From positions 2,656,001 through 2,720,000 of the forward strand of contig OZ253580.1 of NCBI GenBank assembly GCA_965263035.1: a stretch of 64,000 nucleotides of DNA, read 5' to 3'. The position numbers and the translations under genes are program-made. Source of the stretch: Acidobacteriota bacterium (lineage in GTDB: Bacteria; Acidobacteriota; UBA6911; RPQK01; JAJDTT01). This document shows, one piece after another, positions 1 to 64,000 of the stretch (position 1 is the stretch's first letter; each line of letters starts with the position of its first letter). The notes below the pieces were generated by a model. It worked only from the letters and a program-made list of their open reading frames with translations, ran no database searches and was not told where the DNA came from.

Positions 1-1022
1 TCGCCTCCCGGCAGATAGGTACAGTGCCCGTTTTCGGTCATGACACCGTCTCCGACCAGCTCGACTGCGCCCCCCGCCGCGTCTTCGAAGAGATAGAACG
101 CCCACGGTCTTGTTTCGGGCCGGGTCCAGGCAAGAATCGATTCCGGGTCCCTCCAGATGAAGTGCGAAGTATAACCTGAGGCATCGACGACACGGAGGTC
201 CGAGCCGTCGTGGCTGGCGGTAAACATTCGCGTGGCACCGGTGAATTTGGGGAATCCCCAGCGATGAAGGAATATGAAACGGGTGCCGTCGGGACTGATC
301 AAAAGGTGGTTGAAGTAACTCTTGGCTTTAGCCAATTCCACGCCCGGCATCGGAATGTCGACGACTTGTTCGACCGAGATCAGCAACTCCTGGCGTCCGC
401 TGTCCAGGTCGACGCGGAAGATACCCGAATCTTCGGGCGCCCGGACGCCGCGGTAGGGGTCGTCCGGTCCTGGATAGCCGTAGGCGGGCCGCATGTCGCT
501 GACGCGGCGAAAGTCGGGTGCCACCGCCCAGCCTCCGTCAGGGCTGACCGTGTAGACCGGATGTGGGAGGGTTCGCCGTTGGCGGGTCTCGAGGTCCAGG
601 ATGCGACAGACGAAGCGGTCTTGCTGGCGATCGTTCCAGAGGACTTCGGTTTTCGAGCCGGGCCGCCACTGGAGCATGCAGCCCTGCTGCCAACACCAGG
701 CGCGACTCTCTCCCAGCTCGATCCACTTGTCGCCATCCTGAAGATCGACCATGCCGATCTTGATCACATCGCCGGGCGTGGGCGAGCGGTGTTCAAAGTC
801 GACTTCCATCCCCAGCACGAAGCGGCCGGTGGGGTCAAACTCCAGCTTGTCGTAGTACCCGAACCAGTGATGTTTGGGACCGTGCGTGATGGCTCGTACC
901 GGGGGCAGTTTGCTGCGAGCACCCGCCACGGCGGGTCGAGGCCAAGCGGTGAGCGCCAACAGAACGGGGGCAGCGGTGTTGAGCAGGTCACGCCGGGTCA
1001 GAGATGTGTTCGGCTTAGGCAT
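1..1022 (-). CDS. Tat-exported beta-propeller-like hypothetical protein (oligogalacturonate lyase/TolB-like); runs off the window start
   Basis: Manual translation from ATG 1022: MPKPNTSLTRRDLLNTAAPVLLALTAWPRPAVAG...HHWFGYYDKLEFDPTGRFVLGMEVDF...SRAWCWQQGCMLQW. Twin-arginine signal. Missing from the ORF track because the stop lies outside the window. Confidence 0.7.
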   Translation of the reverse strand, partial: MPKPNTSLTRRDLLNTAAPVLLALTAWPRPAVAGARSKLPPVRAITHGPKHHWFGYYDKLEFDPTGRFVLGMEVDFEHRSPTPGDVIKIGMVDLQDGDKWIELGESRAWCWQQGCMLQWRPGSKTEVLWNDRQQDRFVCRILDLETRQRRTLPHPVYTVSPDGGWAVAPDFRRVSDMRPAYGYPGPDDPYRGVRAPEDSGIFRVDLDSGRQELLISVEQVVDIPMPGVELAKAKSYFNHLLISPDGTRFIFLHRWGFPKFTGATRMFTASHDGSDLRVVDASGYTSHFIWRDPESILAWTRPETRPWAFYLFEDAAGGAVELVGDGVMTENGHCTYLPGG

Positions 1023-1054
1023 GAGACAACCCTTGAAGCTGCTCCTGAGATTAA

Positions 1055-1215
1055 CAGCCCGTGGCAAAAGTCGTCACGGCATTCGACCGTCCCTGTATCG
1101 TGCGCGGACTGCGTTGCGACTCGGTCACATACTCCCGGTGTCCTCCCTCCGTTGCGCCTTGTCCGGCGGGCACAGGAACGGTCTCGGTGCTCGCGGGACT
1201 TTCACTAACAGACTG
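1055..1215 (+). mobile_element. MITE family A, copy 1
   Basis: Ends CAGCCCGTGGCAAAAGTC / GACTTTCACTAACAGACTG, flanks TTAA/TTGA; near-identical to the copies at 7122, 17766, 45034 and 63181. Confidence 0.85.
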
Positions 1216-1256
1216 TTGAGGCGGCGTGCACGGCCGACGGCGTGCACGTGCACAGC

Positions 1257-1333
<77 letters not shown>

Positions 1334-1382
1334 AAGCTTCCCAAGAAAGGCCCTTATTTTAACAGACTGCCGCGCGAATCGC

Positions 1383-2258
1383 CTACGCGGAGTTGGAGCC
1401 GGAGATTGCCTGGGCGACGACATCCAGACACCGGAGCATGGCCGGGACCGGATCTTCCTTGTCCCCTTCGAACTCCAGCGAGACGGGACCTGAAAATCCC
1501 AAACTTTGAAAGGTCTCGAAGGTCTTGACCACATCCAGCTTGCCTTGGCCCAGGATCACGTCATTGCCCTCTGCGTCGAAGTCCTTGAGGTGGACTCCCA
1601 GGACTCGGCTCCCAAGCATCTCCAGAGCCGTCACCGGATCGACTCCGGCGCGAATGTAGTGCCCCAGGTCGGCACAAGCGCCGATACGCGGGTCGAGGCC
1701 GTCCACCGCTTCCATGATCCACTCGGGCCGCCGCCAGCGCTCGTCCTCAGGACCGTGGTTGTGGATGGCGATCCGGATGTCGTATTTGTCCACCAACCTC
1801 TCCAGGCTGGTGAAGGCCCTTTTGGACGGATTCGCGCTGAGGACACGCACCCCAAGATTCCGGGCCAGTTGAAAGATCGCCTCGTTCTTCTCGTGTTCAT
1901 CGGTGAAGCGTTCCACCCCGAGTGCGTTCGCAGTGATTCCCGCTTCCCGCAGTCGATCTCGAAACCGGACGATCCCTTCCTCGCTGCCGTCCTGCGGCAG
2001 GTGGCCTCTCCAGAGCTCCACGAAGGGTAGATTCAACCGTTTTGCCTGCCCGAGAAAGTCCTCGGTGGGCACGAAATGCCTGAGGGAGTAACTCTGGAAT
2101 CCCATCTCGTAGTTCCCGTAGTTGCGATCCGGTTCCTGCTGTTCCAGGGAGTCCACCGGCGGCGAAGAACAGCCGGCAAAGCCGGTGGCCAAACCGGCTC
2201 CGGCAATGCCCAGCGACAAATGCATCCAATCTCTTCGGGTCAAGTGTGCCATTAGCAT
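1383..2258 (-). CDS. Sugar phosphate isomerase/epimerase (xylose isomerase-like TIM barrel), Tat lipoprotein
   Basis: TRRDW...FAGC signal; IAIHNHG, ADLGH, VHLKD and SLEFE metal motifs. Confidence 0.85.
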   Translation of the reverse strand: MLMAHLTRRDWMHLSLGIAGAGLATGFAGCSSPPVDSLEQQEPDRNYGNYEMGFQSYSLRHFVPTEDFLGQAKRLNLPFVELWRGHLPQDGSEEGIVRFRDRLREAGITANALGVERFTDEHEKNEAIFQLARNLGVRVLSANPSKRAFTSLERLVDKYDIRIAIHNHGPEDERWRRPEWIMEAVDGLDPRIGACADLGHYIRAGVDPVTALEMLGSRVLGVHLKDFDAEGNDVILGQGKLDVVKTFETFQSLGFSGPVSLEFEGDKEDPVPAMLRCLDVVAQAISGSNSA

Positions 2259-2507
2259 GAACGATCTCTCCTCCTGCCGGGCGATGGGCTGTTTCCGAGG
2301 TCCGACGGTCCCAGTCTACTACGACATGAGGGGAGTATTGCAGCCCTTCAGCCCAGCCGAATCGGCCTGACGGAGAATCTTGGTTCTCCCGGAGCCACCT
2401 GCTTTTGGACCGGAAACGCCGCTCCTTGATCTCGTCCTGAATTTCCGGTTACCTTGCCAGGGACCCCAGCGGGAAAACCATCCCCCTGAGTTCGAGGAAT
2501 CCGGAAT

Positions 2508-3575
2508 ATGGCGACTCCCGGAACCCGCCGGAGAGATCTGCTTCATCCCGAACGCATGGCGGCTCTGGCCGCCGCGGCCCTGCCCCGTGTCCCTCCGGAC
2601 CTCGAGGCCGTCCCGGATGAGCTGATCCGAGCGGGCCGGCAGGCCATGGCCTGCCGCTTCGAGATCTTCCTGTCGACCCGGGACCGGTCTCGAATCATGA
2701 CGGTCCACCGAGCTCTGGATCTGATCCAGGAACTCGAAGGCCAGATGACCGTCTTTCGAAACGACAGCGAGATTGCCCACCTGAATCGCTACGCCTTCGA
2801 GCGACCGATAGCTGCCGAGACCGGCCTCTTCGAGCTGCTGCGGCTGGGAGCGAGAATCTATCGCGAGACAGGCGGAGCCTTCGACATGACAGCCGGTCCG
2901 CTTTGGAAAGTCTGGGGATTCTCCCGGCGCCAGGGTACCCTTCCCGATCCGGAGGCGGTCGAGGAGGCTCGAAGCCAAGTCGGATCCCGTTTCCTGGAAT
3001 TGGACCCGTCCGCCGCAACCGTTCGCTTCCGGCGCCGCGGTCTGGAATTGAATCTGGGAGCGATCGGAAAGGGGTACGCGCTGGACCGGGCCGGCCGGCT
3101 GTTGAAGCAGGAAGGTACGAGCCGCGCCCTGCTCCACGCCGGCCACAGCAGCATTTTGGCCCTCGGGGAAGGCCCCGGACGGGAATCGCCGCCGGGGTGG
3201 AAGGTCAGCATCCGGGATCCATTGGGAAGGACCGGGCCACTGGCCACCGTGGAGCTTCGCAATCGAGCCCTTTCCACTTCCGGCGTGGGCGAACAGTTCT
3301 TTCGGATCGGAAATAAACACTATGGCCATGTCCTGGATCCCCGGACCGGTCATCCGGTGGAGAAGAATCTGGCCGCGACGGCCCTGGCTCCTACGGCGGC
3401 GGAGGCGGACGCCCTCTCCACGGCGTTCCTGGTCATGGACCTGGAAGATATTTTGTCGTACTGTCGTCGGCGCCGGGGCATAGGGGCCATGGTGGTCGCC
3501 AAAGATCCCCGGGATGGGGCCGTTCAGGTCCATCACTGGGGCCTGGACGCCGATCATTTGGAGGTCTTCCGGTGA
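2508..3575 (+). CDS. apbE: FAD:protein FMN transferase (ApbE family)
   Basis: TGGAFDMTAGPL, LNLGAIGKGYALD, ALSTSG, GHVLDPRTG and ADALSTA motifs. Confidence 0.92.
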   Translation: MATPGTRRRDLLHPERMAALAAAALPRVPPDLEAVPDELIRAGRQAMACRFEIFLSTRDRSRIMTVHRALDLIQELEGQMTVFRNDSEIAHLNRYAFERPIAAETGLFELLRLGARIYRETGGAFDMTAGPLWKVWGFSRRQGTLPDPEAVEEARSQVGSRFLELDPSAATVRFRRRGLELNLGAIGKGYALDRAGRLLKQEGTSRALLHAGHSSILALGEGPGRESPPGWKVSIRDPLGRTGPLATVELRNRALSTSGVGEQFFRIGNKHYGHVLDPRTGHPVEKNLAATALAPTAAEADALSTAFLVMDLEDILSYCRRRRGIGAMVVAKDPRDGAVQVHHWGLDADHLEVFR

Positions 3576-4072
3576 ATCGTTTCAATCAACTCACCCCGAT
3601 CCACAAGTTTCTGCTGCTGGTGCTCCGCTTCTGCCTCGGGTGGCACCTTTTCTACCAGGGGGTGGGGAAGTTCCTGGCCGTGAATTGGACCTCGCGAGGC
3701 TACCTCGAAAACTCAACGGGGCCTTTTCCCGGAATCTTCCATTGGATCGTCGAGAACCCTTCATTACTGGCCATGGCCGACGTCGGCACCAAGTGGGGAC
3801 TCGTCATATTGGGGCTGGGGCTGATGCTGGGACTGTTCACGCGCCTGTCCGCCTTGGGGGGATTCGCGCTGCTCATGTTGTTCTATCTGGCATCGCCGGC
3901 GCTGATGTCGGACGGCTTCGTGGTCCAGTCCGCCGAGGGGACCGAACTCTACGTCAACAAGACGTTGATCGAGGCCTTGGCCCTATCGCTGATTCTGGTC
4001 TTCCCCACCGGTCAGATCGCCGGTCTGGACATACTTGTGCGCCATTGGAAGACCAACCGATTCAGCAGGTAG
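3572..4072 (+). CDS. DoxX/DoxD family membrane protein
   Basis: LRFCLGWHLFYQG..K, LGLFTRLSA and VNKTLIE motifs; four hydrophobic helices. Confidence 0.85.
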   Translation: MNRFNQLTPIHKFLLLVLRFCLGWHLFYQGVGKFLAVNWTSRGYLENSTGPFPGIFHWIVENPSLLAMADVGTKWGLVILGLGLMLGLFTRLSALGGFALLMLFYLASPALMSDGFVVQSAEGTELYVNKTLIEALALSLILVFPTGQIAGLDILVRHWKTNRFSR

Positions 4073-4179
4073 CACCCGGGGAGAACCATGTCTGCCGCTT
4101 GGAGCGATCCGGGACAAACTGCCGACAAGATTGATAATATGGCGACACCCGACCCAACCCGATCTCCATGGAGGTGGGT

Positions 4180-5454
4180 ATGCTGAACGACGAACAGAAA
4201 AAACTGGGACGCAGGAATTTCATCAAGGCCGTGGCCACGGTTCCACCCACGGGGGCGCTGCTCTGGAAGACCTCCTCGATGTGGCCGGTGAAGACAGGCA
4301 TCATCGGCATCGGTGCACAAGGCGGAGTGTTGATGGAGAACGCCCCGCCCAGCCACATGCGGATCTCGGCGGTCTGCGACATCTTCCCCCCCAATCGGGA
4401 AAAAGCTCTCAAAATCGCCCAAGAGCGGTACGACCCGAACGCCGTCGCCTACTCGGATCATCGCGAGCTCCTGAAACATAACGATATCGAGGCCGTCCTC
4501 ATTGCGGCTCCCCTCTGGATGCACGAGCCTCTCGCCATCGACGCGCTCAACGCGGGAAAGCACGTTTTCACCGAAAAGGCCATGGCCCACAGCATCGAGG
4601 GTTGCCGCCGCATGATCGAAGCCGCCAATTCGGCGGGCAAGCATCTCCAGGTGGGTCATCAGCGCAACTACAACCCCCTGTACCAGGAGGCGTACCAACT
4701 CATCCGGGAGGGCGTCATCGGAGACGTCTACCACGTCCGCAGCCTCTGGCATCGGAACAAGAGCTGGAGGCGGGCAGTTCCCGAAACCGACTTCGATCCT
4801 ACGCCTTGGGGTTATCCGGACATGGAGCACTTGAGGAACTGGAGGCTCTACCGGAAGTACTCCCACGGCCTCAACGCCGAGTTGGGAAGCCACCATCTGC
4901 AGGTCGTCAACTGGTTCACCGGCGAACTTCCCAAGGCGGTCTACGGTTCCGGCGGAATCTACGCCTACAACGACGGCCGCGAGGTGGAGGACCACATCTA
5001 CGTCACCTACGAGTACCCGGGAGGGGTCACTTACACCTTCTCGTCCATACAGACCAACGCCTTTGATCACTTCTACGAGCAGTTCATGGGCACCGAAGGC
5101 ACCATCATCCTCACCCGGGAGCGGGAAGCCATGCTTTTCTCGGAGCAGGGGAAGGCGGCGGCGACCGAGCTCAAGACCCAGGCCATGGGAGACGCTCCTC
5201 TGCTGGAGGCTTCGGAAAGCCGGGTCCGGGATGCGGCCGGGTCCCAGGTCACGGGTGGAGGCAAGAGCGCGGCCTCCGCTCTGAGGGGGTATTCGAAGGA
5301 ACTGGAAGGGTTCTGCAGGACCATCCGCTACGGATCCGAGAATCTTTGCGACGGGCCGTCGGCAATGAACGTGTGCGTACCCATGATCAAGGCCGGCGAG
5401 TCCACCGTTTCCGGACAGAAGGTGGACATCCCCCAGAATCTTTACTGGACTTGA
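4180..5454 (+). CDS. Gfo/Idh/MocA family oxidoreductase, Tat-exported
   Basis: GRRNFIK signal; IIGIGAQG, GKHVFTEKAMA, NWRLY and ELGSHH motifs; alternative start 4168. Confidence 0.9.
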   Translation: MLNDEQKKLGRRNFIKAVATVPPTGALLWKTSSMWPVKTGIIGIGAQGGVLMENAPPSHMRISAVCDIFPPNREKALKIAQERYDPNAVAYSDHRELLKHNDIEAVLIAAPLWMHEPLAIDALNAGKHVFTEKAMAHSIEGCRRMIEAANSAGKHLQVGHQRNYNPLYQEAYQLIREGVIGDVYHVRSLWHRNKSWRRAVPETDFDPTPWGYPDMEHLRNWRLYRKYSHGLNAELGSHHLQVVNWFTGELPKAVYGSGGIYAYNDGREVEDHIYVTYEYPGGVTYTFSSIQTNAFDHFYEQFMGTEGTIILTREREAMLFSEQGKAAATELKTQAMGDAPLLEASESRVRDAAGSQVTGGGKSAASALRGYSKELEGFCRTIRYGSENLCDGPSAMNVCVPMIKAGESTVSGQKVDIPQNLYWT

Positions 5455-5491
5455 TCGATCGGGCGGTATCTTCGGCGCGACCGGTGTACGG

Positions 5492-6661
5492 TCAACCGGA
5501 ATTCGGCTGCAACTCGGGAATATCGACCCAGGATCGGCTCCGCCAGGACTCCCGCGCACACTCGGCCAACTGAACCCCTTTGGCTCCCTCCAGCAGGTTC
5601 CAGGGGAACGGCTCGTCGGCAAGGACATGGCGCAGGAACAGTTCCCACTGCGCCCGGAAGGGTCCGGACGCGGGAGGGGGCCCGGGTGCCGGCGACCATG
5701 ATTCCAGCCACGTGTGCGACTGCTCCAGGTCCGGATTCCAGGTCACCCGCGGGGTGGACCGGGCGAGTTGCACCCTACATTCGTTCAAGCCGCAGACGGC
5801 CGATCCAAGAGTTCCGTCGACTTGAAGGGTGAACAGGTCGTCCCGGCGCACGCGAACCGCCCAGGAACTGTTGAAGTGCGCGACAACGTCTCCCTCGAGT
5901 AGAAACGTCGCGTAGGCCGAGTCGTCGGCCGTGACCGCGTACTCCCGGCCCTCTTCGTTCCAACGCCTGCGAACGTGGGTGGCTCCCAGGCAGGAGACGG
6001 CACGCACGCCGCCGAAAAGGTTCTCCAGCAGATACCTCCAATGGGGGAACATGTCCAGGATGATGCTCCCTCCCTCTTCCTTGCGGTAGTTCCAGGACGG
6101 CCGCTGCAAGGGCGGCTCCCTCCCGTCGAAGACCCAATAGCCGAACTCTCCCCGGACCGAGAGGATCCGCCCCAGACACCCGTTCCGCAGCAACCGTCTC
6201 AACTGAACGATCCCGGGCACCCAGAGCTTGTCCTGGACCACGCCGTGCTTGAGACCCCTCCCCTGGGCCATCCGGTAGAGCCGGTAGGCCTCGGCGCTCG
6301 TGGAGGCGGCCGGTTTCTCACAGTACACGTGCCGGCCCGCCTCCAGAGCGCGTTCCATTGCCGCGGCCCGAAGCGGGGTGGTCTGAGCGTCGAAATAGAT
6401 CTGGTTGGCGGGATCTTCCAAGGCCCGATCCAACTGATCGGTCCAGGCCTCGACGCCGGTCTCTCGGGACAGCCGCTCCAGCTTGACCCGGTCCCGCCCC
6501 ACCAGAACCGGCTCGGGAAGGATCCGGCCGACGCCGGGGACCTCCACCCCCCCGTCCCGTCCGATACTCAGGATGGACCGGCGCAGATGCTGATTGGCCC
6601 CCATGCGGCCGGTGACTCCGTTCATGATGACGCCGATCCGGAGGGGCGAGGATGCGGGCAT
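5492..6661 (-). CDS. Gfo/Idh/MocA family oxidoreductase
   Basis: IMNGVTGRMG, HVYCEKP, RGEFGYWVF and DMFPHW motifs. Confidence 0.9.
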   Translation of the reverse strand: MPASSPLRIGVIMNGVTGRMGANQHLRRSILSIGRDGGVEVPGVGRILPEPVLVGRDRVKLERLSRETGVEAWTDQLDRALEDPANQIYFDAQTTPLRAAAMERALEAGRHVYCEKPAASTSAEAYRLYRMAQGRGLKHGVVQDKLWVPGIVQLRRLLRNGCLGRILSVRGEFGYWVFDGREPPLQRPSWNYRKEEGGSIILDMFPHWRYLLENLFGGVRAVSCLGATHVRRRWNEEGREYAVTADDSAYATFLLEGDVVAHFNSSWAVRVRRDDLFTLQVDGTLGSAVCGLNECRVQLARSTPRVTWNPDLEQSHTWLESWSPAPGPPPASGPFRAQWELFLRHVLADEPFPWNLLEGAKGVQLAECARESWRSRSWVDIPELQPNSG

Positions 6662-6670
6662 TTTCCAACG

Positions 6671-7105
6671 TCAAACGTGTTGGGGACGGGCCCCTTCCGG
6701 CAAAGCGGGCGTCTCGCGGCCGGCGCGGGGAAGGGTGCCCATGAGCTCTTGGCGCCAGTGGGCGACGTCCCCGGCGGGACCATAGCAGTAGATGAAGGTC
6801 AGGGGCTTCTTGCCCAGGTTGGTGAGCTGATGGTAAATGCGCGGCGAAATATAGACGATATCCCCCGAGTTCAAGGTTCTCCGCTCCCGACCCAGGCACA
6901 TCTCGCCCGTCCCTTCCAGGACATAGTAGATTTCCTCCTGCTCCTGATTGTGCCAGGGGACCTGGCCTCCATCCGGGTCCAGGACCACGGATCCCATGCA
7001 GAAGCTGGCCGTCTGAATGGGCGAAGGGCCGCCCACCAGATTTGTCGACTCGCGGCCGGCCGGGAAACGGCGAGAGTTCAACCGGTTGAGAGTGGCAACG
7101 ATCAT
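6671..7105 (-). CDS. Cupin domain protein
   Basis: VPWHNQEQEEIYYVLEGTG...YHQLTN; GGAGG upstream of ATG 7105. The longer ORF in the track reads through a MITE. Confidence 0.85.
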   Translation of the reverse strand: MIVATLNRLNSRRFPAGRESTNLVGGPSPIQTASFCMGSVVLDPDGGQVPWHNQEQEEIYYVLEGTGEMCLGRERRTLNSGDIVYISPRIYHQLTNLGKKPLTFIYCYGPAGDVAHWRQELMGTLPRAGRETPALPEGARPQHV

Positions 7106-7121
7106 CTGCTCCGTCCTCCAG

Positions 7122-7279
7122 CAGTCCGTGGTGAAAGTCCCGCGAGCACCGAGACCGTTCCTGCGCCCGCCGGACAAGGCGCGATTCGGGAGCATACCGG
7201 GAGTATGTGACCGAATCGCAACGCAGTCCGCCGGGATGCAGGGACGGTCGAATGCCGTGACGACTTTTGCCACGGGCTG
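7122..7279 (-). mobile_element. MITE family A, copy 2
   Basis: Imperfect TIRs CAGTCCGTGGTGAAAGTC / GACTTTTGCCACGGGCTG with a perfect CCAG duplication (7118-7121, 7280-7283). Confidence 0.9.
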
Positions 7280-7416
7280 CCAGGGTGGTCGCCGGCGACC
7301 GGCCCCAACTGCCGGGAGAATGAATGCTGAAGCCCATTTTCGGTGCCGGCTGAGAATTGCATCCGGGCAAAGCTATCAACCGGCGCCGGAAGGACGCAAG
7401 CTCGTTAAAGATCCCC

Positions 7417-8967
7417 TCATCCGAAGGTCTTTTTCCAGAAACTCCGGTCCAGGGACCGGTACTGGATGGCCTCCGAGACATGGGAGGTGGTCAGGCCGGA
7501 TGAACCGTCAAGGTCGGCGATGGTGCGAGCCATCTTGAGGATGCGATCGTAGGCTCGAGCCGAAAATCCCAACCTGGGAAGGGCCTCGTCGAACAGCCGC
7601 TTCACCCTGGGACTCAGGGCGCAGTACCGCTGGATCTCCACCGACCCCATCTGAGCGTTGCAGAAAATCGACGTTCCCGAGAAACGATCCCGCTGAACGT
7701 CCCGCGCCCGGGCGACCCGCTTGGCGATGGACCGCGAGGGCTCTCCCGAAGGCTGGGACGCCAAGTCGCGGTACGGAACCTCGGGGACTTCGACCTGCAA
7801 GTCCATCCGATCCAGGAAAGGCCCCGAAATCCGGGTCAGATAGCGGTGGATCGCGACCGGCGAACAGACGCACTCCCGATAAAGACTGTTGGCATAGCCG
7901 CAGGGGCAAGGGTTCATGGCGGCCACCAGCATGAAGCGGGAGGGAAAGGTCAAGCTGCGGGTCGCCCGGCTGATGGTGATTTCTCCAACCTCGCAGGGTT
8001 GCCGAAGCGTTTCCAGCACTCGCCGGTGAAATTCGGGCAGCTCATCCAGAAAGAGGACGCCATTGTGGGCCAGGGAGATCTCGCCGGGTCGAGGCGCGGA
8101 TCCTCCACCCACCAGACCGGCTCCGCTGATGCTGTGGTGGGGAGAGCGAAAGGGTCGCCTCACCAGGATGGAGCGGCTCTTGCCCAGCATTCCGCAGACG
8201 CTGTGGACCGCGGTCGTTTCCAGGGATTCGGAGAAGCCCATTGAGGGAAGGATGGAGGGGATGCGCCGTGCAAGCATGGTCTTGCCGGCGCCGGGAGGTC
8301 CGATCAGGAGCAGGTTGTGGCCACCGGCGCAAGCCACCTCCAAGGCCCGTTTGGCCGCCTGTTGCGCCTTGACGTGAGAGAAATCGGGCAATCGGGACTC
8401 CGTTTCCGATTCTCCTGCGCCCGGGTCGATCTTGAGAGGGTCCTGGTGCCGGTCGCCGTTGAGGAGATCCAGAACCTGGGGCAGACTGGCCGCGCAGTAG
8501 ACATCGATTTCCGGGACTGCCGCCGCCTCCCGGGCGTTGTCAGCAGGGAGCAGGAGTCTCTTGAACTTCCACTTGACGGCTCCCAGAGCCACCGGCAGTG
8601 CGCCCCGAATGGGGCGCACCCTTCCGTCCAGAGACAACTCACCGAGAATCAGCCATTTCCTGAGCTCCCGTTCTTCCAGCTTTCCAGCCAGACCCAGGAT
8701 CCCCAATGCGATGGGCAGGTCGTAACAGCTGCCTGCCTTCTTGAAGCCCGCCGGAGCCAGGTTGACGATGATGGTCCCTTGGCGGGGAAAGTCGAACCCG
8801 CAATTGCAGATGGCGGCTCGCACTCTCTCCCCGCTCTCCTTGACCGCCGTGTCGGGCAAGCCGACGACGTGGTACCTGGACCGCATACTCTGGGAGATGT
8901 CGACCTCCACGTCGATGATCTCGGCCTGGATGCCCAGGACGGAGGCACTGTGGACTTTCAGCAGCAT
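7417..8967 (-). CDS. comM: YifB/ComM family Mg-chelatase-like AAA+ ATPase
   Basis: VGLPDTAVKESGERVRAAI, GPPGAGKT, GEISLAHNGVLFLDELPEF and AAMNPCPCG motifs. Confidence 0.93.
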   Translation of the reverse strand: MLLKVHSASVLGIQAEIIDVEVDISQSMRSRYHVVGLPDTAVKESGERVRAAICNCGFDFPRQGTIIVNLAPAGFKKAGSCYDLPIALGILGLAGKLEERELRKWLILGELSLDGRVRPIRGALPVALGAVKWKFKRLLLPADNAREAAAVPEIDVYCAASLPQVLDLLNGDRHQDPLKIDPGAGESETESRLPDFSHVKAQQAAKRALEVACAGGHNLLLIGPPGAGKTMLARRIPSILPSMGFSESLETTAVHSVCGMLGKSRSILVRRPFRSPHHSISGAGLVGGGSAPRPGEISLAHNGVLFLDELPEFHRRVLETLRQPCEVGEITISRATRSLTFPSRFMLVAAMNPCPCGYANSLYRECVCSPVAIHRYLTRISGPFLDRMDLQVEVPEVPYRDLASQPSGEPSRSIAKRVARARDVQRDRFSGTSIFCNAQMGSVEIQRYCALSPRVKRLFDEALPRLGFSARAYDRILKMARTIADLDGSSGLTTSHVSEAIQYRSLDRSFWKKTFG

Positions 8968-9249
8968 TTTCCTGAACTCCCGTGAATTCACAGGATCGCC
9001 GCCCGGTGCGGCAGGTCCTCTTCTCGTCGCTCGGCAGGCGCCACGCCGAGCACTAATGGTGCTCTTCAACAGCCTGTTAACGTCCTGCGCAGGAAAAATG
9101 CGAAGCCTCGGGCTGGTTCCCACCTGGGTTTGGAGCGGGAACGGAGTTGGAGTCGAGTGGAGTTGCCGGTTCCGGGGTATACTCCTGTTTTTCCAAGATG
9201 TCCGGAGTGGCCCGGTGAGAAATTCGGGCTCGAGGCTGAGAGTGGATCC

Positions 9250-10296
9250 ATGACGGCGTCGAATGATCGGCAGGAGGGACGCTTCCTCAGGGCTTGCCGG
9301 CTCCAAAAGGTGGATTGCACTCCCGTCTGGGTGATGCGTCAGGCGGGACGCTACCTGCCCGAATACCGGCGGTTGAGGGAGCGTTACACGCTCCTGGAGA
9401 TCTGCGGGAACCCGGAGTTGGCGGCGGAGGTGACCTTGCAGCCCATCCGGCGATTCGATCTGGATGCGGCCATTATCTTCGCGGATATCCTCCTGCCGCT
9501 GAAGGGAATGGGCCTGGATTTCCGGTTCGCCGCGGGAGAGGGTCCCGTCATCTCCGAGCCGGTAAGGAGTCCGGAAGCGGTCCGGGCGCTGCACACCATG
9601 GATCCGTGGCAGCACCTGCCCCACGTCATGGAAGCACTCCGCCTCGTGCGGCGGGAGTTGGACCCTGGACGGGCCTTGATCGGTTTCTGCGGTGCTCCCT
9701 TCACTCTCGCCAGTTACATGATCGAGGGCGGCCGCTCCAAGAATTTCCAGGAGACGAAGAGGTTCATGTACACCCATCCGGACGCCTGGAAGGAGTTGAT
9801 GGGGAAGCTGGTAGAGGTCCAGATCGCGTATCTGAATGCGCAGGTCGATTCGGGGGCCCAGGCGGTCCAACTCTTCGACAGTTGGGTCGGCAGTCTGGGT
9901 CCGGCCGACTATCGGGAGTATGTCCTTCCCTTCTCCCGGGCCCTGTTCCAAGGGCTGAAGCATCGTCGGGTCCCCCTGATCCATTTCGGAACCGGAACCG
10001 GAGCCCTTCTGGAGGACATGCAGCAAGCGGGGGGAACGGTGTTGGGTGTCGATTGGCGAGTCGACCTGGACCAGGTCTGGCTCCGATTGGGTTCGGGTCA
10101 GGCCATCCAGGGGAATCTGGACCCCCTTGCCCTGATGGCCCCCAGACCGATCCTGAAACGGAAGGTGCGGGACGTGCTGGGCCAGGCCCGGGGACGCCGG
10201 GGACATATCTTCAATCTGGGCCATGGCGTTTTGCCGGCCACCGATCCGGACGCCGTGGCGGCCATGGTCGACTGGGTTCGGGAGGAGTCAAAGTGA
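9250..10296 (+). CDS. hemE: Uroporphyrinogen decarboxylase
   Basis: PVWVMRQAGRYLPEY, IGFCGAPFTLASY, QGNLDP and HIFNLGHG motifs. Confidence 0.96.
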   Translation: MTASNDRQEGRFLRACRLQKVDCTPVWVMRQAGRYLPEYRRLRERYTLLEICGNPELAAEVTLQPIRRFDLDAAIIFADILLPLKGMGLDFRFAAGEGPVISEPVRSPEAVRALHTMDPWQHLPHVMEALRLVRRELDPGRALIGFCGAPFTLASYMIEGGRSKNFQETKRFMYTHPDAWKELMGKLVEVQIAYLNAQVDSGAQAVQLFDSWVGSLGPADYREYVLPFSRALFQGLKHRRVPLIHFGTGTGALLEDMQQAGGTVLGVDWRVDLDQVWLRLGSGQAIQGNLDPLALMAPRPILKRKVRDVLGQARGRRGHIFNLGHGVLPATDPDAVAAMVDWVREESK

Positions 10297-10934
10297 TCGT
10301 TTTCGGCAGGGATCTCATCAAGAAAGGAATGGACGTCCAACAGCGGACCCCGGCCGGCATTCCCCAATTTCGATTCGGGTGCATGATTCTGTTCCTGGTC
10401 CTTTTCGGCGGTATGGAGCCGGGCGCTGCCAGCCCGGACTGTGAATCGATCCTCCCCAGTCTAAAGGTCCCAGACAAGCTCAAGACCCGGGGAAAGCCGA
10501 AACGAGGACGTTGGGAGAACGTGGACAAGATCATCACCCGGGTGCGGGAGGCGGTGCAGGACAAGGACTGTTCGCTGACCCTGGAGCAGTTGTTCCAGGT
10601 TCGCCGCCAAGAGATCTTCTTTCCCTTGACCAACAACCTGCTCAGAACGGTCCCCGAGGAATCCCTGCGGGGTCTGTCCATCTACTCGAACGACGGCGAG
10701 CGGCTGGGAGAATTTTCCAACATCGTGCCGTATCACCGCAGCGGAGGACTTTACGCCGTAAGGGGATATACGCTGCACTATTTCCAATACCAGGATCAGG
10801 AGGGCAGCCTCCACTCCAGCGGCACCGATCTACTGTTGGACAACTTTCTGCTAAAGTGGAGCGAAATCAAGGATCGCGTCGTGATCTCCACTCCACGCCA
10901 GACCGAAGGGGATCTCCAACACAGGCAACGTTAA
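10293..10934 (+). CDS. Hypothetical, probably secreted protein
   Basis: GTG overlaps the hemE stop (alternative ATG 10329); hydrophobic N-terminal segment; its stop overlaps the next ATG. Confidence 0.6.
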   Translation: MIVFGRDLIKKGMDVQQRTPAGIPQFRFGCMILFLVLFGGMEPGAASPDCESILPSLKVPDKLKTRGKPKRGRWENVDKIITRVREAVQDKDCSLTLEQLFQVRRQEIFFPLTNNLLRTVPEESLRGLSIYSNDGERLGEFSNIVPYHRSGGLYAVRGYTLHYFQYQDQEGSLHSSGTDLLLDNFLLKWSEIKDRVVISTPRQTEGDLQHRQR

Positions 10935-11965
10935 TGAGCAGACCGGTGCATCGATTTCCCGGCCCTGGGGCAGAAAGACTTCTCCTGGTCCTTTTCCTTG
11001 TCTGTTCTCAGGGTTGGACCTGGACCCTGTTGGGGCAGGAAGCCGCATCCGGCACCGCCGGGATCGCCTATGGCCGCGGATACGTGGACGGACGCCGGTT
11101 GGGAGAAAGCGATCGGGCGGCGCGGCATTACTACGACATGGCCAACAAGCGGGCCTACCAGCGGTTGGATCCGGGGTTCGATCCGGAGCGAGACGACCCC
11201 GAGGTCTACCGAAACGCCTATCGCCGCGGTTTCGAAGCCGGATACGAAGATGGGTACTATCCTGACCGGCCGCGCTCCCGTCGGCGGGGCCCGGGCTCAG
11301 AACCGGATGGCCCCGAGACCCGATCGCCGGCTGCCGCGGACTCGGGATCCAAACTCCGGGTCCCGGCCGGGACCGAGATTCGCGTCCGAATGAAGGAACC
11401 GCTCACTACCAGAACCCACAAAGTGGGGGATATTTTCTCGGCTCGTGTGATTCAGAGTATCGATGCAGGTAAGGGAACAGCCGTTCCCAAGGGCGTCGAG
11501 GTGCGTGGTTCCATCTCCCAATTGGTGCGGGCCGGCCGTATCCGGGGCCGAGCCCGGATGAACCTGCACTTCAAGGAGTTGCGCTTCAGAGACGGACGAG
11601 TGGTCCCCTTGGATGCCCAGATGGCTTCTCTGGTGGAGCCGCGCAAGAGGAGCGTCGCCGATCAAGAAGGCACACTGGTGGGGCCCGGGGAGAAGGGCCG
11701 CGACGCCGGCAAGGTGGGGGCCTCATCCGCCATCGGTGCGCTGATCGGCCTGATCGGCGGGGGCAAGGAAGGGGTCGCGGTGGGAGCGGCCGCCGGTGCC
11801 GCGGTGGGAGCGGCTGGGATTCTGGTGACCCGGGGTAGGGACATCGTGATTCCGGCCGGGACTGAAATCATCATTCGACTGAGCAGGGATCTCGACATCC
11901 CCGTGCCGCGCCGGCCCCCTCCTCCTCGCGGCGAGGCACACTTCCCCGCCACCGACGACACCTGA
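10934..11965 (+). CDS. Secreted hypothetical protein with YxxGY repeats, TrbI/VirB10-like beta domain and glycine zipper
   Basis: Signal peptide, YRRGFEAGYEDGY, VPAGTEIRVR and GALIGLIGGGKEGVAVGAAAG. Confidence 0.7.
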   Translation: MSRPVHRFPGPGAERLLLVLFLVCSQGWTWTLLGQEAASGTAGIAYGRGYVDGRRLGESDRAARHYYDMANKRAYQRLDPGFDPERDDPEVYRNAYRRGFEAGYEDGYYPDRPRSRRRGPGSEPDGPETRSPAAADSGSKLRVPAGTEIRVRMKEPLTTRTHKVGDIFSARVIQSIDAGKGTAVPKGVEVRGSISQLVRAGRIRGRARMNLHFKELRFRDGRVVPLDAQMASLVEPRKRSVADQEGTLVGPGEKGRDAGKVGASSAIGALIGLIGGGKEGVAVGAAAGAAVGAAGILVTRGRDIVIPAGTEIIIRLSRDLDIPVPRRPPPPRGEAHFPATDDT

Positions 11966-12078
11966 CCAAGCGGGAAGCAATCCCAAATCCCAAACTGAAA
12001 AGGCGAGTGTACCGGTGCTCTCCGGTCCCGCGAAAGAAGCAGGGCCGATGCCGGGTTGTTCTCCTTAGCTCTTGCCGG

Positions 12079-13974
12079 TCAGACCACGTGTTGGGCCAGA
12101 AACTCCTGCAACGCCTCCAGGTAGATCTCGATCGTCCGCGATTTCCTCCAACCGTGTCCTTCACCAGGGAAGCGATGGTAGATGTGGGGGACTCCCCGCC
12201 GCACCAGAGCTTCGGCGATCCGGTCCGATTGGCTGGGGGGAACGACTTCATCGTCCTCGCCCTGAAAGAGTGCAATCGGGTCCCGGATTGACCCGGCCCG
12301 CCCCAACGGCGAGCGGTCCCGGTAGAGGGACTCATCCCCAGGCAGGACGCCCACCAACGAGTCCAGATAGTGCGCTTCGAACTTGTGCGTCTCCTGAGCC
12401 AGAGCGAGTAGATCGGAGACGCCGTAGAGGCAGACCCCGGCCCGGAACAGGCCCGGATAGCGGATCAGGCACAGCAATGCGGTGAGCCCCCCGGCACTGC
12501 CTCCCAAAACGACGAGGCGATCCGGATCGGCCCTCCCGCTGGAGACCAGGTATTCGGCAGCGGACCGGGTATCCTCGACATCGGCCACTCCCCATTGACC
12601 CTTCAGGGCATCGCGGTAAGCGCGGCCGTAACCGGAGCTGCCCCGGTAGTTGAGATCCAGTACCGCGATTCCCCGGCTGGTCAGAAAAGGGATTTCGAAA
12701 CGGTATTCGGCCAGGGCCTGGGAGGTGGGACCACCATGGACCCGAATGACCGCAGGGGGCGGAGCCGTTCGCCGGTACGCGGGATTTCGAGGACGGTAGA
12801 ACAAGCCTTGACAGTTCAGGGGTTGCGGAAGGTCGACCTCTGACCGCACTCTCCAGGAAAGGGGACGGGGATGGCCCAGATAGCCTGCTTCCGGCGGTTC
12901 CGGAGTCACCTCGGACCAGCTCGCGACCACTCCATGAGGCGACACCGTGAGGACCCGCGGCGGAAGCAGTGGTGAGGAGCCGACGAGAGCAATCCGCTCC
13001 CCGTCCGGCGCCGGTGAAAGTTGGCTCAACGCCGAGTAGCCGGAGAGGTCGCCGCCAACCGGTTGGGATCGCCTCTCCTCCAGGTCCACCCGCACCAGCG
13101 TCGCCTGGCCCTGACTCAGCCGAATCGCGTAGACGGCATCAGCCGACGGGGTCCAGGCGTGGGTCCGGAGACCTTGGATCCAGGCCGGCCCGGCGTACTC
13201 GGAAGGATCCTGGACCAACGCTTGTAGCGATCCTTCCTCCAGGTCGTAAAGCCAGAGATTGAACCAGCCTTCCCGATCGGAGACGAAGCTCAGGTAGCGG
13301 CCGTCCGGGGAAAAGGAGGGTTGGAAGACGGCGACGGAGCCCGCTGGATCGCCGGCCACCAGCGTCGGTTCCGGTCCATCTCCAGCAGCTGCCCCGGAGC
13401 CGATCTCGCCCAGATAGAGGCCGCTCCCGTCCCAAGGCATGTTGGGATGATCCCACGCGATCCAGGCGACCCGGCGCCCGCCCGGGTGCCAGGCCGGTTG
13501 CATGTAGAAATCGCGTCCGGACGCAAATTGAACGGGCCAGCCGGAACCGTCCGTCCTCGCCAGACCGAGGCAGTCGATTCCGTCGCTGGAATGGACATAG
13601 ACCAGCCTGCGCCCGCCCGGAGAAGCGGACGGCGCCGCCGGCTGACCCCACGGAGGGGTAACGGGCACCGATTCCGCTTCGTCCAGCCGGTGGCGAAAGA
13701 CCCTCCCCTCGGAGACGAAAAAGACCTGGTCGCCGGAAACCGAAAAGTCGCCGCCGCCGTATCCCACCCGGGCTCGGACAGAACCCTCCAAGGCCAGGTC
13801 CCGGGGCGCGGTCTGCAGGGAATCGCGAACCACCAGGACACCTGTGCCGGAACGTTCTTCCCTCCAGACCAGACCTCCGGAGGGGGTCCATTGGACGTCG
13901 CTCGGCCGGACCCGTGCAGCCCCATGGCTGGGGGCCGAACGACTCTCCCAGAGTCCGCCTGCAGCGCTGTTCAT
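12079..13974 (-). CDS. S9 (prolyl oligopeptidase family) peptidase
   Basis: HGGPT, YRGSSGYG, nucleophile GGSAGG, QGEDDEVV and EGHG motifs; N-terminal propeller. Confidence 0.92.
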   Translation of the reverse strand: MNSAAGGLWESRSAPSHGAARVRPSDVQWTPSGGLVWREERSGTGVLVVRDSLQTAPRDLALEGSVRARVGYGGGDFSVSGDQVFFVSEGRVFRHRLDEAESVPVTPPWGQPAAPSASPGGRRLVYVHSSDGIDCLGLARTDGSGWPVQFASGRDFYMQPAWHPGGRRVAWIAWDHPNMPWDGSGLYLGEIGSGAAAGDGPEPTLVAGDPAGSVAVFQPSFSPDGRYLSFVSDREGWFNLWLYDLEEGSLQALVQDPSEYAGPAWIQGLRTHAWTPSADAVYAIRLSQGQATLVRVDLEERRSQPVGGDLSGYSALSQLSPAPDGERIALVGSSPLLPPRVLTVSPHGVVASWSEVTPEPPEAGYLGHPRPLSWRVRSEVDLPQPLNCQGLFYRPRNPAYRRTAPPPAVIRVHGGPTSQALAEYRFEIPFLTSRGIAVLDLNYRGSSGYGRAYRDALKGQWGVADVEDTRSAAEYLVSSGRADPDRLVVLGGSAGGLTALLCLIRYPGLFRAGVCLYGVSDLLALAQETHKFEAHYLDSLVGVLPGDESLYRDRSPLGRAGSIRDPIALFQGEDDEVVPPSQSDRIAEALVRRGVPHIYHRFPGEGHGWRKSRTIEIYLEALQEFLAQHVV

Positions 13975-14058
13975 CCCGGCTCGCCTTTCGATTCCTCTTT
14001 CCTCATCTCCACGGGTCCACCTTGAACTGGGCCCATTGTATGGTGTTTCATATCGACG

Positions 14059-15243
14059 ATGAAGATTCACGAATTCCAAGCCAAGGAGATTCTGGCCCGG
14101 TTCGGAATCAGGATTCCCCGGGGAAAAGTCACCCAAAGTCCCGCCGAAGCCTATGAAATAGCGCGGTCTTTGGGAGGCGTCGTGGCGGTCAAGGCCCAGG
14201 TCCATGCCGGGGGCCGCGGCAAGGGCGGAGGCGTCAAGATCGTCCGCTCCCCGGCAGAGGCTGAGCAGTGTACTCGAGAAATGCTGGGGACCCGTCTCGT
14301 GACTCCGCAGACCGGCCCGGAGGGGACCCTGGTGCGTCAGGTCTTGATCGAGGAAGGGCTGGATATCCGGCGGGAGTTCTATCTGGGCATGGTCATTGAC
14401 AGGAGCCGGGAGCGGCCGGTGCTCATGGCCAGCACCGAAGGAGGCATGGAAATCGAGGAGGTGGCCCAGAAGACACCGGAATTGATCCTGAAGGAGCATG
14501 TGGACCCGGCCCTGGGACTTCAGGGGTTCCAGGGAAGAAATTTGGCCTACGGTCTCGGTTTGGAGAAGAAAGCCGTGGGCCGGGCCGCCGGGTTCATGAA
14601 GGCACTTTCCGAAGCCTTTGCGGCGACCGACGCCTCACTGGTGGAGATCAACCCGCTGGTGCTGACCGGTGACGGAGATTTCTTTGCTCTGGACGCCAAG
14701 ATGAATTTCGACGACAACGCCCTCTACCGGCACGCGGAGCTGAGGGAGCTGCGCGATTATCACGAAGAGGAGCCGCTGGAGATCCTGGCCCACCGTTCCG
14801 GCCTGAACTACATCAAACTGGATGGGAACGTGGGCTGCATGGTGAACGGCGCCGGGTTGGCCATGGCCACCATGGACATCATCAAGTTGGCCGGCGGCAA
14901 TCCCGCCAACTTTCTGGACGTGGGAGGCGGCGCCACCGTTCAGCAGGTGAAGACGGCGTTCGGGATCCTGATTTCCGACCCGAGCGTCCACTCGGTGCTG
15001 ATCAACATCTTCGGCGGAATCATGCGCTGTGACACTCTGGCCGAGGGAGTGGTCCAGGCTGCGCGGGAGGTGGGCGTGGGAGTTCCGGTGGTGGTGCGGC
15101 TGGAGGGCACCAACGTCGAGCGAGGCAGGGAGATCCTCCGCGATTCGGGTCTGGATTTCGAAGTCGCATATGGAATGCAGGATGCAGCCGAGAAGGTCTG
15201 CCGCCTGGCCGGCGAGGCTGCCCGATCATCGGAGGATAGTTGA
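14059..15243 (+). CDS. sucC: Succinyl-CoA synthetase beta subunit
   Basis: MKIHEFQAK, KAQVHAGGRGKGGG, NGAGLAMATMD and PANFLDVGGG motifs. Confidence 0.97.
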   Translation: MKIHEFQAKEILARFGIRIPRGKVTQSPAEAYEIARSLGGVVAVKAQVHAGGRGKGGGVKIVRSPAEAEQCTREMLGTRLVTPQTGPEGTLVRQVLIEEGLDIRREFYLGMVIDRSRERPVLMASTEGGMEIEEVAQKTPELILKEHVDPALGLQGFQGRNLAYGLGLEKKAVGRAAGFMKALSEAFAATDASLVEINPLVLTGDGDFFALDAKMNFDDNALYRHAELRELRDYHEEEPLEILAHRSGLNYIKLDGNVGCMVNGAGLAMATMDIIKLAGGNPANFLDVGGGATVQQVKTAFGILISDPSVHSVLINIFGGIMRCDTLAEGVVQAAREVGVGVPVVVRLEGTNVERGREILRDSGLDFEVAYGMQDAAEKVCRLAGEAARSSEDS

Positions 15244-16113
15244 GTGTCAATCTGGGTGGATTCCACAACCCGACTCGTGGTTCAGGGCATCACGGGCCGT
15301 GAGGGCAGCTTTCACGCGGCCCAGTGCCGCAGCTACGGCACTCAGGTGGTCGCGGGCGTCACTCCCGGGAAGGGAGGTTCCCGGCACGACGGCCTTCCCG
15401 TCTACAACACGGTTCGGGAAGCCGTTGTCGAGGAGGGGGCCAACGCCAGCGTGATCTTCGTGCCGCCCCCGTTTGCGGCCGACGCCATTCTGGAGGCGGC
15501 CGACGCCGATCTGGATCTGGTGGTCTGCATCACCGAGGGAATCCCGGCGCGGGACATGTTGCAGGTCTGCAGGTTCCTCAGGGGAGGGAGAACGCGCCTC
15601 ATCGGTCCCAACTGTCCCGGCATCATCTCTCCGGGGCAGTGCAAGATCGGAATCATGCCTGGGCACATTCATCGTCCTGGAAAGGTCGGCTGTATTTCCC
15701 GGAGCGGTACCCTGACCTATGAGGCGGTGGACCAACTCTCCTCCAGGGGGATCGGGCAGAGCACCTGCATCGGGATCGGCGGCGATCCTCTCATCGGGAC
15801 CGGATTCATCGATGTCCTGGAGGCTTTCGGAAGGGATCCGGATACGGACGCGGTGGTCCTGATCGGGGAAATCGGAGGCAGCGCGGAAGAGGAGGCAGCG
15901 GAGTACATCAGGGATCACTTCCGGAAACCGGTGGTCGGTTTCATCGCCGGACAGACGGCGCCTCCGGGCCGCCGCATGGGCCACGCCGGCGCCATCATCT
16001 CCCAGGGCAAGGGGACGGCGGCGGAGAAAATGGAGACGATGCGACGGTGCGGCGTTCGGGTGTTGGAGAGTCCGGCCCAGATCGGCGCTGCCATGGAGGA
16101 AGCCCTGGGATGA
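15244..16113 (+). CDS. sucD: Succinyl-CoA synthetase alpha subunit
   Basis: [22 protein letters not shown] and RMGHAGA motifs; GTG start. Confidence 0.97.
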
Positions 16114-16529
16114 ACCAGTCCACCTTGGGCATCGTCAAGCCGGACGCGGTGAAGACCGGGTCCCTGGGCGCCATTCTGAAGCGGCTCGAAGCGAGTGGGC
16201 TGACGGTGGTCGGCATGAAGATGATCCACCTGACCCGGGAGCTGGCAGAAGGCTTCTATCGGGTGCACCGAAACCGGCCTTTCTTCGGCAGCTTGACTAC
16301 CTTCATGTCCGAGGGGCCCTGCGTGGTCATGGTTCTGCAGGGAGAAAACGCCATCGATCGTTGGCGAGCCCTGATGGGCGCCACCGACCCGGCCCGAGCC
16401 GGCGAGGGCACGATCCGCAAGGACTTCGGCCAGAACATCGAACGCAACACCGTCCACGGCTCCGACAGCCCCGAATCGGCAGACTTCGAGATCGCCTACT
16501 TCTTCGACGCGCTGGAATTCACCGGCTAG
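16110..16529 (+). CDS. ndk: Nucleoside diphosphate kinase
   Basis: IVKPDAV, GTIRKDF and NTVHGSDS motifs. Confidence 0.97.
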
Positions 16530-16536
16530 GCCCCCC

Positions 16537-16758
16537 ATGTTTCAAGACCTGGGAAAAGTCCTGATCTTCCTGGGCTTGGCCCTGGCGGCGGTGGGCTTGT
16601 TGCTGAACTGGGTTCCATCGCTGCGGCTGGGACGACTTCCCGGGGATCTGCTCATTCGCCGGGAAAACTGGAGCCTGCACTTTCCCGTGGTCACCTGCCT
16701 GCTGGCGAGCGTAGTCCTGACTCTGGTCTTCTGGCTGATCCAGTGGTTCCGGCGGTAA
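16537..16758 (+). CDS. DUF2905 family small membrane protein
   Basis: LGRLPGDL...FPVVTCLLAS pattern. Confidence 0.8.
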   Translation: MFQDLGKVLIFLGLALAAVGLLLNWVPSLRLGRLPGDLLIRRENWSLHFPVVTCLLASVVLTLVFWLIQWFRR

Positions 16759-16764
16759 CCCGCC

Positions 16765-17778
16765 ATGGCTTCCGGCGAAACCATGACCTTCGCCCGGTTC
16801 ATGGAGCTTTGCCTCTATGCTCCGCAAGAAGGCTATTACCGGCGTGGATCCAAGGTCTTCGGTCCCGGCGGAGACTACTTCACCTCTCCCTATACCCACC
16901 CCCTGTTCTCCCAGATCCTGGGAGACGCTCTGGCCTGGCATCTGTCCTGTCTGGACGCGGATGGGCCTTTGGACCTCATCGAGTTGGGGGCCGGCGAGGG
17001 AATTCTGGGAAAGGGCGTGCTGGGTCGGCTGGAGAACCACCATCCCCGGATCTTCGCACGCGTCCGATACCAGGGCATGGAGATTGGAGATTCCTGCCTG
17101 CCGGAGCGAATCCATGGCGTGGTCTTCTCCAACGAACTCTTCGACGCGTTGCCGGTGCACCGGGTGCGGGTCTCTCAAACGGAATTAAAAGAGATTTTCG
17201 TCAGGTTGGGCGAGCCCATCACCGAGGTGGAGGGAGAACTCTCCGATCCGCGCATTCTGGAGTACATGCGACTCGGATTTCCCCGTTGGCGGGAGGGAGA
17301 CGTCTACGAGGCAAATCTGCGGATGGTGGAAATCCTGGAAGACCTGGACCGCCGCTTCCAACGAGGTTTTGTCCTGACCCTGGACTACGGATTCGAGGCG
17401 CCGGAATACGAGGCCATGGACCGGAGGGACGGTACGCTGCTCTGTTACCATCGCCACCGGGTCCATTCCGACCCCTATGTCAATCTGGGCCGCCAGGACC
17501 TGACCACCCATGTCAATTTTCGCGTGTTTCGCGAAACGGCCCGGCGGTTGGGTTGGACCAACCGACCGCTCCGAAGCCAGCGCCATTTCCTGATGAAATG
17601 GGGTCTGGAGACCCGGTTGCTGGAAGAGGAGAGGATGGGCATCCTGCAGGCGGAAAGATTCGAGGATCGGCTCGGAATCAAGGCCCTTCTCGCTCCCGGG
17701 GGAATCTCCGATACGCTCAAGATGCAGGTGCAGGCGGTCCGCCTCTCGCCGGCCGGCGGGTCCGGCAGTCCGTGGTGA
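16765..17778 (+). CDS. SAM-dependent methyltransferase, MidA/NDUFAF7 family
   Basis: GDYFTSP, ELGAGEG, SNELFDALP, LDYG and QDLTTHVNF motifs; the stop codon lies inside MITE copy 3. Confidence 0.9.
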   Translation: MASGETMTFARFMELCLYAPQEGYYRRGSKVFGPGGDYFTSPYTHPLFSQILGDALAWHLSCLDADGPLDLIELGAGEGILGKGVLGRLENHHPRIFARVRYQGMEIGDSCLPERIHGVVFSNELFDALPVHRVRVSQTELKEIFVRLGEPITEVEGELSDPRILEYMRLGFPRWREGDVYEANLRMVEILEDLDRRFQRGFVLTLDYGFEAPEYEAMDRRDGTLLCYHRHRVHSDPYVNLGRQDLTTHVNFRVFRETARRLGWTNRPLRSQRHFLMKWGLETRLLEEERMGILQAERFEDRLGIKALLAPGGISDTLKMQVQAVRLSPAGGSGSPW

Positions 17779-17916
17779 AAGTCCCGCGTAGGAGTCTGCG
17801 CCCGCCGGACAAGGCGCGGTGAGGGAGCATATTCGACCCTATGTGACCGAGGCGCAACGCAGTCCGCGCACGATGCAGACCCGGTCGAATGCCGCGACGA
17901 CTTTTGCCACGGGCTG
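17766..17916 (-). mobile_element. MITE family A, copy 3 (more diverged)
   Basis: Same TIRs; flanks CCGG/CCAG. Confidence 0.88.
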
Positions 17917-17947
17917 CCAGGGTCGGACCAAGCCGGATCTGATACAA

Positions 17948-17971
17948 TCCGGTTTCCGAACCGGAGTTTTT
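17948..17971 (+). terminator. Intrinsic terminator after the suc-ndk operon
   Basis: TCCGGTT-TCCG-AACCGGA followed by GTTTTT. Confidence 0.6.
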
Positions 17972-17982
17972 CGGGGAGTGGG

Positions 17983-18059
17983 TGGTGGGCGATACTGGAT
18001 TCGAACCAGTGACCTCCGCCGTGTGAAGACGGCGCTCTAACCAGCTGAGCTAATCGCCC
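17983..18059 (-). tRNA. tRNA-Val (CAC)
   Basis: GGGCGATTAGCTCAGCTGGTTAGAGCGCCGTCTTCACACGGCGGAGGTCACTGGTTCGAATCCAGTATCGCCCACCA. Confidence 0.96.
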
Positions 18060-18094
18060 GAAACAAGAAGTTCATTCTAGAAAGTCGAGTCGAA

Positions 18095-19093
18095 GTGAGT
18101 CAACCACTGGACCTGATCATCATCGGCGCCGGACCGGCGGGTCTGGCCTGCGCCATCGAGGCCCGGAAACGGGGTTTGGAGTTCTGGGTGGTGGAGCGAG
18201 GCTGCCTCGTCAACTCCATCTACAAGTATCCGGTCAACATGACCTTCTTCACCACGGCCGATCTGCTGGAAATCGGCGACGTGCCCATGATCATCTCCGC
18301 CGACAAGCCCAAGCGGATCGACGGTCTCAAATACTATCGCCGCGTCGTGGAACACTACCAGCTCCCCATTCGGGACTACGAGGAGGTCCTCACGGTCCAG
18401 GGAGGTCTGGGGAACTTCGTCGTGAATACGCGGGACCGGCTGGGACACTCACACGATTATCACGCCCGCCGGATCGTAGTGGCGACGGGCTACTACGACA
18501 ATCCCAACCTGCTGGGAATTCCAGGCGAGAACCTGCCCAAAGTCAGCCACTATTACACCGATCCCCACCCCTACTACGGCAAGAACGTGGCCATCATCGG
18601 TGGGAACAACTCCGCCGCCGAGGCGGCGCTGGAGCTGTTCCGAAGCGGATCGAATGTGACGATCATCCACCGGGGCGAGCGCGTGGGAAGGAAAATCAAA
18701 TATTGGGTGCTTCCCGACATCGAGAATCGGATCAAGAACGGAGAAATCTCGGCTCTTTTCTCCAGCCGCGTGGTGGAGATCCGGCCGCAGAAGATCGCGG
18801 TCGAGACACCCGGCGGAATCGTGGAGCTGGACAACGACTTCGTCCTGGCCATGACCGGCTATCATCCCGACTCCGATTTTCTCCGGCAGATGGGAGTCCG
18901 GGTCGAACACGAGACCCACATTCCCGATCACGATCCCGAGACCCTGGAGACCAACGTCGCCGGCATCTATCTGGCCGGCTCCATCTGCGCCGGGAAGATG
19001 ACGAACCGCATCTTCATTGAGAACGGGCGCTTCCACGGAGGCCAGATCTTCAGCCACTGGAACGTTTCCGCACCGGTGGCAACGGCAGATTGA
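18095..19093 (+). CDS. ypdA: YpdA family flavoprotein (putative bacillithiol disulfide reductase)
   Basis: IIGAGPAG, GCLVNSIYKYP, ATGYYDNPN, GGNNSA and IFIENGRFHG motifs. Confidence 0.88.
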   Translation: MSQPLDLIIIGAGPAGLACAIEARKRGLEFWVVERGCLVNSIYKYPVNMTFFTTADLLEIGDVPMIISADKPKRIDGLKYYRRVVEHYQLPIRDYEEVLTVQGGLGNFVVNTRDRLGHSHDYHARRIVVATGYYDNPNLLGIPGENLPKVSHYYTDPHPYYGKNVAIIGGNNSAAEAALELFRSGSNVTIIHRGERVGRKIKYWVLPDIENRIKNGEISALFSSRVVEIRPQKIAVETPGGIVELDNDFVLAMTGYHPDSDFLRQMGVRVEHETHIPDHDPETLETNVAGIYLAGSICAGKMTNRIFIENGRFHGGQIFSHWNVSAPVATAD

Positions 19094-19139
19094 TCGCCGT
19101 CCGAACTGGTGATCGACCGCTGAATCCACACCCAAGCCG

Positions 19140-20477
19140 ATGAAGCATAGCCGGTTCCGAGTGGCCATCGTGGGGCGGCCCAACGTCGGGAAATCCACCC
19201 TTTTCAATCGGCTGACCCGAACCCGCCGAGCCTTGGTGGACCGCCGCCCGGGGATGACCCGGGACCGAATCTGCGGGCTGGCCAAATGGGGCGGCCGGAG
19301 TTTCGAAGTCATGGACACGGGCGGCATCACGCCCGGTGACCGGGAACATATTCCCGAGCAGGTTCTCCGCCAGGTGGAGGTCGCCATCCGGGAGGCGGAC
19401 CTCATCCTCCTGGTGGTCGACGTTCGAGAAGGACTGCAACCGCTGGACCAGAGTTTGTGCTCCATGCTGAGAGCCCGAGGCAGGGAGCCCCTGCTGGTGG
19501 TGAACAAGGTGGAGACTCTTCGTATGGAAACGGAGGCATTCCAGTTCCATGCTCTGGGTCTGAAGCGCCTGCTCCCGATTTCCGCCGAGCACAACCTGGA
19601 TTTGGACCCCTTGATCGGGGAGATCCTGCGCCGCATTCCCGATAACGCCCCGGGGACCTCCGATGCCGAGGAGATCCGGGTCGCCATCGTGGGACGCCCC
19701 AACGTGGGCAAGTCTTCTCTGCTGAACCGGATTGTGGGTGAAGAACGCTCCATCGTGACCTCCATTCCGGGTACTACCCGAGACGCCGTGGACACGCTGG
19801 TTCGCGTGGGGGATCAGGCGTACCGATTCGTGGACACTGCGGGAATCCGGAGAAAGAGCAAGACGGTGGAGATCGCCGAGAAGTTGAGCGTGGTCATGGC
19901 TCGCAAGAACCTGGAACGGGCCGACGTGGCGCTGCTGGTGCTGGATGCCTCCGAACCTCCCAGCACTCTCGACGCAATCATCGGCAGGTACGCCCAGGAC
20001 GCGGGTGTCTCGATTCTGATTACGGTCAACAAGTGCGACCTGATGCCGTCCGATTCGGAAACCCAGGCCGCCATGACCGCAGCCTATCGGGACCGGATCC
20101 GGGCCTTGGTTTTCGCTCCCCTGGTCTTCGTGTCGGCCAAGACGGGACGCGGCGTCTCCAGGATCTTCACCCAGGTGGACCGAGCCTACGAGGGCCGGAT
20201 GATCCGGGTCGGAACCTCCGAGTTGAACGTCTACCTGGAACGGCACGTGGCTGCGGCTCTGACTCCGGAGGGAAGCGCCAGGAAGTCGCGCTTGAAGTAC
20301 GCCTGTCAAGTGGCGTCGGCTCCTCCCACCTTCGTCTTTTTCACGCGGGGATCGGGAAAAATGGATCTTCCCACCCGGCGGCATCTGGCCCGGCGACTTC
20401 GGGAGAAATACCATTTTCACGCCACGCCGATCCGGATCCTGCAACGTTCCGGCAAGAGGAGAGGGGAGCTTTCTTGA
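19140..20477 (+). CDS. der: Ribosome biogenesis GTPase Der (EngA)
   Basis: Two GRPNVGKS P-loops, DTGG/DTAG, C-terminal PPTFVFF domain. Confidence 0.96.
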   Translation: MKHSRFRVAIVGRPNVGKSTLFNRLTRTRRALVDRRPGMTRDRICGLAKWGGRSFEVMDTGGITPGDREHIPEQVLRQVEVAIREADLILLVVDVREGLQPLDQSLCSMLRARGREPLLVVNKVETLRMETEAFQFHALGLKRLLPISAEHNLDLDPLIGEILRRIPDNAPGTSDAEEIRVAIVGRPNVGKSSLLNRIVGEERSIVTSIPGTTRDAVDTLVRVGDQAYRFVDTAGIRRKSKTVEIAEKLSVVMARKNLERADVALLVLDASEPPSTLDAIIGRYAQDAGVSILITVNKCDLMPSDSETQAAMTAAYRDRIRALVFAPLVFVSAKTGRGVSRIFTQVDRAYEGRMIRVGTSELNVYLERHVAAALTPEGSARKSRLKYACQVASAPPTFVFFTRGSGKMDLPTRRHLARRLREKYHFHATPIRILQRSGKRRGELS

Positions 20478-20503
20478 CACCCGAAAAAGGGCGTGCCTAA
20501 TAT
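20474..20503 (+). promoter_or_regulatory. Sigma70-type promoter of ihf-merR
   Basis: TTGACA-N18-TAATAT, 40 nt upstream of ATG 20544. Confidence 0.6.
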
Positions 20504-20543
20504 GAACTGCAGCTCGTGACACCGCCCCCGTAGCAGGCATTTC

Positions 20544-20810
20544 ATGGTCAAAGCAGATCTGGCGCGTACGGTCTATGAGACCCACGGCGGTTTGACTCAC
20601 CAGGAGTCGAAGGAGGTGGTCAAGCTTATCTTCGACAACATCAAGTCCGAGCTGCTCCGTAGAGAGAATGTGAAATTGTCCGGGTTCGGGTCATTCCGTG
20701 TGATTTCACTGCAGGCTCGACGCGGCCGCAATCCCCAGACCCGAGCCCAGATGCGGCTGGGACCGAGCCGACGGGTGACGTTTCGTCCGTCGCGGCTGAT
20801 CAACGTGTGA
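20544..20810 (+). CDS. ihfA: Integration host factor alpha / HU family DNA-binding protein
   Basis: MVKADL, VKLSGFGSF and GRNPQT motifs; conserved ihfA-merR-tRNA-Pro(GGG) order. Confidence 0.85.
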   Translation: MVKADLARTVYETHGGLTHQESKEVVKLIFDNIKSELLRRENVKLSGFGSFRVISLQARRGRNPQTRAQMRLGPSRRVTFRPSRLINV

Positions 20811-20820
20811 CTCCATCCTG

Positions 20821-21243
20821 ATGGCCAGGAAAGGCAAGCTCTTCTACAAGATCGGCGAAGTCTGCAAGATCTGCGACGTTCCCGCTCACGTTCTGCGTTA
20901 CTGGGAGACCGAATTCCCGCTGCTGACCCCCAACAAGAACCGCTCCGGGCAGCGCATCTTTCGAGAGAAAGACATGCGACTCGTGGCCGAAATCAAACGG
21001 CTTCTGTACGACGAGGGCTACACCATCGCAGGGGCCCGCAAACAGCTTCGCCGAAACGGCGCGAACTTGCGGACGACTCCCCTGTTTTCCGAGGCCGGGG
21101 GAAACTCTTCCGGGAAACTTCTGGCCCAGATCCGGGGTGAGCTTCAGGACCTGATGAAGCTTCTGGATCAGGACCTCCCAACCTCCAACCTGCAGCCGGC
21201 GAATCAGCGACAGCCCGCCGGGAGCGACGACAACGGCGACTAG
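20821..21243 (+). CDS. MerR family transcriptional regulator
   Basis: YKIGEV...HVLRYWETEFP...LLYDEGYTIAGA. Confidence 0.9.
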   Translation: MARKGKLFYKIGEVCKICDVPAHVLRYWETEFPLLTPNKNRSGQRIFREKDMRLVAEIKRLLYDEGYTIAGARKQLRRNGANLRTTPLFSEAGGNSSGKLLAQIRGELQDLMKLLDQDLPTSNLQPANQRQPAGSDDNGD

Positions 21244-21496
21244 GAGCCTGCGCCGCAGAAATTGATCTACTGCGAAAGCGGTAGAATCGGTCCATATTTC
21301 CCCGATTTCTCGGCGAATAGAACAACTATGCACCTCAAAATCGAGAAAATCCGGCCTCGATTCCCCACTTTCTCGCTACGATCATTTCTACCGCGCAGAC
21401 TCCTGGCGGACTTTCGCGGCCGCCTGGGCCGCGCAACCGCTCGAAGGCCCTGACGGCTTTCGACACGGACTGGTATACTGGCCATCTTCCGTCGGC

Positions 21497-21573
21497 CGGG
21501 ACGTGGCGCAGTCTGGTAGCGCACCTGAATGGGGTTCAGGGGGTCGGGAGTTCGAATCTCCCCGTCCCGACCA
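21497..21573 (+). tRNA. tRNA-Pro (GGG)
   Basis: CGGGACGTGGCGCAGTCTGGTAGCGCACCTGAATGGGGTTCAGGGGGTCGGGAGTTCGAATCTCCCCGTCCCGACCA. Confidence 0.96.
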
Positions 21574-21661
21574 GCATTTTCGGAGTCGTCTCGAGCGGCG
21601 GCCCGCAAGCTGCACGGGTCGCCCCGGTCACGGCTCCGCTCCACCGGGTTGAAGGAGTTCG

Positions 21662-24060
21662 ATGCCTTCCGGAGTCCGGGTCCCCGAATCCCCTTCTGAT
21701 GATTCGACCGCGTCACGCCACCGGCCGCAAACGGAATCGCTCCCTCCGGAGGTCCGAATCCGTCTGACGTCCGCTCGCCGTTCCTTCCTTTCGCGCCTGC
21801 TTGCGGGAACTTCACTCTGGGTCCTGGGAGGTGGTGCCCGAGCGATCCGCAAGGCTGGCGAGACGACTCCCGCCTCCGATCACGAGGAAGATGTCTTTGC
21901 CTACATCGCACGTTCGAAAGGACGATTCGACCCGGCGCTCTACCGGCAACTGCTCGGCTCCGCCAACGAATTCAAGGAAGGAGACCACGCCGTCGGGGTG
22001 GCTGCACCGGACGACCGGTCGCGAGCCCAAGCCCGTGCCCTGCTGGCAAACACGCGTATCGGTCACCTGCTCGATCACCCGGTCTTCGAAGACTCGGTTT
22101 CGTCGTACATCGACACGGTCGTTGAGCGTGAGATCACCCGATCCCTCGCCGGCTGGACGCTGGCCGACCTGAAACGCTTCCTGCTCGAGAGCGAAGAAGA
22201 TGCCATCAAGGGCATCATGCCCGGTCTGCCCAGCGACATCATCGGCTGCGTCGTCAAGCTGATGAGCAACGAGGAACTGATCGCGGTCGGGCGAAAGGTC
22301 TTCAATCCGCTGCCCCACTCCAACCTCGGCGCAAAAGGGTACATGGGCGCCCGCATTCAACCGAATTCGCCCACGGACAACGTAGACGACATCCGATGGC
22401 AGGTCTTTGACGGGTGGTCCTACGCCGTTGGAGACGTCGTGCTGGGAACCAACCCGGTTTCCAGCGAGGTCGCTTCGGTCGCCTCCATCCAGAATGCACT
22501 GGCTGAGATCTTGCAGGTGTTCAGCCTGGAAGACGCGTTCCCCATTGCGTGCTCTCCCATGTCGACGTACAGGCCGCGGTGGAACGGCAGGACCCCGGAT
22601 CGACGGCGATCTGGTTCCAGAGCCTCGGCGGCGTCGCGGACGCCAATACGACCTTCGATCTTTCGGTCGAGAAGCTGGTGTCCCACACCGAGCGGCGGAC
22701 CGGGAAGTACGGTTTCTACTTTGAGACGGGACAAGGCGCCGATGCCACCAACGGTCACGGCAAAGGTTTCGACATGGTCATCCACGAGGCGCGCAAGTAC
22801 GGGTTCGCGCGCGCGCTCGTGCACGAGGTGGCCAGGGCGCAACGCGACGCCGGGCGCAGACCGGCGCCGTGGGTGCATCTGAACGACGTGGCCGGATTCA
22901 TCGGACCGGAGGTCTTTCGGACGCGCGAGCAGCTCGTTCGCTGCTGCCTGGAGGACACGGTCATGGGCAAGCTTCACGGTCTGCCCATCGGCCTCGACAT
23001 CTGCTCGACGCTGCACATGGACATCGACCTGGACGACCTCAACTGGTGCATCGAGCAGGTGATGCCGGCGAATCCGGCCTATTTGATGGCGCTGCCGACC
23101 AAGAACGACCCCATGCTGAGTTACCTGACCACGGGGTTCCTGGATCACGTCCGTGTCCGCGAGAAATTCGGGTTCAAAGTCAACGACGTGATGTGGCGTT
23201 TCTTTCAGTCCCTGAAGGTGATCGACTCGGAGGGCAGGCCCACGGAGCATTTCGGCCAGCCGACGTGGGTCTATCTGCAGTACCTGCGGGCCAAGGGCGA
23301 CAAGCGCCCGGACCGGGAGATCCTGGCCGAGGGCAGGCGCCGGATCGCGAAGATCCGGGAACGCGGCGTGTTCATCTCGGAGGGACACGGGAAGAGCTCG
23401 TGGGATCTGGAGCCTCGGCTCCGGGAGAGAATCCGCTATCTTTACCGGGATTCGAAGAAGTGCATCCGCGCCGAACTGCCGAAAGACTTCGAGACCCGGC
23501 TTCCCTCGACGATCATGGTGAGAAGCCGGTCCAGGGACCGCAACGACTACATCCTGCATCCCCCCACCGGAGAGGAATTGGACGCCGCCTCGAGGTCGAT
23601 CATTCGCCGGCTCGCCAAAGACGGTGGAGGCCGCTACGACGTGCAGCTGGTCATCTCCGACGGCTTGAACGTCTACTCGCTCACCGACGACGGCCACCTG
23701 CAGCCCTACCTGACAGCTCTTCGCGCCCGCCTCGAAGCCGCCGGCCACAAAGTCGCGCCGGAGCACATTATGGTGCGGAACGGGCGGGTCCGGGCGGGCT
23801 ACCGCATCGGCGAGATGCTCTTCGGAAATCTGCAGGAGACGGACCGCAAACGCACGATCCTGCACATCATCGGCGAGAGGCCCGGATCCGGACACCACGC
23901 CTTCTCCGTATACATGACCCGTTCACCGATCCGCACCTGGGCTCAGGCCGGTGTCACCGACCACAACATCACCAAGGTGGTTTCCGGAATCGCGGACACG
24001 GCATTGGATCCGGTGATGGCAGCCAAGGACACCGTGAGGATCCTGGCACGGACAGCGTAG
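21662..24060 (+). pseudogene. eutB: Fused ethanolamine ammonia-lyase EutB-EutC with Tat-like signal, split by a 1-nt frameshift at ~22540-22543 (possibly a sequencing error)
   Basis: ANEFKEGD, RIQPNSPTD, GDVVLGTNP, YFETGQG, NDVAGFIGPE and LEDTVMGKLHGL (EutB); VISDGLN, GRVRAG and IIGERPG (EutC). Adding one C restores FP-HCVLSHVDVQ. Confidence 0.85.
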
Positions 24061-24081
24061 CCCTGGAACGAAGGGGCAGCC

Positions 24082-24996
24082 TCAACTTCGCAGCCGAAGC
24101 ATGCGAGCGCCGTTGTCGCAGGTGATTCTCCTCAACACCAAGGGGTCGGGGAGATACTCCCTCAGCCGGTCCAACGAGCGCTGGGCGATACAATATCCGC
24201 GCGGGTAGGTCGCTCCCTTGCCGTCGTGGCAGAAGCAGTCGCTCCCCCAGAGCAGCTTGCGCGAATGCCGGACAACGAAATCGGCGGCGAAGTCGGGGTC
24301 CCGGCTGAGGGAGTTGAGTCCCGACCCGGCCGAGAGGTCCCCGAACATGTTGGGAAAGTCGGCCAGGAGCTTGTCGCTGAGGCCGCCCTTGAGGACCCGG
24401 CCCTCTCCCCTGCCGTCCCGGCTGATGTTGGCCCACCAGGTTCCGGCATGGCCCAGAAAATTGACCTGAGGATACTGCTCGAGTATCTTGTGAAACCGGT
24501 CCAGGCCGTGATTGTGTCTGGAGCCGAAATGGAGCAGGACGGGGACTCCGTACTCCCGAGCCACGTCGTAGACTCTGCGCATGGGAGCGGAGTCGGCATC
24601 CACTTCGAACTTCTGCTCGCCGATGCCCAGAGCTCCTTTCTCCAACTGCTCGCGCAGAGCCTGGACTGCGTCTTCCCGCTCCGGATCCACGTTGCAGAAA
24701 GTGACCACCTCTTCCGGATACTTGCGGACGTGACTCCAGGCCGCCCCGTTTCCGCTGATCCTCCCATTCATCCAGCCGTCCCCCGGGAGCAGGACCGTGG
24801 TCTTGACCCGGTGGAACCTCTGGTGCCGCATGAGCGTCTCGGCCGGCCGCTGGTCGAAGTCCGGGTGCTGGTGAATGTCAAGGATGGGCAGGGGTTTGGC
24901 AGCCTCGGCCCCAGTACCGGAAGCGGCCAGCAGCGGGAGACCCAGACCGGCCCCTCCGGCCCGGCGCAACAGCTCCCGGCGATCGATCCGCATCAT
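24082..24996 (-). CDS. Amidohydrolase family 2 protein, Tat-exported
   Basis: DRRELL signal; LDIHQH, GIGEQK, FLGHA and WGSD motifs. Confidence 0.85.
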   Translation of the reverse strand: MMRIDRRELLRRAGGAGLGLPLLAASGTGAEAAKPLPILDIHQHPDFDQRPAETLMRHQRFHRVKTTVLLPGDGWMNGRISGNGAAWSHVRKYPEEVVTFCNVDPEREDAVQALREQLEKGALGIGEQKFEVDADSAPMRRVYDVAREYGVPVLLHFGSRHNHGLDRFHKILEQYPQVNFLGHAGTWWANISRDGRGEGRVLKGGLSDKLLADFPNMFGDLSAGSGLNSLSRDPDFAADFVVRHSRKLLWGSDCFCHDGKGATYPRGYCIAQRSLDRLREYLPDPLVLRRITCDNGARMLRLRS

Positions 24997-25001
24997 GGCG
25001 T

Positions 25002-26561
25002 CTACTCTTGCCAGCCCAGACCGAAGACCCGCTCTTCTCCCGGATCGTACAGGCAGGTCACCACGAAGAGATCCTCTTTCCGGGATCGTTCCGGTGGAAT
25101 GTTGACCTGCACATAGGTGAAACCGCGGGCGACCCAGCTGACGTAACCCTCCCGGGGAGAGACCGGCGCCGGGTGTCCGTTGACTCGAAGTTCGGAGATG
25201 CGAGCCTTGGGGTAGGGAACCCGAAGGCGCAGTGAGAGCCCATGTTCGATGGGCTCGCTCGCGGACTCCGGCGGGAGCTCCGACCGGTCGGCGCGGCCCG
25301 ACACCAGATGAAGATGCGCCTTGAATTGGCCGTCCGCATCGGGATGGTCCTTCAGGGCCAGCCGTATGGGCTCACCGTCGACGGCGGGATGCTCGCCGAT
25401 TCGCCTGGAGAACCGGGGCAGGCTCTTGTCCGAGAGCCAGCGGCGGGCCGCGCTGCCGGTGGTGGCGCATACGAAAAGGACCATCCCCTCCGTCTGAGGA
25501 TTGTTGAGCCCGGTGACGATCTGCCCCTGCTTGTTCCAGAGCTCCACCCGGGACCGGCGGCGTGTGGCGGCCGTCTCCCCATAGGCGGTGACGAAGTGGA
25601 GCTCGTTCTTGAGGATGACCCGTGTGGGGTAGCCGGGATAGTACTCCCCGGGCCAGATCTCCTGGCCGATCTCCAGCAGCCGGCGATGACGAAGGAAGCT
25701 GCTCCGTTCCCACGCGTTCTCGTTGGCGAAGGCCAGCGTGTGGAAGCGTTCGTAGCCGTAGGTGGCCGCATAGTAGAGGGGCCTCCCTTTCCACAACTTG
25801 GACCCCAGCTCCTGCAGCTCGGGGCCCCAGAAGATCCGTTCCGCATCCTGCTCCAGCTGGTCCGAGGGGTAGCCCTCGGCCAGAGCGGCCTGATCCATCT
25901 GCCGGGTGATCTCGTGCTTGTACGACCGCAGGGAGATGTTGGAGTACGCCGCCCCCGAGTTCTCCGCCATGATGTATCCGCGAAACTGCATGCCGGTTCC
26001 GTGGTAGTCGGCATGAAGCTCGGCTTGGAACTCGTCCATGAGACTCTTTGCGGCCAAGGCTTCCGGCATCTGTTCCGGATACAGCGGCCCCTGTCGATTC
26101 CACTCCCTGTAGGCATCCCGATTGAGGCTGTTGCGAAGGCTTCCGGCCACGTAGCCGTCCGGGTTGACCACCGGCATGAAGGCGATCACCTGTCCCCGGA
26201 GGATTTCCCGAGCACCCGGACTCCCCTGCAGCAACCAGTCCATGAGATAGAAGATGCCGGTGGCGGCCGAACGCTCCCCCCCGCAGTGGAGCGCCGTGAT
26301 CAGGACATGCTCCTTCTGATCGGCGGGGGACTCGGGATCGGTCAGGACGGCCGCCAGCAATGGCCTGCCCTGGGCCGTGGTCCCCAGCTTCCGGAGCTTC
26401 ATGATCCTGGGATAGGACTTCTGCCACTCCAGCAGCCGGTTCTCGAGTTGGGAAAAGGAGGGGTGGACGGCGGGACCAAATTTGGGGCCGGAGGGAGTGG
26501 CCCCAAATGTCGAAAGGCCGCAGAGCAGAACTGCCGGAACCAGACCGGCGGCTTTCTTCAT
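25002..26561 (-). CDS. M14 family zinc carboxypeptidase, secreted
   Basis: HCGGE zinc motif, PVVNPDG and ADYHG; signal peptide from MKKAAG (ORF extends to 26621). Confidence 0.82.
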   Translation of the reverse strand: MKKAAGLVPAVLLCGLSTFGATPSGPKFGPAVHPSFSQLENRLLEWQKSYPRIMKLRKLGTTAQGRPLLAAVLTDPESPADQKEHVLITALHCGGERSAATGIFYLMDWLLQGSPGAREILRGQVIAFMPVVNPDGYVAGSLRNSLNRDAYREWNRQGPLYPEQMPEALAAKSLMDEFQAELHADYHGTGMQFRGYIMAENSGAAYSNISLRSYKHEITRQMDQAALAEGYPSDQLEQDAERIFWGPELQELGSKLWKGRPLYYAATYGYERFHTLAFANENAWERSSFLRHRRLLEIGQEIWPGEYYPGYPTRVILKNELHFVTAYGETAATRRRSRVELWNKQGQIVTGLNNPQTEGMVLFVCATTGSAARRWLSDKSLPRFSRRIGEHPAVDGEPIRLALKDHPDADGQFKAHLHLVSGRADRSELPPESASEPIEHGLSLRLRVPYPKARISELRVNGHPAPVSPREGYVSWVARGFTYVQVNIPPERSRKEDLFVVTCLYDPGEERVFGLGWQE

Positions 26562-26617
26562 TCTCCTCATTTTCCGCCGGAATCCATAGGAATCAGCCCG
26601 GTCGAGAGCGGACGGGG

Positions 26618-27340
26618 TCATGGACCCGGCCCTGCTTCCGCGGCGACGGCTTCCCGCCCCGGCCGTGAATCGCTCGCCATGAACTCCAGAATCGGACCCA
26701 TGGGGTGGAGACCGGCCACCGCCAGATCCGGATCGTGGAGGCTCAATTCATCGAGCCCATAGTTGCCGGTGGCGACCGCAATGGTGATCGCGCCCGCGGC
26801 CCGGCCGTGCCGGATGTCCCGGGGCGTATCGCCGATGACGAAAACTTCGTCGGGAACCAGCGGCGCCGTCAATTCGCTGCCGCGGCGGATGGCTGCTCGG
26901 ATCAGCTCCGTTCGATCGCCGGAATCGGAGCCGTATCCGCCGAAGGGAAAGTAGGAGCTGAGCCCGGCCCTTTCCACCTTCATTCGCGCCCCGGTCTCGA
27001 CGTTTCCGGTGGCCAGTCCGATCAGGAAATTCGGATCCGCCGAAAGCTGGATCACCAGCTCTCGCGCCCCGGCCAGGACTTGGAAGTTGGGGCTCCGGCG
27101 GATCTCGTCCGGCAAGATGGACAGATAGATGTCGTAGAGCTCCGGTCCGGGTTCATCGTCCAAATCATATTTGGAGATGAGTTCCTGAATGATGAGTGGA
27201 TCGGTCTTTCCGTCGAACCGAATCGACGTCGAATCGGGCTCGATCCCATACCGAATCTGGAAGGCACGGTGCAAGGACCGGGTGCCGACCCCTCCGGATA
27301 AAAGGAGGGTGCCGTCGATGTCGAAGAGGACCAGCCTCAT
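26618..27340 (-). CDS. HAD family hydrolase (phosphoglycolate phosphatase-like)
   Basis: LFDIDGTL, LATGN and IGDTPRD motifs. Confidence 0.9.
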   Translation of the reverse strand: MRLVLFDIDGTLLLSGGVGTRSLHRAFQIRYGIEPDSTSIRFDGKTDPLIIQELISKYDLDDEPGPELYDIYLSILPDEIRRSPNFQVLAGARELVIQLSADPNFLIGLATGNVETGARMKVERAGLSSYFPFGGYGSDSGDRTELIRAAIRRGSELTAPLVPDEVFVIGDTPRDIRHGRAAGAITIAVATGNYGLDELSLHDPDLAVAGLHPMGPILEFMASDSRPGREAVAAEAGPGP

Positions 27341-27491
27341 GGCGGGGATTATAGCAGTCGATGATGAAGACCGGACAAGGGAGGAGAGAGGAATGAGGAG
27401 TGAGAAGTGAGAGAAGAACCGGACGGCGCCGGGCTCGGCGTTCTGCCGCGAAATCACCGGGGGACGGCCCGGCGAAGAATTCCCTCTCTTC

Positions 27492-28479
27492 TCATTTCTC
27501 TTGCCGCATCCGGTCCAGAACCTCCGGATTGACCAGATTGTCTTCGGTGGGACGCCTCCCTTCGAGCACCGCCATCATGTCCCCCGCCACCGTCTCCAGC
27601 ACTCCCCGCTGGGCCCCCAGAGTCGCGCTCCCCACGTGAGGAGTCAGGACCGCGCCAGGGTGGCGAAACAGGGGGTGAGACCGGTCGGGCGGCTCGTCCA
27701 GGAAGACGTCGAGGGCCACGGCCTGCAGACGGCCCGTCTCCAGGGCCTCAAAGAGCAGGTCGTGGCTTTCCACCAGGGCCCCGCGTCCCAGGTTGACCAG
27801 GATCGATCCCGGCTTGAAGCTCCCGATGTTCTCCGAGTTGATGAGTCCGCGCGTCTCCCGGTTGAGCGGAGGGTGGAGAGTCACGATGTCGGATCTCCCC
27901 AAAAGCTCGAGCAACGGAACCGCTTCGACGCCGTCGTCCGTCATCTCACCTGGCGTCAGGTTGGGACCATTCACCAGAACCCTGCAATCGAAAGGCGCCA
28001 GGAGCCTCCGGACCTGCCTGCCGATGCGGCCGTACCCGACGATTCCCACCGTGGCCCCTCGCAGGTCCAGGTTCCGCCTCCGATAGCGGTCTTTCCACTC
28101 CCCTTCCAGAAGCACGCGGCGCCAGTGGGGGAGGTTCTTGGCGGCGGCCAGCATCAATGAGAGGGTGTGCTCCGCCACGGCCCAGGCCATGGCCCCGGGG
28201 GTATAGACCACCGGAATGCCCCGTCTGGACGCCTCCGGTACGTCCACCGTGTCGTAACCGACCCCCGCGCGCCCGATGACCCTCAAATTCGGAGCCGCTC
28301 TCATCATCCCGGCATCGATGAGGACCGGTCCCCGAGCCAGGATTCCGACCACCTGTGGGCCCACCCGCGCCAGGACGGCTTCCCGGGTGAACTGATCGGA
28401 GAACAGCAGGGTGCAGGGAGAAAACAGCTCGCGAGCCCACGCAGGCAGGGGCGCCGGTGGAAGCGATCGATTCAGGCAT
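27492..28479 (-). CDS. D-isomer-specific 2-hydroxyacid dehydrogenase (SerA-like); probable 1-nt frameshift near 28452
   Basis: GRAGVGYD, GIVGYGRIG, VNLGRG, LDVFLDEP and TPHVG motifs. The main frame is open upstream of GTG 28364 and joins ATG 28479 if one base is removed. Confidence 0.8.
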
Positions 28480-28515
28480 GACTGAAATCTCGAACGGCGA
28501 GGGGAACCGGACGAC

Positions 28516-29016
28516 TCAGGCCTCCTCCGTCCGACCGCCGAGGCGATGGTCCAACATGACCAGTGCCGCCGGATGGTCTCCGATCATCGCCAGTTGAGCC
28601 AGGATGTCCTGAATGGTCTTTTCCTCTTCCACCTGCTCCTGAACGAACCACTGCAGTTCGACCTCGGTAGCGTAGTCCTTCTCCTCCTGAGCCAACCGGT
28701 AGAGGTCATGAATGGTCCGTGTGACCGATTGCTCGTGGCACAGCGCTTCCTCGAACATGACCCGGGGAGACTCGAATTCCGCTTTCGGCTCGGCGATGCC
28801 GGCGAGCCGGACACGGCCCCCGCGGTTCTGAACGTAGTCGAAAAGGCGCATGGCATGGCCCCGCTCCTCTTCGCTCTGGGCGCGCATCCAGGCGGAAAAC
28901 CCGGGCAGATTCTGTGAATCACTGTAACCCGACATGGAGAGGTAAACATACGAAGAGTAGAACTCACTCTGGATCTGCTGGTTGAGGGCCTCTTCGATCT
29001 TCCGATTCAGACTCAT
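28516..29016 (-). CDS. ftnA: Non-heme ferritin
   Basis: LNQQIQSEFYSSYVYLSM, EERGHAM and WFVQEQVEEE ferroxidase motifs. Confidence 0.93.
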   Translation of the reverse strand: MSLNRKIEEALNQQIQSEFYSSYVYLSMSGYSDSQNLPGFSAWMRAQSEEERGHAMRLFDYVQNRGGRVRLAGIAEPKAEFESPRVMFEEALCHEQSVTRTIHDLYRLAQEEKDYATEVELQWFVQEQVEEEKTIQDILAQLAMIGDHPAALVMLDHRLGGRTEEA

Positions 29017-29162
29017 GCTTCCTCCTTACATTGACGTGCGTTCCGGTCCTGGAACGTCCGGTTCGTCGATCCGCCGCTGTGAGCCCCGTTCAAAGCACCC
29101 GGCAAGGGAACGGGCGGGACTCGCAGACGTTCCTATGATGACACAGAAGGGGGATCCGTTCG

Positions 29163-29198
29163 CCGGTCGAATGGCGCGACGACTCTTGCCACGGGCTG
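29163..29198 (-). repeat. Orphan end of MITE family A
   Basis: CCGGTCGAATGGCGCGACGACTCTTGCCACGGGCTG followed by CTAG; matches the end of copy 3; no partner end found. Confidence 0.7.
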
Positions 29199-29243
29199 CT
29201 AGACTACCGGTGGCTGGCGACAAGCTTCTTCGGAATCGAAACG

Positions 29244-29690
29244 ATGTCGGACTTGACCACGATTGCCCTGGGCCTTCTTTTCCTCCTTCCTTCCCTGGAG
29301 TCTCAATCCGACGTGGTGCAGGTACAGGGACGGCTGGTCTGCGTCGAGGCCGGCACCGAGTCGCAGGAACCCATCGAGTGTCCCTCCGAAGCCCCGGTTC
29401 GCGCCCTTCTGGATGAGACCGGACGTCTGTACCGGTTCCGCCTTGACGATCCCAAGGTGTCCATGTTCGACGATCCTCGGGTCCGGACGCGGGAACTCCA
29501 GATCACCGGCCGCCTGGACCCATCGGATCAGTTGGAGATCATTAGGGTCAAATCCATCGTCGGCGGACGGCCCCATTTCGTCTATTACCGGTGCGAGGTC
29601 TGCCACATCACCGCCTACGCATTCGGACCCTGCTGGTGCTGCCAGGACGAGTTCGAGTTTCGCGAGACCTTGACCCCTCCTCCTCAATGA
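29244..29690 (+). CDS. Secreted hypothetical protein with C-terminal CxxC...CxCC putative metal-binding motif
   Basis: Signal peptide; YYRCEVCHITAYAFGPCWCCQ. Confidence 0.7.
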   Translation: MSDLTTIALGLLFLLPSLESQSDVVQVQGRLVCVEAGTESQEPIECPSEAPVRALLDETGRLYRFRLDDPKVSMFDDPRVRTRELQITGRLDPSDQLEIIRVKSIVGGRPHFVYYRCEVCHITAYAFGPCWCCQDEFEFRETLTPPPQ

Positions 29691-29745
29691 CGGGACGGAG
29701 AACTGAAACCAGTCGAACCACAATTCAATTGAGGGATCACCAAAC

Positions 29746-30801
29746 ATGCTGACCGTCGATTCTCACCTGGATCTTGCCTTCAACGCCGTGGAGTGGAACC
29801 GGGACCTGACCCAACCCATCCATGCCATTCGGGAAGCGGAGGCCGGCATGGGGCAGAAGGGCAGGGGCGCGGGGGTCGTGAACTATCAGGAGTTGCGCCA
29901 GGGACGGATCAGTCTGTTCTTCGCCACGGTCCACTGCCGGATCGCTTCCCTGGGCCGGCGGTTCGCTGGGGTCCGCACCCAGGACATCGCCTACGCCAAG
30001 GCCTGGGGCGAGTTGGCCTACTATCGGATCATGGAGTCCAAGGGAGTCCTGCGCCAGATCCGCAACGTCTCAGAACTCGAATCCCATTTGGAGGAATGGG
30101 ACCGTGATCCCTCCTTCGCACCGCTGGGATACGTGCTGAGCATGGAGGGATCCGACCCCATAGTCAGCCCCGAGCAGGTGCCCGAATGGTGGGACCAGGG
30201 CCTGCGCGTGGTCAGCTTGTGCCACTACGGCGTGAGCACCTATTCCCACGGGACGGGCGCCCCGGGCGGACTGACTCCGCGAGCCCCTGCGCTGCTGCGG
30301 GCCCTGGAAGAGGCGGGAATGATTCTGGACATCAGCCACCTGGCGGAGCAGGCCTTCTGGGAAGCCCTCGACCAATTTGGCAGTCAGGCCGTGGCCACAC
30401 ACAACTGCTGCCAGGCGCTCTGCGAGGGAGACCGTCAGCTGAACGACCAGCAGATCCGGGCTCTGGTGAGCCGCGGGGGCGTCATCGGTGTCGCCCTCGA
30501 CGGCTGGATGCTCTCACCGCGTTGGAGCGGCGAGGACCAGGACAACAGCTTCATCAGCCTGGAGACCGTGGTCGACCATATGGATCACATCTGCCAATTG
30601 GCCGGCGACGCCCGCCACGCTGCCATCGGATCGGACCTGGACGGGGGATACGGGAGGGAGCAGTGTCCCCACGATCTGCACACCATCGCCGATTTGCGCA
30701 AGATTCCCGCCATTCTGGAAAAGCGCGGCTACAGCCTGGAGGACGTGACCTCCGTCATGGGCGGCAATTGGGTCCGGCTGCTTCGCGACACCTGGAGTTG
30801 A
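29746..30801 (+). CDS. Membrane dipeptidase (peptidase M19)
   Basis: DSHLD, SMEG, LDISH, ATHN and IGSDLDGG motifs. Confidence 0.9.
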   Translation: MLTVDSHLDLAFNAVEWNRDLTQPIHAIREAEAGMGQKGRGAGVVNYQELRQGRISLFFATVHCRIASLGRRFAGVRTQDIAYAKAWGELAYYRIMESKGVLRQIRNVSELESHLEEWDRDPSFAPLGYVLSMEGSDPIVSPEQVPEWWDQGLRVVSLCHYGVSTYSHGTGAPGGLTPRAPALLRALEEAGMILDISHLAEQAFWEALDQFGSQAVATHNCCQALCEGDRQLNDQQIRALVSRGGVIGVALDGWMLSPRWSGEDQDNSFISLETVVDHMDHICQLAGDARHAAIGSDLDGGYGREQCPHDLHTIADLRKIPAILEKRGYSLEDVTSVMGGNWVRLLRDTWS

Positions 30802-30841
30802 CCGCCGGTCACGACCCGCGGACGGCGCTCATGGCGTAGCG

Positions 30842-31264
30842 TCAAGTCTCCCAGAACCCGGGAACCGGAACTGCCTCGTCCTCTCCCGGCCAGGGAGGCA
30901 TGGTGACGATGAGGATGTCCAAAGGGTCGGCGCCCAGATTCCGGAATTGAAAATGGGTGCCCAGGGGGATGTCCACTGCCGTTCCCGGCCCGACCGGAAC
31001 GATTTCTCCCGAAGTGGAGTCAGGAGGCTTGCTCCACAGTTCTCCGGTCCCTCGCAGGAAGTACCAGATCTCCTCCACGCTCCGGTGCCGCACCGGGCTC
31101 GACACCTGGCCCGGGGAGAGGCTGCAGTGGACCATGCTTCCGCCTTTCAACACCGGAAGCAGGCGGATCCGGGACCCGTCAGGCGCCAGACAATCATAGC
31201 CCGCCTCACCTACTTCCAGGGCCGGCCGATCCACCAGCCGGTCAGGAATCCGCCTGGTCTGCAT
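30842..31264 (-). CDS. Cupin domain protein
   Basis: HRSVEEIWYFLRGTG...THFQFRN. Confidence 0.85.
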   Translation of the reverse strand: MQTRRIPDRLVDRPALEVGEAGYDCLAPDGSRIRLLPVLKGGSMVHCSLSPGQVSSPVRHRSVEEIWYFLRGTGELWSKPPDSTSGEIVPVGPGTAVDIPLGTHFQFRNLGADPLDILIVTMPPWPGEDEAVPVPGFWET

Positions 31265-31268
31265 GGCT

Positions 31269-32465
31269 TCAGCGCGCCATCATGCGGATACAGACCGGCA
31301 TGGGAATGTCCGCCGTCTGACCGTTGGCCTGGAGCGCCCCGTTCTGCGAGTCGATCCGGAAGACCACCACGCTGTCCGATTCCTGGTTGGCCGCCAGCAG
31401 CCAGGTCCCCGTGGGATCGATCTGGAAATTCCGTGGCGTCTTCCCCCGGGTCGACTCGTGGCCCCGGGCCGTCAGCCGGCCCGTCTCCTGGTCGACGGAG
31501 AAGACCGCGATGCTGTCGTGGCCCCGGTTGGAGCCGTAGAGGAAGCGGCCCGAAGGATGGACCCGGACCTCGGCGGTGTGACTGACGCCCTGGAAATCTT
31601 CGGGAAGCGTGGTGATGGTCTGGATCGGATCCAGCGTCCCCTTCTCCTCGTCGTATCCAAAGGCAGTCACGGTGGAGCCCATCTCGTTGATGACGTAGCC
31701 GAACCGCCCGCTGGGATGAAAAACGAAATGGCGCGGTCCCGCCCCGGGAGCGACCGAGACCGACGGCGGCGTATTGGGCTCCAGGACACCCGTGGCGGCG
31801 TCGAATCGATAGACCAGGACCTCGTCCGTGCCCAAGTCGGCCGCCACGGCGAACCGGTTCCCTGGATCCAGGTTGATGCTGTGAGCGCGGGGACCCGTCT
31901 GCCGCACCGGGTCCACGCTGGAACCCTCATGTTGGATGACCGAAGTGGCAGGACCCAGGCGGCCTTCAGAATCGATGGGGAAGGAGGCGACGGTTCCGCC
32001 CGAGTAGGTGGCCAGCAGCAAGTTGCGGCCAGCCCGGTCCACCACCAGGTGGCACGGAATGGCGCCGGCCGAAGGCTGGAGGTTCAAGAAGGAGAGGCGC
32101 CCGCCGGCCGAGTCGATGGAGTAGGCGGAGACGGTCCCCGTCTTCCGCCCCTCGAACTCGGCGATCTCGCTGACGGCGTAGAGATAGCGGCCATTGGGAT
32201 GAAGGGCCAGGAAAGAGGGGTTTTCGATACCCGGGACCACCGACAGCCGTTCCAGAGCTCCCGACTCGGGATCCATCCGGTAGGTGTAGATCCCCTCGCT
32301 GCCGGTTCTGGTGTAGGTGCCGAAAAAGACGAGCAGATCTCCTCCGCTCTCCGGTTGTTCCATGGTTCCCACCTCTTCCCCAGTGCAGGATGCGGCTCCG
32401 CCGATCAGAATCAGCAGAACCGCACCAACATTCTTCCATTGCTCCCAAGCCGGCCAACCTCTCAT
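31269..32465 (-). CDS. pgl: Lactonase family protein (6-phosphogluconolactonase-like), lipoprotein
   Basis: GTYT, NPSFL, AHS, DLGTD, GPRH, SNRGHDS and PRNF motifs; AASC lipobox. Confidence 0.88.
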   Translation of the reverse strand: MRGWPAWEQWKNVGAVLLILIGGAASCTGEEVGTMEQPESGGDLLVFFGTYTRTGSEGIYTYRMDPESGALERLSVVPGIENPSFLALHPNGRYLYAVSEIAEFEGRKTGTVSAYSIDSAGGRLSFLNLQPSAGAIPCHLVVDRAGRNLLLATYSGGTVASFPIDSEGRLGPATSVIQHEGSSVDPVRQTGPRAHSINLDPGNRFAVAADLGTDEVLVYRFDAATGVLEPNTPPSVSVAPGAGPRHFVFHPSGRFGYVINEMGSTVTAFGYDEEKGTLDPIQTITTLPEDFQGVSHTAEVRVHPSGRFLYGSNRGHDSIAVFSVDQETGRLTARGHESTRGKTPRNFQIDPTGTWLLAANQESDSVVVFRIDSQNGALQANGQTADIPMPVCIRMMAR

Positions 32466-32646
32466 GGCACCCCCGCACTGCTGGACCTCAGAACAAGGTT
32501 GAAGACACGCAGACTCACTTTCTCTGCTTCGCGTTCTCCCAATCCTCACTCCTTGTTTCTCACTCCTTTCCGCCATGTTACCCTTTTCCGGCCCTCCCGT
32601 CGGTCCCAGTCTCGGGGGGACGGAACCCGGACTTTTCGAGGACATC

Positions 32647-34248
32647 ATGCGGAACAGAATTCTCAACTCGATCGGAATCGCCGTCGCAATCGTTCTTCTG
32701 ATCGACGTGGCCTCCCCGGGCCAGGCCGGGGCGTCGTCCCACGCCGAACGGATCAAGGGAGGCCGGGAACTCCACGACCCCGGGCTGCATCTCTTCCTGG
32801 ACGACGAAGAGGTCCAGGATCGTCCCGGATTCACCCGGGTGGTTCAGAATCCGACCCGGATCCGCCGCGATCCGGTGTTGGTGCCCGACCGCCCCTGGGA
32901 AGGACACGCGGTGCAGCTCTGGGGCTCGGTCCTCTACGACCGGGAGGAGAAGCTCTTCAAGATGTGGTACTTCTCCGCCAACACCCCCATGTACCGGCGC
33001 CTGGGGAGGGGATACCTCATCTGCTATGCCACTTCCCAGGATGGAATCAACTGGGAGAAACCCGACCTGGGTCTGGTGCCGGTCGACGGCTCGTCCGCCA
33101 ACAACGTCGTTTACCCCACGCCGGGAATGCCGGCCTCGTGGGGCATCGATCCCTGGGGGGTGGTCAAGGATCCTGATGAGCCCGATCCGGCACGGCGTTA
33201 CAAGATGGGCATGTATCAGCAACGCCCCACCGCCGCCGAGTCGGATCTGGAGCGCCCCGGTATGAATCGGGAACAGAAGAACCGGGCACGGAAGGTCTTG
33301 CTGCAGGCCATACGGGACCGGCACGGAATGTACGCCGCGTTCTCTCCCGACGGGATCCGTTGGACTCCGGGGGAGGAGATTCTGGTCCCCCGGGGCGGCG
33401 ACGCCGGAGCGCTGGTCTATGATCCCCTGGGCCGGCGCTACGTGGCCACGACCCGGCGGTACGGGACCATCATGGATCACTTCGTCGTGGGCTGGAAAGG
33501 GTATCGCCGCGTGATCGCCCTCTCCAGCAGCGAGGACTTCGTCCATTGGACCCCCCTGAAGACGATCCTCAAGCCGGACGATCTGGACCATCCCCGGGAC
33601 CAGATGTACGTCATGACCCCCTTCGCCTACGGGAACCAGTACATCGGGTTCATCGGCATGCTCCACTCCTCCACCGAGCTGGGGCCGACTCAACTGGCGA
33701 CCGCCCGCGATCTGGCCCACTGGCGGCGCGTCGGGCGCCGTCAGGAGTTCCTGCCGGTGGGTGCTCCAGGTAGCTGGGACGGGGCTTGGGCCACGCCCTC
33801 CGGGAACCCGCCGGTCCTGAAGGGAAACCAGCTCTATCTCTGGTATTCGGGCCGTCCCCAGGCCCATGGCACTTCCGGAATGTGGAAGAGCTCCATCGGC
33901 GTCCTGACCCTGCGCAAGGACGGTTTCGTAGCGTTGCGCAGCGGGATCCGCGGCGGTGACGTCATGACCGAGCCGGTGACGGTGACCGGTCCCAAGTTGG
34001 TCCTCAACGCCTACTCGTTCTTTGGCAGCGTCCGGATCCGAGTCATCCACGACGGCGCGGTGGCACCCGGTTATTCCTTCGAGGAATGCAACGCCCTGGA
34101 AAAGGGGGACGAGACCGGCTTTCCCCTCACTTGGGGGCCGGACCGGCAGGATCTCTCCCCCTTTGCAGGCAAGAGAATCCGCCTTCATATCCAGGCCGAC
34201 AACGCCACCAGCCTCTTCTCCTACCGCTTCGCCGCAGCGGCCGACTGA
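32647..34248 (+). CDS. Secreted five-bladed beta-propeller glycoside hydrolase-like protein (GH32/GH130-like clan)
   Basis: Signal peptide, LFLDD, repeated SxDGxxW boxes and LRKDGF. Confidence 0.7.
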   Translation: MRNRILNSIGIAVAIVLLIDVASPGQAGASSHAERIKGGRELHDPGLHLFLDDEEVQDRPGFTRVVQNPTRIRRDPVLVPDRPWEGHAVQLWGSVLYDREEKLFKMWYFSANTPMYRRLGRGYLICYATSQDGINWEKPDLGLVPVDGSSANNVVYPTPGMPASWGIDPWGVVKDPDEPDPARRYKMGMYQQRPTAAESDLERPGMNREQKNRARKVLLQAIRDRHGMYAAFSPDGIRWTPGEEILVPRGGDAGALVYDPLGRRYVATTRRYGTIMDHFVVGWKGYRRVIALSSSEDFVHWTPLKTILKPDDLDHPRDQMYVMTPFAYGNQYIGFIGMLHSSTELGPTQLATARDLAHWRRVGRRQEFLPVGAPGSWDGAWATPSGNPPVLKGNQLYLWYSGRPQAHGTSGMWKSSIGVLTLRKDGFVALRSGIRGGDVMTEPVTVTGPKLVLNAYSFFGSVRIRVIHDGAVAPGYSFEECNALEKGDETGFPLTWGPDRQDLSPFAGKRIRLHIQADNATSLFSYRFAAAAD

Positions 34249-34310
34249 CGTCGCTTGGATTGTCTTCCCGTCAAACGTATCCTCGTGGGCGGGACGCGGA
34301 GACCAACGTC

Positions 34311-35237
34311 ATGAGCCGGACTTCAGGAGCGCACAAACGGACCAAGCCCGGAATGCTGGGCGCCGTGGACATTCCCTGGAACCCCGATTTTTCTCTGGAC
34401 CAGGAGCATTTCCGGGGATTGATCCGGCAACTGCAGACGCTGGGTGCCGGGCGGCTCTACATCATGGGAACGGCGGGCGAGGGCTACGCCATGTCGGACA
34501 CGCGCTTCCGTGAGGTGGTGGACGTGTTCGTCGAAGAGATGTCCGGCTCCGGCATCGAGGCCCAAGTGGGCGCCATCTCACTGTCCATGGAGCAGATCGT
34601 GGAGCGGCTCGAGTACGCCCATGGCCAGGGAATCCGATCGTTTCAGATCTCGCTGCCGGCCTGGGGCGCGCTGGACGACGCCGAGATGATGGCGTTCTTC
34701 AAAACCGTCTGCGGCCGCTTTCCCGACTCGGAGTTCCTGCACTACAACCTGGCGCGGACCAAGCGGGTCCTGACCGGCGACGATTACCGGATGATCCTGG
34801 ACGAGGTCCCCAATCTGGTGGCCAGCAAACAGAGCTCCACCGACATGAACCTGGTCCGGGACTGGATGATCAAGGCGCCCGAGATGCAGCATTTCATGCT
34901 CGAGACCTGCTTCGCCTACGCTTGCCAGTATGGAGAGTGCTCCCTTCTCTGCAGCATGCACGGGGCGTTTCCCCGTCTGACCCGCGAATACTTCGCCGCG
35001 GGCAGAGATGGAGACCTGGCGCGAGCGTTGGAGATCGCCGAGAAGTTCAGGCGCCACGGGGAAGGCCTCTTCGGTCACCTGAACCGGTCCATGATCGACG
35101 GAGCCTACGACAAGCTGATGGTCTGGCTGACGGACCCGACGTTTCCCATTCGCCTGTTGCCGCCATACGAGGGATTCACCGGCCAGGAGGCGAGAATCAG
35201 CCTGGAGTACTACCGCAATCAGCGCGGTGAGGCCTGA
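34311..35237 (+). CDS. Dihydrodipicolinate synthase/class I aldolase family protein
   Basis: GTAGEG, LHYNL and Schiff-base Lys in LVASKQS. Confidence 0.82.
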   Translation: MSRTSGAHKRTKPGMLGAVDIPWNPDFSLDQEHFRGLIRQLQTLGAGRLYIMGTAGEGYAMSDTRFREVVDVFVEEMSGSGIEAQVGAISLSMEQIVERLEYAHGQGIRSFQISLPAWGALDDAEMMAFFKTVCGRFPDSEFLHYNLARTKRVLTGDDYRMILDEVPNLVASKQSSTDMNLVRDWMIKAPEMQHFMLETCFAYACQYGECSLLCSMHGAFPRLTREYFAAGRDGDLARALEIAEKFRRHGEGLFGHLNRSMIDGAYDKLMVWLTDPTFPIRLLPPYEGFTGQEARISLEYYRNQRGEA

Positions 35238-35239
35238 AC

Positions 35240-36091
35240 ATGGGGAGCCACCGGACTTACAACGGCGTTTCCATCCCTGAGTTCATGTACGGGACCGCCT
35301 GGAAGAAGGAGGAGACGACCCGTCTGGTCAAGCTGGCCGTCACCAGCGGCTTTACCGCCATCGACACCGCCAACCAGATCATCCACTACGACGAGGCCCG
35401 GGTGGGAGGCACCCTGCTCGATCTGAGCCGCCAGGGAATCGAACGGGAATCCCTTTTCCTCCAGACCAAGTTCACATCCGCCGGAGGCCAGGACCATCGG
35501 ACCCCCTACGATGCGTCCGCGGACATCACCACCCAGGTGGGGCAATCCTTCCATAGTTCCCTCCAGCATCTGCACACCGATTATCTGGATTCTTACGTCC
35601 TGCACGGCCCCTACTCGCGGATGGGACTGGGGGCGGAGGACTGGGAAGTCTGGGCGGCCATCGAAGGGATCTACAAGTCGGGCGGGGCTCGAGTGATCGG
35701 GGTCAGCAACGTCAGTGAAGAACAACTCGACGAGCTCTGCCGGCGAGCGGAAGTCAAGCCCATGGTGGTGCAGAACCGGTGTTTCGCCGTCCTGGGATGG
35801 GACTACAGGGTCCGGGAGATCTGCCGCTCCCACGGGATCGTCTACCAGGGCTTCTCGCTCCTGACGGCCAATCGACAGTTCCTGTTTCACGCCCGGATAC
35901 GGGAGATCGCCGGCCGTCTGGGGGTCGGCCCCGCCCAGATCGTCTTCCGGTTCGCCCTGGAAGTGGGGATACAGCCCCTCACGGGAACCAGCAACCGGGA
36001 CCACATGGTCGAGGATCTGGCGGTTCGATCGTTGCGGCTCTCTCGGGAAGAGACCACGTTCATCGAGACCATTGCCCTGAGTCGGCCCTGA
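35240..36091 (+). CDS. Aldo/keto reductase
   Basis: YGTAWK, IDTA, LQTKF, YLDSYVLH and IGVSN motifs. Confidence 0.9.
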   Translation: MGSHRTYNGVSIPEFMYGTAWKKEETTRLVKLAVTSGFTAIDTANQIIHYDEARVGGTLLDLSRQGIERESLFLQTKFTSAGGQDHRTPYDASADITTQVGQSFHSSLQHLHTDYLDSYVLHGPYSRMGLGAEDWEVWAAIEGIYKSGGARVIGVSNVSEEQLDELCRRAEVKPMVVQNRCFAVLGWDYRVREICRSHGIVYQGFSLLTANRQFLFHARIREIAGRLGVGPAQIVFRFALEVGIQPLTGTSNRDHMVEDLAVRSLRLSREETTFIETIALSRP

Positions 36092-36097
36092 CGCGGC

Positions 36098-37426
36098 TTA
36101 CGCACCTCTGGGGATCGCCCAGTGGCCCTTCCGGTAGCTGCGGGCAAGCAGGCCGTCGGCCTCTTCGTCGCCGGAGATCCTCTCCGCCTCCGCATCGAAT
36201 TGGAAGGATCGACCCACCCTCACGGCGATGTTGGCCAGGTGACAGAGCGAGGTGGACAGGTGCGCCGTTTCGGCATCGGCGGTGAGGGCGGACTGACCTC
36301 GAATCGCTTGCACCCAGGTACTGAAATTGCTCGTCATGTCCATTCTCGGCATGACACCCGGCCGTTTGTCGAGGCGCTTGTTCTCCTCGTCCCAGAGCTG
36401 GAACCGGCCCCGGCGGCTGAAGAGCATCTTGCCTCCGGTTCCCAGAAACTCGACGCCGCCGTCCACGTCGTAGGGATGGTTGGCAGACCAGATCCTCATC
36501 TCGAAGACCAACTGCCTGCGGTCCCCGACTCCTCCCTTGCCCGGATAGTCGAAAGTCGCGGTGACCGTGTCGGGGAACTCCTGGTCGTCGTCGAAGAAGA
36601 ACTTGCCGCCGGCCACGGCCACTTGGGTGGGATGGAGGTCCAGTCCCAGGCCCCAACGGGCCATGTCGAACTCGTGCACGCCGTCGTTCCCCAGATCGCC
36701 GGTGCCGAAGTCGTACCACCAGTGCCAGGAATAATGGTGCCGGTTCTTCTGGAAGGGGACCATCGGAGCCGGCCCCACCCAGAGATCGTAGTCGAACCCG
36801 TCCGGCGGAGAACTGGGCCGCTCGCGGCCGATGTTGCGCCGCTTCTGTACGTTCCAGGCCCGGGCGATGAGCACGTCTCCGATGACCCCGCCGTGCAGCA
36901 TTTGCACCGCCTCGACGAACCCCCGGCTGCTGCGGGCCTGGGTCCCGTGCTGGAGGACACGACCGGAACGCCGTGCGGCTTCCACCAGGAGTCGCCCTTC
37001 TCGGAGATTGTGGGAGCATGGCTTCTCCAGGTAGACGTGCTTGCCGGCATCCAACGCCATGATCGCCGCCGGGACATGCCAGTGGTCCGGAGTCGCAATG
37101 GTCACCGCGTCGACGGCGGGGTCGTCGAGAATCCTCCGCAGGTCGTCCACCGGCTCGGCGCCTCCCGCCTCGGTGGAGGCCTGAGCGCGCCGGTTCTCGT
37201 CCGGGTCGCACACGGCGACGATTTCGGCATTGACCCCTTGGGGAAACCGGCCGATATGGGAGCGCCGGCCCTGGCCTCCGCAACCGATGACCGCGTAGCG
37301 GATTCGGTCGTTGGCGCCGGCCGCGCCAGCCGGGACCGAGGTCAGAACCGGCGAAGTTGCGGCAAGTGTGGCCACGGCCCCGGACCCCTTCAAGAATTCC
37401 CGCCGGTTGACTTCACTTCTTGTCAT
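36098..37426 (-). CDS. Gfo/Idh/MocA family oxidoreductase, Tat-exported
   Basis: NRREFLK signal; ATPDHWH, HVYLEKP and GNDGVH motifs. Confidence 0.9.
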   Translation of the reverse strand: MTRSEVNRREFLKGSGAVATLAATSPVLTSVPAGAAGANDRIRYAVIGCGGQGRRSHIGRFPQGVNAEIVAVCDPDENRRAQASTEAGGAEPVDDLRRILDDPAVDAVTIATPDHWHVPAAIMALDAGKHVYLEKPCSHNLREGRLLVEAARRSGRVLQHGTQARSSRGFVEAVQMLHGGVIGDVLIARAWNVQKRRNIGRERPSSPPDGFDYDLWVGPAPMVPFQKNRHHYSWHWWYDFGTGDLGNDGVHEFDMARWGLGLDLHPTQVAVAGGKFFFDDDQEFPDTVTATFDYPGKGGVGDRRQLVFEMRIWSANHPYDVDGGVEFLGTGGKMLFSRRGRFQLWDEENKRLDKRPGVMPRMDMTSNFSTWVQAIRGQSALTADAETAHLSTSLCHLANIAVRVGRSFQFDAEAERISGDEEADGLLARSYRKGHWAIPRGA

Positions 37427-37899
37427 TGAGCCTCCTCTGCCCGCGTCAGCCGCTTGGCGCCGAGACCGAAGCGGCTCAACGGACTCTCAGGATTGTCTTC
37501 CTACTCTACAACCTGGGCCAAACGTTACCACGGCCGGCTCCGGCGAGGAGCGGAACACTTTTACTCGAGTTATTCCGCAGACGGGAGTCACGTTTCTTCC
37601 AATTTAATTAAGGACCACATGGTCAGCCACAGTCAGCTCGGAGCGAGGGCCAAAGTGGAAGACCCGACAGACGGAATCCGGCGCCCAATAGGAACGACTC
37701 CAAAGAACTTGAAAAGCCAGGATGTCCGGCTCGGGGCGAACGCCGACCGGCTCCCGGGGGGATTCGAACGCAAGCTGCATCCCGGCGGCCCGCGCGGAGG
37801 TTCGCCCAATCGGGGGACTCGAACCCACAGGGAGGGGAACCTCCTCAGGAACTTCGGTCCTGCGTGTCTGCCAATCTCGCCAAAGGAGGTGGACGGTCG

Positions 37900-38853
37900 A
37901 TGATCCCAAAACAACGTCACTGCGAACTCCAACTCAAACCCTTCGGTTGGACTGGCCGCGAGGCCGAGTGGATCGCCTTGGTCTGCCGGCATAGCGGCCT
38001 GTTCACCCATTCCCAATTCTGCACCTACTTGGGCGCGCGGCCCAATCGGGCGCGCCGGTTCGTCCGCTGCTTGCAGGATCGCCGCCAAGCGGTCGAAGTG
38101 AATCTGGACGGTCTCCCGGCTGCCGCCCGACCCTGCCGGATCTCGGGCAAAGCCATCTACCGCGCACTGGGCATCGAGAACGTGGGCCACCGCCGCGCCG
38201 CCTCCGCTCTTGTCCTGATGCGGCGACTGCTGTCTCTCGACTACATCCTGGAGCATCCGCGGCAGCCGTGGCTCACCTCTGAACAGGAAAAAGTCGCCGT
38301 CTTCGATGACTTCGACATACCCCGTCAGACCCTCCCTCGTCGTTACTACACCGGAAACAAGGCAGTCTGGGGCCGTTACTTTGCCCTGAAGCTCCCCATA
38401 TCCATCGCGCCCGAGACCATCACCTTCGTCTACGTGGATCCCGGCTACGACACCGACCGAAACCTGACGACCTGGGGATCGAGTCACGCGCCACTCTGGC
38501 GGGCCCTGCGCCGGAAGGGCCGCCGGATCCGGGTCGTCGCCGTCGCGCGTGGCGAAACCCGGTTGGGGCGGGCCAGCGAGGTCTTGAGCCGCTGGACTCA
38601 AGGATACTGGCCGACGGGCCAACAGCCCCTCACGCCCGACGAGGAGCAGGAGATAGAAGAAATTCGCCTTGCTTTCTTTCGTGGAGACTGGCCGGCATTG
38701 GATCGTTGGGGAGGGCCCCAAGCGGCACTCTTCCACCAGCGCGACCTGAGGCGCCGGCCGTCGTTCGAGGATTCCACATCCGGATTCCGGATTGATCGGG
38801 CGGACGCCTGGCGCTCGCTGCGGTTGTCGTTCCCGAGGGCAACCCTCAGCTAG
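37900..38853 (+). CDS. Hypothetical protein, possibly replication-relaxation-like (wHTH plus nuclease-like domain)
   Basis: 317-aa ORF with a strong AAGGAGGT SD; the family assignment is my inference from the FGWTGREAEW...SGLF..SQF and FVYVD patterns. Confidence 0.6.
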   Translation: MIPKQRHCELQLKPFGWTGREAEWIALVCRHSGLFTHSQFCTYLGARPNRARRFVRCLQDRRQAVEVNLDGLPAAARPCRISGKAIYRALGIENVGHRRAASALVLMRRLLSLDYILEHPRQPWLTSEQEKVAVFDDFDIPRQTLPRRYYTGNKAVWGRYFALKLPISIAPETITFVYVDPGYDTDRNLTTWGSSHAPLWRALRRKGRRIRVVAVARGETRLGRASEVLSRWTQGYWPTGQQPLTPDEEQEIEEIRLAFFRGDWPALDRWGGPQAALFHQRDLRRRPSFEDSTSGFRIDRADAWRSLRLSFPRATLS

Positions 38854-38959
38854 TTCGCGTTGCGGCAGTCGATTCCGCAGTCCCGGGTCAGATTCATTTG
38901 GTTGTCTCTGATAGTACAAGGGAAACCCGGGTCCCAAAGCCTGAGGCAGGACTACATTC

Positions 38960-39502
38960 CTAGAATACATAGCCGACTCCGACCGTGGAACGGAACATGG
39001 GAACCAGGCCGATGCGGACTTCCGGAGCCACGAAGAAACTCTTACCCAGGAACAACCGGACGCCCAGCCCCCCAGTGAAGTTGATATTTCCTTGGTGGTC
39101 CCACTCGAACTCGGGCAGCGTGGCGTCGAAATGATGCCTCGGGTTGGGAAGCCGTGCCCGATACAGAGTGAATCCGACCCCGACGACCAGATAGGGACTG
39201 ATGCGTCGGTGCGGCGAAAACTCATACTCGATGACGGGAGTAACCAGCAGAGCTTGCGTTTTGTAGATTTGGTATTTCCCGTACATGTCAGCGTGCAAAA
39301 CTTCCACGCCGCCGCGGACGTGTGAACCTGCGGGACCGGTGATGGTAGCGCCCCCTAACCGGGCATGGGGAGACACATCATCCAGCCCGAGCATGTACCC
39401 CAACTGCCCTCTCAGGTAGAGCTTGCGTTTTTCCCCGGACACAGGCTGCAGAAGGAATGATGAGACAGTGACGAAAATCAGAATCACCCGTGCAGATGGC
39501 AT
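38960..39502 (-). CDS. Outer membrane beta-barrel protein
   Basis: Signal peptide, alternating strands (ISPYLVVGVGF, FTGGLGVRLF), C-terminal GVGYVF. Confidence 0.8.
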   Translation of the reverse strand: MPSARVILIFVTVSSFLLQPVSGEKRKLYLRGQLGYMLGLDDVSPHARLGGATITGPAGSHVRGGVEVLHADMYGKYQIYKTQALLVTPVIEYEFSPHRRISPYLVVGVGFTLYRARLPNPRHHFDATLPEFEWDHQGNINFTGGLGVRLFLGKSFFVAPEVRIGLVPMFRSTVGVGYVF

Positions 39503-39789
39503 AGGCCGCTCCTCTCAGTCGTTCGCAAACGGCGTTTTGTAAAGCCCACGTATATGGAAAACCGAAGATTGATTCGTGCCCGATGCGGAACTGGGGAGCG
39601 ATGAAAAATCGGTCATTGACCCAGACTTAGACTCCCATTCCCCATCCCAGGCCTCCCCAAGCTATTCCGGAGCTTTTGATCCTCCCTCGTAACGACAGCT
39701 GCCAGGAAATGCGATTTCTTCGCCTGAATTGGCTCACCGAGGCGGTTCAGATACGGATCACCCGGACGGTTTGAGTATTGTCACCAGCT

Positions 39790-40600
39790 TCGAGAACAAC
39801 ACCGTCGAGGGAAAGATGTTGGACCTTCTCCACACCAAACGGCAGTCGATCCGCGACGCGCTCGAGGACGACGCGGTCTTCAACGTGGTCGGTGAGGTGT
39901 TGCCAGCCCAGCGGGTCGAGACGGTCCTTCGGGATTACTACGCTCGAAAGCTGGGAGACGAAGACCTGGAAGAGAGGCTCCTCCGGAACGCGGACGAAGG
40001 CCGGTTCCAGAAGATCTGCCAGACCGCGCTGGAGGGACTCGCGTCCAAGCAGCTGAATCCGGACATGCTCGTCAAGAGACGGGCAAGGGCGCAGGAGCGG
40101 CGGATAGTGCCGAAAACCACCGCGCACGCTTCCTGAAAGATGCCGCGGCGCAGGCGGACTTCTCGCTGAAGCCGGTGCGTCGGCTGCCGCACACCTTCCA
40201 GCCAGGAAAAACTCCGCTCCTGGTGATGGACTATGAGCTCGGGCCCGATTGGCGGCTTGCCGAAGTTTCCCCACGGTACCCGCGCCTGTCGACCGATCGT
40301 GACCCGGCCACGCGCCACAACCTGGGATGGGTCACGCCCCGGGCACGAGATGTGAAGCGGATCCGCGTACATGTCGAGCTGGCGTTGAGCGAAGTCCTGC
40401 AGCGGACAGACAACGAGATCGGCCGGACTCACGAAGACACCGAGAATGGTGTGCCCGGAACGAAAGGACGGCTGGCCCAGGCGGAAGCCCGTCACGCCGA
40501 GGTCACTGCGCCTCGCCATCGGCGCCGGGGCGAGTTGGAGAAACAGGCCGCAATCACCCTTCAAGGCGTGGAGAGGCTTGCGAGTGCGCTGATTCTGCCA
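39790..40600 (+). pseudogene. Internal fragment of a SNF2-type helicase (defence-associated type)
   Basis: NTVEGKML..L..K...IR..L...VFNVVGEV and RAQERRIVP; frameshift near 40125; apparent internal deletion after WVTP; truncated at the 40601 repeat. Confidence 0.65.
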
Positions 40601-40633
40601 CGGGCGCGAGAACGGGACTGTCCCCATCACGCG
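40601..40633 (+). repeat. 32-bp junction repeat, copy 1 (variant)
   Basis: CGGGCGCGAGAACGGGACTGTCCCCATCACGCG. Confidence 0.85.
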
Positions 40634-40889
40634 CTTCGTAGGGTCCGTCCTCTCCCCAACGAAAACAGATCCGCCACTGCGCATTGATTCGGATGCCGTA
40701 CTGGCCGGCCCGTTTGCCTCGCAGCGCTTCCAGGCAGTTGCTGGGTAGCCCCGCCAGGTCCCGAAGGGACTCCGCATTGTCCAACACGATGAGACGTCGC
40801 ACGGCCTGATCCGCGAATCCCTGAAACGCCGCCACTCGACGGCCCTCGAAGAAGCGCCGAGTATTTCGGTCGCTGAAGCTTCGGATTAT
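40634..40889 (-). pseudogene. higB: HigB (RelE/ParE superfamily) toxin, start codon ATA, C-terminus truncated
   Basis: (ATA)IRSFSDRNTRRFFEG...LPSNCLEALRGKRAGQYGIRINAQWRICFRW..GPYE then the repeat; the usual terminal IVDYH is missing. Confidence 0.8.
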
Positions 40890-41043
40890 AGAGTGTCAGG
40901 GTAACCGGTTTTATGATAGCCGTAAAGCGTAACGAACGTAGCGGTGCCGAACTCGGGAGAGGGTGTAGTAGAATTCCACCGCATGATTCCCCGCAATCGC
41001 CGGCCCGGCAGTCTCCCAACTTGGTTTGTTGCACTCGCTGCTC

Positions 41044-41075
41044 CAGGCCGAGAACGAGACTGTCCCCATCTCGCG
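41044..41075 (+). repeat. 32-bp junction repeat, copy 2
   Basis: CAGGCCGAGAACGAGACTGTCCCCATCTCGCG. Confidence 0.9.
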
Positions 41076-41135
41076 TGACCTTCCGCTTCAAGGACGGCGC
41101 GGCGGTCGATGTGGACTACGTGGACTTATCACTGA
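41076..41135 (+). pseudogene. higB: 3-prime remnant of a second higB toxin
   Basis: [18 protein letters not shown](+1)YH-stop directly upstream of higA. Confidence 0.75.
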
Positions 41136-41149
41136 GGAGCAGACCGATC

Positions 41150-41437
41150 ATGACTATGCACAACCCGCCGCATCCGGGCGGCATCGTGAAGCGGCAGTGC
41201 CTCGAACCGCTGGGTCTGACCGTAACCCGGGCCGCCGAGGGTTTGGGCGTCACCCGGCAGGCGCTTTCGGAGTTGGTGAACGGGCGAACGGGAATCTCGG
41301 TAGAGATGGCGATACGGCTGTCGAAGGCCTTCGGTTCGACGCGCGAGACCTGGCTGGGGATGCAGATGGCCTACGATCTCTGGCAGGCCCGCGGCCGCGC
41401 CGAAGAGATCGCGGTGGAACGCTTTGTGGCGGCGTGA
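41150..41437 (+). CDS. higA: HigA family antitoxin
   Basis: MHNPPHPGG...[40 protein letters not shown]...WLGMQ; GAGGAG SD. Confidence 0.92.
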
Positions 41438-41630
41438 TTGAGTCACTTGCCCTTGGGAGCATCGTCGTCTCCGCAAGGCTGGCGACCGTTGTGGCCATCT
41501 CGATTTGTCAGGTTCTCCCTCCAATGGCTCAATACCTTCTTCGTACTTCTCACAAACACCTGCTACACCCAGCTCCCGAAGCGTCCCCAAGTCCTGTTCA
41601 GAAGTTTCGTGACAACTGGCGGTGCTGAGC

Positions 41631-42095
41631 ATGAACGACCTGCAGGTACGGACTGAACGCATCCGGATCGACGCACCGGTCGGTTTGGTCTGGGAGGTTC
41701 TGACAGACGTTGAGAGATACGGTGAGTGGAATCCGTTCACGCCGCAGGCACGGACCGATTTCAGGGTCGGTTCGCACGCTCATCTGCTGGTCAGGATGGG
41801 GCCGGCGGAGGTGCGAATCACCGAGACCGTCTCCGCGTTCGAAGCACCCCGGCTCATTGCTTGGGGAAAGGCATTCGGAGCGCGCTGGCTCCTGGCTGCA
41901 ATGCGGGAGCAGCATCTGGAACCCGCGAGCGAGACGATCTGCTTTTACCACAACACGGACCGATTGACCGGCGTGCTTGCGCCGCTGGTGTTGCTTTGTT
42001 TTGGCGGTTTTATGCGTGCCGGTTTCACCGATGTCGGCGAAGGGTTGAAGCGTCGATCGGAGGCGCTGTACAAGAGCTCGAAGCCGCGTGGGTGA
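41631..42095 (+). CDS. SRPBCC domain protein
   Basis: IRIDAPVGLVWEVLTDVERYGEWNPF...GLKRRSE. Confidence 0.85.
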   Translation: MNDLQVRTERIRIDAPVGLVWEVLTDVERYGEWNPFTPQARTDFRVGSHAHLLVRMGPAEVRITETVSAFEAPRLIAWGKAFGARWLLAAMREQHLEPASETICFYHNTDRLTGVLAPLVLLCFGGFMRAGFTDVGEGLKRRSEALYKSSKPRG

Positions 42096-42192
42096 CGATC
42101 TTCGAGGGAAACGATCGAGTGATCGATGCGCTTGGCGACTTGCAGGCCGCCCTCAAACGCATCGTCAAGTAGGACACCTTCGGAAGTGAAAT

Positions 42193-42269
42193 TGGTGGAG
42201 ACGATGGGATTCGAACCCACGACCTCCTGAGTGCGATTCAGGCGCTCTTCCGAGCTGAGCTACGTCCCC
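42193..42269 (-). tRNA. tRNA-Ala (CGC)
   Basis: GGGGACGTAGCTCAGCTCGGAAGAGCGCCTGAATCGCACTCAGGAGGTCGTGGGTTCGAATCCCATCGTCTCCACCA. Confidence 0.96.
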
Positions 42270-42301
42270 ACCTGAGAGGGGCCTATCTTAACAGAGAACC
42301 T

Positions 42302-42471
42302 CTACAGGAAGTCCGACGCGCAGGGGTAACCGGGAAGCGGTTGGGCCTGGAGGACGGCCCGGACCACTGCCCGGGCGGTGACTTGGGCCGCAAGAGCCCC
42401 GACCAAACCCAGGTCCTGCCCTCGTACCGATTTGGTGGAAAGTGCGAACAGGGTATCGCCGTCCGACGGCA
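42302..42471 (-). pseudogene. Diverged duplicate of the last ~56 codons of the P1/DmpA peptidase gene (43631-43800)
   Basis: Manual alignment gives about 17 mismatches in 170 nt, no indels, mostly synonymous; ends exactly at the 42472 repeat. Confidence 0.9.
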
Positions 42472-42503
42472 CAGGCCGAGAACGAGACTGTCCCCATCTC
42501 GCG
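42472..42503 (+). repeat. 32-bp junction repeat, copy 3
   Basis: Identical to 41044-41075. Confidence 0.9.
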
Positions 42504-42605
42504 CTCCATCGACCAAGTCATCTAGTCCCATGGCCCTCATGCGACGTTGCGGCGGGTGATGGCTTTGCGCAAGCTTTCCAGAAAACCTTCGAGCTTCGCT
42601 TGGTT

Positions 42606-42809
42606 TCATAGCTCAGAATCCTTGATCTGAGCCATCTTCATCAGATGCCTCTGCAAACCACGTTTCAGAGTGCCGCCGTGTACCGGGACCGAGATACGAG
42701 CGGGAATCCCCATCTTCACGTAGATGTGGTGGCTGCGTCTGACTCGTTTCAACTGCCAACCTCGCGACTCGAGCAACCGGCACAATCGCTTGCCGCTGAC
42801 GGCCTTCAC
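42606..42809 (-). CDS. hicA: HicA family toxin
   Basis: GTG start overlapping the hicB stop; KAVSGKRLCRLLESRGWQLKRVRRSHHIY...ISVPVHG..LKRGL. Confidence 0.88.
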   Translation of the reverse strand: MKAVSGKRLCRLLESRGWQLKRVRRSHHIYVKMGIPARISVPVHGGTLKRGLQRHLMKMAQIKDSEL

Positions 42810-43122
42810 ACGGCAATCTCGATGATTTTGTCTGTCTCGGAGACAGGAATATCCTGGATCTCGACAGATAGACACCCCTCGACGGCTTCATAGAGATTAC
42901 CTAGGAGGCTGTCCGAGAACTCGAAAAATCATAGTTTTTTAAAACTTAACCCTTTATAAATCAATAGTTTACAAACAATACTTTTTGAAAATAGTCTATT
43001 CTCGGACAGCCTCCTAGCAGATCTTCAAACGAGTCTCCCTGAGTCGCACACCCTGGGATGGACGGCACTTCCGCCCAGTACCCGCCCTCATCTGCTTCAT
43101 GGATCACGACTTTCAGCTTCAT
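42806..43122 (-). pseudogene. hicB: HicB family antitoxin interrupted by MITE B
   Basis: Removing 42905-43017 restores [67 protein letters not shown] (67 aa). Confidence 0.92.
42905..43013. mobile_element. MITE family B (109 bp, AT-rich core)
   Basis: Perfect 15-bp TIR GAGGCTGTCCGAGAA / TTCTCGGACAGCCTC with CTAG duplication (42901-42904, 43014-43017). Confidence 0.93.
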
Positions 43123-43630
43123 GGTTCCTCCTTGTGTTCCGCACCAGCTCACTGTCAGTCTAGTTTATCTTCCCGCCGGTAAGTACCACAGCTTTGGAAG
43201 TTCATCCCGGATCCCGAACCAAGACGTAATCCGCATCCCGGTGGAGGATCTCGGGTGCCCCTCATAGACCGGCGGAGACTCTCTCGGAGCGGAGCATCTC
43301 TTTTGTGGTCTTTCTCCGGGCATTCCCGCAGGGATATTTGGGACGGGAGCGACCCTCCCATGGAGTGCTGCTCAGATGTAAGTTGCGCAGCACTGCCGTG
43401 CCGATCATGGAGGCGAAAAAGGGGGTCGCTCCCGTCCAGCTCCGCTCTCCCCCGATCGGCACGGCGGGGCCATTCTCACTCCCCTCCAATGGCCTCCCCT
43501 TCCGTGTGTCGGCGGCGGGGAACGATAAGCACACTTCAATCAGGGACCCGATCCCCCACAAGAGATGAGGGGCTGAATTCCTCGTACGCTGTGGCCTTCC
43601 GCTGGTCATTCCGCCGAAAAAGGAGAATCC

Positions 43631-44632
43631 CTACAGGAAGTCCGACGCGCAGGGGTAACCGGGAAGCGGCTCCGCCTGGAGGACCGCTCGGACCACGGCT
43701 CTGGCGGTGACGTGGGCCGCAAGAGCCCCCACCAATCCCAGGTCCTGCCCTGGAACCGATTCGGTGGAAAGGGCGAACAGGGTATCCCCGTCCGCCGGCA
43801 TGTGGACGGGACGGATGGTCCGGGCCAACCCGTCGTGGGCCATCTGAGCGATCTTGGTCAGGCCCGCCTTGTCGAACCCGGCGTTGGTGGCGACCACGCC
43901 CAAGGTCGTGTTCTCGCCCTCGCCCGGGCGCCAGGCTGGAAGTTCCCGTTCCTTCAGGACCGTCATGGTGTCGGCGAATCCGCGCCCGCCCGCGCCGCGG
44001 ACTCCCGCCAGGATTCTGCCCGTTTCCGGATCGATGACGTCGCCGACGGCATTGACCGCTACCAGAGCCGCCACCACCACAGGTCCGACCTGCACGGCCG
44101 CCGAACCCAGGCCCCCCTTCATGGCGCGTTCGTGACCCAGTATCTTGCCCAAGGTGGCCCCGGCTCCCACGCCGGCGTTGCCTTCGGGGACCGGCCCCGT
44201 CCCGGCGTCTCGGCAGGCCCGGTGTCCCAATTCGGGACCCGGGCGGATCGAGGCGTCTCCCAGCGCCAAATCGAAGAGAATGGCCGACGGCACGATGGGG
44301 ACTCTGGCCACCGACGTCCGATAGCCCACCCCCCGTTCCTCCAGGAAACGGACCACTCCGGAAGCCGCGTCCAGACCGAAAGCGCTGCCGCCGGAGAGCA
44401 CCAGGGCGTGGATGCGCTTCACCGAACGCACCGGGTCCAGCAGGGCGGTTTCACGGGTGCCGGGAGCGGAGCCGCGAATGTCCACTCCGGCCATCACTTC
44501 CCGTTCCGGCAGGACGACGGTGACCCCCGTGGGCCGCCGGGGGTCGACGGCATGCCCGACCCGTATGCCTACGAGGTCGGTCAGGCCGCCCTCGTAGGCG
44601 GCGGATCCTGATGGATACGTTTCGCTGCTCAT
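43631..44632 (-). CDS. P1 family peptidase (DmpA/S58)
   Basis: GIRVGH, RGSAPGTRET, LSGGSAFGL, ENTTLGVVATN and DGDTLF motifs. Confidence 0.9.
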   Translation of the reverse strand: MSSETYPSGSAAYEGGLTDLVGIRVGHAVDPRRPTGVTVVLPEREVMAGVDIRGSAPGTRETALLDPVRSVKRIHALVLSGGSAFGLDAASGVVRFLEERGVGYRTSVARVPIVPSAILFDLALGDASIRPGPELGHRACRDAGTGPVPEGNAGVGAGATLGKILGHERAMKGGLGSAAVQVGPVVVAALVAVNAVGDVIDPETGRILAGVRGAGGRGFADTMTVLKERELPAWRPGEGENTTLGVVATNAGFDKAGLTKIAQMAHDGLARTIRPVHMPADGDTLFALSTESVPGQDLGLVGALAAHVTARAVVRAVLQAEPLPGYPCASDFL

Positions 44633-44659
44633 GCCCGAAGTGGGTGAATGCGGGTCCTG

Positions 44660-45223
44660 AAAAGCAGGGCTGTAAGCCGAATTCTGTACCCTGGCCGCAA
44701 GGCCGGGGCGGCGATCATTCCTCTAGGGGCCGGGTTGCCCCGGCCCTCGGGCGGCCTACCCGCTCCGCCTCCGCCCTGCCCGGGGGCCGGCGAATGAGCC
44801 GGGCCAACTCGTACGGAGCCTATTTGGCCTTGCACCGCGTGGGGTTTACCGTGCCTTCGATGTCACCATCAAAGCGGTGGGCTCTTACCCCACCATTTCA
44901 CCCTTACCCGCAGTCCCGACGACGGAACCGAAGGCGGTATCTTTTCTGTGGCACTTTCCGTAGGGTTACCCCCCCTTCCCGTTAGGAAGCACGCTGCCCT
45001 GAGGTGTTCGGACTTTCCTCCGCCCGGCGTTAGCAGCCCGTGGCAAAAGTCGTCACGGCATTCGACCGTCCCTGCATCGTGCGCGGACTGCGTTGCGACT
45101 CGGTCACATACTCCCGGTATGCTCCCTCATCGTGCCTGGTCCGGCGGGCGCAGAACCGGTCTCGGTGCTCGCGGGACTTTCACCACGGACTGCTAGCCGG
45201 AAGGCGATCGCCCACCCTGCTTC
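44660..45223 (-). ncRNA. rnpB: RNase P RNA, bacterial type A, carrying a MITE insertion in P3
   Basis: Minus strand has GAGGAAAGTCCG, GGAAAGTGCCACAGAAA, GGTAAGGGTGAAA, GGTAAACCCCA and ACAGAATTCGGCTTAC; P1 (AAGCAGGG/CCCTGCTT) and P2 (GGCGATC/GATCGCC) pair across the insert. Confidence 0.95.
45034..45192 (+). mobile_element. MITE family A, copy 4 (inside rnpB)
   Basis: CAGCCCGTGGCAAAAGTC...GACTTTCACCACGGACTG, flanks TTAG/CTAG. Confidence 0.92.
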
Positions 45224-45325
45224 TCAGGCCGACGACATTCTATCACCGGAAGCTCAGGTGGAACCGATTTCACGCGGTCGCCCCGACGTGCCCGCCGGTA
45301 CATATCCCGCGAGACGAGCAAGCGC

Positions 45326-46213
45326 TTACCGAGAGCGAATCAGGCCCCGGCCCACGGCGCCCGCTTCCAGTCCGATGAGCTCGCCGTAGACCCGGCCGAA
45401 CTTGACCTGGGCCTCGAACTTGACGGGAACTCGAAGCGGGTCCCGGGAGTACCAGACCTGCAGCGTCCTCCCCTGGGAGAGGATTCCCCCCTCGACTCGG
45501 AGCCGAACGGTGTCGAAAGCCCCGATCCGGAGTTCGACTTTCTCCCGCTCCTCCACCCGGACCAGAAGCTCCTTGAACTTGCCGCGGTCGGCCAGGTGCG
45601 CACGGTACCGGCTCGCGTCCTCCAGCCGCTGGAGCCTGACCACGTAGACGGCCGAGATCAGGTCGGTGACCGGCCCCGGAATCCCATCTGAGGTGCGGTT
45701 GTGAAGCTCCCGCGGCGGATCCCTGGACACATCCAGATCGCGGTAGAGCGCGATGTTCCTGCGGTAGTCGAAGACGGAGAGCAGATCGCGCCTGCGTTTC
45801 CCTTCGCGGTGCTTTCGGAAGATCCGATAGGAATGGAAATTCCGGGCGTCGACAATGGACTCGAAACGATTTCGCACCGAAATCTTGGCGACTTTCGCCA
45901 GCCTGCCTGCCGAGACGGCCTCCATGGTAATGGTCCAGGCCGGCCTCTTGCGATACCGGGAACGCTTCACGGTGAAGGCCAACTCTCCGGCCTTGAAAGC
46001 CGGAGAGGCGAACAGGGGCTTCCAGTTGACCTCGTATCGCAGCTTCTCTCCGGCCTGGAAGGGAGCTCTGTAGGGAGTGCTTCCATCCAGTAGAGGTCGC
46101 GCCGTCTCGGACCCGGCCGGAAGCGAGAAACAAAAAAAAGCGGTCGTGAGTGGGACGAGAACGGCCCGCAAACGGCTTACCCACTGCCAGGGGGCGAGCA
46201 TTCCGCGCCTCAT
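45326..46213 (-). CDS. DUF3108 domain protein
   Basis: PFQAGEKLRYEVNW...DLISAVY...WYSRDPLRVPVK pattern; signal peptide. Confidence 0.75.
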   Translation of the reverse strand: MRRGMLAPWQWVSRLRAVLVPLTTAFFCFSLPAGSETARPLLDGSTPYRAPFQAGEKLRYEVNWKPLFASPAFKAGELAFTVKRSRYRKRPAWTITMEAVSAGRLAKVAKISVRNRFESIVDARNFHSYRIFRKHREGKRRRDLLSVFDYRRNIALYRDLDVSRDPPRELHNRTSDGIPGPVTDLISAVYVVRLQRLEDASRYRAHLADRGKFKELLVRVEEREKVELRIGAFDTVRLRVEGGILSQGRTLQVWYSRDPLRVPVKFEAQVKFGRVYGELIGLEAGAVGRGLIRSR

Positions 46214-46749
46214 CCCATTTTCCAGACGAAAATGATTCCGGCCAGGACCACCGAAATGAGGAAACGGTACTCCCGGTTCCTGAGAAAGAGCTTCCATTGG
46301 AAACGAGTGGTTGTTTCGCTTCCGGCAGCGGTCGGGCCCGGGAACCGAACCGGACAGAATCTGGGTACGCTGGCGGCATAGGCAGCGTAGTCGTCCCGAT
46401 AGTGACTGAGCATTTCCCGCTCTTCACGGAGCATCACCGGCCAATAGATGCCCGGAAACAAGACGAGATAGACCATGAGCAACCACAGCTTCCCCGCCGC
46501 CACGGTGAAACCCAGCCCGGCCAGAAACGATCCCAGATAGAGCGGATTCCGTGTCAGGCGGTAGGGCCCCGCTCGGGCCAGTCCCCGCCACTTGTCAAGG
46601 TGCCCCGAGGCCCAGAGGCGGACGCAGGCGCCCAGCGCCGCCACCGGCATCCCGAACCAGAACAGGTGCGGATGCGGCTGGGCGAACACAAAAAGGAGGA
46701 GCCCGAAGGCGAGTCCGACGGGAACCCGGATCCTCTGAACCAGGGTCAT
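46210..46749 (-). CDS. Isoprenylcysteine carboxyl methyltransferase/PEMT family membrane protein
   Basis: GPYRLTRNPLYLGS...EEREM...Y..Y...VPRF. Confidence 0.85.
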   Translation of the reverse strand: MTLVQRIRVPVGLAFGLLLFVFAQPHPHLFWFGMPVAALGACVRLWASGHLDKWRGLARAGPYRLTRNPLYLGSFLAGLGFTVAAGKLWLLMVYLVLFPGIYWPVMLREEREMLSHYRDDYAAYAASVPRFCPVRFPGPTAAGSETTTRFQWKLFLRNREYRFLISVVLAGIIFVWKMG

Positions 46750-47858
46750 AGGGGCGCCGGCCCTTTCACCGCCGCCGACAACCGCCGCCGGACGGCCCGG
46801 AAGACCTGTTCCACGGAAATGTTCATGCAGATGAACTCTCCGCAGCTCCGCTTGTTGCAGTCCGAGCAGTAGAGGTAGCGCTTGACGATCCGATCCTCCG
46901 GGTGAAAGGGTCCGTTGCGCCGGGCGATGGAGGGACCCATCACCGCCACCGCCGGGGTTCCCAACGCCACGGCCAGATGAAGGGGACCCGTGTCTCCCGC
47001 CACCATCAGGCGGGAGCGCCGGCAGAGCGCCGCCAGTTCCAGGATCGTGGTGGGAAAGCTGACCACGGAGCCGGGCCGGGAACAATCCCGGATCTCCCGG
47101 ACCAGACCCTCCTCTCCCGGACCGTAGGTGAAGAGCACAGGAAGATTCAGGCGCCGCCGGATCTCTGAGCCCAGGCGGGAGAACTTGCGGGCGGGCCAGA
47201 GCTTGGTGGGCCACCCGGCGCCCGGATTCAACAGGACCGGCCGGCTGCCTCCAACCGCCTGAAGCCGATGGTCGACGTATTGCTCCGCCTCGGAGGGGAT
47301 TCGAAAAGGCACCCTGGCCGTGGGCTCCCCGGCGCACCCCAACGACCCCGCCAGCTCCAGGTTCAGATCGATGACGTGGCCATTTCCGCTGGTCCTGACG
47401 CTGTCGGTATAGAAGCCGGCCGCCGCCGGCTCGCGGCATCGTTCCCGGCAGAATCCCATCCGTCTCCCGGCACCGGAGAGACGGGCCAGGAACGCCGACT
47501 TGATCAGGCCCTGGAAGTCCAGCGCCAAGTCGAAGCGCTCCCGCCGCAGCACCCGGATCAGATGGACCAGATCCAGTGCCGTCCGGGGCCGGCGCCGCCA
47601 GCGCTTGGTGTCGGCCGTCCAGATTCGATGGATGCCGGGAACGGTCTCCAGCAGGCCGCGGTAGTGGGGCTCGACCAGCCAGTGAATCTCACAATCGGGG
47701 AAGCGGCGGTGGATCTGCTGTTGGGCCGGCAGGGCGTGAACGATGTCTCCAAGAGCGCCCAGCCGCACGATCAGGATTTTTCCGGGAGAGGTCAAAGCGG
47801 ATAGGGTCCCGGAGACGCCGGACGGAGGCGGCGCCGGTTCCTGCGATCGTGCGTTCAT
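46746..47858 (-). CDS. waaC: Lipopolysaccharide heptosyltransferase I (GT9)
   Basis: ILIVRLGALGDIVH, DFQGLIKSA and GDTGPLHLA motifs; start uncertain. Confidence 0.85.
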   Translation of the reverse strand: MNARSQEPAPPPSGVSGTLSALTSPGKILIVRLGALGDIVHALPAQQQIHRRFPDCEIHWLVEPHYRGLLETVPGIHRIWTADTKRWRRRPRTALDLVHLIRVLRRERFDLALDFQGLIKSAFLARLSGAGRRMGFCRERCREPAAAGFYTDSVRTSGNGHVIDLNLELAGSLGCAGEPTARVPFRIPSEAEQYVDHRLQAVGGSRPVLLNPGAGWPTKLWPARKFSRLGSEIRRRLNLPVLFTYGPGEEGLVREIRDCSRPGSVVSFPTTILELAALCRRSRLMVAGDTGPLHLAVALGTPAVAVMGPSIARRNGPFHPEDRIVKRYLYCSDCNKRSCGEFICMNISVEQVFRAVRRRLSAAVKGPAPL

Positions 47859-47953
47859 GCCGTTCGACAGAGCAGCGAGCCGGGGGACGTGAGAACCGGA
47901 GGAAGAGAAGTTTCGGAGCATAGGACGGGCCCCTCGAAACGGCCCCCATCGTA

Positions 47954-49006
47954 TCACGGGCGTCTCGGAGCCTGATTTTTCGTCAACTGCCGCCGGGCCG
48001 CCCCGTAGACCTCCCCGGAATGAATGCGATCGAAGCAGCGCAGGTCGATGGGGCACTCTCGGAGCAGACAGGGGCTGCACTCCACATGCTTGTGGATGAC
48101 GGCGGCGTTCGGGCTGAAGGGTCCCGTGGCCACTTCGTCCGTGGATCCGAATACCGCCACCAGCGGCACTCCCAGCGCCGCCGACAGATGCATGGGACCC
48201 GAATCGTTTCCCAGAAACAACCGGCATCGGGCCAGCACCCCGATGAGGGTGGAGAGCGAGGTCCGTCCCACCAGGAATCGGGGAGTCCGTTTCATGCTCT
48301 CCCGGACCTGGACCGCAACCGGCGTCTCCGAACCGGAACCCAGGAGCACGACCTCGGCACCCATCTCTTCGATCAGACGATCGGCCACCTCCGCGTAGCG
48401 CTCCGGGAACCATCGCTTGGCGGAACCGAAGGCCGCTCCCGGATTCAGTCCCACCAAGGGCCTGCCGCGGTCGGCGCCCGCCTCGCTGAGCAGGGAGTCG
48501 GCCGACTCCAGTTGCGCCTCGGAGGGGGTGAGGTGGATGTCGGGCCGAAAGGAGGAGTCATTCAGATAGTCGATGGGCGAGACACCTGACTGGAACAGCA
48601 GATCCAGGTAGTAGAAGGTCTGGTGACGGCCCAGACCTCCGGTTCGGGGCCGCACGCCTCGAGTCAGCAGGAGTCGCCGGCCGTCGGTGGTGTAGCCGAT
48701 CCGATTCGGGATGCGCGCCGTCAGCGCCAGCAGCGCCGCTTCGAAAGCGTTCTGGAAAAGGACTGCCGTGTCGAATCCCCGGAGCCGCCGTCCCACCCGG
48801 AAAACTCCCCGCACCCCCAGGGATCGATTCTGGAGCGTGACCACGTGATCCGCCACGCCTTGTCCTTCGAAGATCGGAGCCACCCATTCCCGGGCCAGAA
48901 GAGTCAACCGGGCTCGGGGCTGCAGGCGGCGCAGCTCCCTCAGGGCCGCCAGCGACATGACGGCGTCTCCGATCCAGTTGGTGCAGCGAATCAGGACCTG
49001 TTTCAT
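47954..49006 (-). CDS. waaF: Lipopolysaccharide heptosyltransferase II (GT9)
   Basis: NWIGDAVMS, PGAAFGSAKRW and NDSGPMH motifs. Confidence 0.92.
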   Translation of the reverse strand: MKQVLIRCTNWIGDAVMSLAALRELRRLQPRARLTLLAREWVAPIFEGQGVADHVVTLQNRSLGVRGVFRVGRRLRGFDTAVLFQNAFEAALLALTARIPNRIGYTTDGRRLLLTRGVRPRTGGLGRHQTFYYLDLLFQSGVSPIDYLNDSSFRPDIHLTPSEAQLESADSLLSEAGADRGRPLVGLNPGAAFGSAKRWFPERYAEVADRLIEEMGAEVVLLGSGSETPVAVQVRESMKRTPRFLVGRTSLSTLIGVLARCRLFLGNDSGPMHLSAALGVPLVAVFGSTDEVATGPFSPNAAVIHKHVECSPCLLRECPIDLRCFDRIHSGEVYGAARRQLTKNQAPRRP

Positions 49007-49029
49007 CGCTCCTGCCCGAGTCCCCCGCT

Positions 49030-50070
49030 TCAGTGCGGGTTGGGAAGGCCGGCCACCTCATCCAAGAGAAACTTGCGGTACTCCACCGGGTCTTCGGGCA
49101 GGGCCTCGATCTTCAATACGAAGATCCGTCCGGCGCCGAATTCCAGGGCCTGGAGCCGGACCGCGTCCTTCTCAGTCGTCATCAGCGCCTCCGCTCCATG
49201 TTCATCCACGCTTTCCAGGGCCTGGTCCAGGTCACTCTGGCTGTACGGATGATGATCGGGAAACAGGAGCTGGTCCCGGACGTCCATCTGGTAGTGCTCC
49301 AGGTCCTGCATGAAGAGTCCGGGGTTTCCGATGGCCGCCAGGGCGATGACCCGCCTGCCCATGAAAGCTCGAGTCCGGAATTGTTTCCGGCTCTTCAGAT
49401 CGAAGACGCCGACGGCATCATGATAGAAGTAGGAGATGGGCGTCAGTTTGTTGTGTCTCCGGATCACCGCCTCCAGATCGGCGATCTCCCCCACCAGGTG
49501 GGACCGGGTGATGACCACCAGATCGGCACGCCCCATGGCGGCCAGAGGCTCCCGGAGGCGTCCCGCGGGCAGGAGCTTACCGCCGCCGAAAGGATCAGTG
49601 GCATCCACCAGCAGGATATCCAGGTTGCGCTTCAGCCGCAGGTGCTGGAAACCATCATCCAGAATGTGGACGACCCTGTCGCCGGCGTCCTGTTCCACCA
49701 ACGTTCCTGAGCGGTGCCGATCCTTTCCGACCGCGACACGGACTCCGGGAAGCTGACTGGCCAGCAGAAAGGGCTCGTCCCCACTGCTGGCCGCGTCGCA
49801 CAGAACCTTCCTGCCGTCGCTGACCACCAGAGTCGAGTGCTCGGCCTTGCCCCGGTAGCCACGGCTCAGGATGACCGGCTGGTAGCCCGCCGACTTGAGC
49901 ACCCCGGCCAGGTAGGCCACGAAGGGCGTTTTTCCGGTTCCCCCCACCGTCAGGTTCCCGACACTGATGACCGGGTTGCGAAGGCGTCGGCGCGAAATGA
50001 CACCGCGCCGGTAGAGCCACGCTCTGACCCGCATGGCCAAGGAGTAGAGTTGGGAGAGAAGAACCCACAT
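49030..50070 (-). CDS. lpxK: Tetraacyldisaccharide 4'-kinase
   Basis: SVGNLTVGGTGKTP, SRGY, DDGFQH and TTEKD motifs. Confidence 0.95.
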   Translation of the reverse strand: MWVLLSQLYSLAMRVRAWLYRRGVISRRRLRNPVISVGNLTVGGTGKTPFVAYLAGVLKSAGYQPVILSRGYRGKAEHSTLVVSDGRKVLCDAASSGDEPFLLASQLPGVRVAVGKDRHRSGTLVEQDAGDRVVHILDDGFQHLRLKRNLDILLVDATDPFGGGKLLPAGRLREPLAAMGRADLVVITRSHLVGEIADLEAVIRRHNKLTPISYFYHDAVGVFDLKSRKQFRTRAFMGRRVIALAAIGNPGLFMQDLEHYQMDVRDQLLFPDHHPYSQSDLDQALESVDEHGAEALMTTEKDAVRLQALEFGAGRIFVLKIEALPEDPVEYRKFLLDEVAGLPNPH

Positions 50071-50076
50071 TGGCTC

Positions 50077-51375
50077 TCAGAAACCGGCGTCCGGACCCAG
50101 GTATTCGCCCACGATGCGAGCCGTTCGGCCCACGGCGCCTCGATTGTCGCGAAGGATCCGGCGGGCATTTTGGCCCAGTCCCCGACGAGCCGCCACATTC
50201 CCCAGGAGTTCTCTCAGCCGCCGAGCCAAATCCCCCGAATTCCGGACCTGCAACGCCGCACCCCCCTCCAGGAAGGTCCGGGCCATTTCCCGGAAATTGT
50301 GCATGTGAGGCCCCACCAGTATGGGTTTGCCGAAGTGTGCCGCCTCGATGATGTTGTGGCCCCCCCACGTCACCAGACTGCCCCCCACGAAGACCACCAG
50401 GGCCAGTTCATAGACGTGGGCCAACTCGCCGATGGTGTCCAGCACCAGCACTTCCGGCCGGACGGGGGAGCCGCCATCCTGAAAACCGTTGAGGCTGCTG
50501 CGTTTCAGGTGGGCGAGGCCCCTGTGCCGAAGCAAGTCGGAGATCTCGGCCGACCTCCGGGGGTGTCGGGGAGCCAGCACCATGCGGAGATGGGGGTATT
50601 CCGGTTTGATCTCGTGGAAGGCGTCCAGAAGCTGCTCCTCCTCTCCCTCACGGGTGCTGCCGCAGACCCAGATCGGATCGGTTCCGAACAGGCTCCGAAT
50701 CCGTCGCGTCAATGCTGCCTGTCCAGGGTCCGGGTCCAAGCTGTAATCGTATTTCAGATTCCCGACCGAGCAGGTTCTGGAGGCAACCGATCCCAGTTCG
50801 ACGATCCGGTCCCGGTCTTGAGGCGACTGCATGCAGAGATGATCCAACTGCTGGAGAAAAGGCCGCAACGGGCGCCGAAAGTACCGGTAGCGAGCGAATG
50901 ACCGGTCGGAGATCCTGCCGTTGATGAGGACCAGGGGGATGCCCAACTCATGGGCGGCGACGATGAACCCGGGCCAGATCTCCGTTTCCACAACCAGGAC
51001 AGCCGCCGGATCCAAGCTCCTGAGATACTTCCTGCAGAGCCAGGTCCAGTCCAGGGGAAAATAGAAGATCCGGGCCCGGTCCCGGAAAAGCTGGCGGGCC
51101 AGGCGCTGCCCCGTCTCGGTCGTGGTGGAGATGCACAGTTGAGACGATTTCAGGTTCAGAGCATCTATCAGGGGGCGAATTGAGTTGACCTCCCCCACCG
51201 AGACGGCGTGGACCCAGAATCGGGTCGGGGCAGAAGCCGGTGAGGAGAAGCAATCGGGAACCATCATCCTCTTCCGGAAGGGAACGGGACGATGGCCCCG
51301 GAGATAACGAAAGAGGCGGATTGGGAGCCACAGGATCAGGCCAAGGGTATAGGCCAGCGTGTAGACGGCGATCAA
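50077..51375 (-). CDS. waaA: 3-deoxy-D-manno-octulosonic acid transferase
   Basis: WVHAVSVGE, ETEIWP, GNLKYD, APRHPRR and GGHNIIE motifs; start uncertain (TTG 51375 or GTG 51495). Confidence 0.92.
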   Translation of the reverse strand: MIAVYTLAYTLGLILWLPIRLFRYLRGHRPVPFRKRMMVPDCFSSPASAPTRFWVHAVSVGEVNSIRPLIDALNLKSSQLCISTTTETGQRLARQLFRDRARIFYFPLDWTWLCRKYLRSLDPAAVLVVETEIWPGFIVAAHELGIPLVLINGRISDRSFARYRYFRRPLRPFLQQLDHLCMQSPQDRDRIVELGSVASRTCSVGNLKYDYSLDPDPGQAALTRRIRSLFGTDPIWVCGSTREGEEEQLLDAFHEIKPEYPHLRMVLAPRHPRRSAEISDLLRHRGLAHLKRSSLNGFQDGGSPVRPEVLVLDTIGELAHVYELALVVFVGGSLVTWGGHNIIEAAHFGKPILVGPHMHNFREMARTFLEGGAALQVRNSGDLARRLRELLGNVAARRGLGQNARRILRDNRGAVGRTARIVGEYLGPDAGF

Positions 51376-51479
51376 CAGCGATGGAACCGGGGATCTGCCG
51401 TCCGAGCCGCGGCCGGAACGCCCCGGGGCCGAACCCGCATCTCCTTTGCCGGTTCCACGGTTCAGCCGTGGAACGTGTT

Positions 51480-51553
51480 TTTTCAGGGCGATCACAGACG
51501 CATATAATAACTTGTTTCCCGGCTTGACACGGGATTGGTCCTGAGGCTAAGAT
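51480..51553 (+). promoter_or_regulatory. Tandem sigma70-type promoters of the str operon
   Basis: TTTTCA-N17-TATAAT (51480-51508) and TTGACA-N18-TAAGAT (51524-51553). Confidence 0.6.
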
Positions 51554-51588
51554 CCCCCCGCCTATCATGGCGTGGGTGGGTCGAGTGC

Positions 51589-51613
51589 GGATGCCCCAGG
51601 GGCATCCTTTTTT
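51589..51613 (+). terminator. Terminator-like hairpin in the rpsL leader
   Basis: GGATGCCC-CAG-GGGCATCC followed by TTTTTT. Confidence 0.6.
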
Positions 51614-51693
51614 GTCTTAACAGAGTTTATTCTGCTCTCACGCCAGGCGTCGAAGGCGGTGCCGGTGGGCAGTTCCAGGAGTGGGTGGCATCG

Positions 51694-52068
51694 ATGCCGA
51701 CGTTCAATCAGTTGGTTCGCAAGGGTCGTAAGCCGGTGCGAACCAAGACCAAGAGTCCGGCGCTTCAGTCTTGTCCTCAAAGGCGTGGAGTCTGTGTTCG
51801 CGTGTACACGCAGACACCGAAGAAACCCAACTCAGCGCTTCGAAAAGTGACCCGCGTACGCTTGACCAACGGGATCGAAGTCACCACCTATATTCCAGGT
51901 GAGGGACACAATCTGCAGGAGCACTCCATAGTGCTCATTCGTGGCGGCCGGGTGAAGGACCTGCCGGGAGTGCGCTACCACGTGATACGCGGGACCTTGG
52001 ACACGGCCGGCGTAGATAATCGTAACAACAGCCGCTCCAAGTACGGCGCCAAGCGCCCCAAGAGTTAG
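51694..52068 (+). CDS. rpsL: 30S ribosomal protein S12
   Basis: [22 protein letters not shown] and [10 protein letters not shown]. Confidence 0.98.
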
Positions 52069-52137
52069 CTGGGTCTTCAACAGCTGCATCGACGCCGAGT
52101 TCTATCGCAGCTTGCTTTGTGTCCAGGAGCCATCAAG

Positions 52138-52608
52138 ATGTCTAGAAGACGGGATGTCCCCAAACGAGATGTGGCTCCCGACCCCGTTTACAGCAGCCGG
52201 TTGGTGAGCCGTTTCATCAATCAGTCCATGGCGCGGGGAAAAAAGAGTGTATCCGAGAGAAACTTTTACGCCGCCATGAACCTGATCCAGGAGAGGACGG
52301 GAGAAGATCCGTTGCGGATCTTCAAGAGGGCGGTGGACAGGGTCAAGCCCATGGTGGAGACCAAGTCTCGCCGGGTGGGGGGATCGACCTATCAGGTTCC
52401 GATCGAAGTCAGCACGCGGCGGCAGACCTCGCTGGCCATTCGCTGGCTGGTGGGCTATGCCCGAGCCCGTCACGAAAAGACCATGAAGGAAAGGCTGGCC
52501 AACGAGCTGGCCGATGCCGCGAATGACCGCGGCGGAGCCGCACGCAGGAAGATGGACGTGCACCGGATGGCCGAGGCCAACCGTGCCTTCGCGCATTACC
52601 GATGGTGA
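52138..52608 (+). CDS. rpsG: 30S ribosomal protein S7
   Basis: [12 protein letters not shown] and [13 protein letters not shown]. Confidence 0.98.
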
Positions 52609-52660
52609 GAGGGAAGGACTCGATTACCAACGGAGCCCGCATCAAGGGAAGATCAGTACA

Positions 52661-54769
52661 GTGGCCACTCAGTCTGCGCTTGAAAGGACGCGAAATATCG
52701 GCATCACGGCCCACATCGATGCCGGTAAGACGACGACTACCGAGCGGATTCTCTACTACACGGGAATCACCTACAAACTGGGTGAAGTGCACGAAGGAAC
52801 CGCCACCATGGACTGGATGCCCCAGGAACAGGAACGGGGCATCACCATCACCTCCGCCGCCACGACCTGCCACTGGAAGAATTTTCGCATCAACATCATC
52901 GATACCCCGGGCCACGTAGACTTCACGGCCGAGGTCGAACGATCCCTGCGGGTACTGGACGGCGCCATTGCCGTCTTCGACGCCGTCGCGGGCGTGGAAC
53001 CCCAGTCCGAGGCCGTCTGGCGCCAAGCGGACAAATACCGGGTGCCGCGAATCGCCTTCATGAACAAGATGGATCGCATGGGAGCCGATTTTTTTGCCTC
53101 AATGGAATCCATGACCCAGAAGCTCGGGGCGAACCCGGTTCCGGTCCAGATTCCCCTGGGCAAGGAGGAGTCCTTCGAAGGCGTCATCGACCTGATCTCC
53201 CGTAAGGCCATCCGCTACGAAACCGAAACCTTGGGCGCCAAGTTCGTGGAAAGCGAGATCCCTGAAGAATGGCGCGAGGTGGCGGAGCATTGGCGGGAGA
53301 AGATGGTGGAAACCGTGGTCGAGGTGGACGAGCAGTTGCTGGAAAAATACGTTCACGGAGAACCCATCGATTCCGACTCGCTCAAACGTGCTCTGCGGTT
53401 GGGAACCTGTCAAGGCAAGTTTACTCCCTGCTTCTGCGGTGCCGCTTTCAAGAACAAAGGTGTGCAGCTCCTGTTGGACGGCATCGTCGATTTTCTGCCC
53501 TCGCCGCTGGAGGTGCCCCCCCCGGAAGGAACCGAACCGGCCACGGGAGATCCGGTGACTCCACGAGTCTCCCAGGATGACCCTTTTTCGGCGCTGGTAT
53601 TCAAGATCATGGCCGACCCTTTCGTCGGACAGCTGGCCTTCGTCCGAGTCTACTCCGGATGCTTGGCGGCCAACTCCAAGGTCTACAACTCAGCTTCCGG
53701 CAAGGAAGAACGGGTGGGCCGGTTGCTCAAGATGCACGCCAACAAGCGAGAGGAACTCCGAGCGGTCGGCGCTGGCGACATCGCCGCCGTGGTGGGTCTC
53801 AAGAAAGTAGCGACGGGGGACACGATTTGTGATCCTGCCCGGCCCGTGCTGCTGGAATCCATGGAGTTTCCGGCTCCCGTGATCTCGGTGGCGATCGAGC
53901 CCAAGACGCGCCACGATCAGGACAAGCTGGGATTCGCACTGGCCAAGCTGGTTCACGAGGATCCTACTTTTCGGACTCACGCCGATCCGGAAACCGGACA
54001 GACCCTGATCTCGGGAATGGGGGAACTGCACTTAGAGATCATCGTGGATCGGCTGCTGCGTGAGTTCGGCGTCCGCGCCAACGTTGGCAAGCCGCACGTG
54101 GCGTACAGGGAGGGCATTTTGCGGACAGCTGAAGGGCGCGGCCGTTTCGTGCGCCAGACCGGCGGCCGGGGCCAGTACGGCGACGCCAAGGTCCGGGTCG
54201 AGCCCCTGGAGCCGGGCGCGGCCGAAACCGGGTTCCTGTTCGAGGATATGAGCGGCGGCGGTGTGATCCCTCGAGAATTCATTTCGGCGGTGAAGGCCGG
54301 TGTGCGGGAGGCCATGGAAGGCGGGGTTCTGGCCGGCTGCGAGATGGAGAACATCAAGGTGACCCTGTTGGACGGATCTCATCACGACGTGGATTCTTCG
54401 GAGATCGCGTTCAAGATCGCGGGCTCATTGGCCTTCAAGGAGGCCGCCCGGAAGGCGGGTCCCATCCTGCTGGAACCGGTCATGAAGGTCGAGGTGGTGG
54501 TGCCCCAGGAGTACATGGGCGAGGTCATAGGCGACCTCAACGGCCGCCGGGGTCGAGTCGCCCAGTTGGAACCCAGAGGAGGGAGCCAGGTGATCACGGC
54601 CTACGTGGCCTTGGAGACCATGTTCGGCTACGCCACCGGACTGCGGTCGATTACGCAGGGGAGGGCGACCCATACCATGCACTTCGAGCGCTACGAACAG
54701 GTCCCCAGGCAAGTGGTGGAAGAGCAGGTGGCGCGAACCCACGGCCGGCTTTTGACCCGGTCAGGTTGA
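52661..54769 (+). CDS. fusA: Elongation factor G
   Basis: GTG start; [27 protein letters not shown] and GMGELHL. Confidence 0.98.
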
Positions 54770-54833
54770 ACCGGTCCGAAAGGACACGGAAGCGACGTCG
54801 ATCAGGATCGACTAAATCGGAAAAGAGGACGAG

Positions 54834-56021
<1,188 letters not shown>

Positions 56022-56031
56022 GCCCAAGAGC

Positions 56032-56358
56032 ATGAGCAACGAGAAAATCCGCATCCGACTCAAGGCTTACGACCACCGGGTTCTGGACCATTCCACCGGC
56101 GAGATCGTGGAAATCGCGCGCCGGACCGGCGCCCGGGTTTCGGGACCGATCCCTTTGCCCACGCGCATCGCCCGCTACACCGTCTTGCGTTCTCCCCACG
56201 TGGACAAGAAGTCTCGGGAGCAGTTCGAAATCAGGACTCACAAGCGCCTGGTCGATATCCTGGAGCCGACGCCCCAGACGGTGGATGCCTTGATGAAGCT
56301 GGATCTGCCGGCCGCCATCGACGTGGAGATCAAGGCCTTCGGAGCCGAGAAAGAATAG
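56032..56358 (+). CDS. rpsJ: 30S ribosomal protein S10
   Basis: [14 protein letters not shown] and [13 protein letters not shown]. Confidence 0.98.
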
Positions 56359-56360
56359 TC

Positions 56361-57002
56361 ATGCTCCAAGGGATGATCGGCAGAAAAGTGGGAATGACCC
56401 AGCTCTTTGACGAAGCGGGTCAAGTCATTCCGGTGACGGTGCTTCGGATCGGTCCTTGCATCGTGGTCCAGAAGAAGACCTCCGAGAAGGAAGGCTACGC
56501 CGCACTTCAACTGGGTTTCATCGAGCCCGGGGTCCGGCGCCTCACTATGGGCGTGAAGGGCCACTTGCGAAAAGCAGGCTCGCCGCCGACCCGGATCCTG
56601 CGCGAGTTTGCCTACGAAGAGACTTCAGAGACGCCCCTGGACGTGGGGGATGAGGTGCTGGTCCATCAAGTTTTTCAAGCTGACGACACCGTCAACGTCG
56701 TGGCTAACAGCAAAGGGCGGGGGTTTCAGGGGGTGATCAAGCGCCACGGTTTCAGCGGCGGCCAGGCGACCCATGGATCCATGTTTCATCGGGCTCCAGG
56801 CTCCATCGGCCAAAGCGCTTCGCCCAGTCGAGTCTTCCCCGGGACCCGCGGGCCCGGGCGGATGGGGAACAAGCGGGTCACCATTCAGAATCTGCAGGTG
56901 GTCAAGGTGGACGAAGAGAACCACCTTCTGCTGGTCAAGGGTTCGGTGCCGGGCAGTCGGGCTCAATACCTCACCATTGTTCGTTCCGGGAGGCGGAATT
57001 GA
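56361..57002 (+). CDS. rplC: 50S ribosomal protein L3
   Basis: [10 protein letters not shown] and [13 protein letters not shown]. Confidence 0.98.
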
Positions 57003-57640
57003 CTGAGTCGGCATCGGAAGTCCAGGTCAGGAATCTGAGAAACGAGGTGGTGGAAACACTGGCCCTCTCCCGTCAGGTGTTCGACTATCAGGCGTCCGAA
57101 TCCTTGTTGTGGGAAGCGGTGACCGCCTTTCTGGCCGGCCGGCGCAAGGGTTCCCACTCCACCAAGACTCGTGCCGAGGTGCGGGGAGGCGGCCGGAAAC
57201 CATGGCGGCAAAAGGGAACCGGCCGGGCTCGTGCCGGAACCACGAGAAGTCCCCTCTGGAGAACGGGAGGCGTCGCCTTCGGTCCCAAGCCGAGAAACTA
57301 CGCGCAGTCGCTGTCCAAGAAGAAGCGGAGAGGAGCCGTCAAGCTGGTCCTGTCGGACAAGCTCAAGAGTGAAAAGCTTCTGGTTTTGGACTCATTGGAG
57401 TTGTCCAGCCACAAGACCACGAACTTCGTGGACGTCATGGGCACCTTCGACCTGACCCGGAAGCTGTTGGTAGTGGATTCGAGGAAGAACCAAAACCTCT
57501 TTCTGAGCACTCGAAACCTGCCGGGAGTCAAGATGGTTCCGGCACTCGGAGTCAACGTCTACGACTTGCTGAACGCCGAGGTCCTGATGATAAGCAAGGC
57601 TTCATTGCTGGAACTGCAGGAGGTATTGCTGAGGTCATGA
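56999..57640 (+). CDS. rplD: 50S ribosomal protein L4
   Basis: KPWRQKGTGRARAG; TTG start. Confidence 0.98.
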   Translation: MTESASEVQVRNLRNEVVETLALSRQVFDYQASESLLWEAVTAFLAGRRKGSHSTKTRAEVRGGGRKPWRQKGTGRARAGTTRSPLWRTGGVAFGPKPRNYAQSLSKKKRRGAVKLVLSDKLKSEKLLVLDSLELSSHKTTNFVDVMGTFDLTRKLLVVDSRKNQNLFLSTRNLPGVKMVPALGVNVYDLLNAEVLMISKASLLELQEVLLRS

Positions 57641-57933
57641 GCAGGTACGATATTCTCAGGCTCCCCCATATAACCGAGAAGGCGACCATTCAAAAGGACG
57701 AGTTCGAGGGCCGGATGGTGGTATTCAAGGTTCGACCCAAGGCCACGAAGCACCAGGTGAAGGCGGCGGTCCAGGGAATTTTCGACGTCGAGGTCGAGTC
57801 CGTTCGAACCGCCAACTTCAGGGGGAAGGTCAAGAGAATGGGCAAATATCGAGGACGGCGGGCCGATTGGAAAAAGGCCTACGTGACTCTGAAACCCGGC
57901 CAGGAAATGCCGGAAATTTTTGACACGGTATAG
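57637..57933 (+). CDS. rplW: 50S ribosomal protein L23
   Basis: PHITEKA and WKKAYVTL. Confidence 0.97.
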
Positions 57934-57938
57934 AACCG

Positions 57939-58763
57939 ATGCCTTTGAAAAGTTACAAGCCCACGTCACCCGGCACCAGATTCCGAACCGTCCAGACCGG
58001 CGAGGATCTGACCGACATCAAACCGCTCAAGCGCCTGACCCGGGGGAAGAAGCGGATCAGCGGGCGCAACAGCGATGGAAAGATCTGCGTCCGGCGCCGG
58101 GGAGGCGGCCACAAGCGACGCTATCGAGTTGTCGACTTCAAGCGCAACAAGGATGGGGTGCCGGCGCGAGTCGCCGCCATCGAATACGACCCCAATCGGA
58201 GCGCCCGGCTCGCCCGGCTCCACTATCTGGATGGAGAGAAACGGTACATCCTGGCGCCGAACGGTTTGAAGGTGGGCGACGAGGTGGTTTCGGGACCGAC
58301 GGTGGACATTATGCCGGGCAATTGCCTGCCCATCGCCAACATCCCGTTGGGAACCATGATCCACAACATCGAACTGACTCAGGGCCGGGGAGGTCAGATG
58401 GTGCGGTCTGCGGGTGGAAGTGCCCAGTTGCTGGCCAAAGAGGGGAATTACGCCCAGATCAAGCTGCCTTCGGACGAGGTGCGCAAGGTCCATGTCCTCT
58501 GCCGGGCCACCGTCGGCCAAGTGGGGAATCTCGATCACGAGAACGTCACCCTGGGAAAGGCCGGAGCCAACCGTTGGCGCGGGCGGCGACCCAAGGTCAG
58601 AGGCGTGGCCATGAACCCCGTCGACCATCCCATGGGCGGCGGCGAAGGGAAGACTTCGGGCGGACGGCATCCCACTTCCCCCTGGGGCTGGAAGACGAAA
58701 GGCTACCGGACCCGGAAGAACAACAGGACCGGGAAGATGATTGTCCGGCGGAGAAAGAAGTAG
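57939..58763 (+). CDS. rplB: 50S ribosomal protein L2
   Basis: IEYDPNRSA and [17 protein letters not shown]. Confidence 0.98.
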
Positions 58764-58771
58764 GAGGCTCA

Positions 58772-59056
58772 ATGCCCAGGTCGGTCAAAAAGGGTCCCTT
58801 TGTGGACGATCACTTGTACAAGAAACTGCGTCACCTGAATGAGACCAACGAGAGGGCGGTCATCCGGACCTGGTCCCGGAGATCGACCATCACGCCGGAG
58901 ATGGTGGGACACACGATTGCCGTTCACAACGGCAAGAGGTTCATTCCCATCTACATCACCGAGAACATCGTGGGACATAAGCTGGGTGAATTCGCTCCCA
59001 CAAGAATTTTCAGGGGACACATTCGTAGACACGAGCGCATGGCCAGGATGCGGTAG
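58772..59056 (+). CDS. rpsS: 30S ribosomal protein S19
   Basis: [12 protein letters not shown] and [11 protein letters not shown]. Confidence 0.98.
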
Positions 59057-59125
59057 CGCCATTAGGATGAAATCGAAAAGTCCGGCACTGGCCGGACCGA
59101 CGGCAGAGGTTGCGGAGCAGGACTT

Positions 59126-59473
59126 GTGAAAGCATCGGCCACGGCAAAATACGTGAAGGGGTCGCCCCAGAAGGCGCGTTTGGTCATCGACCTGATTCGG
59201 GGACGGAAGGTGGAGGCAGCGCTGGACATTCTCCGTTTTTCGCGGAAGAGAGTGGCTCGCCCCATCTCCAAGGTGTTGCGTTCGGCCATCGCCAACGCCG
59301 AGCAGAAGTCGCCGGTCATCGACGCGGATGATCTGTTCGTGAAGGAGGCCTACGTCGACCTGGGACCGACCAAATGGCGTTTCAGGATGCGTCCCGTTCC
59401 CATGGGACGGGCGTTCCGCGAGCGGCGGCGCCAGAGCCATATTACGATCCGGGTATCGGACGGGAAGTCATAG
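59126..59473 (+). CDS. rplV: 50S ribosomal protein L22
   Basis: SPQKARLVIDLIRG and SAIANA. Confidence 0.97.
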   Translation: MKASATAKYVKGSPQKARLVIDLIRGRKVEAALDILRFSRKRVARPISKVLRSAIANAEQKSPVIDADDLFVKEAYVDLGPTKWRFRMRPVPMGRAFRERRRQSHITIRVSDGKS

Positions 59474-59482
59474 GAGGCAAGT

Positions 59483-60136
59483 TTGGGTCAGAAAGTCCAC
59501 CCGTACGGGTTTCGCTTAGGTTACATCAACACGTGGCGCTCTCGCTGGTATGCGGAAAAGAACTACGGAGATCTGCTGCACGAGGATCTTCAGATCAAGA
59601 AGAATCTGAAGCGGCAGTTCTACCACGCCGGGATCTCTGCCATCGAGATCGAGCGGATGGCGGCCAACAAGCTCACCGTCATCGTGAAAACGGCTCGGCC
59701 CGGGATCATCATCGGTCGCAAGGGCAGCGAGATCGACAAGTTGAAGAGTGATCTCCAGACCGCCACCGGACGCGAGGTGTACATCAATATTCAGGAGGAA
59801 CAGAAGCCCGAGGTGGATGCCCAGCTGGTGGCCGAGTCCATCAGCCAGCAGTTGTTGCGCCGGGTGGCCTTCCGCAGGGCCATGCGCCGCGCCGTAGAGA
59901 CCGCGGTGCGTTTTGGAGCCCAGGGGATCAAGGTCCGGTGCGGAGGGCGGCTCAACGGCGCCGAGATCGCCAGAGCCGAGTGGTATCTCCACGGCCGACT
60001 GCCTCTCCATACCTTGCGGGCCCGGATCGACCACGGCTTCGCCGAAGCTTTCACCACCTATGGCGTCATCGGCGTCAAGGTGTGGGTCTACAAGGGTGAG
60101 GTCTTCGGGGCCGAGGGATCGTCCCGGTCGAATTGA
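59483..60136 (+). CDS. rpsC: 30S ribosomal protein S3
   Basis: TTG start; [12 protein letters not shown] and [10 protein letters not shown]. Confidence 0.98.
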
Positions 60137-60154
60137 ACGGGGGTCATTGCAGTC

Positions 60155-60571
60155 ATGTTGATGCCGAAGAAGATCAAGTACCGGAAACAACAGAAGGGGA
60201 GAATGACGGGCAAGGCTCTCCGCGGCAGCACCATGTCGTTCGGCGAATATGGCCTCAAAGCCATGCAGCCCGGTTGGATCACCGACCGGCAGATCGAGGC
60301 GGCCCGAATCGCAATGACCCGTTATGTCCAGCGCGGAGGGAAAATCTGGATTCGGATCTTTCCCGACAAGCCGATTACCAAGAAACCGGCCGAGACCAGA
60401 ATGGGCAAAGGGAAAGGGGCACCCATGGGATGGGTGGCGGTGGTGCGGCCGGGTTCCATCCTCTATGAGATGGAGGGACTGCCCCACGACATGGCGAAGG
60501 AAGCCATGCGGCTGGCAGCCAACAAACTGCCATTGCGGACTCGTTTCGTGACCCGGCTGGATTCGGCATGA
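60155..60571 (+). CDS. rplP: 50S ribosomal protein L16
   Basis: [11 protein letters not shown] and ETRMGKGKG. Confidence 0.98.
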
Positions 60572-60762
60572 ACGCATCCAAGCTGAGAGAAATGTCATTG
60601 GAGGACCTGGAATCGGAAGGCCAGGCGCTCTCTGAGCAGATCTTCCGATTGCGGTTCCAAAAAGCCACGGGACAACTGGAGAATCGCACCAAGATCCGGC
60701 AGATCCGACGGGATCTGGCCCGCGTCAAGACCATTCTGACGGAGAGACGGCAGCAACTGTAG
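60568..60762 (+). CDS. rpmC: 50S ribosomal protein L29
   Basis: [14 protein letters not shown]...RRDLARVKT. Confidence 0.96.
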
Positions 60763-60825
60763 TGAGTTGAGACGGGGCGGAGTTGCCCGGACCAATCCGC
60801 TCCCTGGTCTATCGAGGGAAAGAGT

Positions 60826-61104
60826 ATGGCGACTGAGTCGGTGGAAAGGCGGGCGCAAAAAAGGAATCGGAGGACCGGAAGGGTCGTCTCCGCCGCCATG
60901 ACCAAGGGAATCGTCGTGGCCGTTGACCGTCTGGTGGCCCATCCGCTCTACAAAAAGACCCTTCGACGCACCAACAAGCTCATGGCCCACGACGAGCAGA
61001 ACGAGTGCCGGGCGGGCGACAAGGTTCTGATCGAGGAGACTCGGCCTCTGAGCAAGCGGAAGCGTTGGACCCTGGTGCGGGTTGTGGAGAAAGCCAAGGG
61101 GTAG
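60826..61104 (+). CDS. rpsQ: 30S ribosomal protein S17
   Basis: HPLYKK, AHDE and [11 protein letters not shown]. Confidence 0.97.
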
Positions 61105-61111
61105 GTGGATC

Positions 61112-61480
61112 ATGATCCAGATGCAGACCGTTCTGAACGTTGCTGACAATTCGGGAGCCCGAAGAATCTCCTGCATCGCACCCTTGGGCGGCGACGTGGG
61201 ACGAGGCGCCAGTCTGGGAGAAGTCATCACGGCCTCAGTGAAGGAGGCCAGCCCCAACGGCGCTGTGAAGAAGGGCGAAGTGGTAAGGGCGGTCGTTGTC
61301 CGCATGCGTAAGCAGAACCGGCGCCCGGACGGCTCTTACATCCGCTTCGACGAGAACGCGGCGGTCGTTATCAACAACGCCCGGGAACCGGTCGGAACCC
61401 GCGTCTTCGGTCCGGTGGCGAGAGAGTTGAGGGAAAAACGATTCATGAGGATCGTTTCGTTGGCTCCTGAGGTTTTGTGA
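61112..61480 (+). CDS. rplN: 50S ribosomal protein L14
   Basis: [16 protein letters not shown] and [12 protein letters not shown]. Confidence 0.98.
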
Positions 61481-61498
61481 CCAGAGAAGGGTTTCCGG

Positions 61499-61819
61499 AT
61501 GCTCCACGTGAAGGCGAATGACCAGGTGCTGGTGCTGGCGGGGAAAGATCGGGGCAAGACGGGGCGTGTTCTCCGGTTGCTGCCTGATCGGAAACGTGCC
61601 GTGGTCGAGACCATCAACATGATCTACCGCCACACCAGGCAAAATCCGCAGCAGAACGTGCAAGGGGGAGTCCTGGAAAAGGAAGCTCCGCTGGCTCTCT
61701 CGAATCTGAAGGTGATCTGCAGGGAGTGCAACGAGGCGACCCGGGTGGGCTTCACGCGGCTCTCCGACGGGAAGAAGGTCCGAACCTGCAAGAAGTGCGG
61801 AGGCACCATCGACAAGTAG
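61499..61819 (+). CDS. rplX: 50S ribosomal protein L24 (with CxxC...CxxC)
   Basis: [11 protein letters not shown] and EKEAPL. Confidence 0.97.
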
Positions 61820-61852
61820 CGTCCCCACGGGGCGGCAGCAAGGGTAAAGGCA

Positions 61853-62416
61853 GTGGCTCGGCTAAAACAGAAAATCAAGGAAGAGGTGGTCCCGAAGCTG
61901 GTGGAGGAGTTCGGCTATGACAACGTCATGGCGATCCCCAAGCTCGTCAAGGTCGTGGTCAATCTGGGTTTGGGACAGGCGATCCAGAATATTCGGCTGC
62001 TGGACTCGGCGGCGGCCGACCTGACCGCCATCACCGGACAGAAGCCGGTAGTGACCCGCGCCAGGAAATCCATCGCCGGGTTCAAGCTGCGCCAAGGGAT
62101 GCCGATCGGAGTGATGGTCACGTTGCGGGGGAACCGGATGCTCGAGTTCTTGGATCGGTTCATCAACATCGGCCTTCCCCGAGTCCGGGATTTTCGAGGA
62201 GTTCCTCCCAACGCGTTCGACGGGCAGGGCAACTATACGTTCGGAATCCGGGAGCAATCGATATTTCCGGAGATCGATCTGGGCCGGACCGAGACGACGC
62301 ACGGGATGAACGTCACCATTGTGACTACGGCCAAGTCGGATGAAGAGGCACGCGTCCTGCTGGCGGGGCTGGGCATTCCCTTTGGCCGGGAGGAGGACCG
62401 CCAGCTGATATTCTGA
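61853..62416 (+). CDS. rplE: 50S ribosomal protein L5
   Basis: [15 protein letters not shown] and FDGQGNY. Confidence 0.98.
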
Positions 62417-62494
62417 CCAGCCCGGGGAGGTCTCGCAGGCGAGACTCTCGACCCTGGTTCGTTGACGGCGTGCCGGTACAGGAGGTGTAGGAGG

Positions 62495-62680
62495 ATGGCC
62501 CGAAAGAGTTTGATTGCGAAACAGAACAGACCACCCAAGTTCTCCACGCGGCGCTACAGCAGATGCCGGCGCTGCGGGCGTCCTCGAGGTTTTCTACGCA
62601 AGTTCCAGCTCTGCAGGATCTGCTTCCGCCAACTGGCCCTGTTGGGAGAGATTCCCGGAGTGATCAAGGCCAGTTGGTGA
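62495..62680 (+). CDS. rpsN: 30S ribosomal protein S14, type Z
   Basis: 61 aa; CRRCGR...LCRICFR. Confidence 0.97.
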
Positions 62681-62735
62681 TGCCGTTCCGGCGGCGTCCG
62701 CCGGCGGTTGCGGGCGAAGGCGAAAGAAGAATCTC

Positions 62736-63134
62736 ATGTCAGTCACGTATCCCATAGCCGATCTTCTCACCCGGATCAGAAACGCCCTCGCGGTCGGGCA
62801 CGATGCGGTCCAGATTCCCCATTCCAAGCTCAAGGCGGAAGTGGTGAAAATCCTTCATCAGCAAGGATATATTTCCGGCTACACGAGCGACGGAGAGCGG
62901 CCGTTCGAGTGCCTGACGGTCCGCCTCAAGTACGGTCGCGACAATACGCCCGTGATCCGGGTCCTGCGCTGTATCAGCACTCCGGGACGCCGCATATACG
63001 TGGGCAGGAACGAGATCCCGCTGGTGCTGGAAGGTCTGGGCATCAACATTCTTTCCACGTCGCAGGGAATCGTGACCGGGAAGAAAGCCAGGGAGTTGGG
63101 TATCGGCGGAGAGTTGCTTTGTGAGGTGTACTGA
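62736..63134 (+). CDS. rpsH: 30S ribosomal protein S8
   Basis: PIADLLTRIRNA, STSQG and GGELLC. Confidence 0.97.
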   Translation: MSVTYPIADLLTRIRNALAVGHDAVQIPHSKLKAEVVKILHQQGYISGYTSDGERPFECLTVRLKYGRDNTPVIRVLRCISTPGRRIYVGRNEIPLVLEGLGINILSTSQGIVTGKKARELGIGGELLCEVY

Positions 63135-63180
63135 GACGGCGAGGTCTGCCGTGTGCGGGCCGGTTTACGTCCGGGTTCAA

Positions 63181-63277
63181 CAGCCCGTGGCAAAAGTCAT
63201 CACGGCATTCGACCGTTCCTGCATCCCGGCGGGCGCAGGAACGGTCTCGGTGCTCGCGGGACTTTCACCACGGACTG
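63181..63277 (+). mobile_element. MITE family A, copy 5 (97-bp short form) between rpsH and rplF
   Basis: Same TIRs; lacks the 61-nt central segment bounded by CCGGCGG in copy 2. Confidence 0.9.
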
Positions 63278-63299
63278 TAAAGATTGTGAGTAAGACGTC

Positions 63300-63860
63300 A
63301 TGTCGCGCGTAGGAAAAATGCCCATCCCCATTCCCAGCGGGGTGAAGATTTCGGTTTTGGAGAGTCAGGTTCGCGTGCAAGGGCCGCGGGGAACCATGTC
63401 CACCGCGGTGCCGCGAGGAATCACCGCCGCCGTGGAGAACGGCGAGCTTCGAGTCCGGAGGGGCGGAGACGACAAGACGTCCCGGGCTCTCCACGGGTTG
63501 GCTCGGTCGCTGCTGGCGAATTCGGTGACGGGCGTCACCCAAGGCTTCCGCAAGGAGCTGGACATCGTCGGCATTGGTTTTCGTGCGGAGCTTCGAGGAA
63601 AGATTCTGACCCTGTCGCTGGGATTTTCCCATACCATCGATTTCCCCGTGCCGGAAGGCATCAACATCCGCGTCGAGCGGGCCGGCCGCCAGATTCAGAA
63701 TTACGTCACGACGATACTGGTGGAAGGGGTTGACAAGTACCGTGTCGGACAGGTTGCCGCCAATATCCGGGCCCTGAAGCGGCCGGATGCATACAAGGGG
63801 AAGGGGATTCGGTACAGGAACGAGCAGATTCACCTGAAGGTGGGCAAGAAGGGAGCCTGA
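63300..63860 (+). CDS. rplF: 50S ribosomal protein L6
   Basis: MSRVGKMPI and [11 protein letters not shown]. Confidence 0.98.
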
Positions 63861-63865
63861 GGGGA

Positions 63866-64000
63866 ATGGCGAAGAAGGCGAGTCGGGCTTATCGAAGGAC
63901 CAGGATCCACCAGCGGATCCGGAAGGCGCTGTCGGGAACGGCCGAGCGTCCCCGTCTTTGTGTCTTTCGCAGCCTGAAACACATGTATGCCCAGATTATC
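63866..64000 (+). CDS. rplR: 50S ribosomal protein L18 (partial, runs off the window)
   Basis: [29 protein letters not shown]. Confidence 0.95.

Follow-up and report, generated by a model that had tools for sequence, protein, structure and literature searches.

A MITE seems tolerated in the P3 loop of the only RNase P RNA gene of an Acidobacteriota bacterium

How does the only gene for an essential ribozyme come to carry a mobile element, and can such a gene still work? The question is raised by an RNase P RNA gene (rnpB) in the window analysed here, a stretch of 64,000 nucleotides from the genome of an Acidobacteriota bacterium (G000). Lineages differ in how long the outer helices of their RNase P RNA are, and the causes are rarely traceable. 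In this gene a MITE seems, as far as the sequence can tell, to be tolerated in the only copy encoding the essential RNA. We consider the following explanation as a whole to be highly probable. A non-autonomous element of 159 nt, MITE-A, would have inserted into a CTAR tetranucleotide in the apical loop of P3 of the sole rnpB, in an ancestor common to G000 and at least three sister species. In the folded transcript the element would form an independent hairpin of ~57 bp, stacked on P3, while P1, P2, P4 and the rest stay intact, and the gene would remain a working rnpB, transcribed with its insert. Three sisters would later have lost nearly the whole element, while both target copies and 5 nt stayed behind as a 4-bp extension of P3.

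On the minus strand the gene reads ...GATCGCCTTCCGGCTAG-[45192..45034]-CTAACGCCGGGCGGAGGAAAGTCCG, exactly as it was quoted when the locus was first read from its letters, without database searches (the sequence-only reading). The Rfam model RF00010 matches it at 262.9 bits (E 1.3e-84), above the gathering score of 100. The extent given below agrees with the 44660-45223 and ~560 nt proposed in that reading. The parts of the gene are as follows.

44657..45223, minus strand: rnpB for class A RNase P RNA; with the insert counted, 567 nt; RF00010 match of 262.9 bits, 5′ end placed by alignment
45197..45223, minus strand: 5′ strands of P1 (GAAGCAGGG), P2 and P3 (CCUUCCGG), which the insert separates from the core and cmscan does not pick up
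45193..45196, minus strand: left copy of the target-site duplication, CTAG, from the sequence and a genome-wide comparison of flanks
45034..45192, minus strand: MITE-A copy in rnpB, 159 nt, with terminal inverted repeats CAGTCCGTGG.../...CCACGGGCTG
45030..45033, minus strand: right copy of the target-site duplication, CTAA, with one mismatch to the left copy
45020..45029, minus strand: 3′ strand of P3 (CGCCGGGCGG), followed by the conserved P4 strand GAGGAAAGUCCG; placed by Rfam, genus alignment and fold

The P1/P2/P3 5′ strands terminate in CCTTCCGG-CTAG, and the text resumes after the insert with CTAA-CGCCGGGCGG and then the universal GAGGAAAGTCCG. Both strands of P4, GAGGAAAGUCCG and ACAGAAnnCGGCUUA, align to the RF00010 model, and the genus alignment shows every core segment of rnpB to be conserved with relatives, which bears out the earlier statement that the core motifs are intact. 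The P1/P2 5′ strand (45223-45205) is constant in the genus and pairs with the 3′ end in the minimum free energy (MFE) fold, closing the molecule; over its whole length, 45197..45223 is predicted to pair with the 3′ end of rnpB and with 45020-45029.

The cmscan alignment of the gene begins at 45078, within the insert. At this point the element contains GAUGCAGGGaCGGUCG, which mimics the P1/P2 strand; more broadly, its segment 45057-45078 (minus strand) reads GATGCAGGGACGGTCGAATGCC and is similar to the P1/P2 5′ strand of rnpB. The true 5′ strand, 45223-45197, shows no variation in 9 of 9 genus genomes (alignment A1), and in a relative with an empty site the same strand is aligned to model position 1, with a score of 297.9 bits. 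The start at 45078 is therefore an artefact. Relatives score 291-298 bits against 262.9 bits for the insert-bearing gene, and the deficit of ~30 bits follows from the forced misalignment of the 5′ end. An alignment to the Rfam model with and without the insert was a check suggested by the sequence-only reading; the insert-bearing gene and the relative with an empty site both match. Annotation pipelines would report a truncated rnpB here, since the 5′ end from the Rfam scan is off by 145 nt and lies inside the element. The same similarity means that GATGCAGGGACGGTCGAATGCC could in principle compete for the 3′ strand of P1. Scans for expression signals returned no terminator-like site on either strand of 44400-45500 and no sigma-70-like site in the promoter scan for rnpB. 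By eye, a candidate TGaTAGAAT lies ~10 nt upstream of the mature 5′ end.

The insert belongs to a large family. A blastn search of the whole genome with the 159 nt yields 190 HSPs in total, among them 163 copies of at least 140 nt with a median identity of 93% and sizes of 158-161 nt. When these 163 copies are aligned with 25-nt flanks, conservation begins and ends sharply at CAGTCCGTGG and CCACGGGCTG. The inverted repeat is 18 bp long (CAGTCCGTGGTGAAAGTC pairs with GACTTTTGCCACGGGCTG), and the ends are at least 90% conserved across copies. Target duplications were scored in the 140 of 163 copies in which both ends are recognised by motif. Flanking 4-mers are identical in 70 of these 140 and flanking 5-mers in none, which defines a 4-bp NTAN duplication; the commonest targets are TTAA (22), CTAG (7) and ATAT (6). 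The mismatched pair CTAG/CTAA seen at rnpB occurs in 2 of the 140 copies. With four differences from the family consensus, the rnpB copy ranks 10th of 163; its identity to the consensus is 97.5%, where the median copy has 93.7%. All nine genus genomes contain the family, and an Rfam search with just the element returned nothing at E up to 1.

The match of the insert to this family is far beyond chance. Inverted repeats, a duplication of fixed 4-bp length and many dispersed small copies without a transposase gene make the inserted stretch a MITE, and excising it with one target copy restores the hairpin CCGG-CTAR-CGCCGG. The central claim of the sequence-only reading, a tolerated 159-bp MITE in the P3 loop of an essential ribozyme gene, forming a self-contained arm, is supported by the large family, the single rnpB copy, the predicted fold, empty sites in relatives and contigs of independent runs across the junction (below). 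One detail changes: the target copy is 4 bp (CTAG/CTAA) rather than the shorter one implied there, and the restored P3 loop is the same. The window holds further members of the family.

1055..1215, minus strand: MITE-A copy, 91% identical to the rnpB copy, 42 nt from a tRNA-Lys gene
7122..7279, plus strand: MITE-A copy, 94% identical to the rnpB copy
17766..17916, plus strand: MITE-A copy that has diverged to 84% identity; a tRNA-Val gene lies 67 nt away
29164-29198: solo MITE-A end, 35 nt
63181..63277, minus strand: internally deleted MITE-A copy, 97 nt, both ends kept

Three copies, including one at genome positions 2801415-2801574, lie 12-67 nt from tRNA genes (Lys, Val and Leu), all on the downstream side. 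An enrichment near tRNA genes is unconvincing, with 3 of 163 copies within 150 nt against 0.93 expected at random (maximum 4).

The tip of P3 is solvent-exposed in bacterial RNase P. In the MFE fold of 569 nt (45225-44657), P1, P2 and P3 all form, and the insert pairs only with itself, in 57 pairs, and not with the core. The base of the predicted arm consists of 21 unbroken pairs, 18 from the inverted repeat and three from the target copies, followed by a 2-nt bulge and then six pairs of P3. Folded alone, the insert reaches -83.6 kcal/mol. Two features lead one to expect a self-contained arm: the nearly perfect palindromic sequence of the element and a loop that faces away from the catalytic core. 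The predicted fold agrees with the earlier proposal that the insert extends P3 as such an arm. We infer that the 567-nt RNA is catalytically active.

We then turn to the same position in related genomes. RF00010 matches in 40 of the 41 genomes searched, a tally that includes G000 and the unpublished G016. Within the genus, rnpB is 404 nt long in G001, G003, G004 and G008, 413 nt in G002, G006 and G007, and 566 nt in G005. The genus alignment of nine genomes shows three states of the P3 loop. It is occupied in G000. It is empty, with a 4-nt loop (CCGG-CAGA/CAGC-CGCCGG), in G001, G003, G004, G005 and G008, so that the empty sites sought as a check on the insertion do exist. The third state is a remnant, which reads CCGG-CTAG-CATTG-CTAA-CGCCGG in G006 (locus L059) and G007 (L065) and CCGG-CTAG-CAGTG-CTGA-CGCCGG in G002 (L063).

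In the remnant, both target copies survive around five bases of the element, the three with which it begins (CAG) and the two with which it ends (TG), and the helix is extended by 9 nt. By our own arithmetic, a 5-nt match of this kind would arise by chance in ~6 of 1024 cases if any split between the two ends is allowed. In the predicted fold of the remnant, P3 gains four pairs, has a bulged AC and ends in a 3-nt loop; where G002 has G instead of A, pairing is maintained as U-G. The mismatched pair CTAG/CTAA is common to G000, G006 and G007. A fresh duplication should be perfect, yet the mismatch is shared, which favours a single ancestral insertion.

A tree of all nine rows, none dropped, was built from 1374 of 1768 columns. 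It places G000, G002, G006 and G007 on one side of a branch with support of 70/87, a value not marked as well supported. The opposite group of G001, G004, G005 and G008 has 94/93, and G003 sits on a long branch. Within the first group G000 stands next to G002 at only 62/59; if this placement is true, two losses are needed. We infer one ancestral insertion followed by loss. The manner of loss may have been a one-off palindrome deletion rather than excision by a transposase, because the remnant type is absent elsewhere in G000: among 473 sites with a 5-mer between identical flanks, none reads NTAN-CAGTG/CACTG/CATTG/CAATG-NTAN. A stereotyped excision footprint was accordingly set aside, as no other CAGTG-type remnant occurs in G000.

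A second member of the genus carries a different MITE in the same gene. In G005 (L062, 626-789, minus strand of the locus) an element of ~160-164 nt with ends CTAG-GAGTCTGCGCGG, flanked by GCCGGCC and GGGGCC, caps the long P16/P17 arm, and the P3 loop is empty. The element has at least 40 scored copies in G005 at 97-100% identity and is also found in G000, G001 and G007. With other copies 100% identical, the family looks recently active in G005. The G005 gene aligns end to end to the Rfam model at 291 bits, the insert being treated as an insertion, and the predicted fold of the insert has 63 internal pairs and none with the core. The ends of this element are similar to those of two IS groups in G000 that start with CTAGGAG.

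Independent sequencing runs bear on both the assembly and the transcription of the locus. The run search listed 24 runs, of which 20 contain the stretch or part of it and 16 contain half or more of the sampled words; these runs with matching sequence belong to 10 studies. Four of the 24 (X1, X3, X15 and X17) were compared, as contigs only. In X3, for which the RNA label is only a guess, a contig spanning 44969-45098 reads across the junction without differences, 65 nt lying to either side of it. A further X3 contig, 45069-45188, also has no differences, and its 120-nt stretch is unique in G000, which assigns it to the rnpB copy. X15, a metatranscriptomic RNA-Seq run labelled sponge metagenome, contributes a contig at 44969-45060 with no differences. 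X1, whose library kind is not on record, has two such contigs. One runs from unique sequence of the rnpB core as far as 45058; the other runs from 45168 into upstream flanking sequence that is likewise unique. Both include 25 nt of the element without differences. Under a bridging rule of 31 letters on either side, only the X3 contig qualifies, as X15 and X1 reach 25-27 nt into the insert. X17 covers only conserved parts of the core, stopping at 45030, and generic MITE parts, and is uninformative for this organism.

In both X3 and X15 rnpB is covered and depth is 0 in both flanks, so the signal fits RNA rather than contaminating DNA. The RNA-library contigs show that the insert is transcribed together with the rnpB core. 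At the 5′ junction (45192/45193) the RNA runs compared have no bridging contig. An exact 22-nt junction pattern has no match in genome_contigs or metagenome_contigs, collections from which records of this genome itself may be excluded.

Could the arrangement be an assembly artefact, a repeat copy misplaced into rnpB? A family of 163 near-identical copies is the type of repeat that misleads assemblers, and the sequence-only reading had named repeat mis-assembly among the findings that would refute it. We regard the chance of this as practically negligible. In contigs of three other runs (X1, X3 and X15), which belong to different studies, the element is continuous with unique rnpB sequence at one or both of its ends, the internal 120 nt of the insert are a copy-specific variant recovered in X3, and sister genomes have the duplicated target and a remnant at exactly the same position. 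Almost as improbable is that the insertion disables rnpB and that RNase P activity comes from elsewhere. The sole hint of this is the score of 262.9 bits, ~30 bits below relatives, and this gap is accounted for by the forced 5′ misalignment. The genome is a single contig of 6,198,070 bp with 97% completeness, and rnpB is its sole RF00010 match, so that the second copy that had been considered earlier is not there. The rnpA gene is retained (94 bits). PIN_5 (Pfam), which we take to be the family of HARP-type protein-only RNase P, has no match in G000, while a control gave matches in four genomes. The conservation of every core segment, together with RNA-library contigs that span rnpB and stop short of its flanks, likewise argues for a gene that works.

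The remaining alternatives concern the history of the element and the fate of its arm. A recent, independent insertion in G000, with the remnants of G002, G006 and G007 dating from a different, earlier insertion into this CTAR loop, would explain why the rnpB copy is so near the consensus; this nearness, and the absence of the remnant type elsewhere in G000, count against an old insertion. Repeated hits do occur, as the second MITE family in G005 shows. Such a history nevertheless requires three events rather than two, and the CTAG/CTAA mismatch, a pair present in so few copies of the family, must arise twice. Nor does MITE-A show a general preference for hairpin tips, which could have turned the loop into a hot spot. 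We judge separate insertions to be unlikely, and prefer the single ancestral insertion with later loss. A variant of this explanation, rather than its opposite, is that RNase III or another endonuclease cuts the arm after transcription. RNase P RNA would then consist of a 5′ piece of ~30-50 nt and a 3′ piece of ~380-400 nt, joined by P1, P2 and the base of P3. The predicted 21 unbroken pairs and six P3 pairs at a helix tip form a double-stranded stem of sufficient length for cleavage, an RNase III gene is present (131 bits), and a precedent exists in Thermodesulfatator indicus, where a P12 expansion segment is lost in vivo (PMC9945441). Depth in X3 is 3-4.7 in the insert contigs against 11.7 in the core, although contig depth is a poor measure. 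On the other side, contigs from RNA or RNA-like libraries extend from the core 27-65 nt into the insert, which means that at least some molecules are uncut on the 3′ strand, and the X3 contigs span nearly the whole rnpB-specific insert. We think cutting of the arm the less probable fate.

Short palindromic non-autonomous elements with target duplications are known as Correia/NEMIS in Neisseria and RPE in Rickettsia, where they form hairpins within transcripts. They have been described in mRNAs, intergenic regions and protein-coding frames, whereas MITE-A here lies in rnpB. Within rnpB itself, Vioque (1997, Nucleic Acids Res 25:3471) reportedly found STRR repeats in heterocyst-forming cyanobacteria. 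These STRR are short tandem heptamer-type repeats located in P12; unlike MITE-A, they have neither the inverted repeats nor the target duplication of a transposon. We know of no series of empty, occupied and remnant states for STRR in rnpB.

In T. indicus, the excision of the P12 expansion segment in vivo leaves a functional fragmented RNA (PMC9945441). In both cases a peripheral helix of a class A RNase P RNA ends in a large additional arm that is transcribed with the gene and, presumably also in G000, compatible with function. The T. indicus arm lies on P12 in the specificity domain, and the consulted parts of that paper describe no mobile element, whereas here the arm lies on P3 in the catalytic domain and comes from a 163-member MITE (PMC9945441). 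Intervening sequences (IVSs) in helices 25 and 45 of bacterial 23S rRNA, for example in Coxiella burnetii, are comparable (PMC4990558). They are selfish or foreign hairpins inserted at helix tips of an essential structural RNA, where exposure to solvent makes them tolerable. IVSs are removed by RNase III, which leaves the rRNA fragmented; the host RNA of MITE-A differs in being a ribozyme encoded by a single gene copy. Our literature search, for which most subscription journals were outside scope and which included passages of PMC4683814 and PMC5771137, returned no paper on a MITE in rnpB. Within the same scope it likewise returned no RPE insertion in Rickettsia rnpB, the precedent on which the sequence-only reading had drawn.

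The case at hand thus joins the repeat-derived or expansion segments already known from RNase P RNA, and its distinctive feature is a bona fide MITE in P3 of the catalytic domain. What is new is the presence of empty, occupied and scar states in one genus, together with a second independent hit in G005. The genus displays length change in outer helices directly, with a MITE in P3, a scar that amounts to four base pairs of P3 and a second MITE at P16/P17. It serves as a natural experiment on the amount of added RNA that the catalytic domain can accommodate at P3, and as an example of mobile DNA seeding expansion segments in structured RNAs. A broader proposal, which we put forward tentatively and hold to be rather doubtful, is that the arm is excised in vivo to give an RNase P RNA split at P3, and that MITE insertion with near-complete loss is a general route by which peripheral helices grow.

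Why P3? Targeting of hairpin tips by MITE-A was rejected, as flank complementarity averages 0.65 consecutive pairs against 0.80 in 500 shuffles. The likeliest account is survivorship, in which an essential single-copy RNA would keep only those insertions that fall on NTAN at a helix tip.

An autonomous element with MITE-A ends was not found in G000. Orphan 18-nt MITE-A ends, considered as marks of a partner, pair up only around glyA: at 4377177-4378647 of contig C1 (L161), two inverted orphan ends flank this gene, a 416-aa serine hydroxymethyltransferase ORF. A search with 12-nt ends and matching 4-bp flanks returned one element of 1,595 bp, which is MITE-A with 1.4 kb of non-transposase cargo. 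In this element (C1, 4822717-4824311; L162, 201-1795) the MITE-A halves lie ~1.4 kb apart around small ORFs of 144-145 aa, with TTAA on both flanks; this could be a cargo-carrying MITE or else the product of a nested insertion. Multi-copy DDE IS groups were also rejected as partners, the ends of eight groups (10 representatives examined) being unlike MITE-A. That the target choice of MITE-A is IS5- or IS1182-like is only a guess. The genome is very rich in IS elements, with 70 DDE_Tnp_1 matches and several groups of 5-15 copies, many of which end at CTAG. A further motif, NTAN-GATCATTT-NTAN, occurs 73 times in G000 and its complement 61 times, which points to a further family of short repeats.
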